DNA from: Octopus vulgaris
Taxonomy: Eukaryota
Length of the DNA stretch: 64,000 nt
Assembly (NCBI GenBank): GCA_951406725.2
Contig: OX597824.1
Location: forward strand, 9,734,001 to 9,798,000
Direction of reading: 5' to 3'
Below, piece by piece: positions 1 through 64,000 of the stretch. Position numbers and translations under genes: made by a program. The notes under the pieces are model-generated. The model did no database searches. It worked only from the letters and a program-made list of their open reading frames with translations, and was not told the origin of the DNA. How positions within the stretch are numbered: the stretch's first letter is position 1; each line of letters begins with the position of its first letter.

Positions 1-285
1 GGCAAAGTCGACCTCGGAGGAATTTGAATTCAGAACGTAGCGGCAGACGAAATACCTATTTCTTTATTACCCACAAGGGGCTACACACAGAGGGGACAAA
101 CAAGGACAGACAAACGGATTAAGTCGATTACATCGACCCCAGTGCATAACTGGTACTTATTTAATCGACCCCGAAAGGATGAAAGGCAAAGTCGACCTCG
201 GCGGAATTTGAACTCAGAACGTAACGGCAGACGAAATACCGCTAAGCATTTCGCCCGGCGTGCTAACATTTCTGCCAGCTCGCCG
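1..285 (-). mobile_element. SINE family A (tRNA-like head), multimer cut by window edge
   Basis: Head GGCGAGCTGGCAGAAATGTTAGC and B-box-like GAGTTCAAATTCC on minus strand; body CGACTTTGCCTTTCATCCTTTCGGGGTCGA recurs >20 times in the window. Confidence 0.85.
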
Positions 286-797
286 TATGTATTACCGCCT
301 CCGATGTCATTAATCACTCGGTACATCAACTGAATGCATTCTTACCAAATATGGCCAGTCTTCTAGTGGAGTTTGCAAATCTTCTTGAAATATTTTAATC
401 AAAATTCAATTCATTTGTTTATATTCTTCATTCTTCCATTTCCTAATACTATTATTGTTGTTGTTGTTTCTGCCTCAATCAGCGACACCTTAACGTAAGC
501 AGTCGGCTCTACTACAGGGTAACGTTGTAGCCGTAAGAACCTGCTCTGTTGTCACACGCAGCATTAGCCTTGTTATTGTACCTTTATTCCAGAAGTATCT
601 TTGCGTACAAATATTTGTGCACCGTTTCACACTTCCAAGATTATAATTACAATGAAGCACCCCCGCCTGTGCTCAGTGAATGCTGCTTATTAACGTAACT
701 GATTTGTTGCGAAATAATTTAGCTAGCTCTAAGGGAAGTTCATTTCCTTCTATTCATGAAACTAAATCAAAAAGGAACATTTTCGGGTTTTTCTGAA

Positions 798-1020
798 TAA
801 GAGTGGGTGCTGAAAAGTTCCTGACTTTTGGTAAAATAAAATACTGAACGATCAGTTAATTATGATATTGTTCGACATACTACCCTCTCAGATTCACACA
901 CTTATTGTAGCGGTCCTTCAGTTTTTCTAAGCCCTGTAAAAGAACTGGTTTTTTTTTTTTTTGAGGGGTGGGTGTGGAGGGGCTCCAACCAGACCTTTCG
1001 CAATACAATTTAAGCCAGAA
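798..1020 (-). mobile_element. Mariner-derived non-autonomous remnant (TIR plus transposase C-terminus)
   Basis: TA + GAGTGGGTGCTGAAAAGTTCCTG TIR-like end; minus strand reads QGLEKLKDRYNKCVNLRG*YVE (mariner C-terminal KC..L.GEYVE motif). Second copy at 28240-28404. Confidence 0.7.
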
Positions 1021-1425
1021 ACGTTAGCTCGCCGGGCGAAATTCGGAGCCGTATTTCGTCTGCCGCTACGTTCTGAGTTCAAATTCCGCCGAGGTCGACT
1101 TTGCCTTTCATCCTTTCAGGGTCGATGAAAAAAAAATTACCAGTTACGCACTGGGGTCGATATAATCGACTTAATCCGTTTGTCTGTCCTTGTTTGTCCT
1201 CTCTGTGTTTAGCCCCTTGTGGGTAGTAAAGAAATAGAAATAGGTATTTCGTCTGCCGCTACGTTCTGAGTTCAAATTCCGCCTAGGTCGACTTTGCCTT
1301 TCATACTTTCGGGGTCGATTAAATAAGTCCCAGTTGCACTCTGGGGTCGATGTAATCGACTTAATCCATATGTCTGTTCTTGTTTGTCCCCTCTATGTTT
1401 AGCCCCCTGTGGGCAATAGAGCAAT
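1015..1425 (+). mobile_element. SINE family A, head plus two bodies
   Basis: Body restarts at GGTATTTCGTCTGCC (~1243) after tail AAAGAAATAG. Confidence 0.85.
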
Positions 1426-1593
1426 ATATATATATATTTGTGTGGGGTGGGGTGTATGTGTAGACGATGATGCAAATAAACAAATAAAGCTGCTTGGATT
1501 AGATATACGAAATAGACATAACTGTATATATGTGAACAGAGAGAATGCAAAGACTGAAGGTTTTCAGACGATGAGTGTTTAAGTATATACATA

Positions 1594-2015
1594 TACTCTT
1601 TACTCTTTTACTTGTTTTATTCACTTGATTGCGGCCATGCTGGAGCACCGCCTTTAGTCGAGCAAATCGTCCCCAGAACTTATTCTTTGTAAGCCTAGTA
1701 CTTATTCTTTCGGTCTCTTTTGCCGAACCGCTAAGTGACGGGGACGTAAACACACCAGCATCAGATGTCAATTGATGTTGGGGGGACAAACACAGACACA
1801 CAAACATACACACATACACACACATATATATATACATACATATGCATATATACGACGGGCTTCTTTCAGTTTCCATCTACCAAATCCACTCACAAGGCTT
1901 TGGTCAGCCCGAGGCTATAGTAGAAGACACTTGCCCAAGATGCCACGCAGTGGGACTGAACCCGGAACCATGTGGTTGGTTAGCAAGCTACTTACAACAC
2001 AGCCAATCCTGCGCC
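1594..2015 (-). mobile_element. SINE family B (tRNA-like head, internal microsatellite, GAGTAAAA tail)
   Basis: Head GGCGCAGGATTGGCTGTGTTGTAAG...GGTTCAGTCCC; CTTGGGCAAGTGTCTT; internal (TA/TG)n; many homologous copies in the window. Confidence 0.85.
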
Positions 2016-3148
2016 TATATATATATATATTTATATATTAAACAGAGGAAACTTACACAGAGTACAAAATCTAAAACCACCATTAATGCCCTCCAACCAA
2101 CCCAACCCTCCCTGCTCCCCACCCCCAACCAACCCAGCCCTCCCTTTCTTCCGTGGGAGATGGGTGAGTTGGTTGGGAGAGCATTAGTAGGTCTTCAGTG
2201 TTTGTCATTTCATATCAATTATTGGAGTCATTATTGAGTTCATGACCCCCAGAAGAAATGTAATTTATAGTTACCGTGGCTTCTATAACTGCAACTAATC
2301 ATATTTTTGCTTACATTTTTCGACGATATTCGTCTCCGCAGCTTCTTCGGTGTTGTTTGGATTGTTGTATCCAGCCAAGTTGTTTGTAGCAAATCTGTGC
2401 ATGATGCATTCGAGTCTGCATCGAACATCTCAATGGTTTTCAGTAAAAGGTTTTGTTTTTTTGTTGTTTTTTTTTCTCAATGAATGTGAGAGAAAGAGTA
2501 ACCCGTCAGAGTGGAAAGCAGATATTTGCCATATAAACAGGAACAGCAGCATTCATCGCAAACTGAATTAATGGTGTCCCACGCAAGGTTCCGGCAGTTT
2601 TTGGCGAGTGTTCATCATAAATATGTATATGTGTGCATGTATATGTCTATATGCATACACACATATATATACCTTTCTCTCTCATTCTCTCTATCTCTCT
2701 CACTGTCTCTCTCTCTCTCTCTCTCTCTCTAGCTGAGGGTCAATAGAGGTACATTATCCCAGCTATTTGTAAGCTACGGGACGTCCCAGTGAATATTTAA
2801 GTCTACTCACAACTGTACAAGCTCATTAAGGTAATTTGTGAAATCGTGGTACAAGCTACCGAGTTATTCTCACTCACAATAATGATAATTTCTCTTCTCA
2901 GAAATTCAAGCATAATATCTAAGACATTGGTAGTTGAGTCTCGTGGACAAGAACACAAATATATACAGCCGACCAGTCCGCTGTTTGTTGGTTCTATCAA
3001 GGGGGATAATGCATAGGAAACTGGAAAGTGTAAGATGAGTTTATGAGAATGCACGATGGATGTAAAATATTTACAATACATTTGTTTGTAAATGTAAACA
3101 TTGTAAAAAGAATGAAAGATTAAATATGTATATATATTTATATATATT

Positions 3149-3208
<60 letters not shown>

Positions 3209-4589
3209 TAGTTAATCCAAACATGAAGACACAAAGAGAAAACACAACAACGCGAGGACGTGGAACAAGTATAGTGTTATATATATACGTGAAAATTATG
3301 TGTATTTATGAAAGTGTATATGTGTGTGTGTGTGTATGTATGCATTTATGTATGTGAATTAGAGTTTATCTTTAATGTTTATGTGAGTTTATCGTGAGAA
3401 TTTGTTTAAGTTTTGGATGAAAACTGTGTGTCTGTGTGTTTGTTTCTGTGTGTGTGTGTAAGTTTAATAATTAAATGGTAGAAAGAAATGAGAATGTTTG
3501 CGTTTGTTTGCATGTATAACTGAATTAATGTGTGTTTGTGTCGGTATGCATGAGGCGGGTAGGTGTATATATTGTTCGTTAGAATTAATAAATGCGGGAG
3601 AGAAAGAAACTGTTGTATGTCGTGCGGGTTGTTTGGGTAAACAGAAAGTAAAAGCGCGCTTAGTTGGAAAGTCTATTCGTGCGCCTTGCTTCGTCTATAA
3701 AAGTGTTTGTGCGTACACGAGAATCTGTGTCTAAGTATGTGTGTGTATATATGTGTGCATATACAGTGTTTGTGCTCTGGGAATAACTTTGTTTTCATCC
3801 TTTACAGATTTTTTCTTCATCTGTAACACTATGGTGTTTACTCAGCATAGCTTTGTTCATCGAATACTAAATAAATTGGATATAAAGAAGAAGAGAAGAA
3901 ATACTATTTCGATGAAAACAAATATTTCCAAGCAACGACATAAATAATATTCTTATTCTGAAATCAATACGAAACTATTTGAGAGGTGAATTTCTTTACA
4001 AGATCAGTGCACAAACGGATGCTAGTGTGGAAAAATCTAGCTTTCTTTAGTTGATGGAAAATATCGACCGAAGCGAAGAACGGGCTGATGTGGCCGGCAG
4101 AAGGCAGAGGATGGTTTTTAAACATTTCCCCAAGACTAAAACACATTTAATGACAGCGATGTTCTAAGAGGTTATTTTCTTACTAACGGATCTGAGACTG
4201 AAAATGAAAAATTACATCGCCTCTTTCTCGACAGCATCCAAAGAGGAACACATCCGCGGATATTGCACTTAGGTGTGTACTTTTACATAAACACACAAAC
4301 ACAAACACATGCAGACACAATCACTGAAGCACATGCAATCATTTACATAATTCAATCAAAACAAAAACACACGCAAACAGATACACGGATGTCCCAAATA
4401 AAGCTTCACGCACACACATACACATAAACACGCACACTCACATACTTACACATACATATATTGACACTTATATAACAAGCACGGATTCGAAAATGAATAC
4501 AATCCTACATACATAGATATACATGCTAGCTTGGACATAAATTTATCAACACAAATATCAACATTCACTCACACACACACATTTATAAT

Positions 4590-4985
<396 letters not shown>

Positions 4986-5742
4986 TTTTATACGCATATC
5001 GAACTATGAGCCAAGCAAAGCAACGAGATCTAAAACAAATTTGGTTTCTTTTTTCTCTATTTTTTTTTTTTTTTTTGTTATTCCGATGACATAGCAAATA
5101 TTGATACAGAAGCAACTGTACGAGTCCGGTTTGTTAGATTAACCTAATGTGGAATATACAAAGAACTTTCTCTCCTTGTGCATATTAGCTCTGTACATTT
5201 CGTTTTCCATTTGCAATTTATCTGCTAATAATACCAGAAATTAAATTATCATTTCGCATGTTTCTCCATTACAAACGTACTTCCACTCTTTCTACTGCGC
5301 CCATCAATACTCTTAGGAATGTCAGAATGTAAAGCTATTTCGGTATCTAATCGATTCTCGACGAGGAATTCATTTACATACAACGTAATTTTATCCCCTA
5401 ACCGCCATCAAGGACATTAGTTTTCAAACATTTTCTATTCACAACGCAAAATTACATTTGTGTTAACTCCGTGTTACATTCAGCTGACCAGAACTCAAAA
5501 ATAAAAGACCGAACCACTGTCCTTAGGAAAATCGTGAAATATGCCGGATGAAATTCGTGGATTTCATAAAATAGCATATTTTATACCCTAAATTCAACCC
5601 AAGTACGCCCTAATACATCAGAATATCTTAAAAGATTACGAAAGAAAAATATATAGTTGAGGTTATAAATTTTCAAAATTTGAGCTCTCTTACACTCACT
5701 TAGTCCCTTCACTTCTTTTCTCTCTCTCTTTCGCTCTTTCCT

Positions 5743-5843
<101 letters not shown>

Positions 5844-5845
5844 TG

Positions 5846-5996
5846 CCTTTAGTCGAACAAATCGACCCCTGGACTTATTCTGTGGAAGCCTAGTACCTAT
5901 TCTATTGGTCTCTTTTCCCAAACCGCTAAGTTACGGAGACGTAAAATCGGTTGTCAAGCGATGGTGGGGGAACACACACAGACACACCAACACACG

Positions 5997-6066
<70 letters not shown>

Positions 6067-6204
6067 ACTGGCTTCTTTCAGTTTCCGTCTACCAAATCCA
6101 CTCACAAGGCTTTGGTCGGCCCGAAGGCTATAGTGGAAGACACTTGCAGTGGGAATGAACCCGGAACCATGTGGTTGGTAAGCAAGCTACTTACCAAACA
6201 GCCA
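5846..6204 (-). mobile_element. SINE family B, partial
   Basis: Homologous to 1594-2015, with small deletions and an expanded internal (CA)n(TA)n. Confidence 0.8.
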
Positions 6205-7526
6205 GAATTTAAATAGGATGCAATGACTTACAAACTACACGATTGCATCACTTGTCCACCCTAGGATTCCTCAGTCCCCAGAACCCATGAAAACATGTCC
6301 ACCTTTCTTCAAGGGAGCAGTATTGTCTACTTTGGGAACCATTGTTATGCAGTATAAAATGCAATTCGAGGACCACGTTGTAGAGAGGAGGAAGAAACGG
6401 AAAGAGAGAGTTGGAATAGGCAACAAAAATCTTTGTTTCTGAAGAAAACCTCGCATTTTATAATCAGATTCAATAACAGTAAAATAAAAGGATACCAACA
6501 TCAATATAGGTTGTCACATGTATGAATGCGTTTGAGAAATAAAGATGGATATTATAAATTCTTTCCCAGAATTTTTCACATTTTTTACACTGGTGTTCCT
6601 TTAAATGTTTATAACGAAAACCACATTCATTGCCTACAGAACTTGACAATAAAACTGTTACAAGTTTTTAATGTTTGAAATTTTAGCTAAACGGAAACCT
6701 CCATTGCTGACATACCGGATATCGTAAAGACCTGCTTTCATTGAAACAGCATTAGCATTATCGCCTGTTGTTGTCATAACCGCAACAATAACCATCTGTT
6801 GTCTGTATCTTCTTTCCGGCCAGGTTCTTTGAACAAATGCTGCAAGCCGTATATTTTCGTTTCTTCGTCAAATACAAAATTTTTATCTCACAAAATGAGC
6901 GAAACGAGCGTTTCAAGAATGAATTTGTAAATTTCTGGGTGATTATAAAGGCAGAAGGTTAAGGTCAGGGTAAGCCTTTGGCTCCTGATTGGCTTAAAAT
7001 TTGAAACTCTGAAGGCTTGTGGCTTCTTTATTGTTATTTTCTACAGAAAATAATTACGAATTTCGTTATCAGCACGCAGAAACTAATGAAAGCAGAAAAC
7101 ATGACAAAATTTTGACATTCTGACGGTGGGAAGGATTTTATGAAGATCTATTACCTTTTGATAATATTATTACATTTGAGAAGAGTTATAATCGATAACG
7201 CCTATAAGCACTTTCAATGTTTATCCATATTTTCTTTCTCTTTCTTTTTCGAAGCAATCCACAAAAATATTATAGTTTTCTCAATGGATATTCATTTCTT
7301 TCTTTTTAAATGCGTGGTTTTTCAGTTTAAAACTGATTTATTGCCTTTGTTAAACCTACGCGGCAGTAAGCATGCAAGCTGACGATATTTTTGTTTACAT
7401 AAGGGGCCTTTTTTCTTTCTTGGTTTCATTCTTTTTTCTATTTTGCTCGCATCATAATATATGTTTTTGCGTTGATTGACTTAAGATGTTTTAGGACATA
7501 TTTCCTCCTTACTTTGGATTGGTTTT

Positions 7527-7736
7527 GCAGCGAACTGGCAGAATCGTTACAGAGTCCGAAAAATATTCAGCGACATTTCTTCCGGTTCTTTACGTTGTGA
7601 GTTCAAATCCCGTCGAGGTAAACTTTGTCTTTCATCCTTTCGGTGACCCCCTAAAATAAACCGAGTGCTGGGATTCGATGTAATTGCCTTGTCCCATTCC
7701 CTAAAATTGCAGGCCTTGTACCAAAATTTGAAACCC
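7527..7736 (+). mobile_element. Older SINE A-related copy with a different tail
   Basis: Diverged head and core (GAGTTCAAATCCCGTCGAGG...TTTCATCCTTTCGG); tail GGCCTTGTACCAAAATTTGAAAC shared with 14177-14370. Confidence 0.65.
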
Positions 7737-7951
7737 CTATTTTCGTAGTGGGCTGTCGCTAGTGATGTGTTGTAAATTCATTCGCCCTTTATGTGAAGTT
7801 TTTGTCTTCTATAAATTGTGTAATTTCTCACAAAATTATTGGGTCTACCGGATGTCTGAAAAAAAATTATTTCAGCATTTTATATTCGACCATTGTTTCC
7901 CTGCAAACATCTTAATGTTATGATTGTTTTGTGTTCTGTTGTAGTGTGTGG

Positions 7952-8287
7952 GAGACCCCCGTCGGTCATGAATGATTGCACCTAGAAAGTTACCCCCCGA
8001 GGCACAAGTCCAGGCGAGGTTGTTTATGGAAGGCCAGCAGTCGCCCATGCATACCGGCCTCCCCTCTCCACACCACTGATGCTGTCCAAGGGAAAGGCAA
8101 AGGCAAAGGGGCCGATACAGCTTGGCACCTGTGACGTTGCAACTCATTTCTACAGATGAGTGAACTGCAGCAACGTGAAATAAAGTGTCTTGCTCAAGAA
8201 CACAACACGCAGCCCGGTCCGGGAATCGAGCTCACAACCTCACGATCGTAAGCTCGACGTTCTAACCACTGATCCATGCGCCTTCAC
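7952..8287 (-). mobile_element. SINE family D head plus tail T4
   Basis: tRNA-like head (TGGATCAGTGGTTAGA...GAGCTCGATTCCC); TTGAGCAAGACACTTTA; TSD TGTAGTGTGT at 7940-7949 and 8288-8297. Confidence 0.8.
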
Positions 8288-8429
8288 TGTAGTGTGTAAT
8301 GCTGGATTATTTTAGCTTAGCCTGATCTGTATAAATCTTATTTCACTACATTTATTCGGCTGCTGCTGCTACTGTTGTTGTATTAATGGCGAAGGAATTG
8401 AAGTCTGTTTGGCGTATGAGATTTAATAA

Positions 8430-9053
8430 GGGTTCCAAATTCTGACCCAGGGCCAAGAATTTTAACGGGAGGCGGATAGTCAATTACATCGAACCCTGTG
8501 TTTAACTGATACTTATTTTACCGACCCCGAACGGATTAAAGGTAAAGTCCAACTCAGAAAGTAAAGAGCCGAAAGAAATGCTGCTATGCATTTTGTCCGA
8601 AGCGGTAACGGATCTTTTCGGTTTGAACGGCAGTTTTTAACATAATTTCTAGATAACTAAAAAATTTTGAACTTCGTATACTGGTAGAATGTGTTTATAA
8701 AACATCTTTTTCTTTTGGCTTTATTGAGAAAATTCTATAGTTTCTAAGATATTTGTTGTTGTTTTTTTTCTGCAATTTCAACCAATCACTGACGTCTATT
8801 GAGGTAAAAAAAAACATTCTGTGCCGTATGAAAATGTCCCTCGTTTAAGAAACAGATTGGGTTTAGTTACATTTCTGAAGAAAAAAATATACCCTTTCTC
8901 CCACCCCTAACCCTAACCCTAAAACAGATTGAAATGCAATAGATCGATACTAGGATCATAATTATGGGTGGCAATTTGATATGACACCGCAAGAAAAGAC
9001 TGCCGTTCAAACGGAAAAGATCCGCAGTAACAATTCTACCAACTCGCCGCCTT
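8430..9053 (-). mobile_element. Older SINE A copy interrupted by a MITE
   Basis: Body 8430-8609 and head 9024-9053 are separated by the 8610-9023 insertion. Confidence 0.7.
8610..9023. mobile_element. MITE with ~28-bp TIRs and 8-bp TSD (Merlin-like)
   Basis: Left GGATCTTTTCGGTTTGAACGGCAGTTTT; right AAAGACTGCCGTTCAAACGGAAAAGATCC; TSD GCGGTAAC (8602-8609) / GCAGTAAC (9024-9031). GG...CC ends with an 8-bp TSD fit Merlin; the superfamily is inferred. Confidence 0.8.
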
Positions 9054-9322
9054 AAGGAGATGTTACGATAGCAAAACATGGCCTAGGATGTATCTTACGC
9101 TGAAGAGATGAAAGCATTATTAGCCTTTAAGGTAATGTCGTCTCGTACTTCCCGTACAAGTATTTCTATTTAGGTATTTAAAGTTCATCATATTAGATAT
9201 GTTAACACTAACTGAACAACTCCCACGTTAAGTGGCAACTCCTTGACTCTGTAAGAAACGACCATATATGTGGCCTTTTGAATTGCGATGGTTTGGTTCA
9301 TGGAGGTATTGGAGACACTTTA

Positions 9323-9554
9323 AGGTGGCGAGCTGGCAGAAACGTTAGCATGCCGGGCGAAATGCTTAGCAGTATTTCGTCTGCCGTTACGTTCTGAGTT
9401 CAAATTCCGCCGAGGTCGACTTTGCCTTTCACCCTTTCGGGGTCGATTAAATAAGTACCAGTTACTGGGATCGATATAATCGATTTAATCCGTTTGTCTG
9501 TCTTTGTTTGTCCTCTCTGTGTTTAGCCCCTTGTGGGTAGTAAAGAAATAGGTA
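9323..9554 (+). mobile_element. SINE family A monomer
   Basis: Full head to tail; imperfect TSD AGGTATTGGAGACACTTT / AGGTATTGGAAACAATTT. Confidence 0.88.
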
Positions 9555-10642
9555 TTGGAAACAATTTGGTAGAGCCAATTTAAGAGTTTAATATAGAGCA
9601 ACTGATTAGAATGATGTTTCCAGATGCATTATTTGGATAGGGCTATCCGAAAAAAGATTCAAAGCATTCTGAAGATACTTGTACTTATGAATGAAATAAA
9701 CTATGCGAGCCGAAGCAAAATGACTGTATGGCTCTGCGCCTTTAAAGGAAATACATATGATATAGTATCACCGTACTTTAAAGCTGTTCAAAATTTTGAC
9801 AGAAAGCTGGCGCGGAGAACATCAGATTAGTTGTTATACGCTACACAGTTTCACTACAACAGCTGTGCTGAATAATGCTTAATTGTGAGTTCCCCAAACA
9901 TTTTAAATCGTGGACTTCAACACTGAATGAATATCTCGTATATCTAAATAAGTAAGGTTCACAAGGCTTGTCCCTCTCCAAACTATATCCGCGGGAGCGA
10001 GAAGGTGAATTCATTAACTTAAAGCAAATGAAGCGCTTATTAATGCGGCTTCATCACAAACGCCGACCAGGCCTGGTGATTTGAGGCTAACGACCGCATG
10101 ATCTCCAACCACTCTTTATTCCAGCGGTGAATGCCGTAGACATGGGGGCCTAAGTTGGGCTTCAGATCAGCCTTTAGACAACGAAAAACCTGGCTGACGA
10201 CAGTCAATTCATTAACTTAAAGTAAATGAAGCGCTTCTGAATTTTTCACTCTTATAAATGCGGCTTCATAACATAGTTAATAATATATATATAATTCATT
10301 CCATCCGAGCTGAATTTGTGTGAAAGCTGAAATTATATTGGGCCTTTGGCACAAGGGAATACCGCTAAGAAGACTGTCCGTCTGATAATTCTATTGACCT
10401 ATCAATCCAGATACCCTAATTTTAATCTTTTATTTATTAATGAATTCAATAATAATGGACTACAGAAATGTGGAAATAATTATACGAAGGAGCCATACAG
10501 TAGAAGCGGCTTATAATTATACGAATAATGTTATTGAACGGCGATTGGAATAAATATTAGTGTATTTTAGAAAAGAAAATCAATCGTTTATGATTCCTAA
10601 AGGTTTTTAATGAAAATAGACCAACTAATTTCATGATCCCAA

Positions 10643-10699
10643 GTTATGATGTACTGATGAGCCCACAAGAAGGGTGAAATAGCGTTATCCACAAATAAC
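10643..10699 (+). ncRNA. Minimal type-I hammerhead ribozyme-like motif
   Basis: CTGATGA (10654-60), stem II GCCC/GGGT, GAAA (10676-79), near-palindromic TAGCGTTA, ATC; imperfect stem I GTTATGATGTA/CACAAATAAC. Confidence 0.6.
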
Positions 10700-10994
10700 A
10701 GGGCATTTAAAATTTAAAAAAAAGAGAATAGATTATGGGAAATCTTATAAACAGATAGATTCCTGAACTAAAACAGTCCATAAATGTGGCAGGGACTTCG
10801 GTATTGAATTTGGGATAACCAAATTAGTTAGCAGCACTAACAGACAACAGTCAATAATTGTCTATACTTATTCGCTCATAACTATCCGCTAATATGTATC
10901 CTCTTGAGGTGAGATTATCGTTTAGGTGAGCTCGATCAATTTTATTGTGGAAGTAGACATGCTTTATTAAGAAGTTCACTTCACAGACATGTAG

Positions 10995-11615
10995 TTTCAG
11001 TTCACGATACGCATTCAGTCGTGACTGCTTTTGAGCTTCTGTAATCAAACGAGGCACAAATTTTGCTGCAACTCTTTTCATTCGCAATTCTTCGCTCAAA
11101 ATTCGTTTGCAGGACATCCAGGACACAGCAGTCAAATCAACAAGTTCGTCAATTGTTCGGTGACGGTCCTCCAAGATCAGTTCATGAATTTTCAATGATG
11201 TTTTCCTTCGTTCGGGCGGTCGACGGTCGCCCTGAAAGAGGGTGGTTCTCAAGCGACAATTTCCCATTCCTAACGCGTGAAAGCCACTCGTAAACCTATG
11301 TTTTGTACATGGCAGCGGACTTCTAAGCTGCTTGAAGCATGAAAACTGTTTCGGCTGCCGTTTTCCCCAGCAGAAAAGAAAATTTCACGGAAATACGGTG
11401 TTTCTTCGATTCAGCCATCGCAAAAATCGACGAACAGAGGCGAAGCACTGCAAAACAAAGATGCACCGCGTGGCAGTAAGACCGCAGTCGACGACACCAG
11501 TCAGCAGACTGATGCCTGAGGGTCGCATCAAGTGGTTTCTATCGATCGAAACCAGAACTACAACGGATTTGTCCCCCAAAGAATGTGTCCAGTTACCTGT
11601 GGGTACCCCCGCGTA
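10995..11615 (-). mobile_element. Mariner transposon 5-prime half (pseudogene: TIR plus HTH region)
   Basis: TA + CGCGGGGGTACCCACAGGTAACTGGA TIR at ~11588-11615; ATG at 11418 reads MAESKKHRISVKFSFLLGKTAAET..VYEW..SGRPST..ILEDRHRTIDEL..ILSEELRMKRVAAKFVPRLIT (WVPR-type motif), with stops and a frameshift; no DD34D domain. Confidence 0.85.
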
Positions 11616-11619
11616 TGCA

Positions 11620-11805
11620 TGTGCTTGTTTTTGTATTTGGTCCCCATCTACCGTTAGACAAGTGCTGTTGGTTTGTTTGGTAGTTTTCGGTCGAATAAAG
11701 TACCAGACTTTAGAAATACGTACAATGGTAGATTTAATCAGTTATACCCTTCATACCCCAAGTTGGCCGGGGTCCTACGACTGAAACAAGTAAAAGAATA
11801 AAAGG
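11620..11805 (+). mobile_element. Old SINE B 3-prime fragment
   Basis: Ends GACTGAAACAAGTAAAAGAATAAAAG like other B copies; heavily diverged. Confidence 0.55.
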
Positions 11806-11964
11806 AATGCTAGAGTCAAAAATCCGAAGAATATTATTAAAATTTATGAAAAGGTTGATACAAAACAACTGTAAATACAAAACTAAAGAAAATGAGCGCT
11901 AGTTAGGGAAACGATTATGCATTCATGTATGTATATATGTGTGTGCGTGAATATACATTTATAC

Positions 11965-12001
<37 letters not shown>

Positions 12002-12003
<2 letters not shown>

Positions 12004-12273
12004 GAGGCGCAATGACACGTGGTCGTAGGATCGCGATTTCGATTCCCAGACCGGGCGTTGTGAGTGTTTATTGAGCGGAAACACCTAAAGCTCCACGAGT
12101 CTCCGGCAGGGGGTGGTGGCGATCCCTGCTGTGCTTTCTCTCACTCTTTTTTCTGTTGGCCTGCTCGCTTAGCCAGCGGGGTGGCGTCATTTGAGAGCTA
12201 AAACAATGCGAAGCGCATTGTGACCAGCGATGTGTAGCAACATCTAATAGCCTGGTCGGTCACGGTGATCATG

Positions 12274-12280
<7 letters not shown>
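12002..12280 (+). mobile_element. SINE family C head plus tail T1
   Basis: GGAGGCGCAATG...TTCGATTCCCAGACCGGGCG head; tail TGTGACCAGCGATGTG...CACGGTGAT then (TA)n; homologous to 53964-54273. Confidence 0.8.
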
Positions 12281-12337
<57 letters not shown>

Positions 12338-12350
12338 CATGTATATACGA

Positions 12351-12448
<98 letters not shown>

Positions 12449-12482
12449 GCATGCATGTATGTATAAACGATAAGAATAGAAT

Positions 12483-12753
12483 GAGTAAGACCTTTTTTGC
12501 ATTAATTTATAATTGTTTCATCGGAGTTCGATCTTATAAATATGCAATAATGTATGCAGCTATTAATTCATGACGCGATATTGACACGCATCGAATATTC
12601 GACCCTTCAGAGTAATGCATAAAGGTTCTATCGATTTGTATCAAAGACACTTCGTAAATCAATTATTGCATGTATTATTGCATGATATAGCTATATTCAT
12701 GCGATCAAAACCGATGAAACAATTGTAAATTAATGTAATAAAAGGACTTGCTC
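12483..12753. repeat. ~270-bp imperfect fold-back element
   Basis: GAGTAAGACCTTTTTTGCATTAATTTATAATTGTTTCATCGG pairs with CCGATGAAACAATTGTAAATTAATGTAATAAAAGGACTTGCTC; inner arms ATGCAATAAT/ATTATTGCAT also pair. Confidence 0.8.
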
Positions 12754-12790
12754 TACTTAATTCTTTTTATATATAAATGTAAAAACTCTG

Positions 12791-12856
12791 CGAACATTTG
12801 AAGATTGTCAGGAACGTGTCTGACAAAAACAGTCTCTGGATTACTGTATCTTTGAT
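12791..12856 (+). ncRNA. Degenerate hammerhead-like motif
   Basis: TTGAAGA, stem II TGTCAG/CTGACA, AAAA in place of GAAA, stem III CAGT/ACTG, GTA. Confidence 0.4.
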
Positions 12857-13017
12857 AGCCTGGACCAATACGTATATATCTATATAGTGACAGGCAGTGT
12901 TTTCTTGAAAAAAATTTCTGTAACAACTGTGATGTTGTTGTCTATCTCCTCATCCTTTTGGAGATTTTAAGCAAAATTATACTAATAGGTCCTAATTTAA
13001 TTAAATTATTTGCCTTT

Positions 13018-13111
13018 GTGCAGCTGAAGATTGCTCTACATTTTAAATTGTTGTAATGAAATAATTGCATTTTTCAATTAAATGGAGTCGCATGAAACGA
13101 TCGTACTGCAT
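13018..13111 (+). ncRNA. Type-I hammerhead ribozyme-like motif with long loop II
   Basis: Stem I TGCAG(13019-23)/CTGCA(13106-10); CTGAAGA 13024-30; GAAA 13094-97; palindromic ACGATCGT; GTA triplet; stem II imperfect (TGC/GCA). Confidence 0.65.
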
Positions 13112-13641
13112 TACCTTTGGATATCCTTGTTGCTTATTTTGATTTGTATGTGTGTGTGTGTGTGGATATGTATGTATACATATGTACGATTGTATACATA
13201 TGGAAAGGCAAGAATGGTGAGAGGAAGTCGATTTTCATAATCACAGATAGAGTTATCAAACGTTTATTGATTTAAAAATTAACAGATTTCAGGCACTTTT
13301 TAAAAATGGAAATATGTAATTCTCTTTTTAGAATCAAAGGTTCAGACCACTACGACATCCTCGTCTTGAGGTAATCAGTCGGCTATTATTTGCGCAAGGT
13401 CTTCCAAAAGTGAACACGATCAACAGCTTCCACTATATTATGCTGTTGTTTTTTTGATTTTTTTTTATCCTATAAAACCTTTATCATCGGTGACTCGACT
13501 TACGTATGACTAACGTAGTTCGAACCACAGGATTTGATAGTCTGCTGTAGGCTGCGCAAAACGATCTTGAGAAAGAGATTGAAATTAAGTTTACGTTAAT
13601 TATTTCTAAAGTATTTTACAGTCTGTTATTGTATACCAATG

Positions 13642-13890
13642 TGGAGGCGTGTGGCTCAGTGGTTAGGGTGTCAGCATCATGATCGTAAGATTGTGGTTTC
13701 GTTACCTGGAACGGGCGACGCGTTGTGTTCTTGAGCAAAACACTTTATCTCACATTGCTCCAGTCCACTCAGCTGGCAAAAATGAGTAACCCTGCGATGG
13801 ACTGGCGTCCCGTCCAGCTGGGGAACACATACGCCACTGAAACCGGGAAACCGGGCCCGGCTAAGCTTTAAAAGGGCGCATTTTTTATTT
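13642..13890 (+). mobile_element. SINE family D head plus V-SINE-like tail T3
   Basis: tRNA-like head; CCCTGCGATGGACTGGCGTCCCGTCCAG resembles the V-SINE conserved domain; perfect 16-bp TSD TTATTGTATACCAATG at 13626-41 and 13891-906. Confidence 0.85.
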
Positions 13891-14115
13891 TTATTGTATA
13901 CCAATGAAGATAAAACTCGAACTGGTTCTAATTAGTTCTGACGGTCAAAATAGTATCGCCATACTAATATGGCAGTCTATAAATATAAGACTAAAGCTGT
14001 CGCTGATTAGCTCCAAGAGGCCATCGCCTCTAGCTAGCTATATGACACACGAACCTGCGTCCATTACAACCTTTGAACATGGGAGGTCAGCCGCTTCACC
14101 TTGCTAGTCAGACAT

Positions 14116-14156
14116 CTGCAGACATGTTTCAGGGTTGTTGCCCTTTATCAATGCAG
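14116..14156 (-). ncRNA. Minimal hammerhead-like motif with mutated core
   Basis: Minus strand CTGCA-TTGATAA-AGGG caacaa CCCT-GAAA-CATG-TC-TGCAG; all stems intact, two transitions in the core relative to CTGATGA. Confidence 0.6.
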
Positions 14157-14176
14157 TGTACACTTTATGAATATGA

Positions 14177-14370
14177 AGGCGACGGTCAAAATGCTTCATA
14201 GCATTTTGTCCACTTTTACGTTCTGATTTCAAATTCAGCCATAGTCGACTTTGCCTTTCATCCTTTCGACGGTCGATAAATTATGATCCAGTTGAGTGCT
14301 GGCGTCGATATGGTACAGTAATTGCCTCCTTCAAAGTTTCCGGCCTTGTGCCTATCTTAGAAAGGATTAT
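14177..14370 (+). mobile_element. Older SINE A-related copy
   Basis: GTCGACTTTGCCTTTCATCCTTTCG core with the older GGCCTTGTGCC tail. Confidence 0.65.
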
Positions 14371-14419
14371 GCTTTGTTTGGTTTTTTATGAAAACTTCTC
14401 GGATAGTTCTTAATTACCG

Positions 14420-15365
14420 GTTACTCGAAAGCAGGCAATAACAAATTATCAAATGTGTCAAGTAGTGTCTTCTCTTGTAACTCAAAGAGACAACATTCTC
14501 TTTAGAATGCAAGCTGTACCCAACAATGCTGTCTTTTGGGACAGCAGCTCCAATATTCTTAACATGTTTTTCAAAGCCCTTGGAAATTGCTCCTAATGTT
14601 CCAATTACACCGGTATCACCATTACTTTCCTCATGCCCCATAAATTTCGTTTATCGTCCCGTAGTAGCTGGTATTTCTCAATCATTTCTGTTTAATTAAC
14701 TTTCACCCTCGAATCGCTAAGGCTCTACACCCTGAGATTAGGTTGTCTATAGTTTCAATCTCATCGTTACAGAATCGGCATTTTGGATCAGCTCCATTTT
14801 TTATCCCATTGGCTTGGTAGTTCCGGGTTAATAACCTTTGGTCTTGAGCAGCTAATATGAGACCTTTACTCTCTGCTTTTATGCCAGAGTTTCGTAACCA
14901 TTGGTGCGTTTGTTTCTGGTCGACATCAGCCTGTTTGCTACGGGCCACATACTTGCCATGCAGAGGTTTCTGTTCCATCTGCTAGCTAAATTTTCATGTG
15001 CTTTTGTCTCTGCAATTAATTTTATTTTCTTTGCAGCAGCATTTGGCGCATTTCCTTCAACCTGATCAATCTGGTTGGTATCTAAGAGATCAGTAGCGAA
15101 TTTTTTGCTCTCTTTCAGAATAGATTGAAGTTTTTCCGGTCTTTCGTGTTTTTCAACAAGTTCTAGCATCCAATCGTTGGTTGTTTCAAGGTATTTGGCA
15201 AGTCCGATTGTGGTGGTTTTGTACGTAAGTTCAATCTGGATCAAGCCTCGACCTCCCTGAGCTCTGGGAAGGTAAAGACGATCCACGTCTGCCTTTGGAT
15301 GGTGCATCTTATTACAAGTCAGTAGCTTGCGGATTTTTCTGTCAATTTTCATTATTTCACTGGTA
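14420..15365 (-). mobile_element. R4/Dong-clade non-LTR retrotransposon, 5-prime truncated pseudogene
   Basis: IDRKIRKLLT..HHPKADVDRLYLPRAQGGRGL (RT thumb); KPLHGKY; AAQDQ.L.TRNY; CRFC..ETIDNLISGC (zinc-knuckle remnant); EKYQ..LWGM..IPV.IGTLGAI (RLE end); frameshifts. Confidence 0.88.
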
Positions 15366-15371
15366 TTATTG

Positions 15372-15374
15372 TTA

Positions 15375-15422
<48 letters not shown>
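15372..15422. repeat. (TTA)n microsatellite at the LINE 5-prime junction
   Basis: Direct read. Confidence 0.95.
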
Positions 15423-15424
<2 letters not shown>

Positions 15425-15842
15425 ATAAAGAAAATAATAAGGAAAATAAGAAAGAAAACATTCTTAACACTCTACTAATTAATCAATTAACCAGTTAATT
15501 AATTGACCGCTTAATGTTAACCGTTCGATCGATCAATCATTCAGGATGGCAGATTTCTCTTCGACGACATTCACTCGTATCTCCAGATTTGTCGCATTAT
15601 CCCTCGACAACGAAATTTTAGAGAATATTTTACAGAGAGAAATTGCCCAGAGTTTCTAACCGAAAGAAAAATAATAGCAAAGTTACTTTTACCATATTTA
15701 ATTGAATATCTAATGAGAAATAATCGTCCTAAACCAGGACTGCCATGTTATGTTGGCAAACAATCTTTACTACAAAACAAAAACGATAACAGAAACATAG
15801 CAGATACGAGAATATATCAAAGAAGAGAAAGGGAGGAGACAA

Positions 15843-15882
15843 AAGGAAGGAAGGAAGGATGGAAGGAAGGAAGGAAGGAAAA

Positions 15883-15913
<31 letters not shown>

Positions 15914-15951
15914 GAAGGAAGGAAGGAAGGAAGGAAGGAAGGAAGGAAGGA

Positions 15952-16046
<95 letters not shown>

Positions 16047-16113
16047 GAAGGAAGGAAGGAAGGAAGGAAGGAAGGAAGACAGAAAGAAAGAAAGAAAGAA
16101 AGGAAGGAAGGAA

Positions 16114-16145
<32 letters not shown>

Positions 16146-16400
16146 GAAGGAAGGAAGGAAGGAAGGAAGGAAGTGAATGAAGGAACGAAATACGGAAGAA
16201 AAGAAAGAAAGAAAGAAAGGAAAGCTGGAAAGAAGGAAAGAGAGATAAAAGAAGGAACGAACGATCGATCGAACGAAGTAAAAAGAGGAAGGAGTGGAGG
16301 AAAGGAAGGAAAGAGAAAGGAACGGAGATTGAAGAAGGGAAAGAAGGAAGAAAGAAAGGATGGAGGGAGGAGAGGAAGAAAGAACAAAAGAAAGAAAAAG
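15843..16400. repeat. (GGAA)n/(GAAA)n polypurine tract
   Basis: Direct read; source of the KERK/SFLSF ORFs. Confidence 0.97.
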
Positions 16401-17302
16401 ATGAACTTTTCACAGTACATATAACTATCCAACTGTTAAAGAGTTGGAATTATTCTAAGAATTGATTTGATGAAATGATATTGGCAAAAAAATTAATTAA
16501 ATATTCACCTTTTTCCTTTCTGTTTTCTCCTGCCAATATTAAAGAAGGAGAGAAATGTGACTCCATGGATGTCATTGGGGGCTAATTAGCTTTCAATTTT
16601 ATTATCTATCATATTCCTTGAAACCGTCTGCAGCCACTGGCTACAGAGAAAAACCCAAGAAATAGAAATATACCTATTATTAGTTAAGGTATTATAAATG
16701 TTCGAGAGATGCTGCTGAATAATATTTTGGTCCTGTTTTTGACTTAATTCTCTATCATAGAACCACAAAAATAAAGTGGTCAGCATGAGATGAAATGAAT
16801 TATCCGTATAGAAAGCAATTTTCTCTGATACCTTTCTTTAATAGAAGTATATTTATATGCGAGTTGTTCTCACTGGTGGGAGGTAAATTAATTTCATTTC
16901 CCAATATTTTTCTCTCTCCATCTCTCACTGAACGAACAGGTTATGATTTATTTCTCTGACTCACACATTTCTTCTCATATATTTATTTATTAGGTTTAGT
17001 AATAGATTTTTTCTTTCCTTCGCGTTCTCTTAAGATCGTTCATGCTTTGCAAAACAACATCTATGAATGCTAAAAAAGAGATTTCGATGTGTTTTATTGT
17101 ATTTCGACTGCCACAGAAAGCATCGCCTTTGCAGAACGGTTCTGCAACGGTAAAATGAGGCTTTATCATATTCATCACATGCCTACAGAAAGATTTAATT
17201 CCAAGATTACAAGCTAACAAAACACATTCAATATTTATCGGAAACAATAGACAGTTAACACTTTGGCCCCTTCCAACGGTACAAAGACACAATAACACTT
17301 TA

Positions 17303-17963
17303 TACCTATTTCTTTACTACCCACAAGGGGCTAAATACAGTGAGGAGAGGACAAACAAGGACAGACAAAAGGATTAAGTCGATTATATCGACCCCGAAAG
17401 GATGAAAGGCAAAGTCGACCTCGGCGGAATTTGAACTCAGAACGTAGCGGTAGACGAAATACCGCTAAGCATTTTGCCCGGTGTGCTAACGTTTCTGCCA
17501 GCCCGCCGCCTTTGAAATACCTGTTTCTTTATTACCCACAAGGGGCTAAATATAGAGGGGACAAACAAGGACAGACAAAAGGATTAAGTCGATTATATCG
17601 ACCCCGAAAGGATGAAAGGCAAAGTCGACCTCGGCGGAATTTGAACTCAGAACGTAGCGGCAGACGAAATACCGCTAAGCATTTTGCCCGGGGCGCTAAC
17701 GTTTCTGCCAGCCCGCTCCTTTGAAATACCTGTTTCCTTATTACCCACAAGGTGCTAAACATAGAGGGGACAAAAAAGGTCAGACAAACGGATTAAGTCG
17801 ATAACATCTACCCCAGTGCATAACTGGTACTTTATTTATCGACCCCGAAAGGATAAAAGGCAAAGTCGACCTCGGCGGAATTTGAACTCAGAACGTAACG
17901 GCAGACGAAATACGGCTACGCATTTCGCCCGGCAAGCTAACGTTTCTGCCAGCTCGCCGCCTT
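17303..17963 (-). mobile_element. SINE family A trimer with three heads
   Basis: Three units; one 15-bp TSD ATAACACTTTATACC at 17292-306 and 17964-78 flanks the whole array. Confidence 0.88.
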
Positions 17964-18444
17964 ATAACACTTTATACCAAAGACACACTGTTACGACTCA
18001 CGCTCAGCTAATAACCTTAAAACTTATACCAATGCTGGGTTTTTGTTGGGTTTTTGTTTTGTTATCTTTCTTAGTCTCTCCACGTATATGACGTAACATA
18101 AGCACCTTTCTAAACGCTGGCCTTTCTCTTCAAAGTCAATGAATATTTGTGCTCTTCTTGACTTTCGTTGATGACTACGCTGAAGTATTTCAGGCGAAGA
18201 ACACAACCTATAGTGTCTGGAGTAAATCACCCATTCCTGGAAAGTGAATGAACATCAGTTCCTGCAAGACCATTGTCCCAATATCGAATGATGCTTCCAT
18301 CCATAAGATAGCCCACAAATTCTCCCACCTCCCATTTGCAGTCGATCCTTTTAGTACTTTAACAAAAGGATCTCTATCACGTTTGTGAAATCCTTCTTTC
18401 CAATATTTCTTATTCATAGTGGTTCAGTTGGCGGTATGTCCACA

Positions 18445-18864
18445 GCGAGCTGGCAGAAACGTTAGCGCTCCGGGCGAAATGCTTAGCGCTATTTCGTCTG
18501 CCGCTACGTTTTGAGTTCAAATTCCGCCGAGGTCGACTTTGCCTTTCATCCTTTCGGGGTCGATAAATAAAGTACCAGTTACGCACTAGGGTCGATATAA
18601 TCGACTTAATCCGTTTGTCTGTCCTTGTTTGTCCCCTCTCTGTGTTTAGCCCCTTGTGGGTAGTAAAGAAATAGGTATTTCGGCTGCCGCTACGTTCTGA
18701 GTTCAAATTCCGCCGAGGTCGACTTTGCCTTTCATCCTTTCGGGGTCGATAAATTAAGGACCAGTTACGCACTGGGGTCGATATAATCGACTTAATCCGT
18801 TTGTCTGTCCTTGTTTGTCCCCTCTCTGTGTTTAGCCCCTTGTGGGTAGTAAAGAAATAGGTAT
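18445..18864 (+). mobile_element. SINE family A, head plus two bodies
   Basis: TSD GGTATGTCCACAG at 18433-45 and 18860-72. Confidence 0.88.
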
Positions 18865-19500
18865 GTCCACAGGGAAAGCTTTGCATTTGCTGCCCACTTG
18901 GCGTCCAACCCCACGCTGCACATATTAGATAACTCGCCTCCAAAATTAACCCTTTCCACTCCACCATATCAATCACCGCAAACCCAAATATACCAAGCGT
19001 GAGAACGCTTCCGATCGCTGCAAATCAACAGAGTTACCAGCGATGATAACATCCCTTCCATTACTCCAAGTGAAATGAGCCAACTAGTCGGTTAGATTCT
19101 CTATCGATGTACTATTATATAACACGGGGTTTATTTTCACAGAAATACTAAATTTATGTTTCTTGTTTGTCTACAATTTGTGTATCGAAATTGATTGATT
19201 AAATGTTTTTGTACCCCCAATGTACCTCCCCTTATATAAAATACACACACTTTCCTTAATTTTTTTTTTCGATTTTTATTGTCGATTTAAAACATTTTTT
19301 ATCTCAGAACATTTTTATTAAACTTGTATAACACTATTATATGAGTTTTTCATATTCAAATATCTTTTTTCAAGAATTGCTTCTGTTTTATTATGTATTA
19401 CTGTTACGTGTATATGTGTCCATGTGTGTATGTAGAGTTGTATGTTTGCAATAGTGAGTGTTCACGTATGTGTGCTAATGTATATGATTATGCGTCTGTA

Positions 19501-19843
19501 AGGCGGCGAACTGGCAGTATCGTTAGCACGCCGGGCGAAATGCTTAGCGGTATTTCGACTTTGCCTTTCATCCTTTCTGGGTCGATTAAATAAGTACCAG
19601 TTACGCACTGGGGTCGATATAATCGACTTAATCCGTTTGTCTGTCCTTGTTTGTCCCTTCGTATTTCGCCTGCGTTACGTTCTGATTTCAAATTCCGCCG
19701 AGATCGACTTTGCCTTTCATCCTTTCGGGGTCGATGAATTAAGTACCAGTTATGCACTGAGGTCGATGTAATTGACTTAATCCCTTTGTCCGTCCTTGTT
19801 TGTCCTCTCTATGTTTAGCCCCTTGTGGGCAATAAAGAAATAG
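19501..19843 (+). mobile_element. SINE family A, rearranged dimer
   Basis: Head, internally deleted body, then a second body. Confidence 0.8.
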
Positions 19844-20500
19844 TATATGTATATGCGTCTGTCTGAGTGAGTGCAAGAGTGATTGCATGAGTATGTATGT
19901 CTCTGTGTGGTTTTGTCTCACGTTGGCAAGTAAAAAGATGTGTAATTAGGTTTCAATATTTTGGAAAAAATTCGGGAGGTTTTATTTGGTTTCTGTTATT
20001 AATTTTCGAAAACTATGAGGGAACAAAGAGTGTATTACAAATTAGGCAGTATCTTGAACTAAAAGAAATTTTATCTAAGTAAATGTGAGTTTATTAAACA
20101 TATGGATATGAATTTATATACATGTTCACTCACGATTCAAGCCATATTGCACTTTTAATAACCAGAACCAAAACAATAGTAGCAGATCACTCCTAGAAAT
20201 AGATCCCACAGCATCTTTGCTTAGTTTTAGAATCGATGTAAATCCAATATTAGAATATTTGGTAATTTTATAACAGCAGTCGCTAAAATGCCTAAACAAA
20301 TAAGCAACGCCTAACGATAACTGAGACACGGTGTCGATCGAGTTCAGTAGAACCGCTCTGGTGTTCGCGCCGAAATGCAAACAAAAGTTCACGGAACATT
20401 CGCCATTTCCATTCTAAATAAGTTTCATTTTCGAAACTCACCATCGGTAATCTTAACTGCAACTGGAGATTTTGTAGTTAGTTCATGTTACCACACCTTA

Positions 20501-20547
<47 letters not shown>

Positions 20548-20700
20548 TTTCCCTTAATAATCACATCTTTTATATGTTTCCTCTTTCTCTCTAATAAATA
20601 CAACAAAGACAAACTATTTTTACATGTTCATAGCCAAGTCGTTTGAATCAGTTCCTTTTTTAGCTTCATGAAAATGTATATAGATATATATATATATATA

Positions 20701-20764
<64 letters not shown>

Positions 20765-20769
<5 letters not shown>

Positions 20770-20915
20770 GAATTCACGAATAAACCAAAAGACGAAGACA
20801 GGTGGTGTAGAAAACAAACAGATGTATTAGTATAACACTCAGGAATTGAAAAAAGTCTTTTCATTTCGAGCCTACGCTCTTCCACAGAAAGGGACACAGA
20901 AAGAAACAAGGAGAG

Positions 20916-20918
<3 letters not shown>
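20765..20918 (-). mobile_element. Short (TA)n-embedded repeat (family E) with a variant hammerhead-like motif; Penelope-like terminus
   Basis: Minus CTTT-CTGTGGA-A-GAGC gtag GCTC-GAAATGAAAAG; homologous to 38310-38610 and 54640-54795; (TA)n on both sides. Confidence 0.6.
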
Positions 20919-20982
<64 letters not shown>

Positions 20983-21889
20983 AGCGATAATATACAGAGG
21001 CGAATAGTTATATACTGCTGATATTTCTATAGAAACTGAAACTGTGGCAGTGGGGCAGCTAGTCCATTTTTTCTGCCCATAGCGACATGCGATTCTATAA
21101 ATGTAACAGCTGCTATCGACTTTCCCGTGTATTTTGATAAAATATCATTTACGTACGCCGTGCCGTCAAAATTAATTCTGCAAAATTTCCGCAGAACAAC
21201 TGAGAAGATAACATACCACGAGCCTAAATTTTCTGGCTAAAATAATTCTAAAAACTGCTGTTGGAGACTTGGGAAGAAGATAAAGACTTACTACTTGTTT
21301 ACAGAGGAATCTTGGAAAATTACCGAAGAAAATTCAAGTGGAATAGAAACGGCTAGAAAATAATACATAATTCAATTACAAGTTTCATGGCTCAAATCCA
21401 AATTCTTATTTATTATTCAGAACAAAGAATATAACCTTTTATAATTATAGATTTTTCGCCATGTATTCATACATACATTCATAATCAGCTCTTTATTTAT
21501 ATAGTTTTATATTATACTTATTTCTTTTCCTTCGTTTTACTCCTGAAATTTCAATAATATATATTCTGTTCAAATTATGTTCTTCTATGTGTGTTTACGT
21601 GTTTATGTGATGTCTGCTGTTTGAAATGGAATACTAACGACTATTTTACTATCATCTCCAAAATTCTTTACCGTCAAGAATGTAGATGATGATCACATTT
21701 CAAAAGACTGTGTTTTTCTTTGTTGGATAATACAATGCAAATTGTTTTTTATTTAGATATTGGGACGTGATTCAAACAAAATTCAGCTGTACTTATTTGC
21801 ACTGATAAATTCATTCATTGTTTTGCTTACCCATGACCTTAAGCTTTTTAAGATGTGAATTAAGATATAAGAAAAGATTAATCATTTAG

Positions 21890-23287
21890 TTTGTGTGAAC
21901 GCCACCAGGCGGCACGAAACGAATATGAAAGAAAATGACGGATAGGAAAGAATGACACACAAGGTAAATAAGTGAGACATTTGGATGCAGTAAAGATACT
22001 GAAATGGATTTTGGGAATTGGCCAATGTGCAAAACATGTAATGAAATGTAGTAAAATGGGGGGATATCGAAAGGAATCATTCGTTTGGAAAAAAAATACA
22101 ATATTATTGCTGAAAGAGGGTTGACCATATAAATGTATGAGTGATGTTGAAACAGAAAGAAATGAAAGACAATGTTTAAGAGGAATACAAAAGAAACATC
22201 AGGAAGATCTTAGAAACAGAATTAAACGAACAGAACATCATTATACGTATGAATAACTTGGCAGTATTGTGATGCTACATGCGCAGTTCTTTAAAAAGAC
22301 GAAAACAAAGTTGATGAAAGGAGGTACACGAAAAGTTGTTATAATATAATGGGTTATATCTAGGAGCAATATTAGTAGATTCTATTTACTGATAAAAGAG
22401 GGAGAAGCAAAAGTATTCAATAGATGAGGCAGAGTAAAATTGGAAATTGTAGGACTGGAGAACTATGTCGGAAAATAAGAAGGCTTAGCGTGCAGCAGGA
22501 ATATACACGGGAGAAAAGCAGAAACAAAAAGTGATTAAAAAGAGTAAAGACGAAGATATAAAAAGAATGTAAGGAAAGTAATTGTTTAGAAAGAAAGAGA
22601 ACATTCTATGAAGAAAACAATGGGTTTTGCTGAAAGATGAAGGAGTAACAAGGATACCATAAATCCGTATTATTGCAGTTGAAATATCAAGTGATTATAA
22701 GAAGTGTTCTTGAAAAACTAATGGCAGCATGAGCCAAATAGTAAGACATTTGTGAGAGGAAAGGAAACAATATTAAGCTATCAATGGCTCAAAAAATCTA
22801 CAGTATAGGTAGATTAAGTTTTGGTTTTTATTAAACTGGACTAACGCTTAATCAGAAAACCTATCAAGATATGACGATGATTTAAGAGGCTTGCGCTAAT
22901 TAACCCCACACTTAGACAAAAATACACAGAATCATCGATCCACGCGATTTCTGGTTGCTCAGTCCTCACAGAAAAAGAATACATTCACAGATAAGACCAA
23001 GTAGATAACTATATCCAATTTACAGTTTACAGACATTTCCATTTCAAAACTCAAAACAATGGGTGGATCGAATAGATAAGATTCTTTGAATTCTTCCTGT
23101 CTAATTTGACCAATTAATTGATGCAAAATTCTTAGATATTTTGATTTATAACGGGAAGGAAGAGCTCTGTGGATATTTTCATTGCTTTAAGCAGAATATT
23201 GTGAAAAATTCTTTCGAAATATTAATGCCTCGAAATTGAAATAAGCAAATTAAGGAAGGGGTAATGGAGGAAAAATACTGGTCACTG

Positions 23288-23320
<33 letters not shown>

Positions 23321-24850
23321 AAGAAGAAGAAGAAGAAGAAGAAGAAGAAGAAGGAGGAGGAGCAGGAGGAGGAGGAGGAGAAGGAGATGAAGAAGAAGAA
23401 GAAGAAGAAGAAGGGGTGGGGAGCAGGAGGAGGAGGAGGAGGAGGTGCAGGAGGAGGACAGGAGGAGGCAGGAGAAGAAGAAGAAGAAGAAGAAGAAGAA
23501 GGAGGAGGAGGGGAGCAGGGGGAACAGGAGGAGCAGGAGGAGGAGAAGAAGAAGAAGAAGAAGGGGTGGAAGAAGAAGAAGAAGAAGAAGGAGGAGGAGG
23601 AGGAGGAGAAGGAGGAGGAGAAGGTGGAGAAGAAGAAGAAGAAGAAGAAGTAAGAAGGTCATATAGCGAAAGTGACGTGTGGATGTTTGTTTCTACGGGG
23701 TATTTTCCAAAGTAATGTAGACTTAATATAGAATATTGAAATAAAAACAAAAAAATTAAGAGAGAAGAAATAGAAAGAAACGACTGATTGTGACTTATTC
23801 CTCATGTGCTGTATCTCAGGGAAAATATAATACATATCCCCAAGAATTTTAATAATTAATGCAGGATATAAAGAACAGAGAAGAGAGAGTGGGGAGAGGA
23901 AATAGAACAGAGACGAGCCATCATCACGTGTCCTTTTAACTTGGCTTGTATTTTAGGGAAATGTAATGCCTCTCTCTTAGATTTTATCAATTACAATGGA
24001 ATGTAAAGGCATTCTGCCAAGACCGATGGCTCCATTACTATCTCGACTTGCAAACATGAGATATATTTTTTCTAATTATACAGACTATTAAAAAGAATAG
24101 ATTTTATTTCAACAGAAAAGATGGAAGAGAATATATTTCAACAGGAAAGAATGAAGAATATGATATGTTAAGTGTAGGAGACTGAGTGAGATTGAAGATC
24201 GAGAGTTTAAGAAAGTGTCCGGCTGATAGTGATAAGATGCTTTTGATAGCAGTACGAAGGGAGGAGATGCTAGCAGAAAGGATGAAGAGAAGAATTGAAG
24301 TCCTCGAAACTAGAAGCAATAAGAATAAAAACACTCCATGGAAAGTTTGTTTTGTTTTGTTTTGGCATACTATCATGTATCGAGATGAGAATCTATTTCA
24401 ATGGATAAAGAAACGAGTCTTGAAACAAGCAATCACAAACCACCACAGGAATAATAATGATAAACAAGACATCTTGGTTGCGTCAAGAATATGTTGTGAA
24501 AGAGAAGCGACAGCTGCTCCTGAAGTCTCTGAGTGTAAGAATCTTTCTCATGGGATTTATGAGAATTGGAGACAAGACAAAGTTACTGCAATTTTACATT
24601 AATAGATTTTTGTGAAATATTTGAGCATGAGCATGTGAAAAAATGGTTTGTCCATCAAATAGGACATGCATATCCTTTGAGCGACCATGGAGAAGTGAAA
24701 ACTCAAAAACAGGCAAATGGAACATTCATGTCAAGATAGTGTTATACACAATAACGAAGAAAACGTGTACTCATCCGTTTCATTCTAGAGTGATAGCAAA
24801 AATATGCGAGAAGATAGAAGACTGACTGAACCTAAAATACGAATATCAAA
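21890..24850 (+). mobile_element. Highly decayed RTE-like LINE
   Basis: Residual peptides in order: KIESLRKCPADSDKMLLIA..EEML (cf. INNLRYADDTVLIA..EEL), FWHTIMYRDE (cf. WSILLYGCE), WRQDKVT, KWFVH (cf. RWFGH); purine-rich plus strand; interrupted by the GAA/GGA tract. Upstream boundary uncertain. Confidence 0.45.
23291..23650. repeat. (GAA)n/(GGA)n compound trinucleotide tract
   Basis: Direct read; the block AAGGGGTGG occurs twice. Confidence 0.97.
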
Positions 24851-25304
24851 ACATTTGGAACTGCCGTAAAATTGGTATTATTCCAGTTTTAATCAGCCTA
24901 GAAAACAGTGGGGAGATGTTTAAATGATTGGTTAACGATATAGAATATCGAGAGAACTTTCTTAATTCTACAAGTTTGTTTATTTTTCACAACAAAAATC
25001 AGAAGAAAAATATCAGATAACTAAGTTTTGGTTGCATCTTCAATATCAAGCAATATAATACCAGAAAATAATATCGAAATACTGAGTGAACAGGAAGAAT
25101 GGACTCGGATAAAGATGCTGTGGTAAAACAATTAATCATCGTGTGTGTGGAGGTACAATTTATACAACCAACGATAAACAACTAGATACACTGCAGCATA
25201 TAGTAACTGGATTTCGCAGAGAAATTTAAATGAGATTCTTATTTGAAACAATGAGCTAAGGAAACCTTAAAGAAGGGAAAATTAAAAACACTAGTCAAAG
25301 TAAA

Positions 25305-25455
25305 GATCCCCTTCGGTCAGGAATGAGCATGGAAGTGCAACTAGAGAGTTCCCCTCCGAGGTTTGTGGAAGGCCAGCAGTCGCCTATGCATATGAGCGTC
25401 TCCTCTCCAAGTCACCGATATTATCCAAGGGAAAGACAAAGACCGATACAGATTG
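25305..25455 (-). mobile_element. Isolated SINE tail T4 fragment
   Basis: CCCCTTCGGTCAGGAATGA...GGCCAGCAGTCGCC matches 7952-8110 and 31463-31630. Confidence 0.7.
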
Positions 25456-27097
25456 GTAATTCTCTTCTCTCACGAGAAAAGACTTCTTCTTCTTCTTGTC
25501 CTTTGTTGTTGTTGTTCTTGTAGTTTGCCTACTGCAATATTTTGAAAACCATAGCCTTTTAACTTCAGGTTATTATTTTTTTAATGTTTCCCTAGCAATC
25601 ATCTGAAGTTGAAGTCTAATGTTCTTTAACATTGCTTTGCGTTGGGAGACGAAAAAGGTTACAGACGTTTAATTGTTTTTCCCCCTTAAACAAGCAACTT
25701 CTTCAATTTTTACTGCAGTGATTCTAGACATAAAAAAAACACCGTTGTTTTGTTAAGTTAAACAAACTTGTCGAGTTTCGAATGACTGAAATAGTTATAT
25801 TGATTCTCTTACGACATTTAGAAAAATATTAAGCTTCAACAACAATATCGAAATATTTTCAAAAAATCATTTGTTGCATGATGGAGTTGGCAACTAACTT
25901 CGCCGTAGCTTCATTACTTTCTGCGTCTTAATAAAAACAGCTGTGATTAATTCGTCTATTATATCTATCAGTGAATTCCTGCTAGCAATTAACGATGGAA
26001 AAGAAAATGAAATATATTTAATGCAACTGGCAAAATAGTTCCTTCTCGGCATGTGTTCCTCTTCTGCTTCTTTCTCCGCCTCCTCAAGAGCAACTCTATA
26101 CAATTGTTAAATCGTAGCAGCGTAGACTTTATTGCATTTAACTTCACTTATTATTAGAAATGTACTGAATGACAAAAGACAGGTTTCACATTGAATTTAT
26201 CTTAACACAGAGCAAAATGGAGGTAGAAACGGCAGAAAGATGGGAGATTTATTTATTTATTTATTTTTATTTCAACTGTTTGATAATGACGTGGTTTGTT
26301 GCAGGTTTTCTACAGGTCATTCATTAATTCACCGTACTTCTGTTATGGCTTTTCAGCCAAGGGAGTGTCTGTGTAACTAGGAGCAGAACAATTATATCAG
26401 TGGACTTCTTTCATAACGTATCAATTTTTCTCTCTGATATTTTTGTCCTTTGCTGACATATATCATCAAAAGATATATACACACACATACATATACACAC
26501 ACATACATACATACGCACACATGCAGACATGTACACACGCGCACGTACGCACACACTTGAAGCTACGCTAGGAGGCCCTTTCCATGGTGCTCGAACTCGG
26601 AAATCCCATGGTTGCAAAACGAACTTCTAAACCACACGGCTACATTATGTAGTACTATTTAAGTCCTCTTCAATTCCCTGTTGAACCCACCTTTTCAAAG
26701 CAAATACACTGCCTACCCATTTGTAGAGTTGGCCCTACCTGACTGTAGAACCCTTTTACAGGATCACAAGTCCGACGACCCACGATGTTTCTGAAATCGT
26801 CCATTATATTCGGAACAACCTAATATTAGAATATTACAATTTGACGCAGTGTTGACGAAGTTATCTATGATAAACATTAACTATAAACATTTGCTTCAAA
26901 AATCATTAGCGTTTTTGAGAAAGATACGCTAGACACACAATAATTTATTTAAATCAACTGCTTCTGAGTCAGTCGAGAATATATATCCATTGAATTATTC
27001 TGGTCGTGTTGTTGTTTCCAAAACTATTTTCCAAGGGCGGTAGCTGGCGTGGTGTTGAACTTGCATAGTGTGGAACACTAATCGCAAATCATCGTGA

Positions 27098-27392
27098 GTG
27101 GAGGCACATGGCCTAGTGGTTAGAGCAGCGGACTCATGGTCGAGGAATCTCTGACCGGGCGATGTGTGTGTTTATGAGCGAAATACCTAAGCTCCATGCG
27201 GCTCCGGCAGAAGGTAATGGCGAACTTCTGCTGACTCTTTCGCCACAACTTTCTCTCACTCTTTCCTCCTGCATATGGCAGCTCACCTGCGGCGGACTGG
27301 CGTCCCGTCCAGGTGGGGAACCTATACGCCAAGGAAACCGAGAAACTGGCCCTTATGAACCAGGCATGGCTCGAGAAGGGAGAAACAAACAA
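27098..27392 (+). mobile_element. SINE family C head plus V-like tail T3
   Basis: C-type head and CAACTTTCTCTCACTCTT body, then CCTGCGGCGGACTGGCGTCCCGTCCAG. Confidence 0.78.
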
Positions 27393-27905
27393 ATCTTCAT
27401 GATGGAGGTTTGTCTCTTTAACTTCTGTGATCATGTTAACGTATTATCTACTTTGTCTACAGTTCTTCGCCTGTCTTTAAAATAAGTTCCTTTCAAATCC
27501 TGAGGTAGGCCTAATCGACGATACTCCGCCGTTAAAGATTATTGTCATGTGCCTTAGTTAGAAATCAATATTATTGCTATAACCATTAAAGAATTTAGAA
27601 CGTTCCGATGTTTATTATGTTGGACGCTATATTTAAAAAACATACATATTAACGCACACGAAAATAACTAAAACATACATTTCAGCTCAAAAAAAGGTTA
27701 TGTTTTGATATTACAATAACTTGTTTTAAAAAAGTTGCTTCAGGTGTACTTCTTTTTAGAGTTAACTTCTTTTAATGCAAAAGACACAGAGTTAACCTGA
27801 AAATAAATTGAAAATATATCTGAATAGAAAATATAATTTCTTTTTATCATTAAAAATTAGTCGAAATAGGTTTCAATATATTTCGACGTTTTTCATAACT
27901 ATGTG

Positions 27906-27944
<39 letters not shown>

Positions 27945-27969
27945 ATAAATATATATGTGTGTGTGTGTA

Positions 27970-28105
27970 TTAGAAGAAATGAGGTACTCAGAAATCTGGA
28001 TGGTTTTCTAATTACAGATATTTATTAGTATGTTACATGTTTTTATAAATCATATATCATATATTAGCGCTTTCGTCCACTCTAGTGGAGTTTTCAAATT
28101 GAACT
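27970..28105 (-). mobile_element. Short element with a degenerate hammerhead-like motif
   Basis: Minus TTGAAAA-C-TCCACT ag AGTGGA-C-GAAA-GCGC-TA, then AATAAA and a microsatellite. Confidence 0.4.
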
Positions 28106-28239
28106 TTTACAGGAATTTTGACTCTTTTACATAGTATTATTGGGTATGTAGGGGTGGGGAAATATATAAGATAGTCCAAGAGGGTGAGGAATGGGGAGAA
28201 AGTGAGAGAGAGCTGCAAGGATATCGTGGAAGGTCGAGT

Positions 28240-28404
28240 CGGAGGCCCAACATACCGAGTTCTTTTGCAGGGCTTAGAAAAGCTGAAATGACCACTGCAA
28301 TAAATGTGTGAATCTGAGAGGGGAATATGTTGAATAAGATCATAAGTAACTGATCCTCGTGTATTTTCTTATACTCGGAGTCGGGAACTTTTCAGGCCCA
28401 CGTA
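28240..28404 (+). mobile_element. Mariner 3-prime remnant
   Basis: QGLEKLK/DHCNKCVNLRGEYVE* (one frameshift), then TIR GGAACTTTTCAGGCCCACG-TA; homologous to 798-1020. Confidence 0.72.
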
Positions 28405-28594
28405 GCAATAATGTGTGAAGAACGATACACACAAATACATACACACAGTGATAAAGAAAGACAAAAAAAAGACACAGAAAGAGGAAGAGGAGGAGGAGGA
28501 GGTGCAGGAGGAGCAGGAGGAATTGATGCAATAGTTTCAAATGGACAGAAATGAAAGCTCAGCATTTGAGAACTGTATAATAAATCTTCATAAG

Positions 28595-28625
<31 letters not shown>

Positions 28626-29344
28626 ACAGAAATAAGCTATAAAACAAAGTACAGGGAATAAAATGAAGAGTGTAAGAATAGGGGGGGGGTGATAGGTGAA
28701 GGAGAGGACGAAATAGTAGGGGGAGAAAGCGATAGGTAGTGGAAGTAGACAGAGGAGGAGATGCAGTCCATTATAAATGTATTATGGAAGAAATTAAAGC
28801 GCATCCTATATGAAAATATGAAAAACAATGAAAATGGTGTAATATATAGTAGAATTATCGACTGAAAAGACATTAAAACAGTTCAGCATAGAAAGTTATG
28901 GCAAGATGTCTGAACATGAATAAATGTGTGTTCGTATCAATGTAAACAGAGAAATGTAAATATGTTAGATAAAGTGAGAATAAATACATTCTCAGAAGTA
29001 TGTGTGTGAGGATATGCGTAGAAGCGCGTCTGTGTATAATTACAGACGCGCCCAAACATACACAAAATACATACATATGTGCATTCACATTCGCACAGAC
29101 ATGTCTGTGTATATACGCACTCGTTCATACACGCTCAGACACACGTACGTATATGCTAATTGCAAGGTAAGAGACATTTCGCTTTTGGTAATTAATATTC
29201 ATTTTATCATTTTGTATAAACACCGAGAAATTTCGTACGAGTTATAATTATTATGTGTATGTTGCATTTTCTGATATTACCGTTGGCGGCCAAATTACAC
29301 TTCCAAAGTTATCTGTCATACGACGGATAGCACTCAAGTATATA

Positions 29345-29745
<401 letters not shown>

Positions 29746-29969
29746 CATTCTGTAACTGAGAACAGAAAACCGCTCCCTCCAGGATAAGATGCCTGTCTAT
29801 TGCACGACTGACCTACGCCAGATGCTGGTACTTATTTCCTGCTGATCGATTGGAGAAAAATTATGTACAGAGCCTTGCTTTGTAACAGGACATTGCCCAC
29901 TCACTCTCTCCAGAATATCCACTGCCTGCTTTCGCAATATCCAATATGCCTTTCAGTTTTCCAGGGTGG

Positions 29970-30572
29970 TATATTTCTTTGTTGCCCACAAGGGGCTAAA
30001 CATAGAGGGGACAAAAAAGGACAGACAAATGGATTAAGTCGATTATATCGACCCCAGTGCGTAACTGGTACTTATTTAATCGACCCCGAAAGGATTAAAG
30101 GCAAAGTCGACCTCGGCGGAATTTGAACTCAGAACGTAGCGGCAGACGAAATACCCATTTCTTTACTATCCACATGGGGCTAAACACAGAGGGGACAAAA
30201 AAAGACAGACAAACAGATCAAGTCGATTATATCGACCCCAGTGTGTAACTGGTACTTATTTAATCGACCCCGAAAGTATGAAAGGCAAAGTCGACCTCGG
30301 CGGAATTTGAACTCAGAACGTAGCGGCAGACGAAATACCCATTTCTTTACTATCCACATGGGGCTAAACACAGAGGGGACAAAAAAGGACAGACAAACAG
30401 ATTAAGTCGATTATATCAACTCCAGTGCGTAACTGGTACTTATTTAATCGACCCCGAAAGTATGAAAGGCAAAGTCGACCTCGGCGGAATTTGAACTCAG
30501 AACGTAACGGCAGACGAAATACGGCTACGCATTTCGCCCGGCGTGCTAACGTTTCTGCCAGCTCGCCGCCTT
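29970..30572 (-). mobile_element. SINE family A, head plus three bodies
   Basis: ~185-bp body repeated three times, with one head at ~30520-30572. Confidence 0.88.
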
Positions 30573-31014
30573 CAGCTTTCCAGGGTGATAGCTTGTGACT
30601 GGATGAAGATATGACCGCTACATGTATGGATGCATAAATGTTTATTCATAAAAGAGCAGTAAGTGCTGACCTTTCTGGCAGGATTCAATTCTCGTCAGCA
30701 CAACACTTGAACCCGTTCAATTTTGCTAACATTATAGAGTGACTTTTGCCAACGTAAGGACATCGCAAACTTTTGGAAAATATATATTTTTCCCAATTGC
30801 TGATTGCTAATTCATTGATTATTCATCTCTACAGCAAAGAACAGAATTGTTTTGCCAGAAGTCAATATTTCATTTTGCGTCAGTGAAGCAAATTTGAGTT
30901 TAATGGAACGAAGTATATCATATAGCATTTATGCATTCATTTAATTCAATTTTCCTTTTAGTTTCAGCCATAAATTCTCTATATTCATTTGTAAAATATT
31001 TCATATTCATATAA

Positions 31015-31420
31015 AGGCGTAGGAGTGGCTGCGTGGTGAGTAGCTTGCCTACCAACCACATGGTTCCCGGTTCAGTCCCACTGCGTGGCACCTTGGGCCG
31101 ACCAAAGCCTTGTGAGTGGATTTGGTAGACGGAAACTGAAAGAAGCCCGTCGTATATATATATACATATGTATGTATGTATGTATGCGTGTATATGTTGG
31201 TGTGTCTGTGTTTGTCCCCCCAGCATCGCTTGACAACCGATGCTGGTGTGTTTACGTCCACTTAACTTAGCGGTTCGACAAAAGAGACCGATAGAATAAG
31301 TACTAGGCTTACAAAGAATAAGTCCTGGGGTCGATCTGCTTGACTAAAGGCGGTGCTCCCGCATGGCCACAGTCAAATGACTGAAACAAGTAAAAGAGTA
31401 AAAGAGTAAAAGAGTAAAGA
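31015..31420 (+). mobile_element. SINE family B, near full length
   Basis: GGCGTAGGAGTGGCTGCGTGGTGAG head to (GTAAAAGA)n tail. Confidence 0.88.
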
Positions 31421-31462
31421 GCTGCCATCAAGACTTCGTTAATTTTCGTCAATACGAAGTTG

Positions 31463-31942
31463 TGACCCCCTTCGGTCATGAATGACCATGGGATTGCACC
31501 TAGAAAGTTACCCTCCGAAGCACAAGTCTGGGCAAGGTTGTTTATGGAAGACCAGCAGTCGCCCATGCATACCAGCCTCCTTCCTCTCCACGCCACCGAT
31601 GTTATCCAAGGGAAACGCAAAGGCCGATACAGCTTGGCACCTGTGACGTCGCAGCTCATTTATTAACGTGCAAGTGGCTGAGCACTCCACAGACACGTGT
31701 ACCTTTAACGTAGTTCTCAGGGAGATTCAGCGTGACACAGAAGGTGACAAGGCTGGCCCTTTGAAATATTGGTACAACGAAACAGGAAGAAAGAATGAGA
31801 GAAAGCTGTGGTGAAAGAGTACAGCAGGGTTCACCACCACCCTCTGCCGGAGCCTCGTGGAGCTTTAGATGTTTTTGCTCAAAAAACACTCGGTCTGGGA
31901 ATCGAAACCGTGATCCTAACCAGTGGGCCATTGCGCCTCCAC
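31463..31942 (-). mobile_element. Trimodular SINE: C head + T2 + T4
   Basis: TSD TCAATACGAAGT (31449-60) / TCAGTACGAAGT (31943-54) flanks all three modules. Confidence 0.8.
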
Positions 31943-32120
31943 TCAGTACGAAGTAACTAACAATTTATTAGTTACATTCTAATTTTAGCACCAGGCCAGC
32001 AAATTGATTACTCAATTCCGATACGTGGCTGGCACTTTATTTAATCGATCTGTGGAAGAACGAAAGGCAAAGTTGCCATCGGAAGATTTTCAAGCTCATA
32101 TATATATATATATATATATA

Positions 32121-32491
32121 CACGACGGCTTCTTTCAGTTTCCGTCTACCAAATCCACTCACAAGGCTTTGGTCGCCCAAGGCTATAGTAGAAGACACTT
32201 GCCCAAGGTGCCACACAGTGGGACATGAGGTTCGTAAGCAAGCTACTTACCACACAGCCACTCCTACGCCTATAGTAATTATACCATATAATTTTTTATG
32301 GACGGAAGAGGGAAAATGATCAAATATTTTGATAAAGAAATAGGATAAAGGATAATAATCTGCTATAAGGGTTTATATCTTTAAATATGCTTTTTCTCTT
32401 AAGTTTTCACAGCATCTGTTGTGAAGCGATTATGGGGAGGGGGACAAGCACAGACACACAAACATACACACACATATACATAAACACACAT

Positions 32492-32551
<60 letters not shown>

Positions 32552-32716
32552 GACGGGCTTCTTAGCAGTTTCCGTCAACCAAATCTACTCACAAGGCCTT
32601 GGTCGGCCCAAAGCTATAGTAGAAGACACTTTCCGAAGGTGCCACGTAATCGGACTGAACCCAGAACCATGTGGTTGGTAAGCAAGCTACTTACCATTAC
32701 CACACAGCCACTCCTA
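32121..32716 (-). mobile_element. Two partial SINE B copies (32121-32271 and 32425-32716)
   Basis: Homology to the 5-prime half of family B. Confidence 0.78.
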
Positions 32717-32768
32717 TGTACCAATATTTTATGTGACGGAATAAATATACTGTGTCAAATATAACTGT

Positions 32769-32813
<45 letters not shown>

Positions 32814-33332
32814 CTCTCACTCTCTATCTCTCTCTCCCTCTCTCGCTTCACAGAAACATCTTTAACCTCCATCTACTAACCCCCTTTCTTTCAACCTCTG
32901 TTTAAAACGTGTCATAAGCACTGCTTTTCCTCCTTTGTCAAAGCCAATAAAAAAAAGGAACATGCACTCCTTACAAGCCTTAATACGAATACCTGATTCT
33001 TCCTGGAATGTTCTTATTGGTATGAAATTCTATGATATTGTCTCTTATCTCTTTTAACTCTTGAACTCAGTCCTTTTAATGGAATCAATATCGACAAAAT
33101 TCTTCGTGACCATGACAACTGAATGATAACGAGGAAATCTCATCCAAACAATTTGAGTGTGCATTGTTTTGAAAATATTGTCTCTCTCTCCCTTTCATCG
33201 TCTCTTTTGGTCTCTTCCCCTTTTTATGACTCTATGACACCCACCCCGCACCACTCGCACCTCGTACAACCTTCGCATCCCTCACACTACCACCACTACC
33301 CCCCTCCATCCCCGAAACTCGAACGAACCACA

Positions 33333-33570
33333 ATACCTATTTCTTTATTGGCCACAAGGGGCTAAACAGAGAGGGGACAAACAAGGACAGACACACGGAT
33401 TAAGTCGATTACATCGACCCCAGTGCGTAACTGGTACTTATTTAATCGACCCCGAAAGGATGAAAGGCAAAGTCAACCTCGGCGGAATTTGAACTCAGAA
33501 CGTAGCGGAAAACGTAATAACGCTAAGCATTTCGCCCGGCGTGCTAACGTTTCTGCCAAGTCGCCGCCTT
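33333..33570 (-). mobile_element. SINE family A monomer
   Basis: Full head to tail ending AAAGAAATAGGTAT. Confidence 0.88.
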
Positions 33571-34499
33571 AAACTAACCACTAAGCCTTGTCCTTCCTTC
33601 CCGCAACATCGGTTTTTCTAGAACATTCACTCTGCTCGAATTTTCTCCTGGAAAGTTTTGGCCTGCAACATTTTAAATGGAATATTAACGGCATCAAGCT
33701 CACAGGTTCTTGAAGTACCTGCAAAAGGTCATTGGCACTAACCCTTTTTTTGCAGATTCAGAAAGCAAAGAAAAAAAAACCACAACCTAAAGGAATCTGT
33801 AGACCAAAACAAACACTCGTTCAAACATTCTTCAACAACGGCTTTTACAAACAAACTAATAGACCAAACCATAGAACAATACAGAACAAATATACTCAAC
33901 ACAGTAGATACACACAAACCACTATAACTATTTAAAATAAACAAAGCACACACAAAGTGTACAGCACGAAGCCAAAGCAAACAAACATGAGAATAGATGA
34001 ACATGTTATCGATAAACTCAAAAACCTGAACGCAAAATGCATTGCAGTAATATACAAGACTAATATTACTACAAAGCAGAACTAAAAATCTTATATATAT
34101 ACATAGAAATACATTTGTGTAGGAGAGATGCAGATAGAGAAGATAATGATAATGATAAATAAGAGAGTGTGGTTGGGTGATGGGCGGTTTGAGAACCAAT
34201 GAGAGTTACTCAATGATGAATTAGGAAGAAGCAGAAACAGTCACAGTACAAACAACAATAGCTATTACTACATAACCATCTCCTCATTTCGGTTAACTAT
34301 TCAGGAACCCCGCTCCCCTCCCCCCCCCCCCGCCGCCCGCCGCCCGCCTCCGATTCTGCTCTTTCATTCAGAAAAGACCCATAAGCCGAATTAACTTATC
34401 GATCACACTGTTTTACTAAAATAATGGAATATTTCACTACTTTGGTACCAGCAGACAACAGAACTCATAAAAGACACAATATATATATATACATTCTTC

Positions 34500-35140
<641 letters not shown>

Positions 35141-35769
35141 TGTGTGAATGCATTCTTTTATCTGTATGCTCATTTGTGTACACATGCGCAAAATACAAAC
35201 TTCAATGTGTATGAATGTGAGCGAGATTAGGTTTCATATATGTGTGTTCGTTTATATGTGTGTGTGTTTCTGTGTGTGTTTATATGTGTGTGTGTGCTTT
35301 TGTGCGTGTCCAAGTGTGTTTACTCAAACACTGGTGAAGAGTAAACATTATTACTTGTAGTTATTATGTTTAAGTTTTCCACTAGACTTTGCACATTCCA
35401 TTCTTCAAAGACAGAAATATTTACATAGATACATATTACAAGCACACAAGCCTCTGTGCTGTCGCTCGACCCGCTAGAAATAGCAAACAAAAACACAAAT
35501 ATGCAACTTGGGCTATCCACCACGGCCTGGCCTAACTTGTGACTACTTTATAAACAGCTGATGTACGCTATTGATTGGAGAAAAGCGCCGGGCTGTTTTT
35601 ATCTGAGGATTAGTCAACAAGCCCTAAAACTTTCAGTCAGGAGACCCCTTACCTTTGCTTTCTATTCACCAATAGTATAGAAATAATATGTTTATATTAA
35701 TCGACGGTGAAGCCTTGTATTAAATTTATTTCAATTCAGCATATACAAGCACACACATATATATGTATA

Positions 35770-36121
35770 TGGGAAGCACTCTGTCGGTTACGACGATGAG
35801 GGTTCCGGTTGATCGTGAAATTAACGTGTAAGTGGCTGAGCACTCCACAGACACGTGCACCCTTAACGTAGTTCTCGGGGATATTCAGCGTGACACAGAG
35901 AGTGACAAGGCCGGCCCCTTGAAATACAGGTACAACAGAAACAGGAAGTAAGAGTGAGAGAAAGTTGTGGTGAAAGAGTACAGCAGGGAGCCTCGTGGAT
36001 CTTTTAGGTGTTTTAGGTGTTTTAGCTCAATAAACACTCACAACGCCCGGTTTGGGAATCGAAACCGCGATCCTATGACCGCGAGTCCGCTCCCCTAACC
36101 ACTGGGCCATTGCGCCTCCAC
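35770..36121 (-). mobile_element. SINE family C head plus tail T2
   Basis: Head GGAGGCGCAATGGCCCAGTGGTTAGG; tail GTGTCACGCTGAATATCCCCGAGAACTACGTTAAGGG...CGTCGTAACCGAC. Confidence 0.82.
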
Positions 36122-36143
36122 ATATGTATATACACGCAAATAC

Positions 36144-36176
<33 letters not shown>

Positions 36177-36311
36177 TGTATGTATGTATGTATGTATGTA
36201 TGTATGTATGCATGTATGTATGTATGTATGTACGTATGTTTTAACAAATTTAGTGTTGATTGATAGAAATTCCTTAAATATTAACAGATGCGTCTGTGAA
36301 ACATATATATT

Positions 36312-36960
36312 TAAGATTGTTTCGATTCTGCTGCCACACATCCTACAAATGGGCGATTTGCTACTCTTATCTATTTGGAACTTGGTGCAATTAGTTCCCA
36401 GAACTTGTTCCTGGGCGCTTCATATCAATACCTCAGTGCATCCTTTCAGATCACTTTTTCTTTGCCATCTCCAAGTGTTGTTCTTCTCTTTTCCTTCGAT
36501 TTCTCTGAAGTACTGCTCGTGCAGTGGTTTCATTTTCCAGTTGTTTATTCTTTCTTCTTCAAATTGTTTCTTAAATGTTTGTGGATACATCACATTTTCG
36601 GTAGGTATTGTATTGTTAATTCTGACAGCGGCAAACAAGGATTCCCTCTGCTGTTTGATGTACCATCCCAGACTGCTCCTCTCGTTGACAAAACAGATCT
36701 TGCATCCTATGAGGCATCTTCCTCGCGCTTCTACAGTCTGTCAGTATCACTTTTGGGGTGTAAATCCTTGTTAATTGTCATCACTTTTCTAGTTTTCCTC
36801 CCCATTTCCTCAAGCTCTTTCATTGTCCACCAAACAACACCTGCACCGTATCGCATCAAGGAAACAGCCCATGTGTTGATTGTCCTGATTTTGTTTCTTT
36901 CCCATTGACTCTACTTCCCATAATTAAAATTGTTCTTCTGAGATATTCTCACCTGAAGCT
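36312..36960 (-). mobile_element. Second R4/Dong-clade LINE fragment (pseudogene)
   Basis: NKIRTINTWAVSLMRYGAGVV..RKTRKVMT..LHPKSDTDRL; WKMKPLHEQYFRE; AQEQ.L.TN; CRMC..IETI; stops and frameshifts. Confidence 0.85.
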
Positions 36961-37517
36961 TCAGTGAGAGACAGTGCATGCCATCAAAGTAACACTGACG
37001 TAAAAATATATGAAGCCCAATATACCCATCATGACTATCCGACTCATAAGTGTACTCCAGGCACATGCATCGCAACCATATGTGCGCAACATGGTGATTT
37101 TATATCAAGATAAACAGCGTGTGAACTTGAAGATGGGGCCCAGTCAGAATCTTCTTCAGGTCGAGTAGCCCACCTCGTTCAAAAGGTCCCTGAATAAGGG
37201 TTTTTTTAAAGATGTTGAACAAGACACCCATGTTTCCAAAGGTGAATTATCCAAACCTCAAAGAATCCCTCTCAACACATGGCTATGATGCTCCCCCACT
37301 ACTTCAGCTCGTGATCAGAGATGTACTTATTGTTAGCCACTAAGGGACGTGCTCAACTGGTTAAGGTCAAACAACTGACAAGCAAATCTGTGGTATTGAG
37401 CAGAATATTTGCTGTAGCCCATCTTTTATACCAAGACAAAACAATGTACATGATAACACTTCCAATCAGTTAAGATCAGAAGCCATGAGAGCCACTGCCT
37501 GGTACTGCATCAGGGCA
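36960..37517 (+). mobile_element. Unclassified retroposon-like segment with a (TTA)n tail
   Basis: Complex sequence abutting the LINE fragment and running directly into a long (TTA)n tract; single copy in the window, so the call is inferred. Confidence 0.35.
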
Positions 37518-37571
37518 TTATTATTATTATCATCATTATTATTATTGTTATTATTATTATTATTATTATTA

Positions 37572-37614
<43 letters not shown>

Positions 37615-37616
37615 CA

Positions 37617-37689
<73 letters not shown>

Positions 37690-37703
37690 CATTGTTATTA
37701 TTG

Positions 37704-37743
<40 letters not shown>

Positions 37744-37953
37744 AAATTATTCATACATTATTATTATACATTATTTATGCATCATCATCATCATTATTAT
37801 TATTATTATTATTATTGTTGTTGTTGTTGTTGTTGTTGTTATTGGTATTTGATATATGCTCAACACAGTATACTGTTGGAAAAGAAAAATTCCTAACATC
37901 GGGCTACGACAAGTAACCTTAGATGCCAACAACTCCGCTAGTTATTATTATTC

Positions 37954-38018
<65 letters not shown>
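37518..38018. repeat. (TTA)n tracts
   Basis: Direct read. Confidence 0.95.
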
Positions 38019-38019
<1 letters not shown>

Positions 38020-38309
38020 CACTGTGTTATCAGCGAGGGACACTTCAGCTCGGCAAGTTAGTACATTACATATACCGCTGAGAGAGCAGATGCTATGTTT
38101 GCAGTGATTAATATTTTTTGCATGCGAAGTTATTTTCTTTTTCTTTTTCTTTTTCCTGTTTATGCTATCTCTAGAAGCAGAGAACATTTTGGTACAGCTT
38201 ATAGATTAACATATAGGTAAACAGATGGATATATAGCAAGCTGACTAGCTAGCTACGTAGGTACATAGGCTGAAATATGTTTGTGTTTGTGTGTGTGTGT
38301 GTGTGTATC

Positions 38310-38486
38310 GTTGGCGATTTTCTTCCTCCGTCTTCCCTTCCTTTGGACTCTCCTCTCTTTCTGAAGAAGAGCAAGGCTCGAAACGTTAAATCATCTTTCC
38401 TTCCTTTCCTGAGTGTCTGATAATACAATACTTGTACCACGTCCTCGCTTTATTGTTTTTCCTTGTTTGTTCTTCTTTGTTTGGAT

Positions 38487-38534
<48 letters not shown>

Positions 38535-38610
38535 AATATACTAATACATTTATTTGTTTGTACTCCACCTGTCTTCGTCTTTTGTTTATTTTCGCAAACC
38601 TTCCCGTTAT
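38310..38610 (+). mobile_element. Family E repeat with a minimal hammerhead-like motif
   Basis: TTT-CTGAAGA(38361-67)-A-GAGC aag GCTC-GAAA-CGTT-AAA; downstream parts match 3211-3280, 20765-20918 and 59520-59583. Confidence 0.65.
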
Positions 38611-38626
38611 GTATGTATGTATATAT

Positions 38627-38716
<90 letters not shown>

Positions 38717-38782
38717 CATATAATGTATATGACTGGAGATGTTTGCCTTGCTTCAACATTTGTTGTCCTCTTTAACAATTAT

Positions 38783-39010
<228 letters not shown>

Positions 39011-39291
39011 CAAAAGAGAGGGTGAGAGACACAGACAGACAGTGGAGAGTGAGATATAATAGTTAAGTTAATGTTAGCATATATGAATGTGGTGAATTTT
39101 TTAAAAGGCAGACTCGAAATAATCACGCTGTGAAGAAGAAAGAATAATAATCAATGCTTCATATACGAACTTGATTATCTCGGCGAGCATGGGAGGTAAC
39201 TGCAGGTATGTTCGAAGCAATGGCTTCATCAGCAGAGCATAGACTTCACTATCGTTGCAGAAATAGTGATTAAAGTATCTCAAAGTGAGTA

Positions 39292-39752
39292 TAGTAATCC
39301 ATCGACTATCGCGGGTGGTACGTTGCAAAACCCTCCGCGAAAGGTGAAAATCTGAGAAGTAGAAACAGTACTGTACTGTATATATATTATTTAATTATTT
39401 TCATAATTTGTATATATTTATTTTATTATAACTGCAAAACACCACCACACACTCTCCTCCCGAGTTTCGTTTCCCATACAGTATGTGTGATTCTTTGTTT
39501 ATTCATCTACGGTACATTCTCTTTACTCTTTTACTTGTTCCAGTCATTTGACTGTGGCCGTGCTGGAGCACCGCCCTTTTAATCGGGCAGTTCGACCCCA
39601 GAACTTATTCTTTGTAAGCCTAGTACTTATTCTATCGGTCTCTTTTGCCGAACCGCTAAGTTACGGGCACCTAAACACACCAGCATCGATGTTGGGCGGG
39701 GACAAACACAGACTCACAAACATATATACACACATACATATATATATATATA

Positions 39753-39851
<99 letters not shown>

Positions 39852-40270
39852 GTATATACGACGGGCTTCTTTCAGTTTCTGTCTACCAAATCCACTCACA
39901 AGGCTTTGGTCGGCCAGAGGCTATAGTAGAAGACACTTGCCCAAGGTGCCACGCAGTGGGACTGGACCCAAAACCATGTGGTTAGTAAGCAAGCTACTTA
40001 CCACACAGCCACTCCTACGCCTATATATATTTTCTTTTGATATATTTTATTTAATGTGTTATACAGTGCAATACTGTACTGTATTTTTAATTAATTTATT
40101 AATTTTTAGAAATGTTTATTCTACCACAGAAATCGCCAAAATCTATAAAAATATAAATACCTATCGGCCGCAGAAACCCGCGATGTAAATTTACATATAT
40201 ATCAGCCAGAAAAAATCCGCGATGTACTGAAAGCGCGGTAGGTAAACCGCGATATGGCGAGGGATTACTG
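39292..40270. mobile_element. pogo/Tigger-like non-autonomous DNA transposon carrying a nested SINE B
   Basis: Left TA-TAGTAATCCATCGACTATCGCGG; right CCGCGATATGGCGAGGGATTACTG (reverse complement CAGTAATCCCTCGCCATATCGCGG); subterminal CCGCGA repeats. Confidence 0.75.
39519..40022 (-). mobile_element. SINE family B nested in the pogo-like element
   Basis: Full-length B homology with an expanded internal (TA)n. Confidence 0.85.
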
Positions 40271-40374
40271 CATATGTGATATTACTGTGGTTGGCGTAGA
40301 ATAAAGAATTATGTAGAAAACAAATAATGCAGAAACATCACTAGCATAAAGTAATAACAGCTTTTATAGCTGAT

Positions 40375-40762
40375 TGTTAGGTGACGGTCTCATTTAGAGA
40401 ATGCGTCGGCTAAGACTACGCGCCCTCCATTGGTCAGTTAAAGTTAGACAGTGTCACGTGACAACTTGCTGGGGCTGCCTGCTGGAGCCTACCAGCGGGT
40501 ATTTAAAGGGTAATTTGACAAGACAGTCAGTCGCCCGCTGACACTCGCTGACGCTACATCGAAGAGGCCAGGGAACAGAAGAAAGGAGAAAGAAGACATG
40601 CACTCAACACCGAAAGTGGCGGGGGGGACGCCACGTCAAAACGGTAGAGGAGTAGGGGCCGAAACCGGACGTGGTTCCTCCTGATGATGTCTTGAGCTAA
40701 CTGGATCCTATACAGGAGCTGTTGTGGTAGCAGACCACGAAACATGGTTGAAATTCCTAACA
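40375..40762 (+). mobile_element. Solo LTR (388 bp)
   Basis: Termini TGTTAGG...CCTAACA (7-bp inverted, TG..CA); flanks TGAT/TTAT; internal ATTGG, GTCACGTGAC and TATTTAAA promoter-like motifs; higher GC than its surroundings. Confidence 0.65.
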
Positions 40763-40917
40763 TTATTATTTCCAAATCTCTCGAAATGAGATATCCAGTA
40801 ACAGTTCGCTATTGTGTCGTATTGCCAGCTTGAAACGATGTTTTCTGGGGCTAAAAGACAGTAACAATTACCCCTTCCAGGACAGCCACATTATGTTGGC
40901 AAATGGCATTTAGCTAA

Positions 40918-41512
40918 AAGGGCGGCGAGCTGACAGAAACGTTAGCACGGCGAGCGAAATGCGTAGCCGTATTTCGTCTGTGGTTACGTTCTGAGTTCAA
41001 ATTCCGCCGATGTCGACTTTACCGTTCATCCTTTCGGGGTCGATTAAATAAATACCAGTTACTGGGGTCGATATAATCGACTTAATGCGTTTGTCTGTCC
41101 TTGTTTGTCCTCTCTGTGTTTAGTCCCTTGTGGGTAGTAAAGAAATAGGTATTTCGTCTGCCGCTACGTTCTGAGTTCAAATTCCGCCGAGGTAGACTTC
41201 ACCTTTCATCCTTTTGGGGTCGATTAAATAAATACCAGTTACGCACTGGAGTCGATATAATCGACTTAATTCCTTCGTCTGTCCTTGTTTGTCCCCTCTG
41301 TGTTTAGCCCCTTGTGGGTAGTAAAGAAATAGGTATTTCGTCTGCCGCTACGTTCTGAGTTCAAATTTCGCCGAGGTCGACTTTGCCTTTCATCCTTTCG
41401 GGGTTGATTAAATAAGTACCAGTTACGCACTGGGGTCGATATAATCGACTTAATCCCTTTGTCTGTCCTTGTTTGTCTCCTCTGCGTTTAGCCCCTTATG
41501 GGTAGTAAAGGG
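40918..41512 (+). mobile_element. SINE family A, head plus three bodies
   Basis: TSD AAATGGCATTTAGCTAA / AAATGGTCTTTAGCTAA. Confidence 0.88.
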
Positions 41513-42473
41513 AAAAAAATGGTCTTTAGCTAAGTTAAAGTTAGACAGTTCAATTTTGAGAATTTCGAAATAACGTCAGTGTGTTTCGAAGTTCAATGCT
41601 TCAGAAAATAAGGTTTTTTGTGTGTGTGTGTGTGTCAGTGCTTGTGTATGTGCCTGTAAGTAAGTATGTGTGTGTGTGTCGGTGTCTGTAGGTTTGTGTA
41701 TGTGTTTGTGCGAACACACTCGAGCACGTGCTTATCTACATAATACTATCTACTGTTGCAGATTGTTATTGAAAAGAATACAACAAATCTCCCGTTCTCC
41801 TATGATGATCTTTACACCGCTACTTGATATCTTTACTCGTATGCAATTATTAAGCAATCAAGCGTATCATTAAATGTCAGTTATGATATCCTGCGTAACC
41901 ATGTAATTACGATTTATGTACGTATGTAACTATGAATGTGTGAGTGCGGTTTTTGAAGACACGTAAGAGAGGAAAAAAAGGCCCGACTTACCATTAGTAC
42001 GAATCCGGTAATGCACGAACAGTTTTTATTATGGACATCGTTATCAATATATTTAACATTATACTCGTCGTCTACGTCGTCCAGAGCTACTACCGTTGCG
42101 AGTTAAAGACTGTAGTTTGGAAGGGAAATAGATAACACGTCTAATGATATCCTCTCCGTTATGTTTTGCTCGAAATGTGGTGTTAGTGTTGCACATGCAT
42201 GCGCTCACACACAAACAAACACACACACACATCTTTATATGTATGTATGTATGTAGATGTGTAGATAGAAAGATAGATAGGTGGGTAAGTAGATAGAAAG
42301 ATAGATAGGTAGATAAATAGATAGATAGTTAGTTAGGTGGGTAGGTAGGTAAATAGGTAGGTAGGTAGGTTGGTTAGTTGCTTGGTCGGTAGATAAGTAT
42401 GAAAACATATATACATACATATATATATATATGTAAATATATATACATATATATATGTGTGTGTGTGTGTGTG

Positions 42474-42622
<149 letters not shown>

Positions 42623-42707
42623 CATATACATACATATACATATATACATTTAAAATAAGGGTGAAAACATTGAATATTAATTTGTTTCAGAAAAAAATAT
42701 TTTATAC

Positions 42708-42779
42708 ACATATAAGAGGGATGACCTGTAAGTGGCCATCTAAATGGATGCCCACTTATTGGTCATCCCTCTTATATGT
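42708..42779. repeat. Near-perfect hairpin
   Basis: CATATAAGAGGGATGACCTGTAAGTGGCCATC pairs with GATGCCCACTTATTGGTCATCCCTCTTATATG. Confidence 0.85.
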
Positions 42780-42809
42780 ATGTAATATATATATACATAT
42801 ATAATAAGT

Positions 42810-43236
42810 AGTGGGTAGCGATTTTCGTCACTACTTCAGTGAGTGACGACCCTGCCTGACACGAGGCCTGGGCTCAGCTGGCTCCGGCTGTCAGTACCCG
42901 GTATGGGCCCCTATCCAGGGTTACAGAAAGGAGACAAACTTCAAAGAAATCCGGAGTGGGGCCCCGTAGGCGGTTTAGTGTCCGACTGGACACTCTTCCG
43001 ACAACTCCTGCAACCAAGCTGGTGCCAAACGTAATGTTCTGCACTCCTTTGGACTACGTCAGCAAGGTCGAGAGAGGAATCCTGACGATTGGGCTACCCA
43101 GGATTTTCTTACATCTAGCCCAGACCTGTGCAAAACTGGAGAGGAAACTGGAGAGGACACGAAATGTAAAAACCAGACTGGATTAGTTTATGTGCAACTC
43201 CATTGTCTCCCGAGACAAAAGGATGCCAATAACAAT
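42810..43236 (+). mobile_element. Probable non-autonomous RTE-derived element
   Basis: GC-richer non-coding block; AAATCCGGAGTGG and GCTGGTGCCAAACG motifs recall RTE-clade 5-prime UTRs (from memory, unverified); short AATAACAAT tail. Confidence 0.4.
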
Positions 43237-43361
43237 ATATACAGACGAGTCCGCGCGTGTGTTTATTTATGCATGTAAACCCATACATAAAGACAGGGTT
43301 AACAAGCTATCTTAAAGATAACGTTCTGGCAACATCATGCGCTATGTGCGTGTGTCACATG

Positions 43362-43402
<41 letters not shown>

Positions 43403-43403
<1 letters not shown>

Positions 43404-43613
43404 TAGCAGTATCGCCCGGCGTTGCTCAGGTTTGTAAGGGAAATAACTATAAAGCATTTTTAGAGAGTTATAGCCAAAAAATGGAAAAATATATGGTAAT
43501 TTTTTTTTTTGAGAGTTAAAAAAGGATGGAGTTGCGTCCCCTAGACAGTTTGTGGTTCGTGTTTCTGATTCTCGACCCCATGTCAGACAAACTGCCGTTT
43601 ATATATAGAGAGA
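43403..43613 (-). mobile_element. Non-autonomous Helitron
   Basis: Minus strand A|TCTCTCTATATATAAACGGC ... CCTGAGCAACGCCGGG hairpin ... CTAG|T; no TSD; inserted in (TA)n. Confidence 0.8.
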
Positions 43614-43693
43614 TATATATATATATATATATATTTACACGTTTATATATTTGTTGTGCAAGATTTTTTATGTGAAGTCGTGTGTTGAAACAG

Positions 43694-43835
43694 ATATTGT
43701 TATATTTCGGAATGGTCATTTTGCCAGTTTAGCCAATAAAAACACACGCACTGAAGCAAAATAACACCAAATATATAGTGCGTGTGTTTTTATTGGCTAA
43801 ACTGGCAAAATGACCATTCCGAAATATAACAATAT
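43694..43835. repeat. Perfect 59-bp inverted repeat with a 24-nt spacer
   Basis: 43694-43752 is the exact reverse complement of 43777-43835. Confidence 0.95.
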
Positions 43836-43844
43836 ATATATATA

Positions 43845-44225
43845 TACATACAAAATTTAGAGGGCTGATCACTAAAAGTGGACTGTCTATACGCTAAAAA
43901 TAGACGTCAACTTGCCATTACCACGAAGAATGTCTTCTCAAGAAAAATCTCAGCAAAAAACCAAAATGTAAAAATAAGCAAGACAAATGAAAATATATGA
44001 AAATTAAAAACGATTAGATATGTCCCATTAGATTCATAGGTAATCGTACATAGGTAATCGTTTTTTATTTCGTATATTTTCATTTGTCTTGCTTATTTTT
44101 ACACTTTGGTTTTTTGCTGAGATTTTTCTTGAAATTCATTCTTCGTGGTAAATGACGATTTGACGTCTATGTTTAGCATATAGGCTGTCTACTTTTAGTG
44201 GCCAGTCCTCTAAATTTTGTATGTA
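43845..44225. repeat. ~170-bp-arm imperfect inverted repeat
   Basis: Arms 43845-44016 and 44055-44225; CATAGGTAATCGT duplicated at the centre. Confidence 0.92.
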
Positions 44226-44543
44226 AAACAATTCTTAATCTTCGGATTTTTTAAAAATATTCTAAGCCACTGGTTTTAATTGATTAATATCAATTTCTAC
44301 CCTTATTTAATTATATATATATAATAAGGGTTTTTGTGGAGACTTATTTTTGTAGTAAAAGGAAATAGTAGTCCTTTGGCTGCTATTTCTAATATTTTCG
44401 GTATGTGGTTTAAGCAATTTGTTGCAAAAAACCCTTATTATTATAATTATATAAATTTTTACCGAATATGGTCCTTTTCCATACCGAAAAACTACTAGGT
44501 GAAGTTTGTTGATTTTATTAAATTAATTATATTTCACCCTTTA

Positions 44544-44599
<56 letters not shown>

Positions 44600-45651
44600 C
44601 CATAGGTAAAAGATTCGCTTCGTGATAATGTCATTTGGGCCACATAGCTCATTGTGTTGCAAGTGTGGGTACGCGTGTCCTACATAGCCTCGAATTGACT
44701 ACTGTCACGTGAGTGAAATCAGGTCAAGCAGAAAGTCTGGTGGTATGGTCCGTCGTGCACGTGTTGCAATGTGAGCGTGTGCGAGTGCGCGTACACCCAC
44801 GGTCGCATGGCAACACACGTCTCTCAGACACTAACAAACACCCAGAACAAATATTCCTCACTGCCTTAACTCGTCTCTTCTATCGCTTCTACTCTCACCA
44901 ATAATTCCTCTCCAAACCAATTCTCTCGAACTTTCCAATTCCCACACATCTCGGTCGTTCATCTGCTTTCTCTTCTCTTCCCCATTTCTTTCATATTTTT
45001 TTATTCTTTTGGAGGACAAACAGTTCAAAATATAAGAACATTCCTAAACTTACTTTATTCTTGCGTGAAAAAGGCTGTAGTAGAAGACACTTGCTCAAGG
45101 TGCCACGCAGTGGGACTGAACCCGGGACCATGCGGTTCGTTAGCAAGCTATTTTATTTCATATAATTTGCAATTTAGGCATTTACAAAGAGGGGACAAAC
45201 AAGGACAGACAGATATAAAGGGTGAAGTAGCTTAACACAGGTAAAATTTTCGAATGAAATTACATTACGGATAAGATTATAACTTTATATATTATTTTTA
45301 TTGTTCATTGTTCATTGGTGCGTGCCATTTTAAAGATTCTTTCTTGTTGGATTATATATATACACACACAGATATATATGCATACACACATACAGACACT
45401 TGCTTGTATGTGTTTACATTTCGTGGTTTAAAATCCATTCACACACACACACACACTCAATAGAAACATTACGCATCCAAGAGGCATTGGAAAGAAAAAT
45501 ATTTAGAAACAGACAAAGAGAGCAAAACAGAGGAGACACAACGATGCTATGTTTGAAGTGTGAGTGTGGCATTAAGAGAAAACCGGCGAATGAAAAACGT
45601 CTTCGTAAGTCGAGCCATTTAGTAGAAAAATATTCTCAAAACAAATGTTCC

Positions 45652-46126
45652 ACTTACTCTTTTACTCTTTTACTTGTTTCAGTCATTTGACTGTGGCCAT
45701 GCTGGAGCACCGCCTTTAGTCGACCAACTCGACCCCAGGACTTATACAATGTAAGCCTAGTACTTATTCTATCGCTAAGTTACGGGGACGTAAACACGCC
45801 AGCATCGGTTGTCAAGAGAGTGGGGGGGGGGACAAACAAAGACATACAAACATATATACACACATAATAATAAATAATAAATGCGCCCTTTTTAAAGCCT
45901 AGCCAGGTTCATGGACCGCGTTTCCCTGGTTGCTATGGTGTATGTGTTCCCCAGCTGAACGGGACTCCAGTCCATCGCAGCGTTACTCATTTTTACCAGC
46001 TGAGTGGACTGGAGCAACGTGAAATGAAGTGTTTTGGTCAAGAACACAACGCGTCGCCCAGTCCAGGAATCGAAATCACAATCTTACGATCATGGTGCTG
46101 ACACCCTAACCACTAACCCACGCGCC

Positions 46127-46170
<44 letters not shown>

Positions 46171-46333
46171 GACAGGCTTCTTTCAGTTTCCGTCTACCAA
46201 ATCCACTCACAGGGTTTTGGTCGGCCCGAGGCTGTAGTAGAAGACACTTGCCCAAGGTGCCACACAGTGGGACTGAACCCGGGACCATGTGGTTCGTTAG
46301 CAAGCTGTTTACCACACGGCCACTCCTACGCCT
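45652..46333 (-). mobile_element. SINE B interrupted by SINE D-T3 (45880-46130)
   Basis: B 3-prime half 45652-45862 and 5-prime half 46167-46333 flank a D-headed copy matching 13642-13890. Confidence 0.82.
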
Positions 46334-46444
46334 GAACATAATATTAGAGTAAATAACATCCTCGACACTCGCGGTGCTATGATACTCGGTAGTATAAAAC
46401 TATTTTCGTCGCCTTGTATTGCTATCATGTAATGTTGCTGTCTT

Positions 46445-46920
<476 letters not shown>

Positions 46921-47329
46921 TATCAACAAACGTAGAGGTATTCTCGAAGCAACCTACTATTCCTCTCATGGTTTTGTTTTTCAATTCTGTGTAAGAGAAA
47001 ACAAGTTGTAACGCTCACCAGGAGAATACTTTTTTCTATTTATTTATTTTGAACTAATTATAATGACTGGAATAGAAAGTCATTGGTGATGGTTTACGTG
47101 ACCAGTTTTCAAAATGTGAAAACAGCAGGAAGATTCTTTGTTTAGAAAAACAATGTTTTGTTCGAGAGATGAATCATTTTTTCATGACTGTGTTATTAAA
47201 AAGTTCGCCTCGCATTTTCGAGGTTTCCGGTTTGATTCCACTGCGAGGTTTCTAAAGTAAATGTCTTCTGATTTAGTCTAAGGTCGACCAAGACCTTAAC
47301 ATTGAAATTTTGTAGACGGAAACTGTGTC

Positions 47330-47737
47330 TCTCTTTTACTCTTTTACTCTTTTACTTGTTTCAGTCATTTGACTGTGGCCATGCTGGAGCACCGCCTTTA
47401 ATCGAGCAACTCGACCCCAGGACTTATTCTTTTGTAAGCCCAGTACTTATTCTATCGGTCTCTTTTGTCGAACCACTAAGTAACGGGGACATAAACACAC
47501 TAGCATCGGTTGTCAAGCAATGCTAGGGGGACAAACACAGACACACAAACACACACACGCATATATATATATACATATATACGACGGGCTTCTTTCAGTT
47601 TCCATCTACCAAATCCACTCACAAGGCTTTGGTTGGCCCGAGGCTATAGTAGAAGACACTTGCCCAAGGTGCCACGCAGTGGGACTGAACCCAGAACCAT
47701 GTGGTTGGTAAACAAGCTACTTACCACACAGCCACTC
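47330..47737 (-). mobile_element. SINE family B
   Basis: Near full length; adjacent to an older plus-strand B fragment at 47205-47325. Confidence 0.85.
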
Positions 47738-48024
47738 AATTCCTTGTATTGGTGCGGTAGACATCATAACCTTGGTCTCCGATTGATTCTAACGTATATG
47801 CGCAAATATAATACTTCCGATCTGATATCTGGTCTTAAGATAGCAAATAACTTTCTTTCTTACTTACTTCTGTTTCAGAAACCCTTAAAATAGTCTTGAG
47901 CGCGGCCCCCTGTTGTCTGATTAAACCATTACAAAAATAATATTCTATAATTTTTGCTCTTACTGTTTCTTCAATTAAATCTGCTGCCAGAAGGGCTTCG
48001 TCGTTTTCATAAGTACTCGCATGA

Positions 48025-48447
48025 AGGTGGTGAGTTGGCAGAAACGTTAGCGCACTGGGCGAAATGCTTAGCGGTATTTCGTCTGCCGTTACGTTGTGTG
48101 TTCAAATACCACCAAGGTCGACTTTGCCTTTCATCCTTTCGGGGTCGATGAATTAAATACCAGTTACGCACTGGGGTCGATATAATCGATTTAATCCGTT
48201 TGTCTGTCATTGTTTGTCCTCTCTGTGTGTAGCCCTTTCTGGGTAGTAAAGAAATAGGTATTTCGTCTGTCTTCACGTTCTGAGTTCGAATTCCGCCAAG
48301 GTCGACTTTGCTTTTAATCATTTCGGGGTCGATTAAATAAGTACCAGTTATGCACTGGGGTCGATGTAATCGACTTAATCCGTTTGTCTGTCCTTGTTTG
48401 CCCACCCTCCTATGTTTAGCCTCTTGTGGGCAATAAAGAAATAAGAA
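48025..48447 (+). mobile_element. SINE family A, head plus two bodies
   Basis: Body restarts at AGGTATTTCGTCTG (~48256). Confidence 0.85.
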
Positions 48448-49309
48448 ATGGTACGCCTAAAACTAGCTTCATCATCTGAAACTTCAGCTTGACTGAACGA
48501 GCTAGAAAAGATTCTAAAGAATATTCATAAGAAAAAAAATGTGTGAGGCAAGTCTGGAACGTCTCTAGTAACATGTCTTAACAGCCTCCTTATTAAATTT
48601 ATATTGTTTGGCCATCATTCGGATTTCCATGTGCTCCGTACGTGATTTCCCCAAATGTAGAGAACTTATTAGACATACAATAACCACACAGTTATTGACC
48701 GGAATCAATCCATATCGCTTTTGTAATAGGTGAAGATCCTCTCTGCTGTAGCAATATCGCAATAAAATCCCGCCCAACACACGAATATTCCAAGTTTATC
48801 GCGCTAAGCAATGCCATGTAATTAGAAATACATATTCTTTCCGAAGCTAGTTATTAAATCTATCGGTTTGGAGTGTAATTGATCTAAAGATATGAAATAA
48901 TTAAATATTTTCTTCGCATCTCTCTTTCTCTGTTCAAGCATGATCCGTCTAAATTATAAACAATTACGTTATTAAAAGAATTGGAATACGTATCATAAAC
49001 ATGCTGATTAAAACTCTCCTCGCCCCCTTCTTCATCGCCATCCACATCTTTCTTCTTCTGCTACTACTACTACGACTACTAATACTGCTGCTGCTGCTGC
49101 TGCTGCTGCTGTTACCTTTCGTCTTTCTTTTCTCCTATTATGCAACCTGCAATGATAAACTATAGAACGTTTGCGAATAAATTCCGACAATGTGTGCCTT
49201 TGTCAGTTATTCCTTTTGTTCAAGAACGCCAATTCCACAAACAGCTTCCTTGTTGCATATTGTCCTTGATGAGGTGGAGAGGTTATTGACGTATTAAGGG
49301 TGAAGGAGT

Positions 49310-49334
49310 GGACGACGATGACGATGGTGATGAC

Positions 49335-49397
<63 letters not shown>

Positions 49398-49507
49398 AAA
49401 CTGTTGGAATACAACTGTAATTCTTAAAGCGTTTATGATATCCAAGACAGTAGAAAGCTAAACTGGGTGCATCATAAAGCCTTATCTTACGGTCCCGCAT
49501 CCATTCT

Positions 49508-49573
<66 letters not shown>

Positions 49574-49669
49574 TGTATGCATGTTTGTATGTATGCATGC
49601 ATGTATGTATGTATGCATGTATGTATGTATATATGTATATATACACATATATATATATATATGTATGTA

Positions 49670-49700
<31 letters not shown>
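49310..49700. repeat. (GAT)n and (TA)n/(TATG)n microsatellites
   Basis: Direct read. Confidence 0.95.
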
Positions 49701-50283
49701 CCAACTCTATCTACCTCTCTATCTCTATCGCTTTATCTCCTCCTTTGTCTGAAGTCAACTTCACTTTCCATCTCGCTTCTATGAAATCGATATTAGTAAT
49801 TTGTTAGGAGTGATTCTACCATCTATATCCCTCCCCAAAATATTTAGCCTCCTGAAATAAATCGATAAATTCTAATACATTTACACAAATCATGTCAGTT
49901 TGTTGAGTTTGTTAAGAATGGTAGAATAGTTCCGTAATGCGAAAATAGTGTTGCAGAGGTCGTTTTTTCTTTTTTGTTTTTTTGAGGATGTAATTTAGCC
50001 CCAGATCAGCAATAATCCAAAAGACACACGATCAAAGAGACTCCAACAATGATCATCCCGTCTTTTATTCAACAATGTATGTATGACTTATATTAGTCAA
50101 TATATCTTAAGTTGTTTTTGTTTAAATGGTAGGAGTGGGATTTGAGAAAGTTTTGGCTGATATTTTTAGCAGTTCCAATGGCTACGTACAGACTTCTTTT
50201 ATTACTTTTGTCATAATGCTGATAATGCATTGGCCGCAATTGTTACGACCCAGCAATTTGTGTCTACAAGCCCCACGATTGGT

Positions 50284-50628
50284 GCAGGCATGCCTGTGTG
50301 GTAAGAAGTTTTGCTTCTCAACCACATGGTTACAGGTTCAATCCCATTGCGTGGCACCTTGGACAAGGGTCTTCTACTATAGCTTCGGGCCGACTAAAGC
50401 CTTGTGAGTGGATTTGGTAGGCGGAAACTGAAAGAAGCATGTCGTATATGTACGTGTGCGCGCGCACGAGTGTCTGTGCTTGTCTTTGTGTCTGTGTTTG
50501 TCTTTCACAAACAACCTGTGAAAGACGAAGTCGACCTCAGCGGAATTTGAACTCAGATCACAAAGACGGACGAATTGCTGCTAAGCATTTTCTCCAGCAT
50601 GCCAACGATTCTGCCAGCTCGCCGCCTT
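50284..50628. mobile_element. Partial SINE B (+, 50284-50500) abutting an old SINE A head (-, 50520-50628)
   Basis: Homology to families B and A. Confidence 0.7.
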
Positions 50629-51326
50629 TCTTTGCACTTAAGTATTGACCAAACAGATTTCAGAATATTTTTCGTGATATAAAGGAGCCGTGAGTGCTAC
50701 TTTATAAAATTCCACGCATTAACCCTCTTTAAACCACCATGTGGTAAGTACACAGTATCCTCTCTTGTTACGAACAAACAACCTGTGTTTACTAGTCACA
50801 CAAGCTTCATCTAAATTCACATTTCTCTTCATTTTTTTTCTTATCCTTAGTTTGTCTCTTCCCAAATATAGATTTATAAACATGTAGTGCCTTGACTCTT
50901 GTCTATTATCTTCTTTAATTTTATGATGGAATGGTTCTTCTGCTTCTTTATCAATATGTGGCATGATAAATTTCTTCATTTCACCAAAGAGAAGTTAGGA
51001 AACGAAGCCAGGGTTGTCTCTCCTTTTACTTAATTCGCGACTATTTCACAGCCATTTAACTCGCGAAACCAAAGTAAATGTCTGTGTTCATCACTTGTTT
51101 CCAATAATTATTTTGGCATATGAGATGCGAATTTACTCAAGCTTGACACATTTCATTGCGGTAAGCAGCTGGAAAGCATTTCTCATCACAAATTACACAT
51201 CATAACCAGGTTTTCTCCCCAGTATATGAATTCCATACTGAATATATGAATTCCTTACTTATAGAGTACATCTACCGCCTATTACAAAAGGTTGTATCAC
51301 CCAACATTACATAAACACAACACGAG

Positions 51327-51647
51327 TGAGGGCGCGTGGCTTAGTGGTTAGGGCATTCGGCTCATGATCGTAAGGTTGTGAGTTCGATTCCCGGCGACGC
51401 GTTGTGTCCTTGACCAAGACACTTTATTTCACGTTGCTCCAGTCCACTCAGCTGGCAAAAATGAGTTGTACTTGTATTTCAAAGGGTCAGCCTTGTCACT
51501 CTCTGTGTCACGCTGATTATCCCCGAGAACTACGTTAAGGGTACACGTGTCTGTGGAATGCTCAGCCATTTGCACGTTAATTTCACGAGCAAGCTGTTCC
51601 GTTGATCGTATCAGCTGGGACCCTCGTCGTCGTAACCGACGGAGTCT
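51327..51647 (+). mobile_element. SINE family D head plus tail T2
   Basis: TGGCTTAGTGG A box and GAGTTCGATTCC B box; TSD AAACACAACAC(G/A)AG; nearly identical to 61321-61642. Confidence 0.87.
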
Positions 51648-51724
51648 TTAAAAAACACAACACAAGCAAAGAAGAATTTTCTATATGGGCGCTCTGCTAT
51701 AAACATCAGCCGAAACTCTTTTGC

Positions 51725-52121
51725 TCTTTACTCAGTTTTACTTGTTTCAGTCATTTGACTGTGGCCATGCTGGAGCACCGCCTTTAGTCGAGCAAATCGA
51801 CCGCAGGACTTATTCTTTGTAAGCCTAGTACTTATTCTATCGGTCTCTTTTGCCGAACAGCTAAGTTACAGGGACGTAAACACACCAACATTGGTTGACA
51901 AGCGATGTTAGGGGGACAAACACAAACACGCACATACATATGTATATATACATATATACGACGGGCTTCTTTCAGTTTCCGTCTACCAAATCCACTCAAA
52001 AGGATTTGGTCGGCCCGAGGCTATAGTAGAAGACACATGCCCAAGGTGCCACGCAGTGGGACTGAACCCGGAACCATTTGGTTCGTAAGCAAGCTACTTA
52101 CCACAGAGCCACTCCTACGCC
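51725..52121 (-). mobile_element. SINE family B
   Basis: Full-length homology. Confidence 0.85.
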
Positions 52122-52593
52122 TAGTCACAAATCATTTTATATGAAAATGAAACATTAGAAAATACAGTCCCAGATAGACCCTCAAAGCAGGGGAGTGGTC
52201 ACGACTGCAGCGTCTTATATCTTAGGTATATTCGACCAGAATTGATTGCCGGCTAGACAACAACAGATCTATAACCAAAATAACGGAAGTGCAAGTGTTA
52301 AGTGACAGCAGCAGAGGACAAACGAATGGCTGATAAATTCGGCTGCAGGCTAAATTCTTGATTACTGGACAGTTGTGATTCTCTATGGTTGAAAGAAAGA
52401 AAGAAAGACAGACAGACAGACAGAAAGAAGGAAAGACTGAAAGAGACGAACAGACAGAGAGAGAGGCAAGCAAGTAAACAGACAGACGCATATACAGACA
52501 CATACATTTTACGTATATACATATATGAATATATATTGTATAAATATATATATATTGCATAGATATATTTTTCGTGCATATGTACTAGCATTC

Positions 52594-52930
<337 letters not shown>

Positions 52931-53369
52931 TAAACATAAAGCCATACATACAAACCTACATATACGCACAGACTCTCAGAATGTGGGCGACTATTCATTA
53001 AGTCTGCTATGAATATTATCTGCGACCCTAATGCCACAACCACCAACGTTGTTAAATAACTTGCTATTCTTCTTCTTCTCAGCGCATTGATTTAAGAAAC
53101 CTTTTGTTCAAAATCGTAATGGTATTCGTCACCATCTCATACTCGGCATACAGACGTTCTCAGTAATTACATGAACGGACACGAATATATCAACAACAAT
53201 CGGAGAAGAAGTAAAGTAAACCGACTTCGGGAAAAGTAAACGGAATATTATTAGTTGCCGTTACAGAAGTTGACACTACACGGCAGAATATTTTCTTGCT
53301 GTTGCGGTCTACATAATAGTTTAACTAATTGATATAAAATGGAGAAAAAAAATCTTTCTGTTGACGTGT

Positions 53370-53424
<55 letters not shown>

Positions 53425-53544
53425 TAATTGATATAGGATAAAAAATTTTTCGGGAAAAAAATGTTATCAATGGCCAGCATATCAAAAAATGCCTTTAAAG
53501 GTAAAATGGGTATGAATAAGTATTTCATTTATATCTTGCGTATG

Positions 53545-53603
53545 TGCCGCTGAAGAGGGTAAAATTTCATGTGAATTAACCCCGAAATTGGACCAATACG
53601 GTA
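53545..53603 (+). ncRNA. Type-I hammerhead ribozyme-like motif with intact core
   Basis: Stem I TGCCG/CGGTA; CTGAAGA 53550-56; stem II GGG/CCC; GAAA 53584-87; stem III TTGG-A-CCAA; ATA triplet 53596-98. Confidence 0.7.
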
Positions 53604-53837
53604 ATAATGAATTTTTTAGAGATTTCTATCGGTTTGTTTCGAGACGCATAAATTTAATGGTTATCGACAATTCTTTGTTTCGGCGTATCTGGCATTAGAA
53701 TTTTTCTTCTGCCCTTATCTTGTATATATATATGACTGATGATTGAGGGCTTCGAATGTCTCGTCCTGTGTTTCTTGTGTCGTCTTCTGGGTGTTTCGCG
53801 TTCTTGTCCCAGTTTGTATATATTTTTTTACTTTTAC

Positions 53838-53868
<31 letters not shown>

Positions 53869-53873
53869 CATAC

Positions 53874-53906
<33 letters not shown>

Positions 53907-53963
53907 TGTATGTATGTATGTATGTATGTATGTATGTATATATATATGTGTGTGTGTGGTGTG

Positions 53964-54270
53964 TGGAGGCACAATGGCCCAGTGGTTAGGGCAGCGGACT
54001 CGCGGTCGTAGGATCGCGGTTTCGATTCCCAGACCGGGCGTTGTGAGTGTTTGTGGAGCGAAAACACCTAAAGCTCCACGAGGCTCCGGCAGTGGGTGGT
54101 GGTGATCCCTGCTGTAATCTTTCGCCACAACTTTCTCTCACTCTTTCTTCTGTCGGCCTGCTCGCATAGATAGCGGGGTGGCGTCATTTGAAGGCAAAAC
54201 AATGCGAAGCGCATTGTGACCAGCGATGTGTGGCAACATCTGATAGCCTGGTCAGTCACGGTGGTCACGG

Positions 54271-54273
<3 letters not shown>
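53964..54273 (+). mobile_element. SINE family C head plus tail T1, full length
   Basis: TGGCCCAGTGG A box and GGTTTCGATTCC B box; T1 tail runs into (TA)n. Confidence 0.87.
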
Positions 54274-54307
<34 letters not shown>

Positions 54308-54311
<4 letters not shown>

Positions 54312-54523
54312 CGTGACCACCGTGACTGACCAGGATATCAGATGTTGCCACATATATATATCTATATATATATATATATATCACCGTGACCACCGTGACT
54401 GACCAGGCTATCAGATGTTGCCACACATCGCTGGTCACAATGCGCTTCGCATTGTTTTAGCCTTCAAATGACGCCACCCCGCTATCTAAGCGAGCAGGCC
54501 GACAGAAGAAAGAGTGAGAGAAA

Positions 54524-54525
<2 letters not shown>
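54308..54525 (-). repeat. Two inverted duplications of the adjacent SINE C tail
   Basis: 54308-54351 and 54380-54525 are reverse complements of parts of 54130-54273, separated by (TA)n. Confidence 0.9.
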
Positions 54526-54568
<43 letters not shown>

Positions 54569-54639
54569 TTTATATATACAAACGTACACACATGCACACA
54601 CACACACTTTAGACCACTAACCTCAACACATTTTTTCAT

Positions 54640-54795
54640 TCTCTCTCTATTTATTTCCTCGTTTTCCTTTCTGTCGAAGAGCGTAGGCCCGAAACGTAAA
54701 AGACTTTTCCTTTTTTCCCGAGCGTCAGACTAATACACTTGCTTGTTGTTCTTACACCTGTCTTCGTCTTTGTTTTTCTATGAATTTTAACTATA
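54640..54795 (+). mobile_element. Family E repeat with a variant hammerhead-like motif
   Basis: CTTT-CTGTCGA-A-GAGC gtag GCCC-GAAA-CGTA-AAAG; CACCTGTCTTCGTCTTT downstream as in other E copies. Confidence 0.6.
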
Positions 54796-54812
54796 TATAC
54801 ATATACGTGTGT

Positions 54813-54874
<62 letters not shown>

Positions 54875-55054
54875 TTGTATTGCTAGTTCATGGGGAGGCT
54901 GCGCTTATTGCCGTAGGAGTACATTTTCTCATCAATGCGCCTGGTGTTAAAACATTTGGAAGTCATAGACAAGCGAGGTATATAAATATACCTCACACAT
55001 CTATTATATTTATATATATATAATTATTTTAGCATTTTCTACCTTGACGTTTTT

Positions 55055-55088
<34 letters not shown>

Positions 55089-55340
55089 CAATAAGAAAAT
55101 GGAGGAGAACAATAGGTGGTTCATTCAACTTTTAGACATTATATTATGCTAACTTATTTATTTTTTTACTAAACTGATAATTACAATAATATACATACAT
55201 ATAACATATTAGTCTTTACTTATAAGATACAAGATATAAGATATATAGTAATATATAAGGATACCAGTAATTATTATAAAATAACAAACATGAATACAAT
55301 TTGGGAAAATAAATTTACATATATATATATAAATATATAA

Positions 55341-55422
<82 letters not shown>

Positions 55423-55453
55423 AGAAAGAGAGAAAGAGAGATCAACAAATTTT

Positions 55454-55749
55454 AGGTTCATTAAAATGTGTGTGACGTATTTCAGCTTCTGAAGGCAAAT
55501 TCAATGCAGGTTACCATGGAGAAAAAAATTATCGCTTACGTTACAAAGGTGTAAAATCGGCATACCTGCTCAGTGTCTCTCAGACGCGTTTCTGGCTCTT
55601 TGGCTTTTCTCAGTTGGAGATACCTGAGAGAGATAACTCGAGCAGTTGTTTTTACACCTGTTACTATTAGCGACAATTTTTTCTCCATGGTTACTGGAGA
55701 AAATTTGCATTTAGAAGTTGAAATGTCTCAAACACATTTTAATGAACCT
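55454..55749. repeat. ~300-bp fold-back element with a degenerate hammerhead-like motif in its loop
   Basis: AGGTTCATTAAAATGTG..CCATGGAGAAAAAA..GGTGTAAAA pairs with TTTTACACC..TTTTTTCTCCATGG..CACATTTTAATGAACCT; minus-strand loop CTGAGAA..GAAA-CGCG-TC. Confidence 0.8.
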
Positions 55750-56004
55750 CAGGTTCGTTTATTCTTCATCAATGCTTAGCGCTGATACCGTTGCACTTGT
55801 TCTCACCAGGCGGCTTGCGAGCGCTATTCGGTCATTGATCTTCACTGTTTTCAGAATAAATTACCGATTTAGAAGCTGCTCTTTCCGGTATTATCTTTGA
55901 AGACTGTGTTCCAGTATGGCCACATTCCAAGGATTGCAACTAGTAAAAAAAAATATGACAATAAAATAATAGAAATAGAAATATGTGTAGGTAGATGGAC
56001 AAGA

Positions 56005-56525
<521 letters not shown>

Positions 56526-56794
56526 TCCTAGATAGGTAGTTTGATAACTGGAAAACTGATGCGAAACATAATTTAGGCTTGTATAAATTATACAATCTTA
56601 GATCATTGCCAAGATTAGCAATTGTGTTGCTACAGACAATAGCTGTTTCTTCAAGATAAAAGTATTGATTAATATAACTATCTCGACATTTATAATTTGA
56701 CAAATTTTAAATAAAAAATATATACTTATGATTCATTCTTTTGCACTTACGCAAAGAATGTATGTATGTACATGTGTGTGTGTGTGTATGTATG

Positions 56795-56853
<59 letters not shown>

Positions 56854-56936
56854 ACATATTCATATATTCATACATACATATATATTCATACATACATATA
56901 TATATACTCGTACATAAATACATATATATATATATC

Positions 56937-57050
56937 GTGATGATGATGGTGGTGGTGGTGGTGGTGGTGGTGGTGGTGGTGGTGGTGGTGATGGTGGTGG
57001 TGGTGGTGCTGGTGCTGGTGCTGGTGCTGGTGACGATGATAATGATGACA

Positions 57051-57129
<79 letters not shown>

Positions 57130-57165
57130 CGACGACGACGACGACGACGACGATGATGATGATGA
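56937..57165. repeat. (GGT)n-(GAT)n-(GAC)n compound trinucleotide tract
   Basis: Direct read. Confidence 0.96.
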
Positions 57166-57220
57166 TAAAAAGTAACAACAAAAGAATGATATCTCGATAT
57201 TGGATAAATAGATGATTATG

Positions 57221-57592
57221 TACAGCCTTGGCGAAAGGTATTCGGCCACCCCAATGTTTTGGGGTTCTGCTATTTCAATGTTAATGAAACTCGTGCACAT
57301 GGTAGAGTATGGTATATTTCACAATGTACAATAATTATAATATCGCTCAGAAACAGGAGAAAACCATCGTTAGAGCGCTGTGAGGACTTCAACGAGGCGA
57401 GTACTTCACAAATATCAACCATAACTGTTAGAAGAAGACTTGCAGAGTATGGTCTGAAAGGCTGTAAAGCGAGGAAGAAGCCACGAGTTTCTAAAGCGAA
57501 TATGGAAAAACGTCTCTAGTGGGCTAAAAACTACACAAATTGGACAAGTGAGAAAGTCATATGGTCTGATGAAAGCAACTATGAGGTAAGAT
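57221..57592 (+). mobile_element. Tc1-like transposon 5-prime fragment (pseudogene)
   Basis: TA-CAGCCTTGGCGAAAGGTATTCGGCCACCC TIR; ISTITVRRRLAEYGLKGCKARKKPRVSKANMEKRL*WAK..WTSEKVIWSDES (Tc1 HTH and first catalytic D). Confidence 0.85.
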
Positions 57593-57990
57593 AGTACAGT
57601 TATGCCTGTGAGACAATTTCTATCACCATATCTCCCCTAACATCAGGTCACCTAACTTTCCAGATTGCAACATCCTTGTTTATCATGTGTGATGCGCAGT
57701 TGAGCGAGAGACCAACAAAACACCCTGTAACACTAAAAATGAACTGAAGGCAAGAATTATGGAAGCATTCACCAACTTAAAGAAGGAGGCCGTCCAGAAG
57801 AGTTGCAGGAGATTTTGATGTCGTCTGGGGGCCGTGGTTGAAGCCAATGGCGATTTTATTGAATAAATTCATCTTTAATATTTCAAGATATTTTTATGTA
57901 ATTGCGGTAAATATAGCTGTTAAAATGAGATGTCAGTGTTATTTTGATTTTTGTGTTATTTAGACGACAGTTTATTCATCGCATCCTGTA
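57593..57990 (+). mobile_element. maT/DD37D-like transposon 3-prime fragment (pseudogene)
   Basis: DNFYHHISPNIRSPNFPDCN..AVERETNKTPCNTKNELKARI..AVVEANGDFIE*; terminal TTTATTCATCGCATCCTG-TA. Confidence 0.75.
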
Positions 57991-58159
57991 TATACCCAAA
58001 CATACATGCTTTACAATATTTGGTTCTCAATAAATAGTGTATAAATAAAATTTATTGCGTATGAAATATCCTGCATTACTGCATTACTGCATTTCTTCCC
58101 CGAGTTTTACGTTACGGAACATCAGACAATTGATTCCAATTATGGCACATGATCAACAA

Positions 58160-58340
58160 TTTTGAAAGGAGGGAGAGCCAGTTATTTCGGTCCCAGAATA
58201 TGTCTAGTACTTTGTGTTATCGTACCCCGAATGAATTAAAGGTACAACTGCCTTCAGCGAGATTTGAACTCAGAACGTAAAGAGCCGAAAGAAAACGCAC
58301 AAAGTATTTCTTACGACGCTATAACGATTCTGCCAGTCCA
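58160..58340 (-). mobile_element. Old SINE A-related copy
   Basis: GATTTGAACTCAGAACGTAAAGAGCCG...GATTCTGCCAG. Confidence 0.6.
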
Positions 58341-58675
58341 CAGTTTAATGTATTATATATGGGGAGAGGGGGAAATCTAAAATATCTGTTGATTTGTTAA
58401 TTTGAAAGCCAATTTAAAACCTTGATGGTGTTTTAGGCTGGTTACCGAAGTCTTACGGTACTTTTATAGTCTGTCTTGTCATGTATGTGTGTGTGCGTGA
58501 GTGTGTATAAGTATATGTGTAAGTACGTATGTAAGAGTATATATATATATGTATGTATGTATGTATATGTATATGTATCTGTAGATAGATAGATATATAA
58601 CTATGTATGTGTTTGTATGTGTGTGACTGAGTGTGTGTGTGTATAAATATATATGTAAGTACGTAAGTATGTGTG

Positions 58676-58711
<36 letters not shown>

Positions 58712-59458
58712 AATATATATATGTGTATATATATATATATACATACATATATATATGTAGATATATATGTGTGTATGTAAGTGCTTATATATCTGCATGT
58801 GTGTGTGTGTGTGAGCGTGTGTATAAACGGCTGGAAAAATTAAAAGGAAAGAATGAGAAAGAAGACAACAACGAAAATATAAAGGGAAAAAACCAAAAGA
58901 AAAGAAATAAAAACGAAAATAAAAATAGACGATAGAACAGAAATTTTTTAAAAAACGATAAAAACCATGATTATACAGTTGTTGGGATTCATGAAAGGTT
59001 AATAATATATGAACAAAATTAATATTTAGAAAGACTTAAAATCTCGAATGACATAACCGAGAGATAAGTAAATTACGATATGAAAGAAAGAAACAAAGAA
59101 ACAACCTGTTTAAGTTTATATTTATAATTTGGTCAGTTTTGTAGGATTTTATATTGTTTGAGGAAATATTTAAAATCCCAGTAAATTATTCAAACATTAA
59201 ATTTTTCGAAGTATTTTGCTTTATTTTTTTACGTCGCTTTCAGTTACTGATTATTCGTGTTTCTCCACCGAATATTAAAGATTTTAAATATACTTCACTT
59301 ATCATATAATTTTCATGAATCTGAATTGTCAATTAATCATCTTTTTATGAATTGTTCACTCAAAATCCTATCTTGTTTTATATGTGTGTGTGTGTGATTA
59401 TGTGTGTGTGCATGCGTGCGTGTGTTCGGACTTGTGTGTATGTGTTTATTTATATATG

Positions 59459-59525
<67 letters not shown>

Positions 59526-59592
59526 GGAATTTACAAAAATACAAACCAAAGACGAAGACAGATGTATTAGTTTAACGCTCGGGTTTTACGAA

Positions 59593-59801
59593 GGTTGCCT
59601 GCAGGACTCGAACTCACAGTTCCTGCAAACATAACAGGCGTTTTGCCATTGCACCAGAGTAATCCTTCGAGTTTCTCTATCCACAAAGTTTCTAAAATGG
59701 ATAGAGAGATTCGAGGGATTGCTTTAGTCCCATGGTAGAACATTTGTTATGTTTGAATGAGATGTGAGTTCGAGTCACACAAGCATTCTTCGACTTTTTT
59801 T
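59593..59801. other. Head-to-head pair of tRNA-like units forming one long hairpin
   Basis: Minus unit 59663-59593 and plus unit 59718-59788, each with an A box (TGGTGCAATGG / TAGTCCCATGG), loop TATGTTT and B box GAGTTCGAGTC; T7 run at 59795-801. Confidence 0.6.
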
Positions 59802-61155
59802 ATCCAAAGGATTCCACGACCCAATATTTATATTCTTCTTTATAGCTGTATCTAACGAGCTTCGAGAACAACTATTCCAAAAACGACATGTATATAGCTT
59901 CCTTTTCCGTTCTATATTATTTTATTGTTTCTCTCTCCTTCTCTTTATTTTTCTTCGTTTCTGTTTTACGTGTATCTTCCACCCGTTATGTAAACATTTG
60001 TTAGAACAATATACCGTAGCATAACACTTAAATATTCAGTTATTAACAATTACGCAAGCTAGCCTTCATATTGGCTAAAGGAAAATCAACGGACATTTTA
60101 CATTTCATTCTAACTATGTATATATTCATTAACAACTTTCGTTATCAGACGATCCGAAATGATAATATCAGTATAGTAATAACGAACTTACAGCTTTGAA
60201 TAAATATTATACATTTATATTTCTATTGGTTATTTTTGCTGCATGTATTAATACTTGTATTAGATCACTCCTGTATCAGTTGAATACTTCTGCGAGCTAA
60301 ACAGCAGAAATGAATAATGAATAATGAATAAACATTCACAGTTTTGTTTTTGTTTGTTTGTTTTTGTTTTTTTAGGGGGGTGGTTTTTATGTGAAATCTC
60401 AGGCCCCCCACACAAATGCATAACATGAAATACCTACATTAACAGAACACAAGTTTTTCCTAAAATATGAGCTTTGGGACACGTATTTTTTAATATATAT
60501 ATATAAATATATATATAGAATAAAACAATATTCCTGCGGAATGCAAATATGGTTCCAAAATGGAGAAATGTCAAAACAATTTACTGGAGGTATTTGAAGC
60601 GAATGTTTTTTTAACGATATATCAAAGTAAAATACTTGAGGAAGAATTCTCCCGATAATTTTCTTGAATATCTTAGCAAATAATTGAAAACATCTCAATA
60701 ATATCTTTCTACAGTCAGAAAAAGCAAGGAACGTAAAGGAAACAGACTATAACATTCTTTTATCGAATCGCGTCGTAAATATTTAGAAAAAAAAATCTAC
60801 TAGCATTATATCAACTAACAACATTGTATTAAGTCATTTAAAGCTGTAAATAGCAGCGTATAAGTATTAGGTTAAAAACCATAGGATGGAAAATTTCGAC
60901 TTTTCCATCCAAGGCGACTCTTAATCCAATATTTATATGCTGTTATTGATAGCTTAATCCGATTTTCCAGTATTTATTTGCTGCCGTTCAAAGTTACAAA
61001 ATTCTTATTAAGTAAAAATTATATTTACGTAATTATATAAAGTAATCGTCACTAGTTTTTAATATAGACGTCAGAGCTGAAACACTTGCGTTACATAGAC
61101 CATATGTTACTTTTAAAGACCATAAAGTTAATTTCTTAAACAAACCATAATTTAG

Positions 61156-61645
61156 TGGGAGTAGCTTGCTTACGAACCACATGATTCTGGGTTCAGTCCC
61201 ACTGCGTGGCACCTTGGGTAAGTGCCTTCTGCTATAGCCTCGCGCCGACCAACGCCTTGTGAGTGGATTTGGTAGACGGAAACTGAAAGAGGCCTGCCAT
61301 ATATATGTATATATATATATGTGAGGGCGCGTGGCTTAGTGGTTAGGGCGTTCGGCTCATGATCGTAAGGTTGTGAGTTCGATTCCCGGCGACGCGTTGT
61401 GTCCTTGAGCAAGACACTTTATTTCACGTTGCTCCAGTCCACTCAGCTGGCAAAAATGAGTTGTACTTGTATTTCAAAGGGTCAGCCTTGTCACTCTCTG
61501 TGTCACGCTGATTATCCCCGAGAACTACGTTAAGGGTACACGTGTCTGTGAAATGCTCAGCCATTTGCACGTTAATTTCACGAGCAAGCTGTTCCGTTGA
61601 TCGTATCAGCTGGGACCCTCGTCGTCGTAACCGGCGGAGTCTTTC

Positions 61646-61723
<78 letters not shown>

Positions 61724-61961
61724 ATGTGTGTGTGTATATTTTTGTGTGGCTGTGTTTGCCCCTCCCCCCAACATCGCTTAGTAACCGTTGCTGGTGTGTT
61801 TACGTCCTCGTAACTTAGCGCTTTGGCAAAAGAGACAGATAGAATAAGTACTAGGCTTACAAAGAATAAGTCCTGGGGTCGATTTGCTCGACTAAAAAAG
61901 GCGGTGCTCCAGCATGGCCGCAGTCAAATGACTGAAACAAGTAAAAGAGTAAAGAGTAAGA
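61156..61961 (+). mobile_element. SINE B interrupted by SINE D-T2 (61321-61642)
   Basis: B 5-prime half 61156-61300, D copy inside the internal microsatellite, B 3-prime half 61745-61961. Confidence 0.85.
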
Positions 61962-62159
61962 GTTAGTCTCCGCAACCTCATTAAATCTGCTTTGAATATA
62001 TGAAGCAAAAGAAGGCTTTCACAATCATTGATCCTCGAAAGTAAAGCGTGTCAGATTTTATCTTTGAGGAACTGTATTTATATGATATTTGCCATAGCAA
62101 CTACAACTAAAATATTAGTAGACTTTCACGCAGTTTGACATCATTGATTATTTTCTACT

Positions 62160-62587
62160 CTAAGCACAAGGCTCGAAATTTGGTGAGGGAGGGGCCAGTC
62201 GATTAGATCGACCCCAAGATGCGACTGGTACTTAATTTATTAACTCCGAAAGGATGAAAGACAAAGTTGACCCAGGTGGAATTTGGACTCAGAACGTAAA
62301 TACAGACGAAATACCGCTAAGCATTTTGCCCGGCGTGCTAAAGATGCTTTTTTTTTTTTCTTACTGCCCACAAGGGGCTACACACAGAGGGGACAAACAA
62401 GGGTAGACAAACGAATTAAGTGGATTACAACGACCCTAGTGCGTAACTGGTACTTAATTTAATCGACCCCGAAAGGATGAAAGGTAAAGTCGACCTCGGC
62501 GGAATTTGAACTCTGAACGTAACGGCAGACGAAATACGGCTACGCATTTCGCCCAGCGTACTAACGTTTCTACCAGCTCACCGCCTT
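62160..62587 (-). mobile_element. Younger SINE A (62360-62587) adjoining an older A-type copy (62160-62345)
   Basis: Homology to family A with two different tails. Confidence 0.78.
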
Positions 62588-63617
62588 AGTTCGACATCAT
62601 TAATTACAACATTTCTTTCACAAAAGCTGTTCTGTAATAAACATTAGAAAACCATCAAAATTATTATGCATTTAAGAAGATACAGTTTGTCCTTTGACAT
62701 TGAATTATGACCTTATGCTAAAGAAAAATGCTGCATTCTTAGATTTTGGTAAGGATCCAAGGGATTCAGCAGACGCTAGTGGTTTTACAAAGCTTTATAT
62801 CTCAAATTCAAATTCAATTAGATTTCAATCTATACGTGGCACTATATAGTAATAATCGTCTGTAAAAATCTATGGAATTTAAGAGGCCAATAGCTACAGA
62901 AATTCAAACTAAATTTCAATGAATCATATTTGAAAACTATAGTTAACATAAAACTTAACATGGTTAATTTTCTTGACATAACATTCAATTTTGCGATTTT
63001 CAAACAACACCGTTATAGGAGACTCAACCAAGCATGATGATATATTAATATAAATTAAAACCACCCATCAACTATCTTAAATAATTAATCAAAAATATTA
63101 GTCGTCGCCTTTCTATCATTTCATACGATAATGATGAGATTAACAACTTCGTAACTCAATACGAACGAGGCATTAAATCGTAGCGGTTTCAAAGATAAAA
63201 ATATTTTCATAACAAATAGTTACGATAACGTACAGACTTGAAAACAGAAATTGTAAAAGTGTTATATAATTCTCCTCTTCGTATTGACGTTTAGGCTAAT
63301 ATTACCAAATAAATTTTTTAATTTTTAGATAAACATTTTGCAGAGTGATCATAAATATTAAAAAATTGTCTTTAACAAAAATTTTAAGATTAACTATTTG
63401 GAACAGAATATTTCATTGCATAATTATCTTGTAGCAATAATTAAAAGAAAAACATAATTTCCAGAATTATGAATCCTGTTCAGAACAACAAATCCAGCAA
63501 TCGGAGTCGCCCTTAACACTTTACCTACCAAACACATTTTGCGCCATATTTGCTTCTGCACCAGCCGTCGAATTTTATTATAAATTATACGTTTTTTTTT
63601 TTTAATTTATCTAACCA

Positions 63618-63912
63618 TGTGTATGTGTGTCTGTGTCTGTGTGCGTGCATGTATGTGTATGTCTGTGTGTGTGTGCGCGGGTGCATGTGGGTGTGTGCAT
63701 GTGTGTGCATGTGTGTGTGTATGTGTTGGATGTGCGTGTGTGTGTGCATGTGTGTGTCTACATGTGAGTGTATGTGTGTTGGATGTGCATGTGTGTGTCT
63801 GCATATGTGTTGGATGTGCGTGTGTGTGTGCATGTGTGTATTTAATGTGTGTACGAGCGTGTTTGTGTGTGTGTGTGTGTGTGCATATGTGTGAGCATGT
63901 GTGTGTGTGCTG
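63618..63912. repeat. Degenerate (GT)n tract with a higher-order unit
   Basis: TGTGTTGGATGTGC occurs three times. Confidence 0.9.
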
Positions 63913-63924
63913 TAACTCACTATA

Positions 63925-64000
63925 TATTGGGTTGTCCGGAAAGTTCGTGCCGATTTTTAAAGGAAAGAAAAAGGTCAATAAATACTTGCCATTACATTTT
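63925..64000. mobile_element. Mariner-like TIR cut by window edge
   Basis: TA-TTGGGTTGTCCGGAAAGTTCGTGCCGATTT resembles mariner TIRs. Confidence 0.6.

What the first reader, a model, noticed from the sequence alone, without database searches (positions are those of the whole stretch)
59593..59900. Divergent tRNA-like pair forming a wobble-biased hairpin, followed by a T-run and a faint hammerhead ghost
Seen: arms 59605-683 and 59698-776 pair. By my count 9 of 13 differences in the inner ~43 bp are G-U compatible on the plus strand. Each arm is a tRNA-like unit pointing outward: the plus unit has a 6/7 acceptor stem (ATTGCTT/AAGCATT), a T arm and T7 just downstream; the minus unit has a full anticodon stem CCTGT/GCAGG around TATGTTT (TGT, Thr-like). 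Downstream CTAACGA...AAAAC..GTA with AGCTGTA/TATAGCT weakly resembles a hammerhead. Inference: a bidirectional Pol III cassette or structured head of an undescribed mobile RNA.
Basis: partly seen in the sequence, partly recalled or inferred. Interest (0 to 1): 0.7.

Follow-up and report, generated by a model that had tools for sequence, protein, structure and literature searches.

The report
Head-to-head copies of tRNA-derived repeat
The hairpin is two decayed, outward-facing copies of a common tRNA-derived repeat, likely joined by a fold-back copying accident and probably inert, and the supposed hammerhead ribozyme beside it lacks essential core letters and is likely just part of the repeat's tail.

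Summary
The hairpin is real: a gap-free 95-bp inverted repeat (59589-59683 / 59698-59792; 72 of 95 Watson-Crick; fold z = -11). Each arm is a decayed tRNA-like unit with A and B boxes. Neither passes as a tRNA (Rfam 20.4 bits against a cut-off of 29; 16 and 15 of 21 cloverleaf pairs; A33, T37).

Contigs from three organism labels show that the unit belongs to an old multi-copy family (about 90 times single-copy depth). In most copies it continues upstream with other sequence, so the divergent pair is a local arrangement, most likely a fold-back duplication. A second fold-back of the same family lies at 60842-60954.

The T7 run is the decayed right half of a ~20-bp stem around the tRNA body. 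The hammerhead ghost fails the core test, is expected about 0.75 times per window by chance, and is absent from relatives' tails. The G-U bias is weak (11:5, p = 0.105; 18:6 pooled, p = 0.011 post hoc) and stays unexplained.

Verdict: ordinary repeat debris. The family's tRNA-on-a-stem anatomy could not be matched to a named element and is mildly interesting.

The parts
59520..59587 (-). End of a different, (TA)n-associated repeat; it cuts off the minus unit 4 bases after its acceptor stem. The family carries a minimal hammerhead-type core at 38361; 'Penelope-type' is my recalled label.
   Evidence: Matches copies near 54750 and 20780 (local scores 40 and 44, shuffle maximum 36). The orthologous contig in X14 starts only at 59587 (record 9).
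59589..59683 (-). Left arm: inverted copy of leader (59664-59683), tRNA-like body (59593-59663) and 4 bases of trailer
   Evidence: 72 of 95 identical to the right arm without gaps; 15 of 21 cloverleaf pairs
59684..59697 (+). 14-nt hairpin loop; family sequence of the plus copy, whose truncation point is 59683-59685
   Evidence: Family contigs align from 59683-59685 and carry other sequence before it (tables 7 and 8)
59698..59717 (+). Leader (motif M inverted); pairs with the left arm or, alternatively, with the trailer at 59788-59806
   Evidence: Fold of 59698-59806, -35.7 kcal/mol; outer 12 pairs = 9 WC + 3 G-U
59718..59788 (+). Decayed tRNA-like body with A box (from 59725) and B box; non-decoding anticodon loop
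   Evidence: ARAGORN; Rfam tRNA 20.4 bits, below 29; 16 of 21 pairs; summed depth about 90 times single copy in X1 and X14
59788..59810 (+). Motif M (trailer), holding the T7 run at 59795-59801
   Evidence: 16 of 19 identical to the left-arm leader read on the + strand, 0 of 2000 shuffles as good; two relatives read TTCTCT-like letters instead of a T-run (table 5c)
59811..59851 (+). Tail unit of the family, homologous to the arms of the palindrome at 60842-60954
   Evidence: Local score 51, shuffle maximum 35 of 300; contig joints 59796, 59809, 59813 to 60921-60927
59852..59899 (+). 'Hammerhead ghost': likely a second, shortened tail unit starting with a third motif M (59860-59883)
   Evidence: M3 against M1 p = 0.013; tail unit 1 against unit 2 only p = 0.096; joint 60947 to 59860, and loose ends before 60839 carry M without the ghost's core
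60842..60954 (.). Second head-to-head fold-back of the same family: two tail units joined at the self-complementary TCGA, no tRNA body
   Evidence: Fold -48.4 (+) against -38.6 (-); outer 34 pairs = 27 WC, 5 G-U, 1 A-C, 1 other; depth 10-25 times single copy in X1

Best explanation
The hairpin consists of two outward-facing, decayed copies of part of an old multi-copy tRNA-derived repeat, which were likely joined by fold-back copying when, or soon after, one copy inserted here, and it is now probably inert DNA. SHOWN: the 95-bp inverted repeat; tRNA-like bodies that fail as tRNAs; many related copies in three organism labels; family sequence continuing upstream of the loop and downstream through the T-run and tail; a second head-to-head fold-back of the same family 1.1 kb away; the same locus in a related organism. 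INFERRED: a DNA or cDNA end inside the element at about 59684 folded back over a 14-base loop and was extended on its own strand, making the inverted arm. The left end was later cut by another repeat. Both arms then drifted (24% apart, JC 0.29, about 3.5 times the distance to the ortholog). INFERRED for the family: a non-autonomous element whose A/B boxes once drove Pol III, with the tRNA body set inside a ~20-bp inverted motif and followed by a tail of ~70-bp units. Its mobilising enzyme is not identified; a reverse transcriptase is my best guess, as for other tRNA-derived repeats.
For: Summed depth at 59704-59751 is 4927 against 52.8 single-copy in X1 and 1388 against 15.5 in X14. Of 223, 231 and 187 records laid in X1, X14 and X17, 183, 188 and 155 are under 90% alike (the tool warns that depth is not copy number). 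47, 46 and 40 contigs carry other sequence before 59685, median 134-186 letters. The arms abut with no unique spacer or target-site duplication. By eye, both arms have G at 59755 where the legible loose-end consensus rows read A, which fits one source copy (table 7). Palindrome 60842-60954 is the same family in the same orientation. Self-inverted repeats are common here: 8 in 64 kb, this one included. Ortholog divergence is 34 of 453 bp in the part holding the hairpin against 19 of 231 in single-copy flank, p = 0.62. The longest identical run, over the B box (14 nt), is chance-level, p = 0.33.
Against: G-U outnumbers A-C on the + strand in both hairpins (pooled 18:6, one-sided p = 0.011, post hoc). 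Local strand-biased mutation does not explain it: 55 SINE copies give 102:120, and the 6 copies beyond 56 kb give 13:12. The one substitution listed inside the hairpin for the ortholog (59681 C>T) is also G-U type. The constraint test is coarse: 77 rows were hidden and the hairpin is only 204 of the 453 bp. The arms are as far apart (24%) as the plus unit is from other copies (16-20%, censored at 20%), so two independent insertions are not excluded by distance. Two contigs (X14, X17) may hold a further divergent pair. No full-length copy, terminus or target-site duplication was seen.
Confidence: 0.72

Rival explanations
1. The fold-back arose by accident, but the hairpin is now kept as plus-strand double-stranded RNA in a host transcript (an ADAR or Dicer substrate), which is why G-U changes survive and A-C changes do not.
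For: G-U:A-C is 11:5 here and 5:1 in the neighbouring palindrome, both on the + strand; pooled p = 0.011. There is no such bias in nearby SINEs. The plus strand folds better in both hairpins. The locus is present in organism E.
Against: p = 0.105 for the whole repeat; 7 of 95 control pairs are as biased. The arms carry 7 transversion and 5 A-C mismatches. Divergence to the ortholog is not lower than in the flank (coarse). By-eye polarising against family loose ends gives both C>T and A>G changes, so the bias is not fixed A-to-I editing. No host gene was identified.
Confidence: 0.12
2. The divergent pair is the built-in head of a subfamily: a bidirectional Pol III cassette that moves as one unit.
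For: Both B boxes are intact. One contig each in X14 and X17 joins 59613 to 59683 on one strand (table 5). T7 follows the plus unit.
Against: Most family contigs have other sequence upstream (47, 46, 40). The joint rests on a 21-letter side with unknown letters between. The minus unit has 15 of 21 pairs and no adjacent terminator. B-box retention is chance-level. The ortholog has an insertion after 59727, in the plus unit's A box (table 4). There is no target-site duplication around 59589-59792.
Confidence: 0.08
3. Two independent insertions of the same subfamily landed head to head.
For: Arm-to-arm distance (24%) is no smaller than distances to other copies. Palindromic SINE pairs are reported in bivalves (PMC11481361, passages).
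Against: Both copies would have to be cut within 14 bases of each other with no host DNA between. The same pattern recurs at 60842-60954, centred on a self-complementary TCGA.
Confidence: 0.05
4. A retrozyme-like unit: a tRNA-type promoter plus a type I hammerhead, now decayed.
For: A loose core-like spacing with a 7-bp outer stem is the only such site in the window. Metazoan retrozymes and Penelope-like elements carry type I hammerheads (PMC7761336, passages).
Against: G5 and G12 are both lost, there is no stem II and stem I is slipped. About 0.75 such hits are expected per window. The 12 and 10 loose ends that cover the matching place in X14 and X17 lack the core.
Confidence: 0.02

Closest known systems
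tRNA-derived SINEs (SINE2) and their palindromic pairs in molluscs (PMC11481361, passages read; PMC4758252, passages read)
   Same: tRNA-derived A/B-box unit, many diverged dispersed copies, head-to-head pairs that would form hairpins; some mollusc SINEs carry extra sequence upstream of the tRNA head.
   Different: Here the tRNA body is internal (at least 130 bases of family sequence upstream), lies inside a ~20-bp inverted motif, and is followed by repeated units rather than a recognised LINE tail or A-tail. No TSD was seen.
Helenus, TRIMs with a tRNA-like sequence inside the LTR (Kojima 2024, PMC10886601; parts 2-4 of 6 and supplement parts 1 and 8 of 11 read)
   Same: Internal, usually non-decoding tRNA-like unit with upstream family sequence and a T-rich run behind it; found in bivalve molluscs. 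Several fungal LTRs seen in supplement part 1 have CATG in the anticodon loop, as this family's loose-end consensus does.
   Different: No LTR ends, PBS, PPT or 4-bp TSD could be identified. None of five 9-10-letter motifs of this family occurs in the supplement file (line breaks can hide matches). No cephalopod host is named in the parts read.
Fold-back inversions (inverted duplications formed through single-stranded DNA hairpins; PMC7467729, abstract only)
   Same: Head-to-head duplication with a short unpaired loop, seen twice within 1.3 kb.
   Different: Here the inverted arm is short (95 and about 57 bp) and lies within repeat copies. Whether it formed during insertion or during break repair is not known.
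MITE / foldback DNA elements with modular inverted arms (recalled, no call)
   Same: Inverted motif on both sides of a core; repeated sub-units; frequent palindromic deletion forms.
   Different: The hairpin's ends are not the family's ends and have no TSD.
Non-LTR retrozymes and Penelope-like minimal hammerheads (PMC7761336, passages read)
   Same: Only a superficial spacing of motifs. A real minimal core of that type lies at 38361 in another repeat family.
   Different: The catalytic core is not met at 59852-59892 and is absent from relatives.

Membership tests
Functional tRNA gene | Covariance score at or above the curated cut-off | tested here: not met
   Plus unit 20.4 bits against 29; minus unit no hit at E up to 10; no gathering-level Rfam hit in the window
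Functional tRNA gene | Intact cloverleaf with U33 and purine 37 | tested here: not met
   16 of 21 and 15 of 21 pairs; the loop has A33 and T37 in both units and in the family loose ends. The U33/R37 rule is textbook knowledge.
tRNA-derived SINE (SINE2) | A and B boxes at tRNA spacing | tested here: met
tRNA-derived SINE (SINE2) | Many dispersed copies | tested here: met
   223, 231 and 187 records laid, most fitting only in part. Dispersal is inferred from unlike flanks; no other copy of the tRNA unit is in this window.
tRNA-derived SINE (SINE2) | tRNA head at the 5' end of the element | tested here: not met
   Shared family sequence lies upstream of 59685 in 47, 46 and 40 contigs, median 134-186 loose letters
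tRNA-derived SINE (SINE2) | LINE-derived or simple-repeat tail and TSD | not testable with these tools
   No full-length copy could be fetched
Helenus (TRIMp3) | tRNA-like sequence internal to a longer repeat | tested here: met
Helenus (TRIMp3) | LTR ends (TG..CA), PBS behind the 5' LTR, PPT before the 3' LTR, 4-bp TSD | tested here: inconclusive
   No TGG-type PBS follows the tail unit in the window or in the loose ends before 60839, but the element's ends are unknown
Type I hammerhead ribozyme | Invariant core CUGANGA / GAAA / UH | tested here: not met
   G5 and G12 read A; not found by the scanner. Core consensus recalled; general layout in PMC7761336.
Type I hammerhead ribozyme | Stem II closed by G10.1-C11.1, and stem I in register | tested here: not met
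   Closing pair off by one base, no contiguous stem II, stem I slipped; the region folds at only -5.7 kcal/mol
MITE (the hairpin itself as one element) | TIRs at the element's ends with a TSD | tested here: not met
   No repeat flanks 59589-59792; family sequence runs on past 59792
MITE / foldback DNA element (the family) | Terminal inverted repeats, TSD and a partner transposase | not testable with these tools
Fold-back inverted duplication | Inverted copy abutting its source over a short loop with no foreign spacer | tested here: met
   The 14-nt loop is the plus copy's own family sequence
Fold-back inverted duplication | Arms are each other's closest relatives | tested here: inconclusive
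   One shared non-majority letter by eye (59755); distances do not separate the cases

The most novel reading that the evidence does not exclude
The family behind this locus is an undescribed Pol III element whose RNA is a rod: a tRNA-like cloverleaf with a non-decoding loop on top of a G-U-rich stem of 20 and perhaps over 50 bp (family sequence upstream of the leader agrees with the inverted tail unit at 10 of 13 letters, by eye), followed by repeated tail units. It would be moved by a reverse transcriptase that habitually folds back at the 5' end, seeding head-to-head hairpins across the genome, some of them kept as plus-strand double-stranded RNA for editing. One contig joining tail to leader (59687 to 60840, X17) would fit tandem multimers.
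Probability: 0.13. Interest if true: 0.55.

Novelty: new member of a known kind. Interest (0 to 1): 0.2.

Why it matters
As found, it matters little. Cephalopod genomes hold thousands of tRNA-derived repeat copies (about 17,000 tRNA-derived loci in giant squid, PMC6962438, passages; SINEs 11.6% of Octopus vulgaris, PMC13282606, part 1 of 3), and palindromic pairs are known in molluscs. The practical lesson is that such units fool ARAGORN and look like structured RNAs. If the family proved to be a stem-mounted tRNA element with its own mobilisation route, it would add a form beside SINE2 and Helenus, and its fold-backs would be a testable source of double-stranded RNA in animals with heavy RNA editing.

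Tried and rejected
No whole genome was held, so copies could be seen only through contigs laid on the window.

Pattern scans found nothing in metagenome contigs, viral contigs (18, 29) or genome contigs (59). Phage BLAST gave 2 weak hits at E 0.7. A model built from the two arms found no third copy in the window (best other hit E 0.059); two family motifs were also absent at up to 3 mismatches. Five other long self-inverted repeats in the window are unrelated to this family (scores 17-24).

Expression: no RNA holder was listed. Run X23 (RNA is a guess) gave 10 records, all under 90% alike, 2 of the 8 listed on the tRNA unit. This is no evidence either way.

Rejected: hammerhead; functional tRNA pair; the hairpin as one MITE; fixed A-to-I editing as the source of the wobble (both C>T and A>G changes, by eye); regional strand-biased mutation as its source (few copies near the locus). 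The TAA on both sides of 60842-60954 looked like a TSD, but the family runs on past that end in other copies. Rfam miRNA hits are generic hairpin matches far below their cut-offs. The bacterial promoter/terminator scan was empty and not apt.

Earlier scan notes: nothing bearing on this (one search gave one unrelated bacterial note).

Paper searches found no description of this family. Repbase, Dfam and SINEBase were not available, and the 1994 paper on octopus tRNA-derived SINEs (Ohshima and Okada) was seen only as a reference, so the family may already be named.

Full report
Setting. The window is AT-rich animal DNA dense in microsatellites and SINE-type repeats, with no long genuine ORF near the finding. 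The repeat types look octopod to me; that label is recalled and comes from no call. No whole genome was held.

The observation. One gap-free register pairs 59589-59683 with 59698-59792: 72 Watson-Crick, 11 G-U, 5 A-C and 7 other of 95. The plus strand folds at -113.9 kcal/mol (z -11.1; 0 of 100 shuffles as good) and the minus strand at -105.7. Each arm is a leader of 20 bases, a 71-base tRNA-like body and 4 bases of trailer. ARAGORN calls the plus body tRNA-His(atg). Rfam gives it 20.4 bits against a cut-off of 29 and does not hit the minus body. On a standard cloverleaf the bodies keep 16 and 15 of 21 pairs, and both loops have A33 and T37. They are tRNA-derived, not tRNAs.

It is a multi-copy family. 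Contigs of four coded runs were laid on 59560-60980 at 80% likeness: 223, 231, 187 and 10 records in X1 (organism A), X14 (E), X17 (F) and X23 (A; RNA is a guess). Summed depth over the plus body is 4927 against 52.8 in single-copy flank (X1) and 1388 against 15.5 (X14), about 90-fold. The tool warns that this is not a copy number, and the 80% cut hides more distant copies. Family contigs begin at 59683-59685 and carry shared other sequence before it (47, 46 and 40 contigs at 59685). So the loop belongs to the plus copy, the tRNA body is internal to a longer element, and most copies have no inverted partner there. Only the best-supported rows were printed (77 substitution rows, 348 loose ends and 651 pieces hidden), so full copies could not be read.

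Anatomy. The T7 run (59795-59801) lies in a ~22-base motif M. M also occurs inverted in front of the tRNA body (16 of 19 identical; 0 of 2000 shuffles as good) and weakly again at 59860 (p = 0.013). The plus unit can therefore fold alone as a tRNA-like top on a ~20-bp stem (-35.7 kcal/mol). Two relatives read TTCTCT-like letters where this copy has T7 (table 5c), while an X23 loose end has T6; the run may act as a terminator but is not universal. The stretch 59789-59847 is homologous to both arms of a 113-bp palindrome at 60842-60954 (scores 51 and 40; shuffle maxima 35 and 32), and contigs join 59796, 59809 and 59813 to 60921-60927 and 60947 to 59860. That palindrome is two tail units of the same family facing outward from a self-complementary TCGA. 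The left flank 59520-59587 is the end of another repeat. The orthologous contig in X14 begins at 59587, so that piece is absent or different there.

The hammerhead. Both invariant G's are A, stem II is not closed and stem I is slipped. A scanner allowing two core mismatches misses it. Loose ends at the matching place (12 in X14, 10 in X17) run from the tail unit straight into M without the core. It is best read as a shortened second tail unit, although the direct unit-to-unit alignment is weak (p = 0.096).

The wobble bias. With strand-symmetric mutation, G-U and A-C should be equal. 11:5 gives p = 0.105; trimmed windows give 0.019-0.035. Across 227 opposite-orientation pairs in the window the totals are 1316:1255, and 7 of 95 pairs with 12 or more transitions reach 11/16. 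Against my reading, the neighbouring palindrome is 5:1 on the same strand, and with two further changes in M the pooled count is 18:6 (p = 0.011, post hoc). Regional mutation bias does not account for it (102:120 in 55 SINE copies; 13:12 in 6 copies beyond 56 kb). Chance, biased repair of hairpin mismatches, or selection on a plus-strand RNA remain; I cannot separate them.

Constraint and age. The ortholog in organism E spans 59587-60270 with 53 differences. 19 listed differences fall in 231 bp of single-copy flank (8.2%), leaving 34 in 453 bp that include the hairpin (7.5%; p = 0.62). This assumes that all full-support rows in the flank were printed, and it cannot resolve the 204-bp hairpin alone. 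The ortholog has an insertion in the plus A box. The arms are JC 0.29 apart against 0.082 for the orthologs, so the pair is about 3.5 times older than that split if neutral.

Mechanism. Shown: head-to-head copies abutting over 14 bases of their own family sequence, a second such junction 1.1 kb away, and 8 self-inverted repeats in the window. Inferred: fold-back priming of a free end inside the element, as described for inverted duplications in yeast (PMC7467729, abstract), at or soon after insertion, followed by drift. I give this 0.72. Rivals: a kept plus-strand duplex 0.12; a built-in bidirectional cassette 0.08 (single contigs in X14 and X17 join 59613 to 59683 on one strand, 21-letter side); two independent insertions 0.05; a retrozyme 0.02.

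Comparison. It works like other tRNA-derived repeats, but membership of SINE2 is not met on head position, membership of Helenus is inconclusive, and the family's ends could not be tested. Papers seen: PMC10886601 (parts 2-4 of 6; supplement parts 1 and 8 of 11 and one search); PMC13282606 (part 1 of 3; one supplement search); PMC6962438, PMC7761336, PMC4758252 and PMC11481361 (passages); PMC7467729 (abstract and outline). Searches found no description of this family, but repeat databases were not available, so novelty of the family is unproven.

Verdict. Real feature, ordinary origin; interest 0.2; new member of a known kind.

Noticed in passing
window 60842-60954: 113-bp palindrome made of two outward-facing tail units of the same family, G-U biased 5:1 on the + strand; a decayed further unit follows at about 60965-60996 (p = 0.003).
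   Followed up: partly
table 5 (X14, X17): 59613 to 59683; X17: 59687 to 60840: Single contigs suggest another divergent pair elsewhere, and a tail-to-leader (tandem) arrangement; both unexplained.
   Followed up: no
window 38361 (+); related copies at 54630-54790 (+) and 20760-20920 (-): (TA)n-associated repeat with a minimal hammerhead-type core and a 4-bp stem II, intact at 38361 and altered in the other copies; resembles the minimal hammerheads of Penelope-like elements.
   Followed up: partly
window 43846-44224, 55441-55762, 43698-43831, 42698-42789: Long MITE-like fold-back elements, unrelated to the tRNA family.
   Followed up: partly
window 46175-46564: Inverted pair of a common SINE-type repeat forming a long hairpin.
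   Followed up: partly
window 54130-54525: Near-perfect inverted repeat (141 of 142 pairs) around a duplicated 73-bp unit with (TA)n; young, or an assembly artefact.
   Followed up: no
window 51328-51485 and 61323-61480: Two similar copies of another tRNA-headed SINE; only their T-arm region resembles the unit studied (E 0.54).
   Followed up: partly
window 57208-57519 (+), 10851-11384 (-), 14879-15421 (-), 36420-36740 (-): Short frames that by recall resemble Tc1/mariner transposase pieces (first two) and non-LTR retrotransposon pieces (last two); not tested.
   Followed up: no
window 59919-59964: CT-rich stretch resembling the other end of the (TA)n-associated repeat (p = 0.001, but low complexity), in the opposite orientation to the left-flank piece.
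   Followed up: partly
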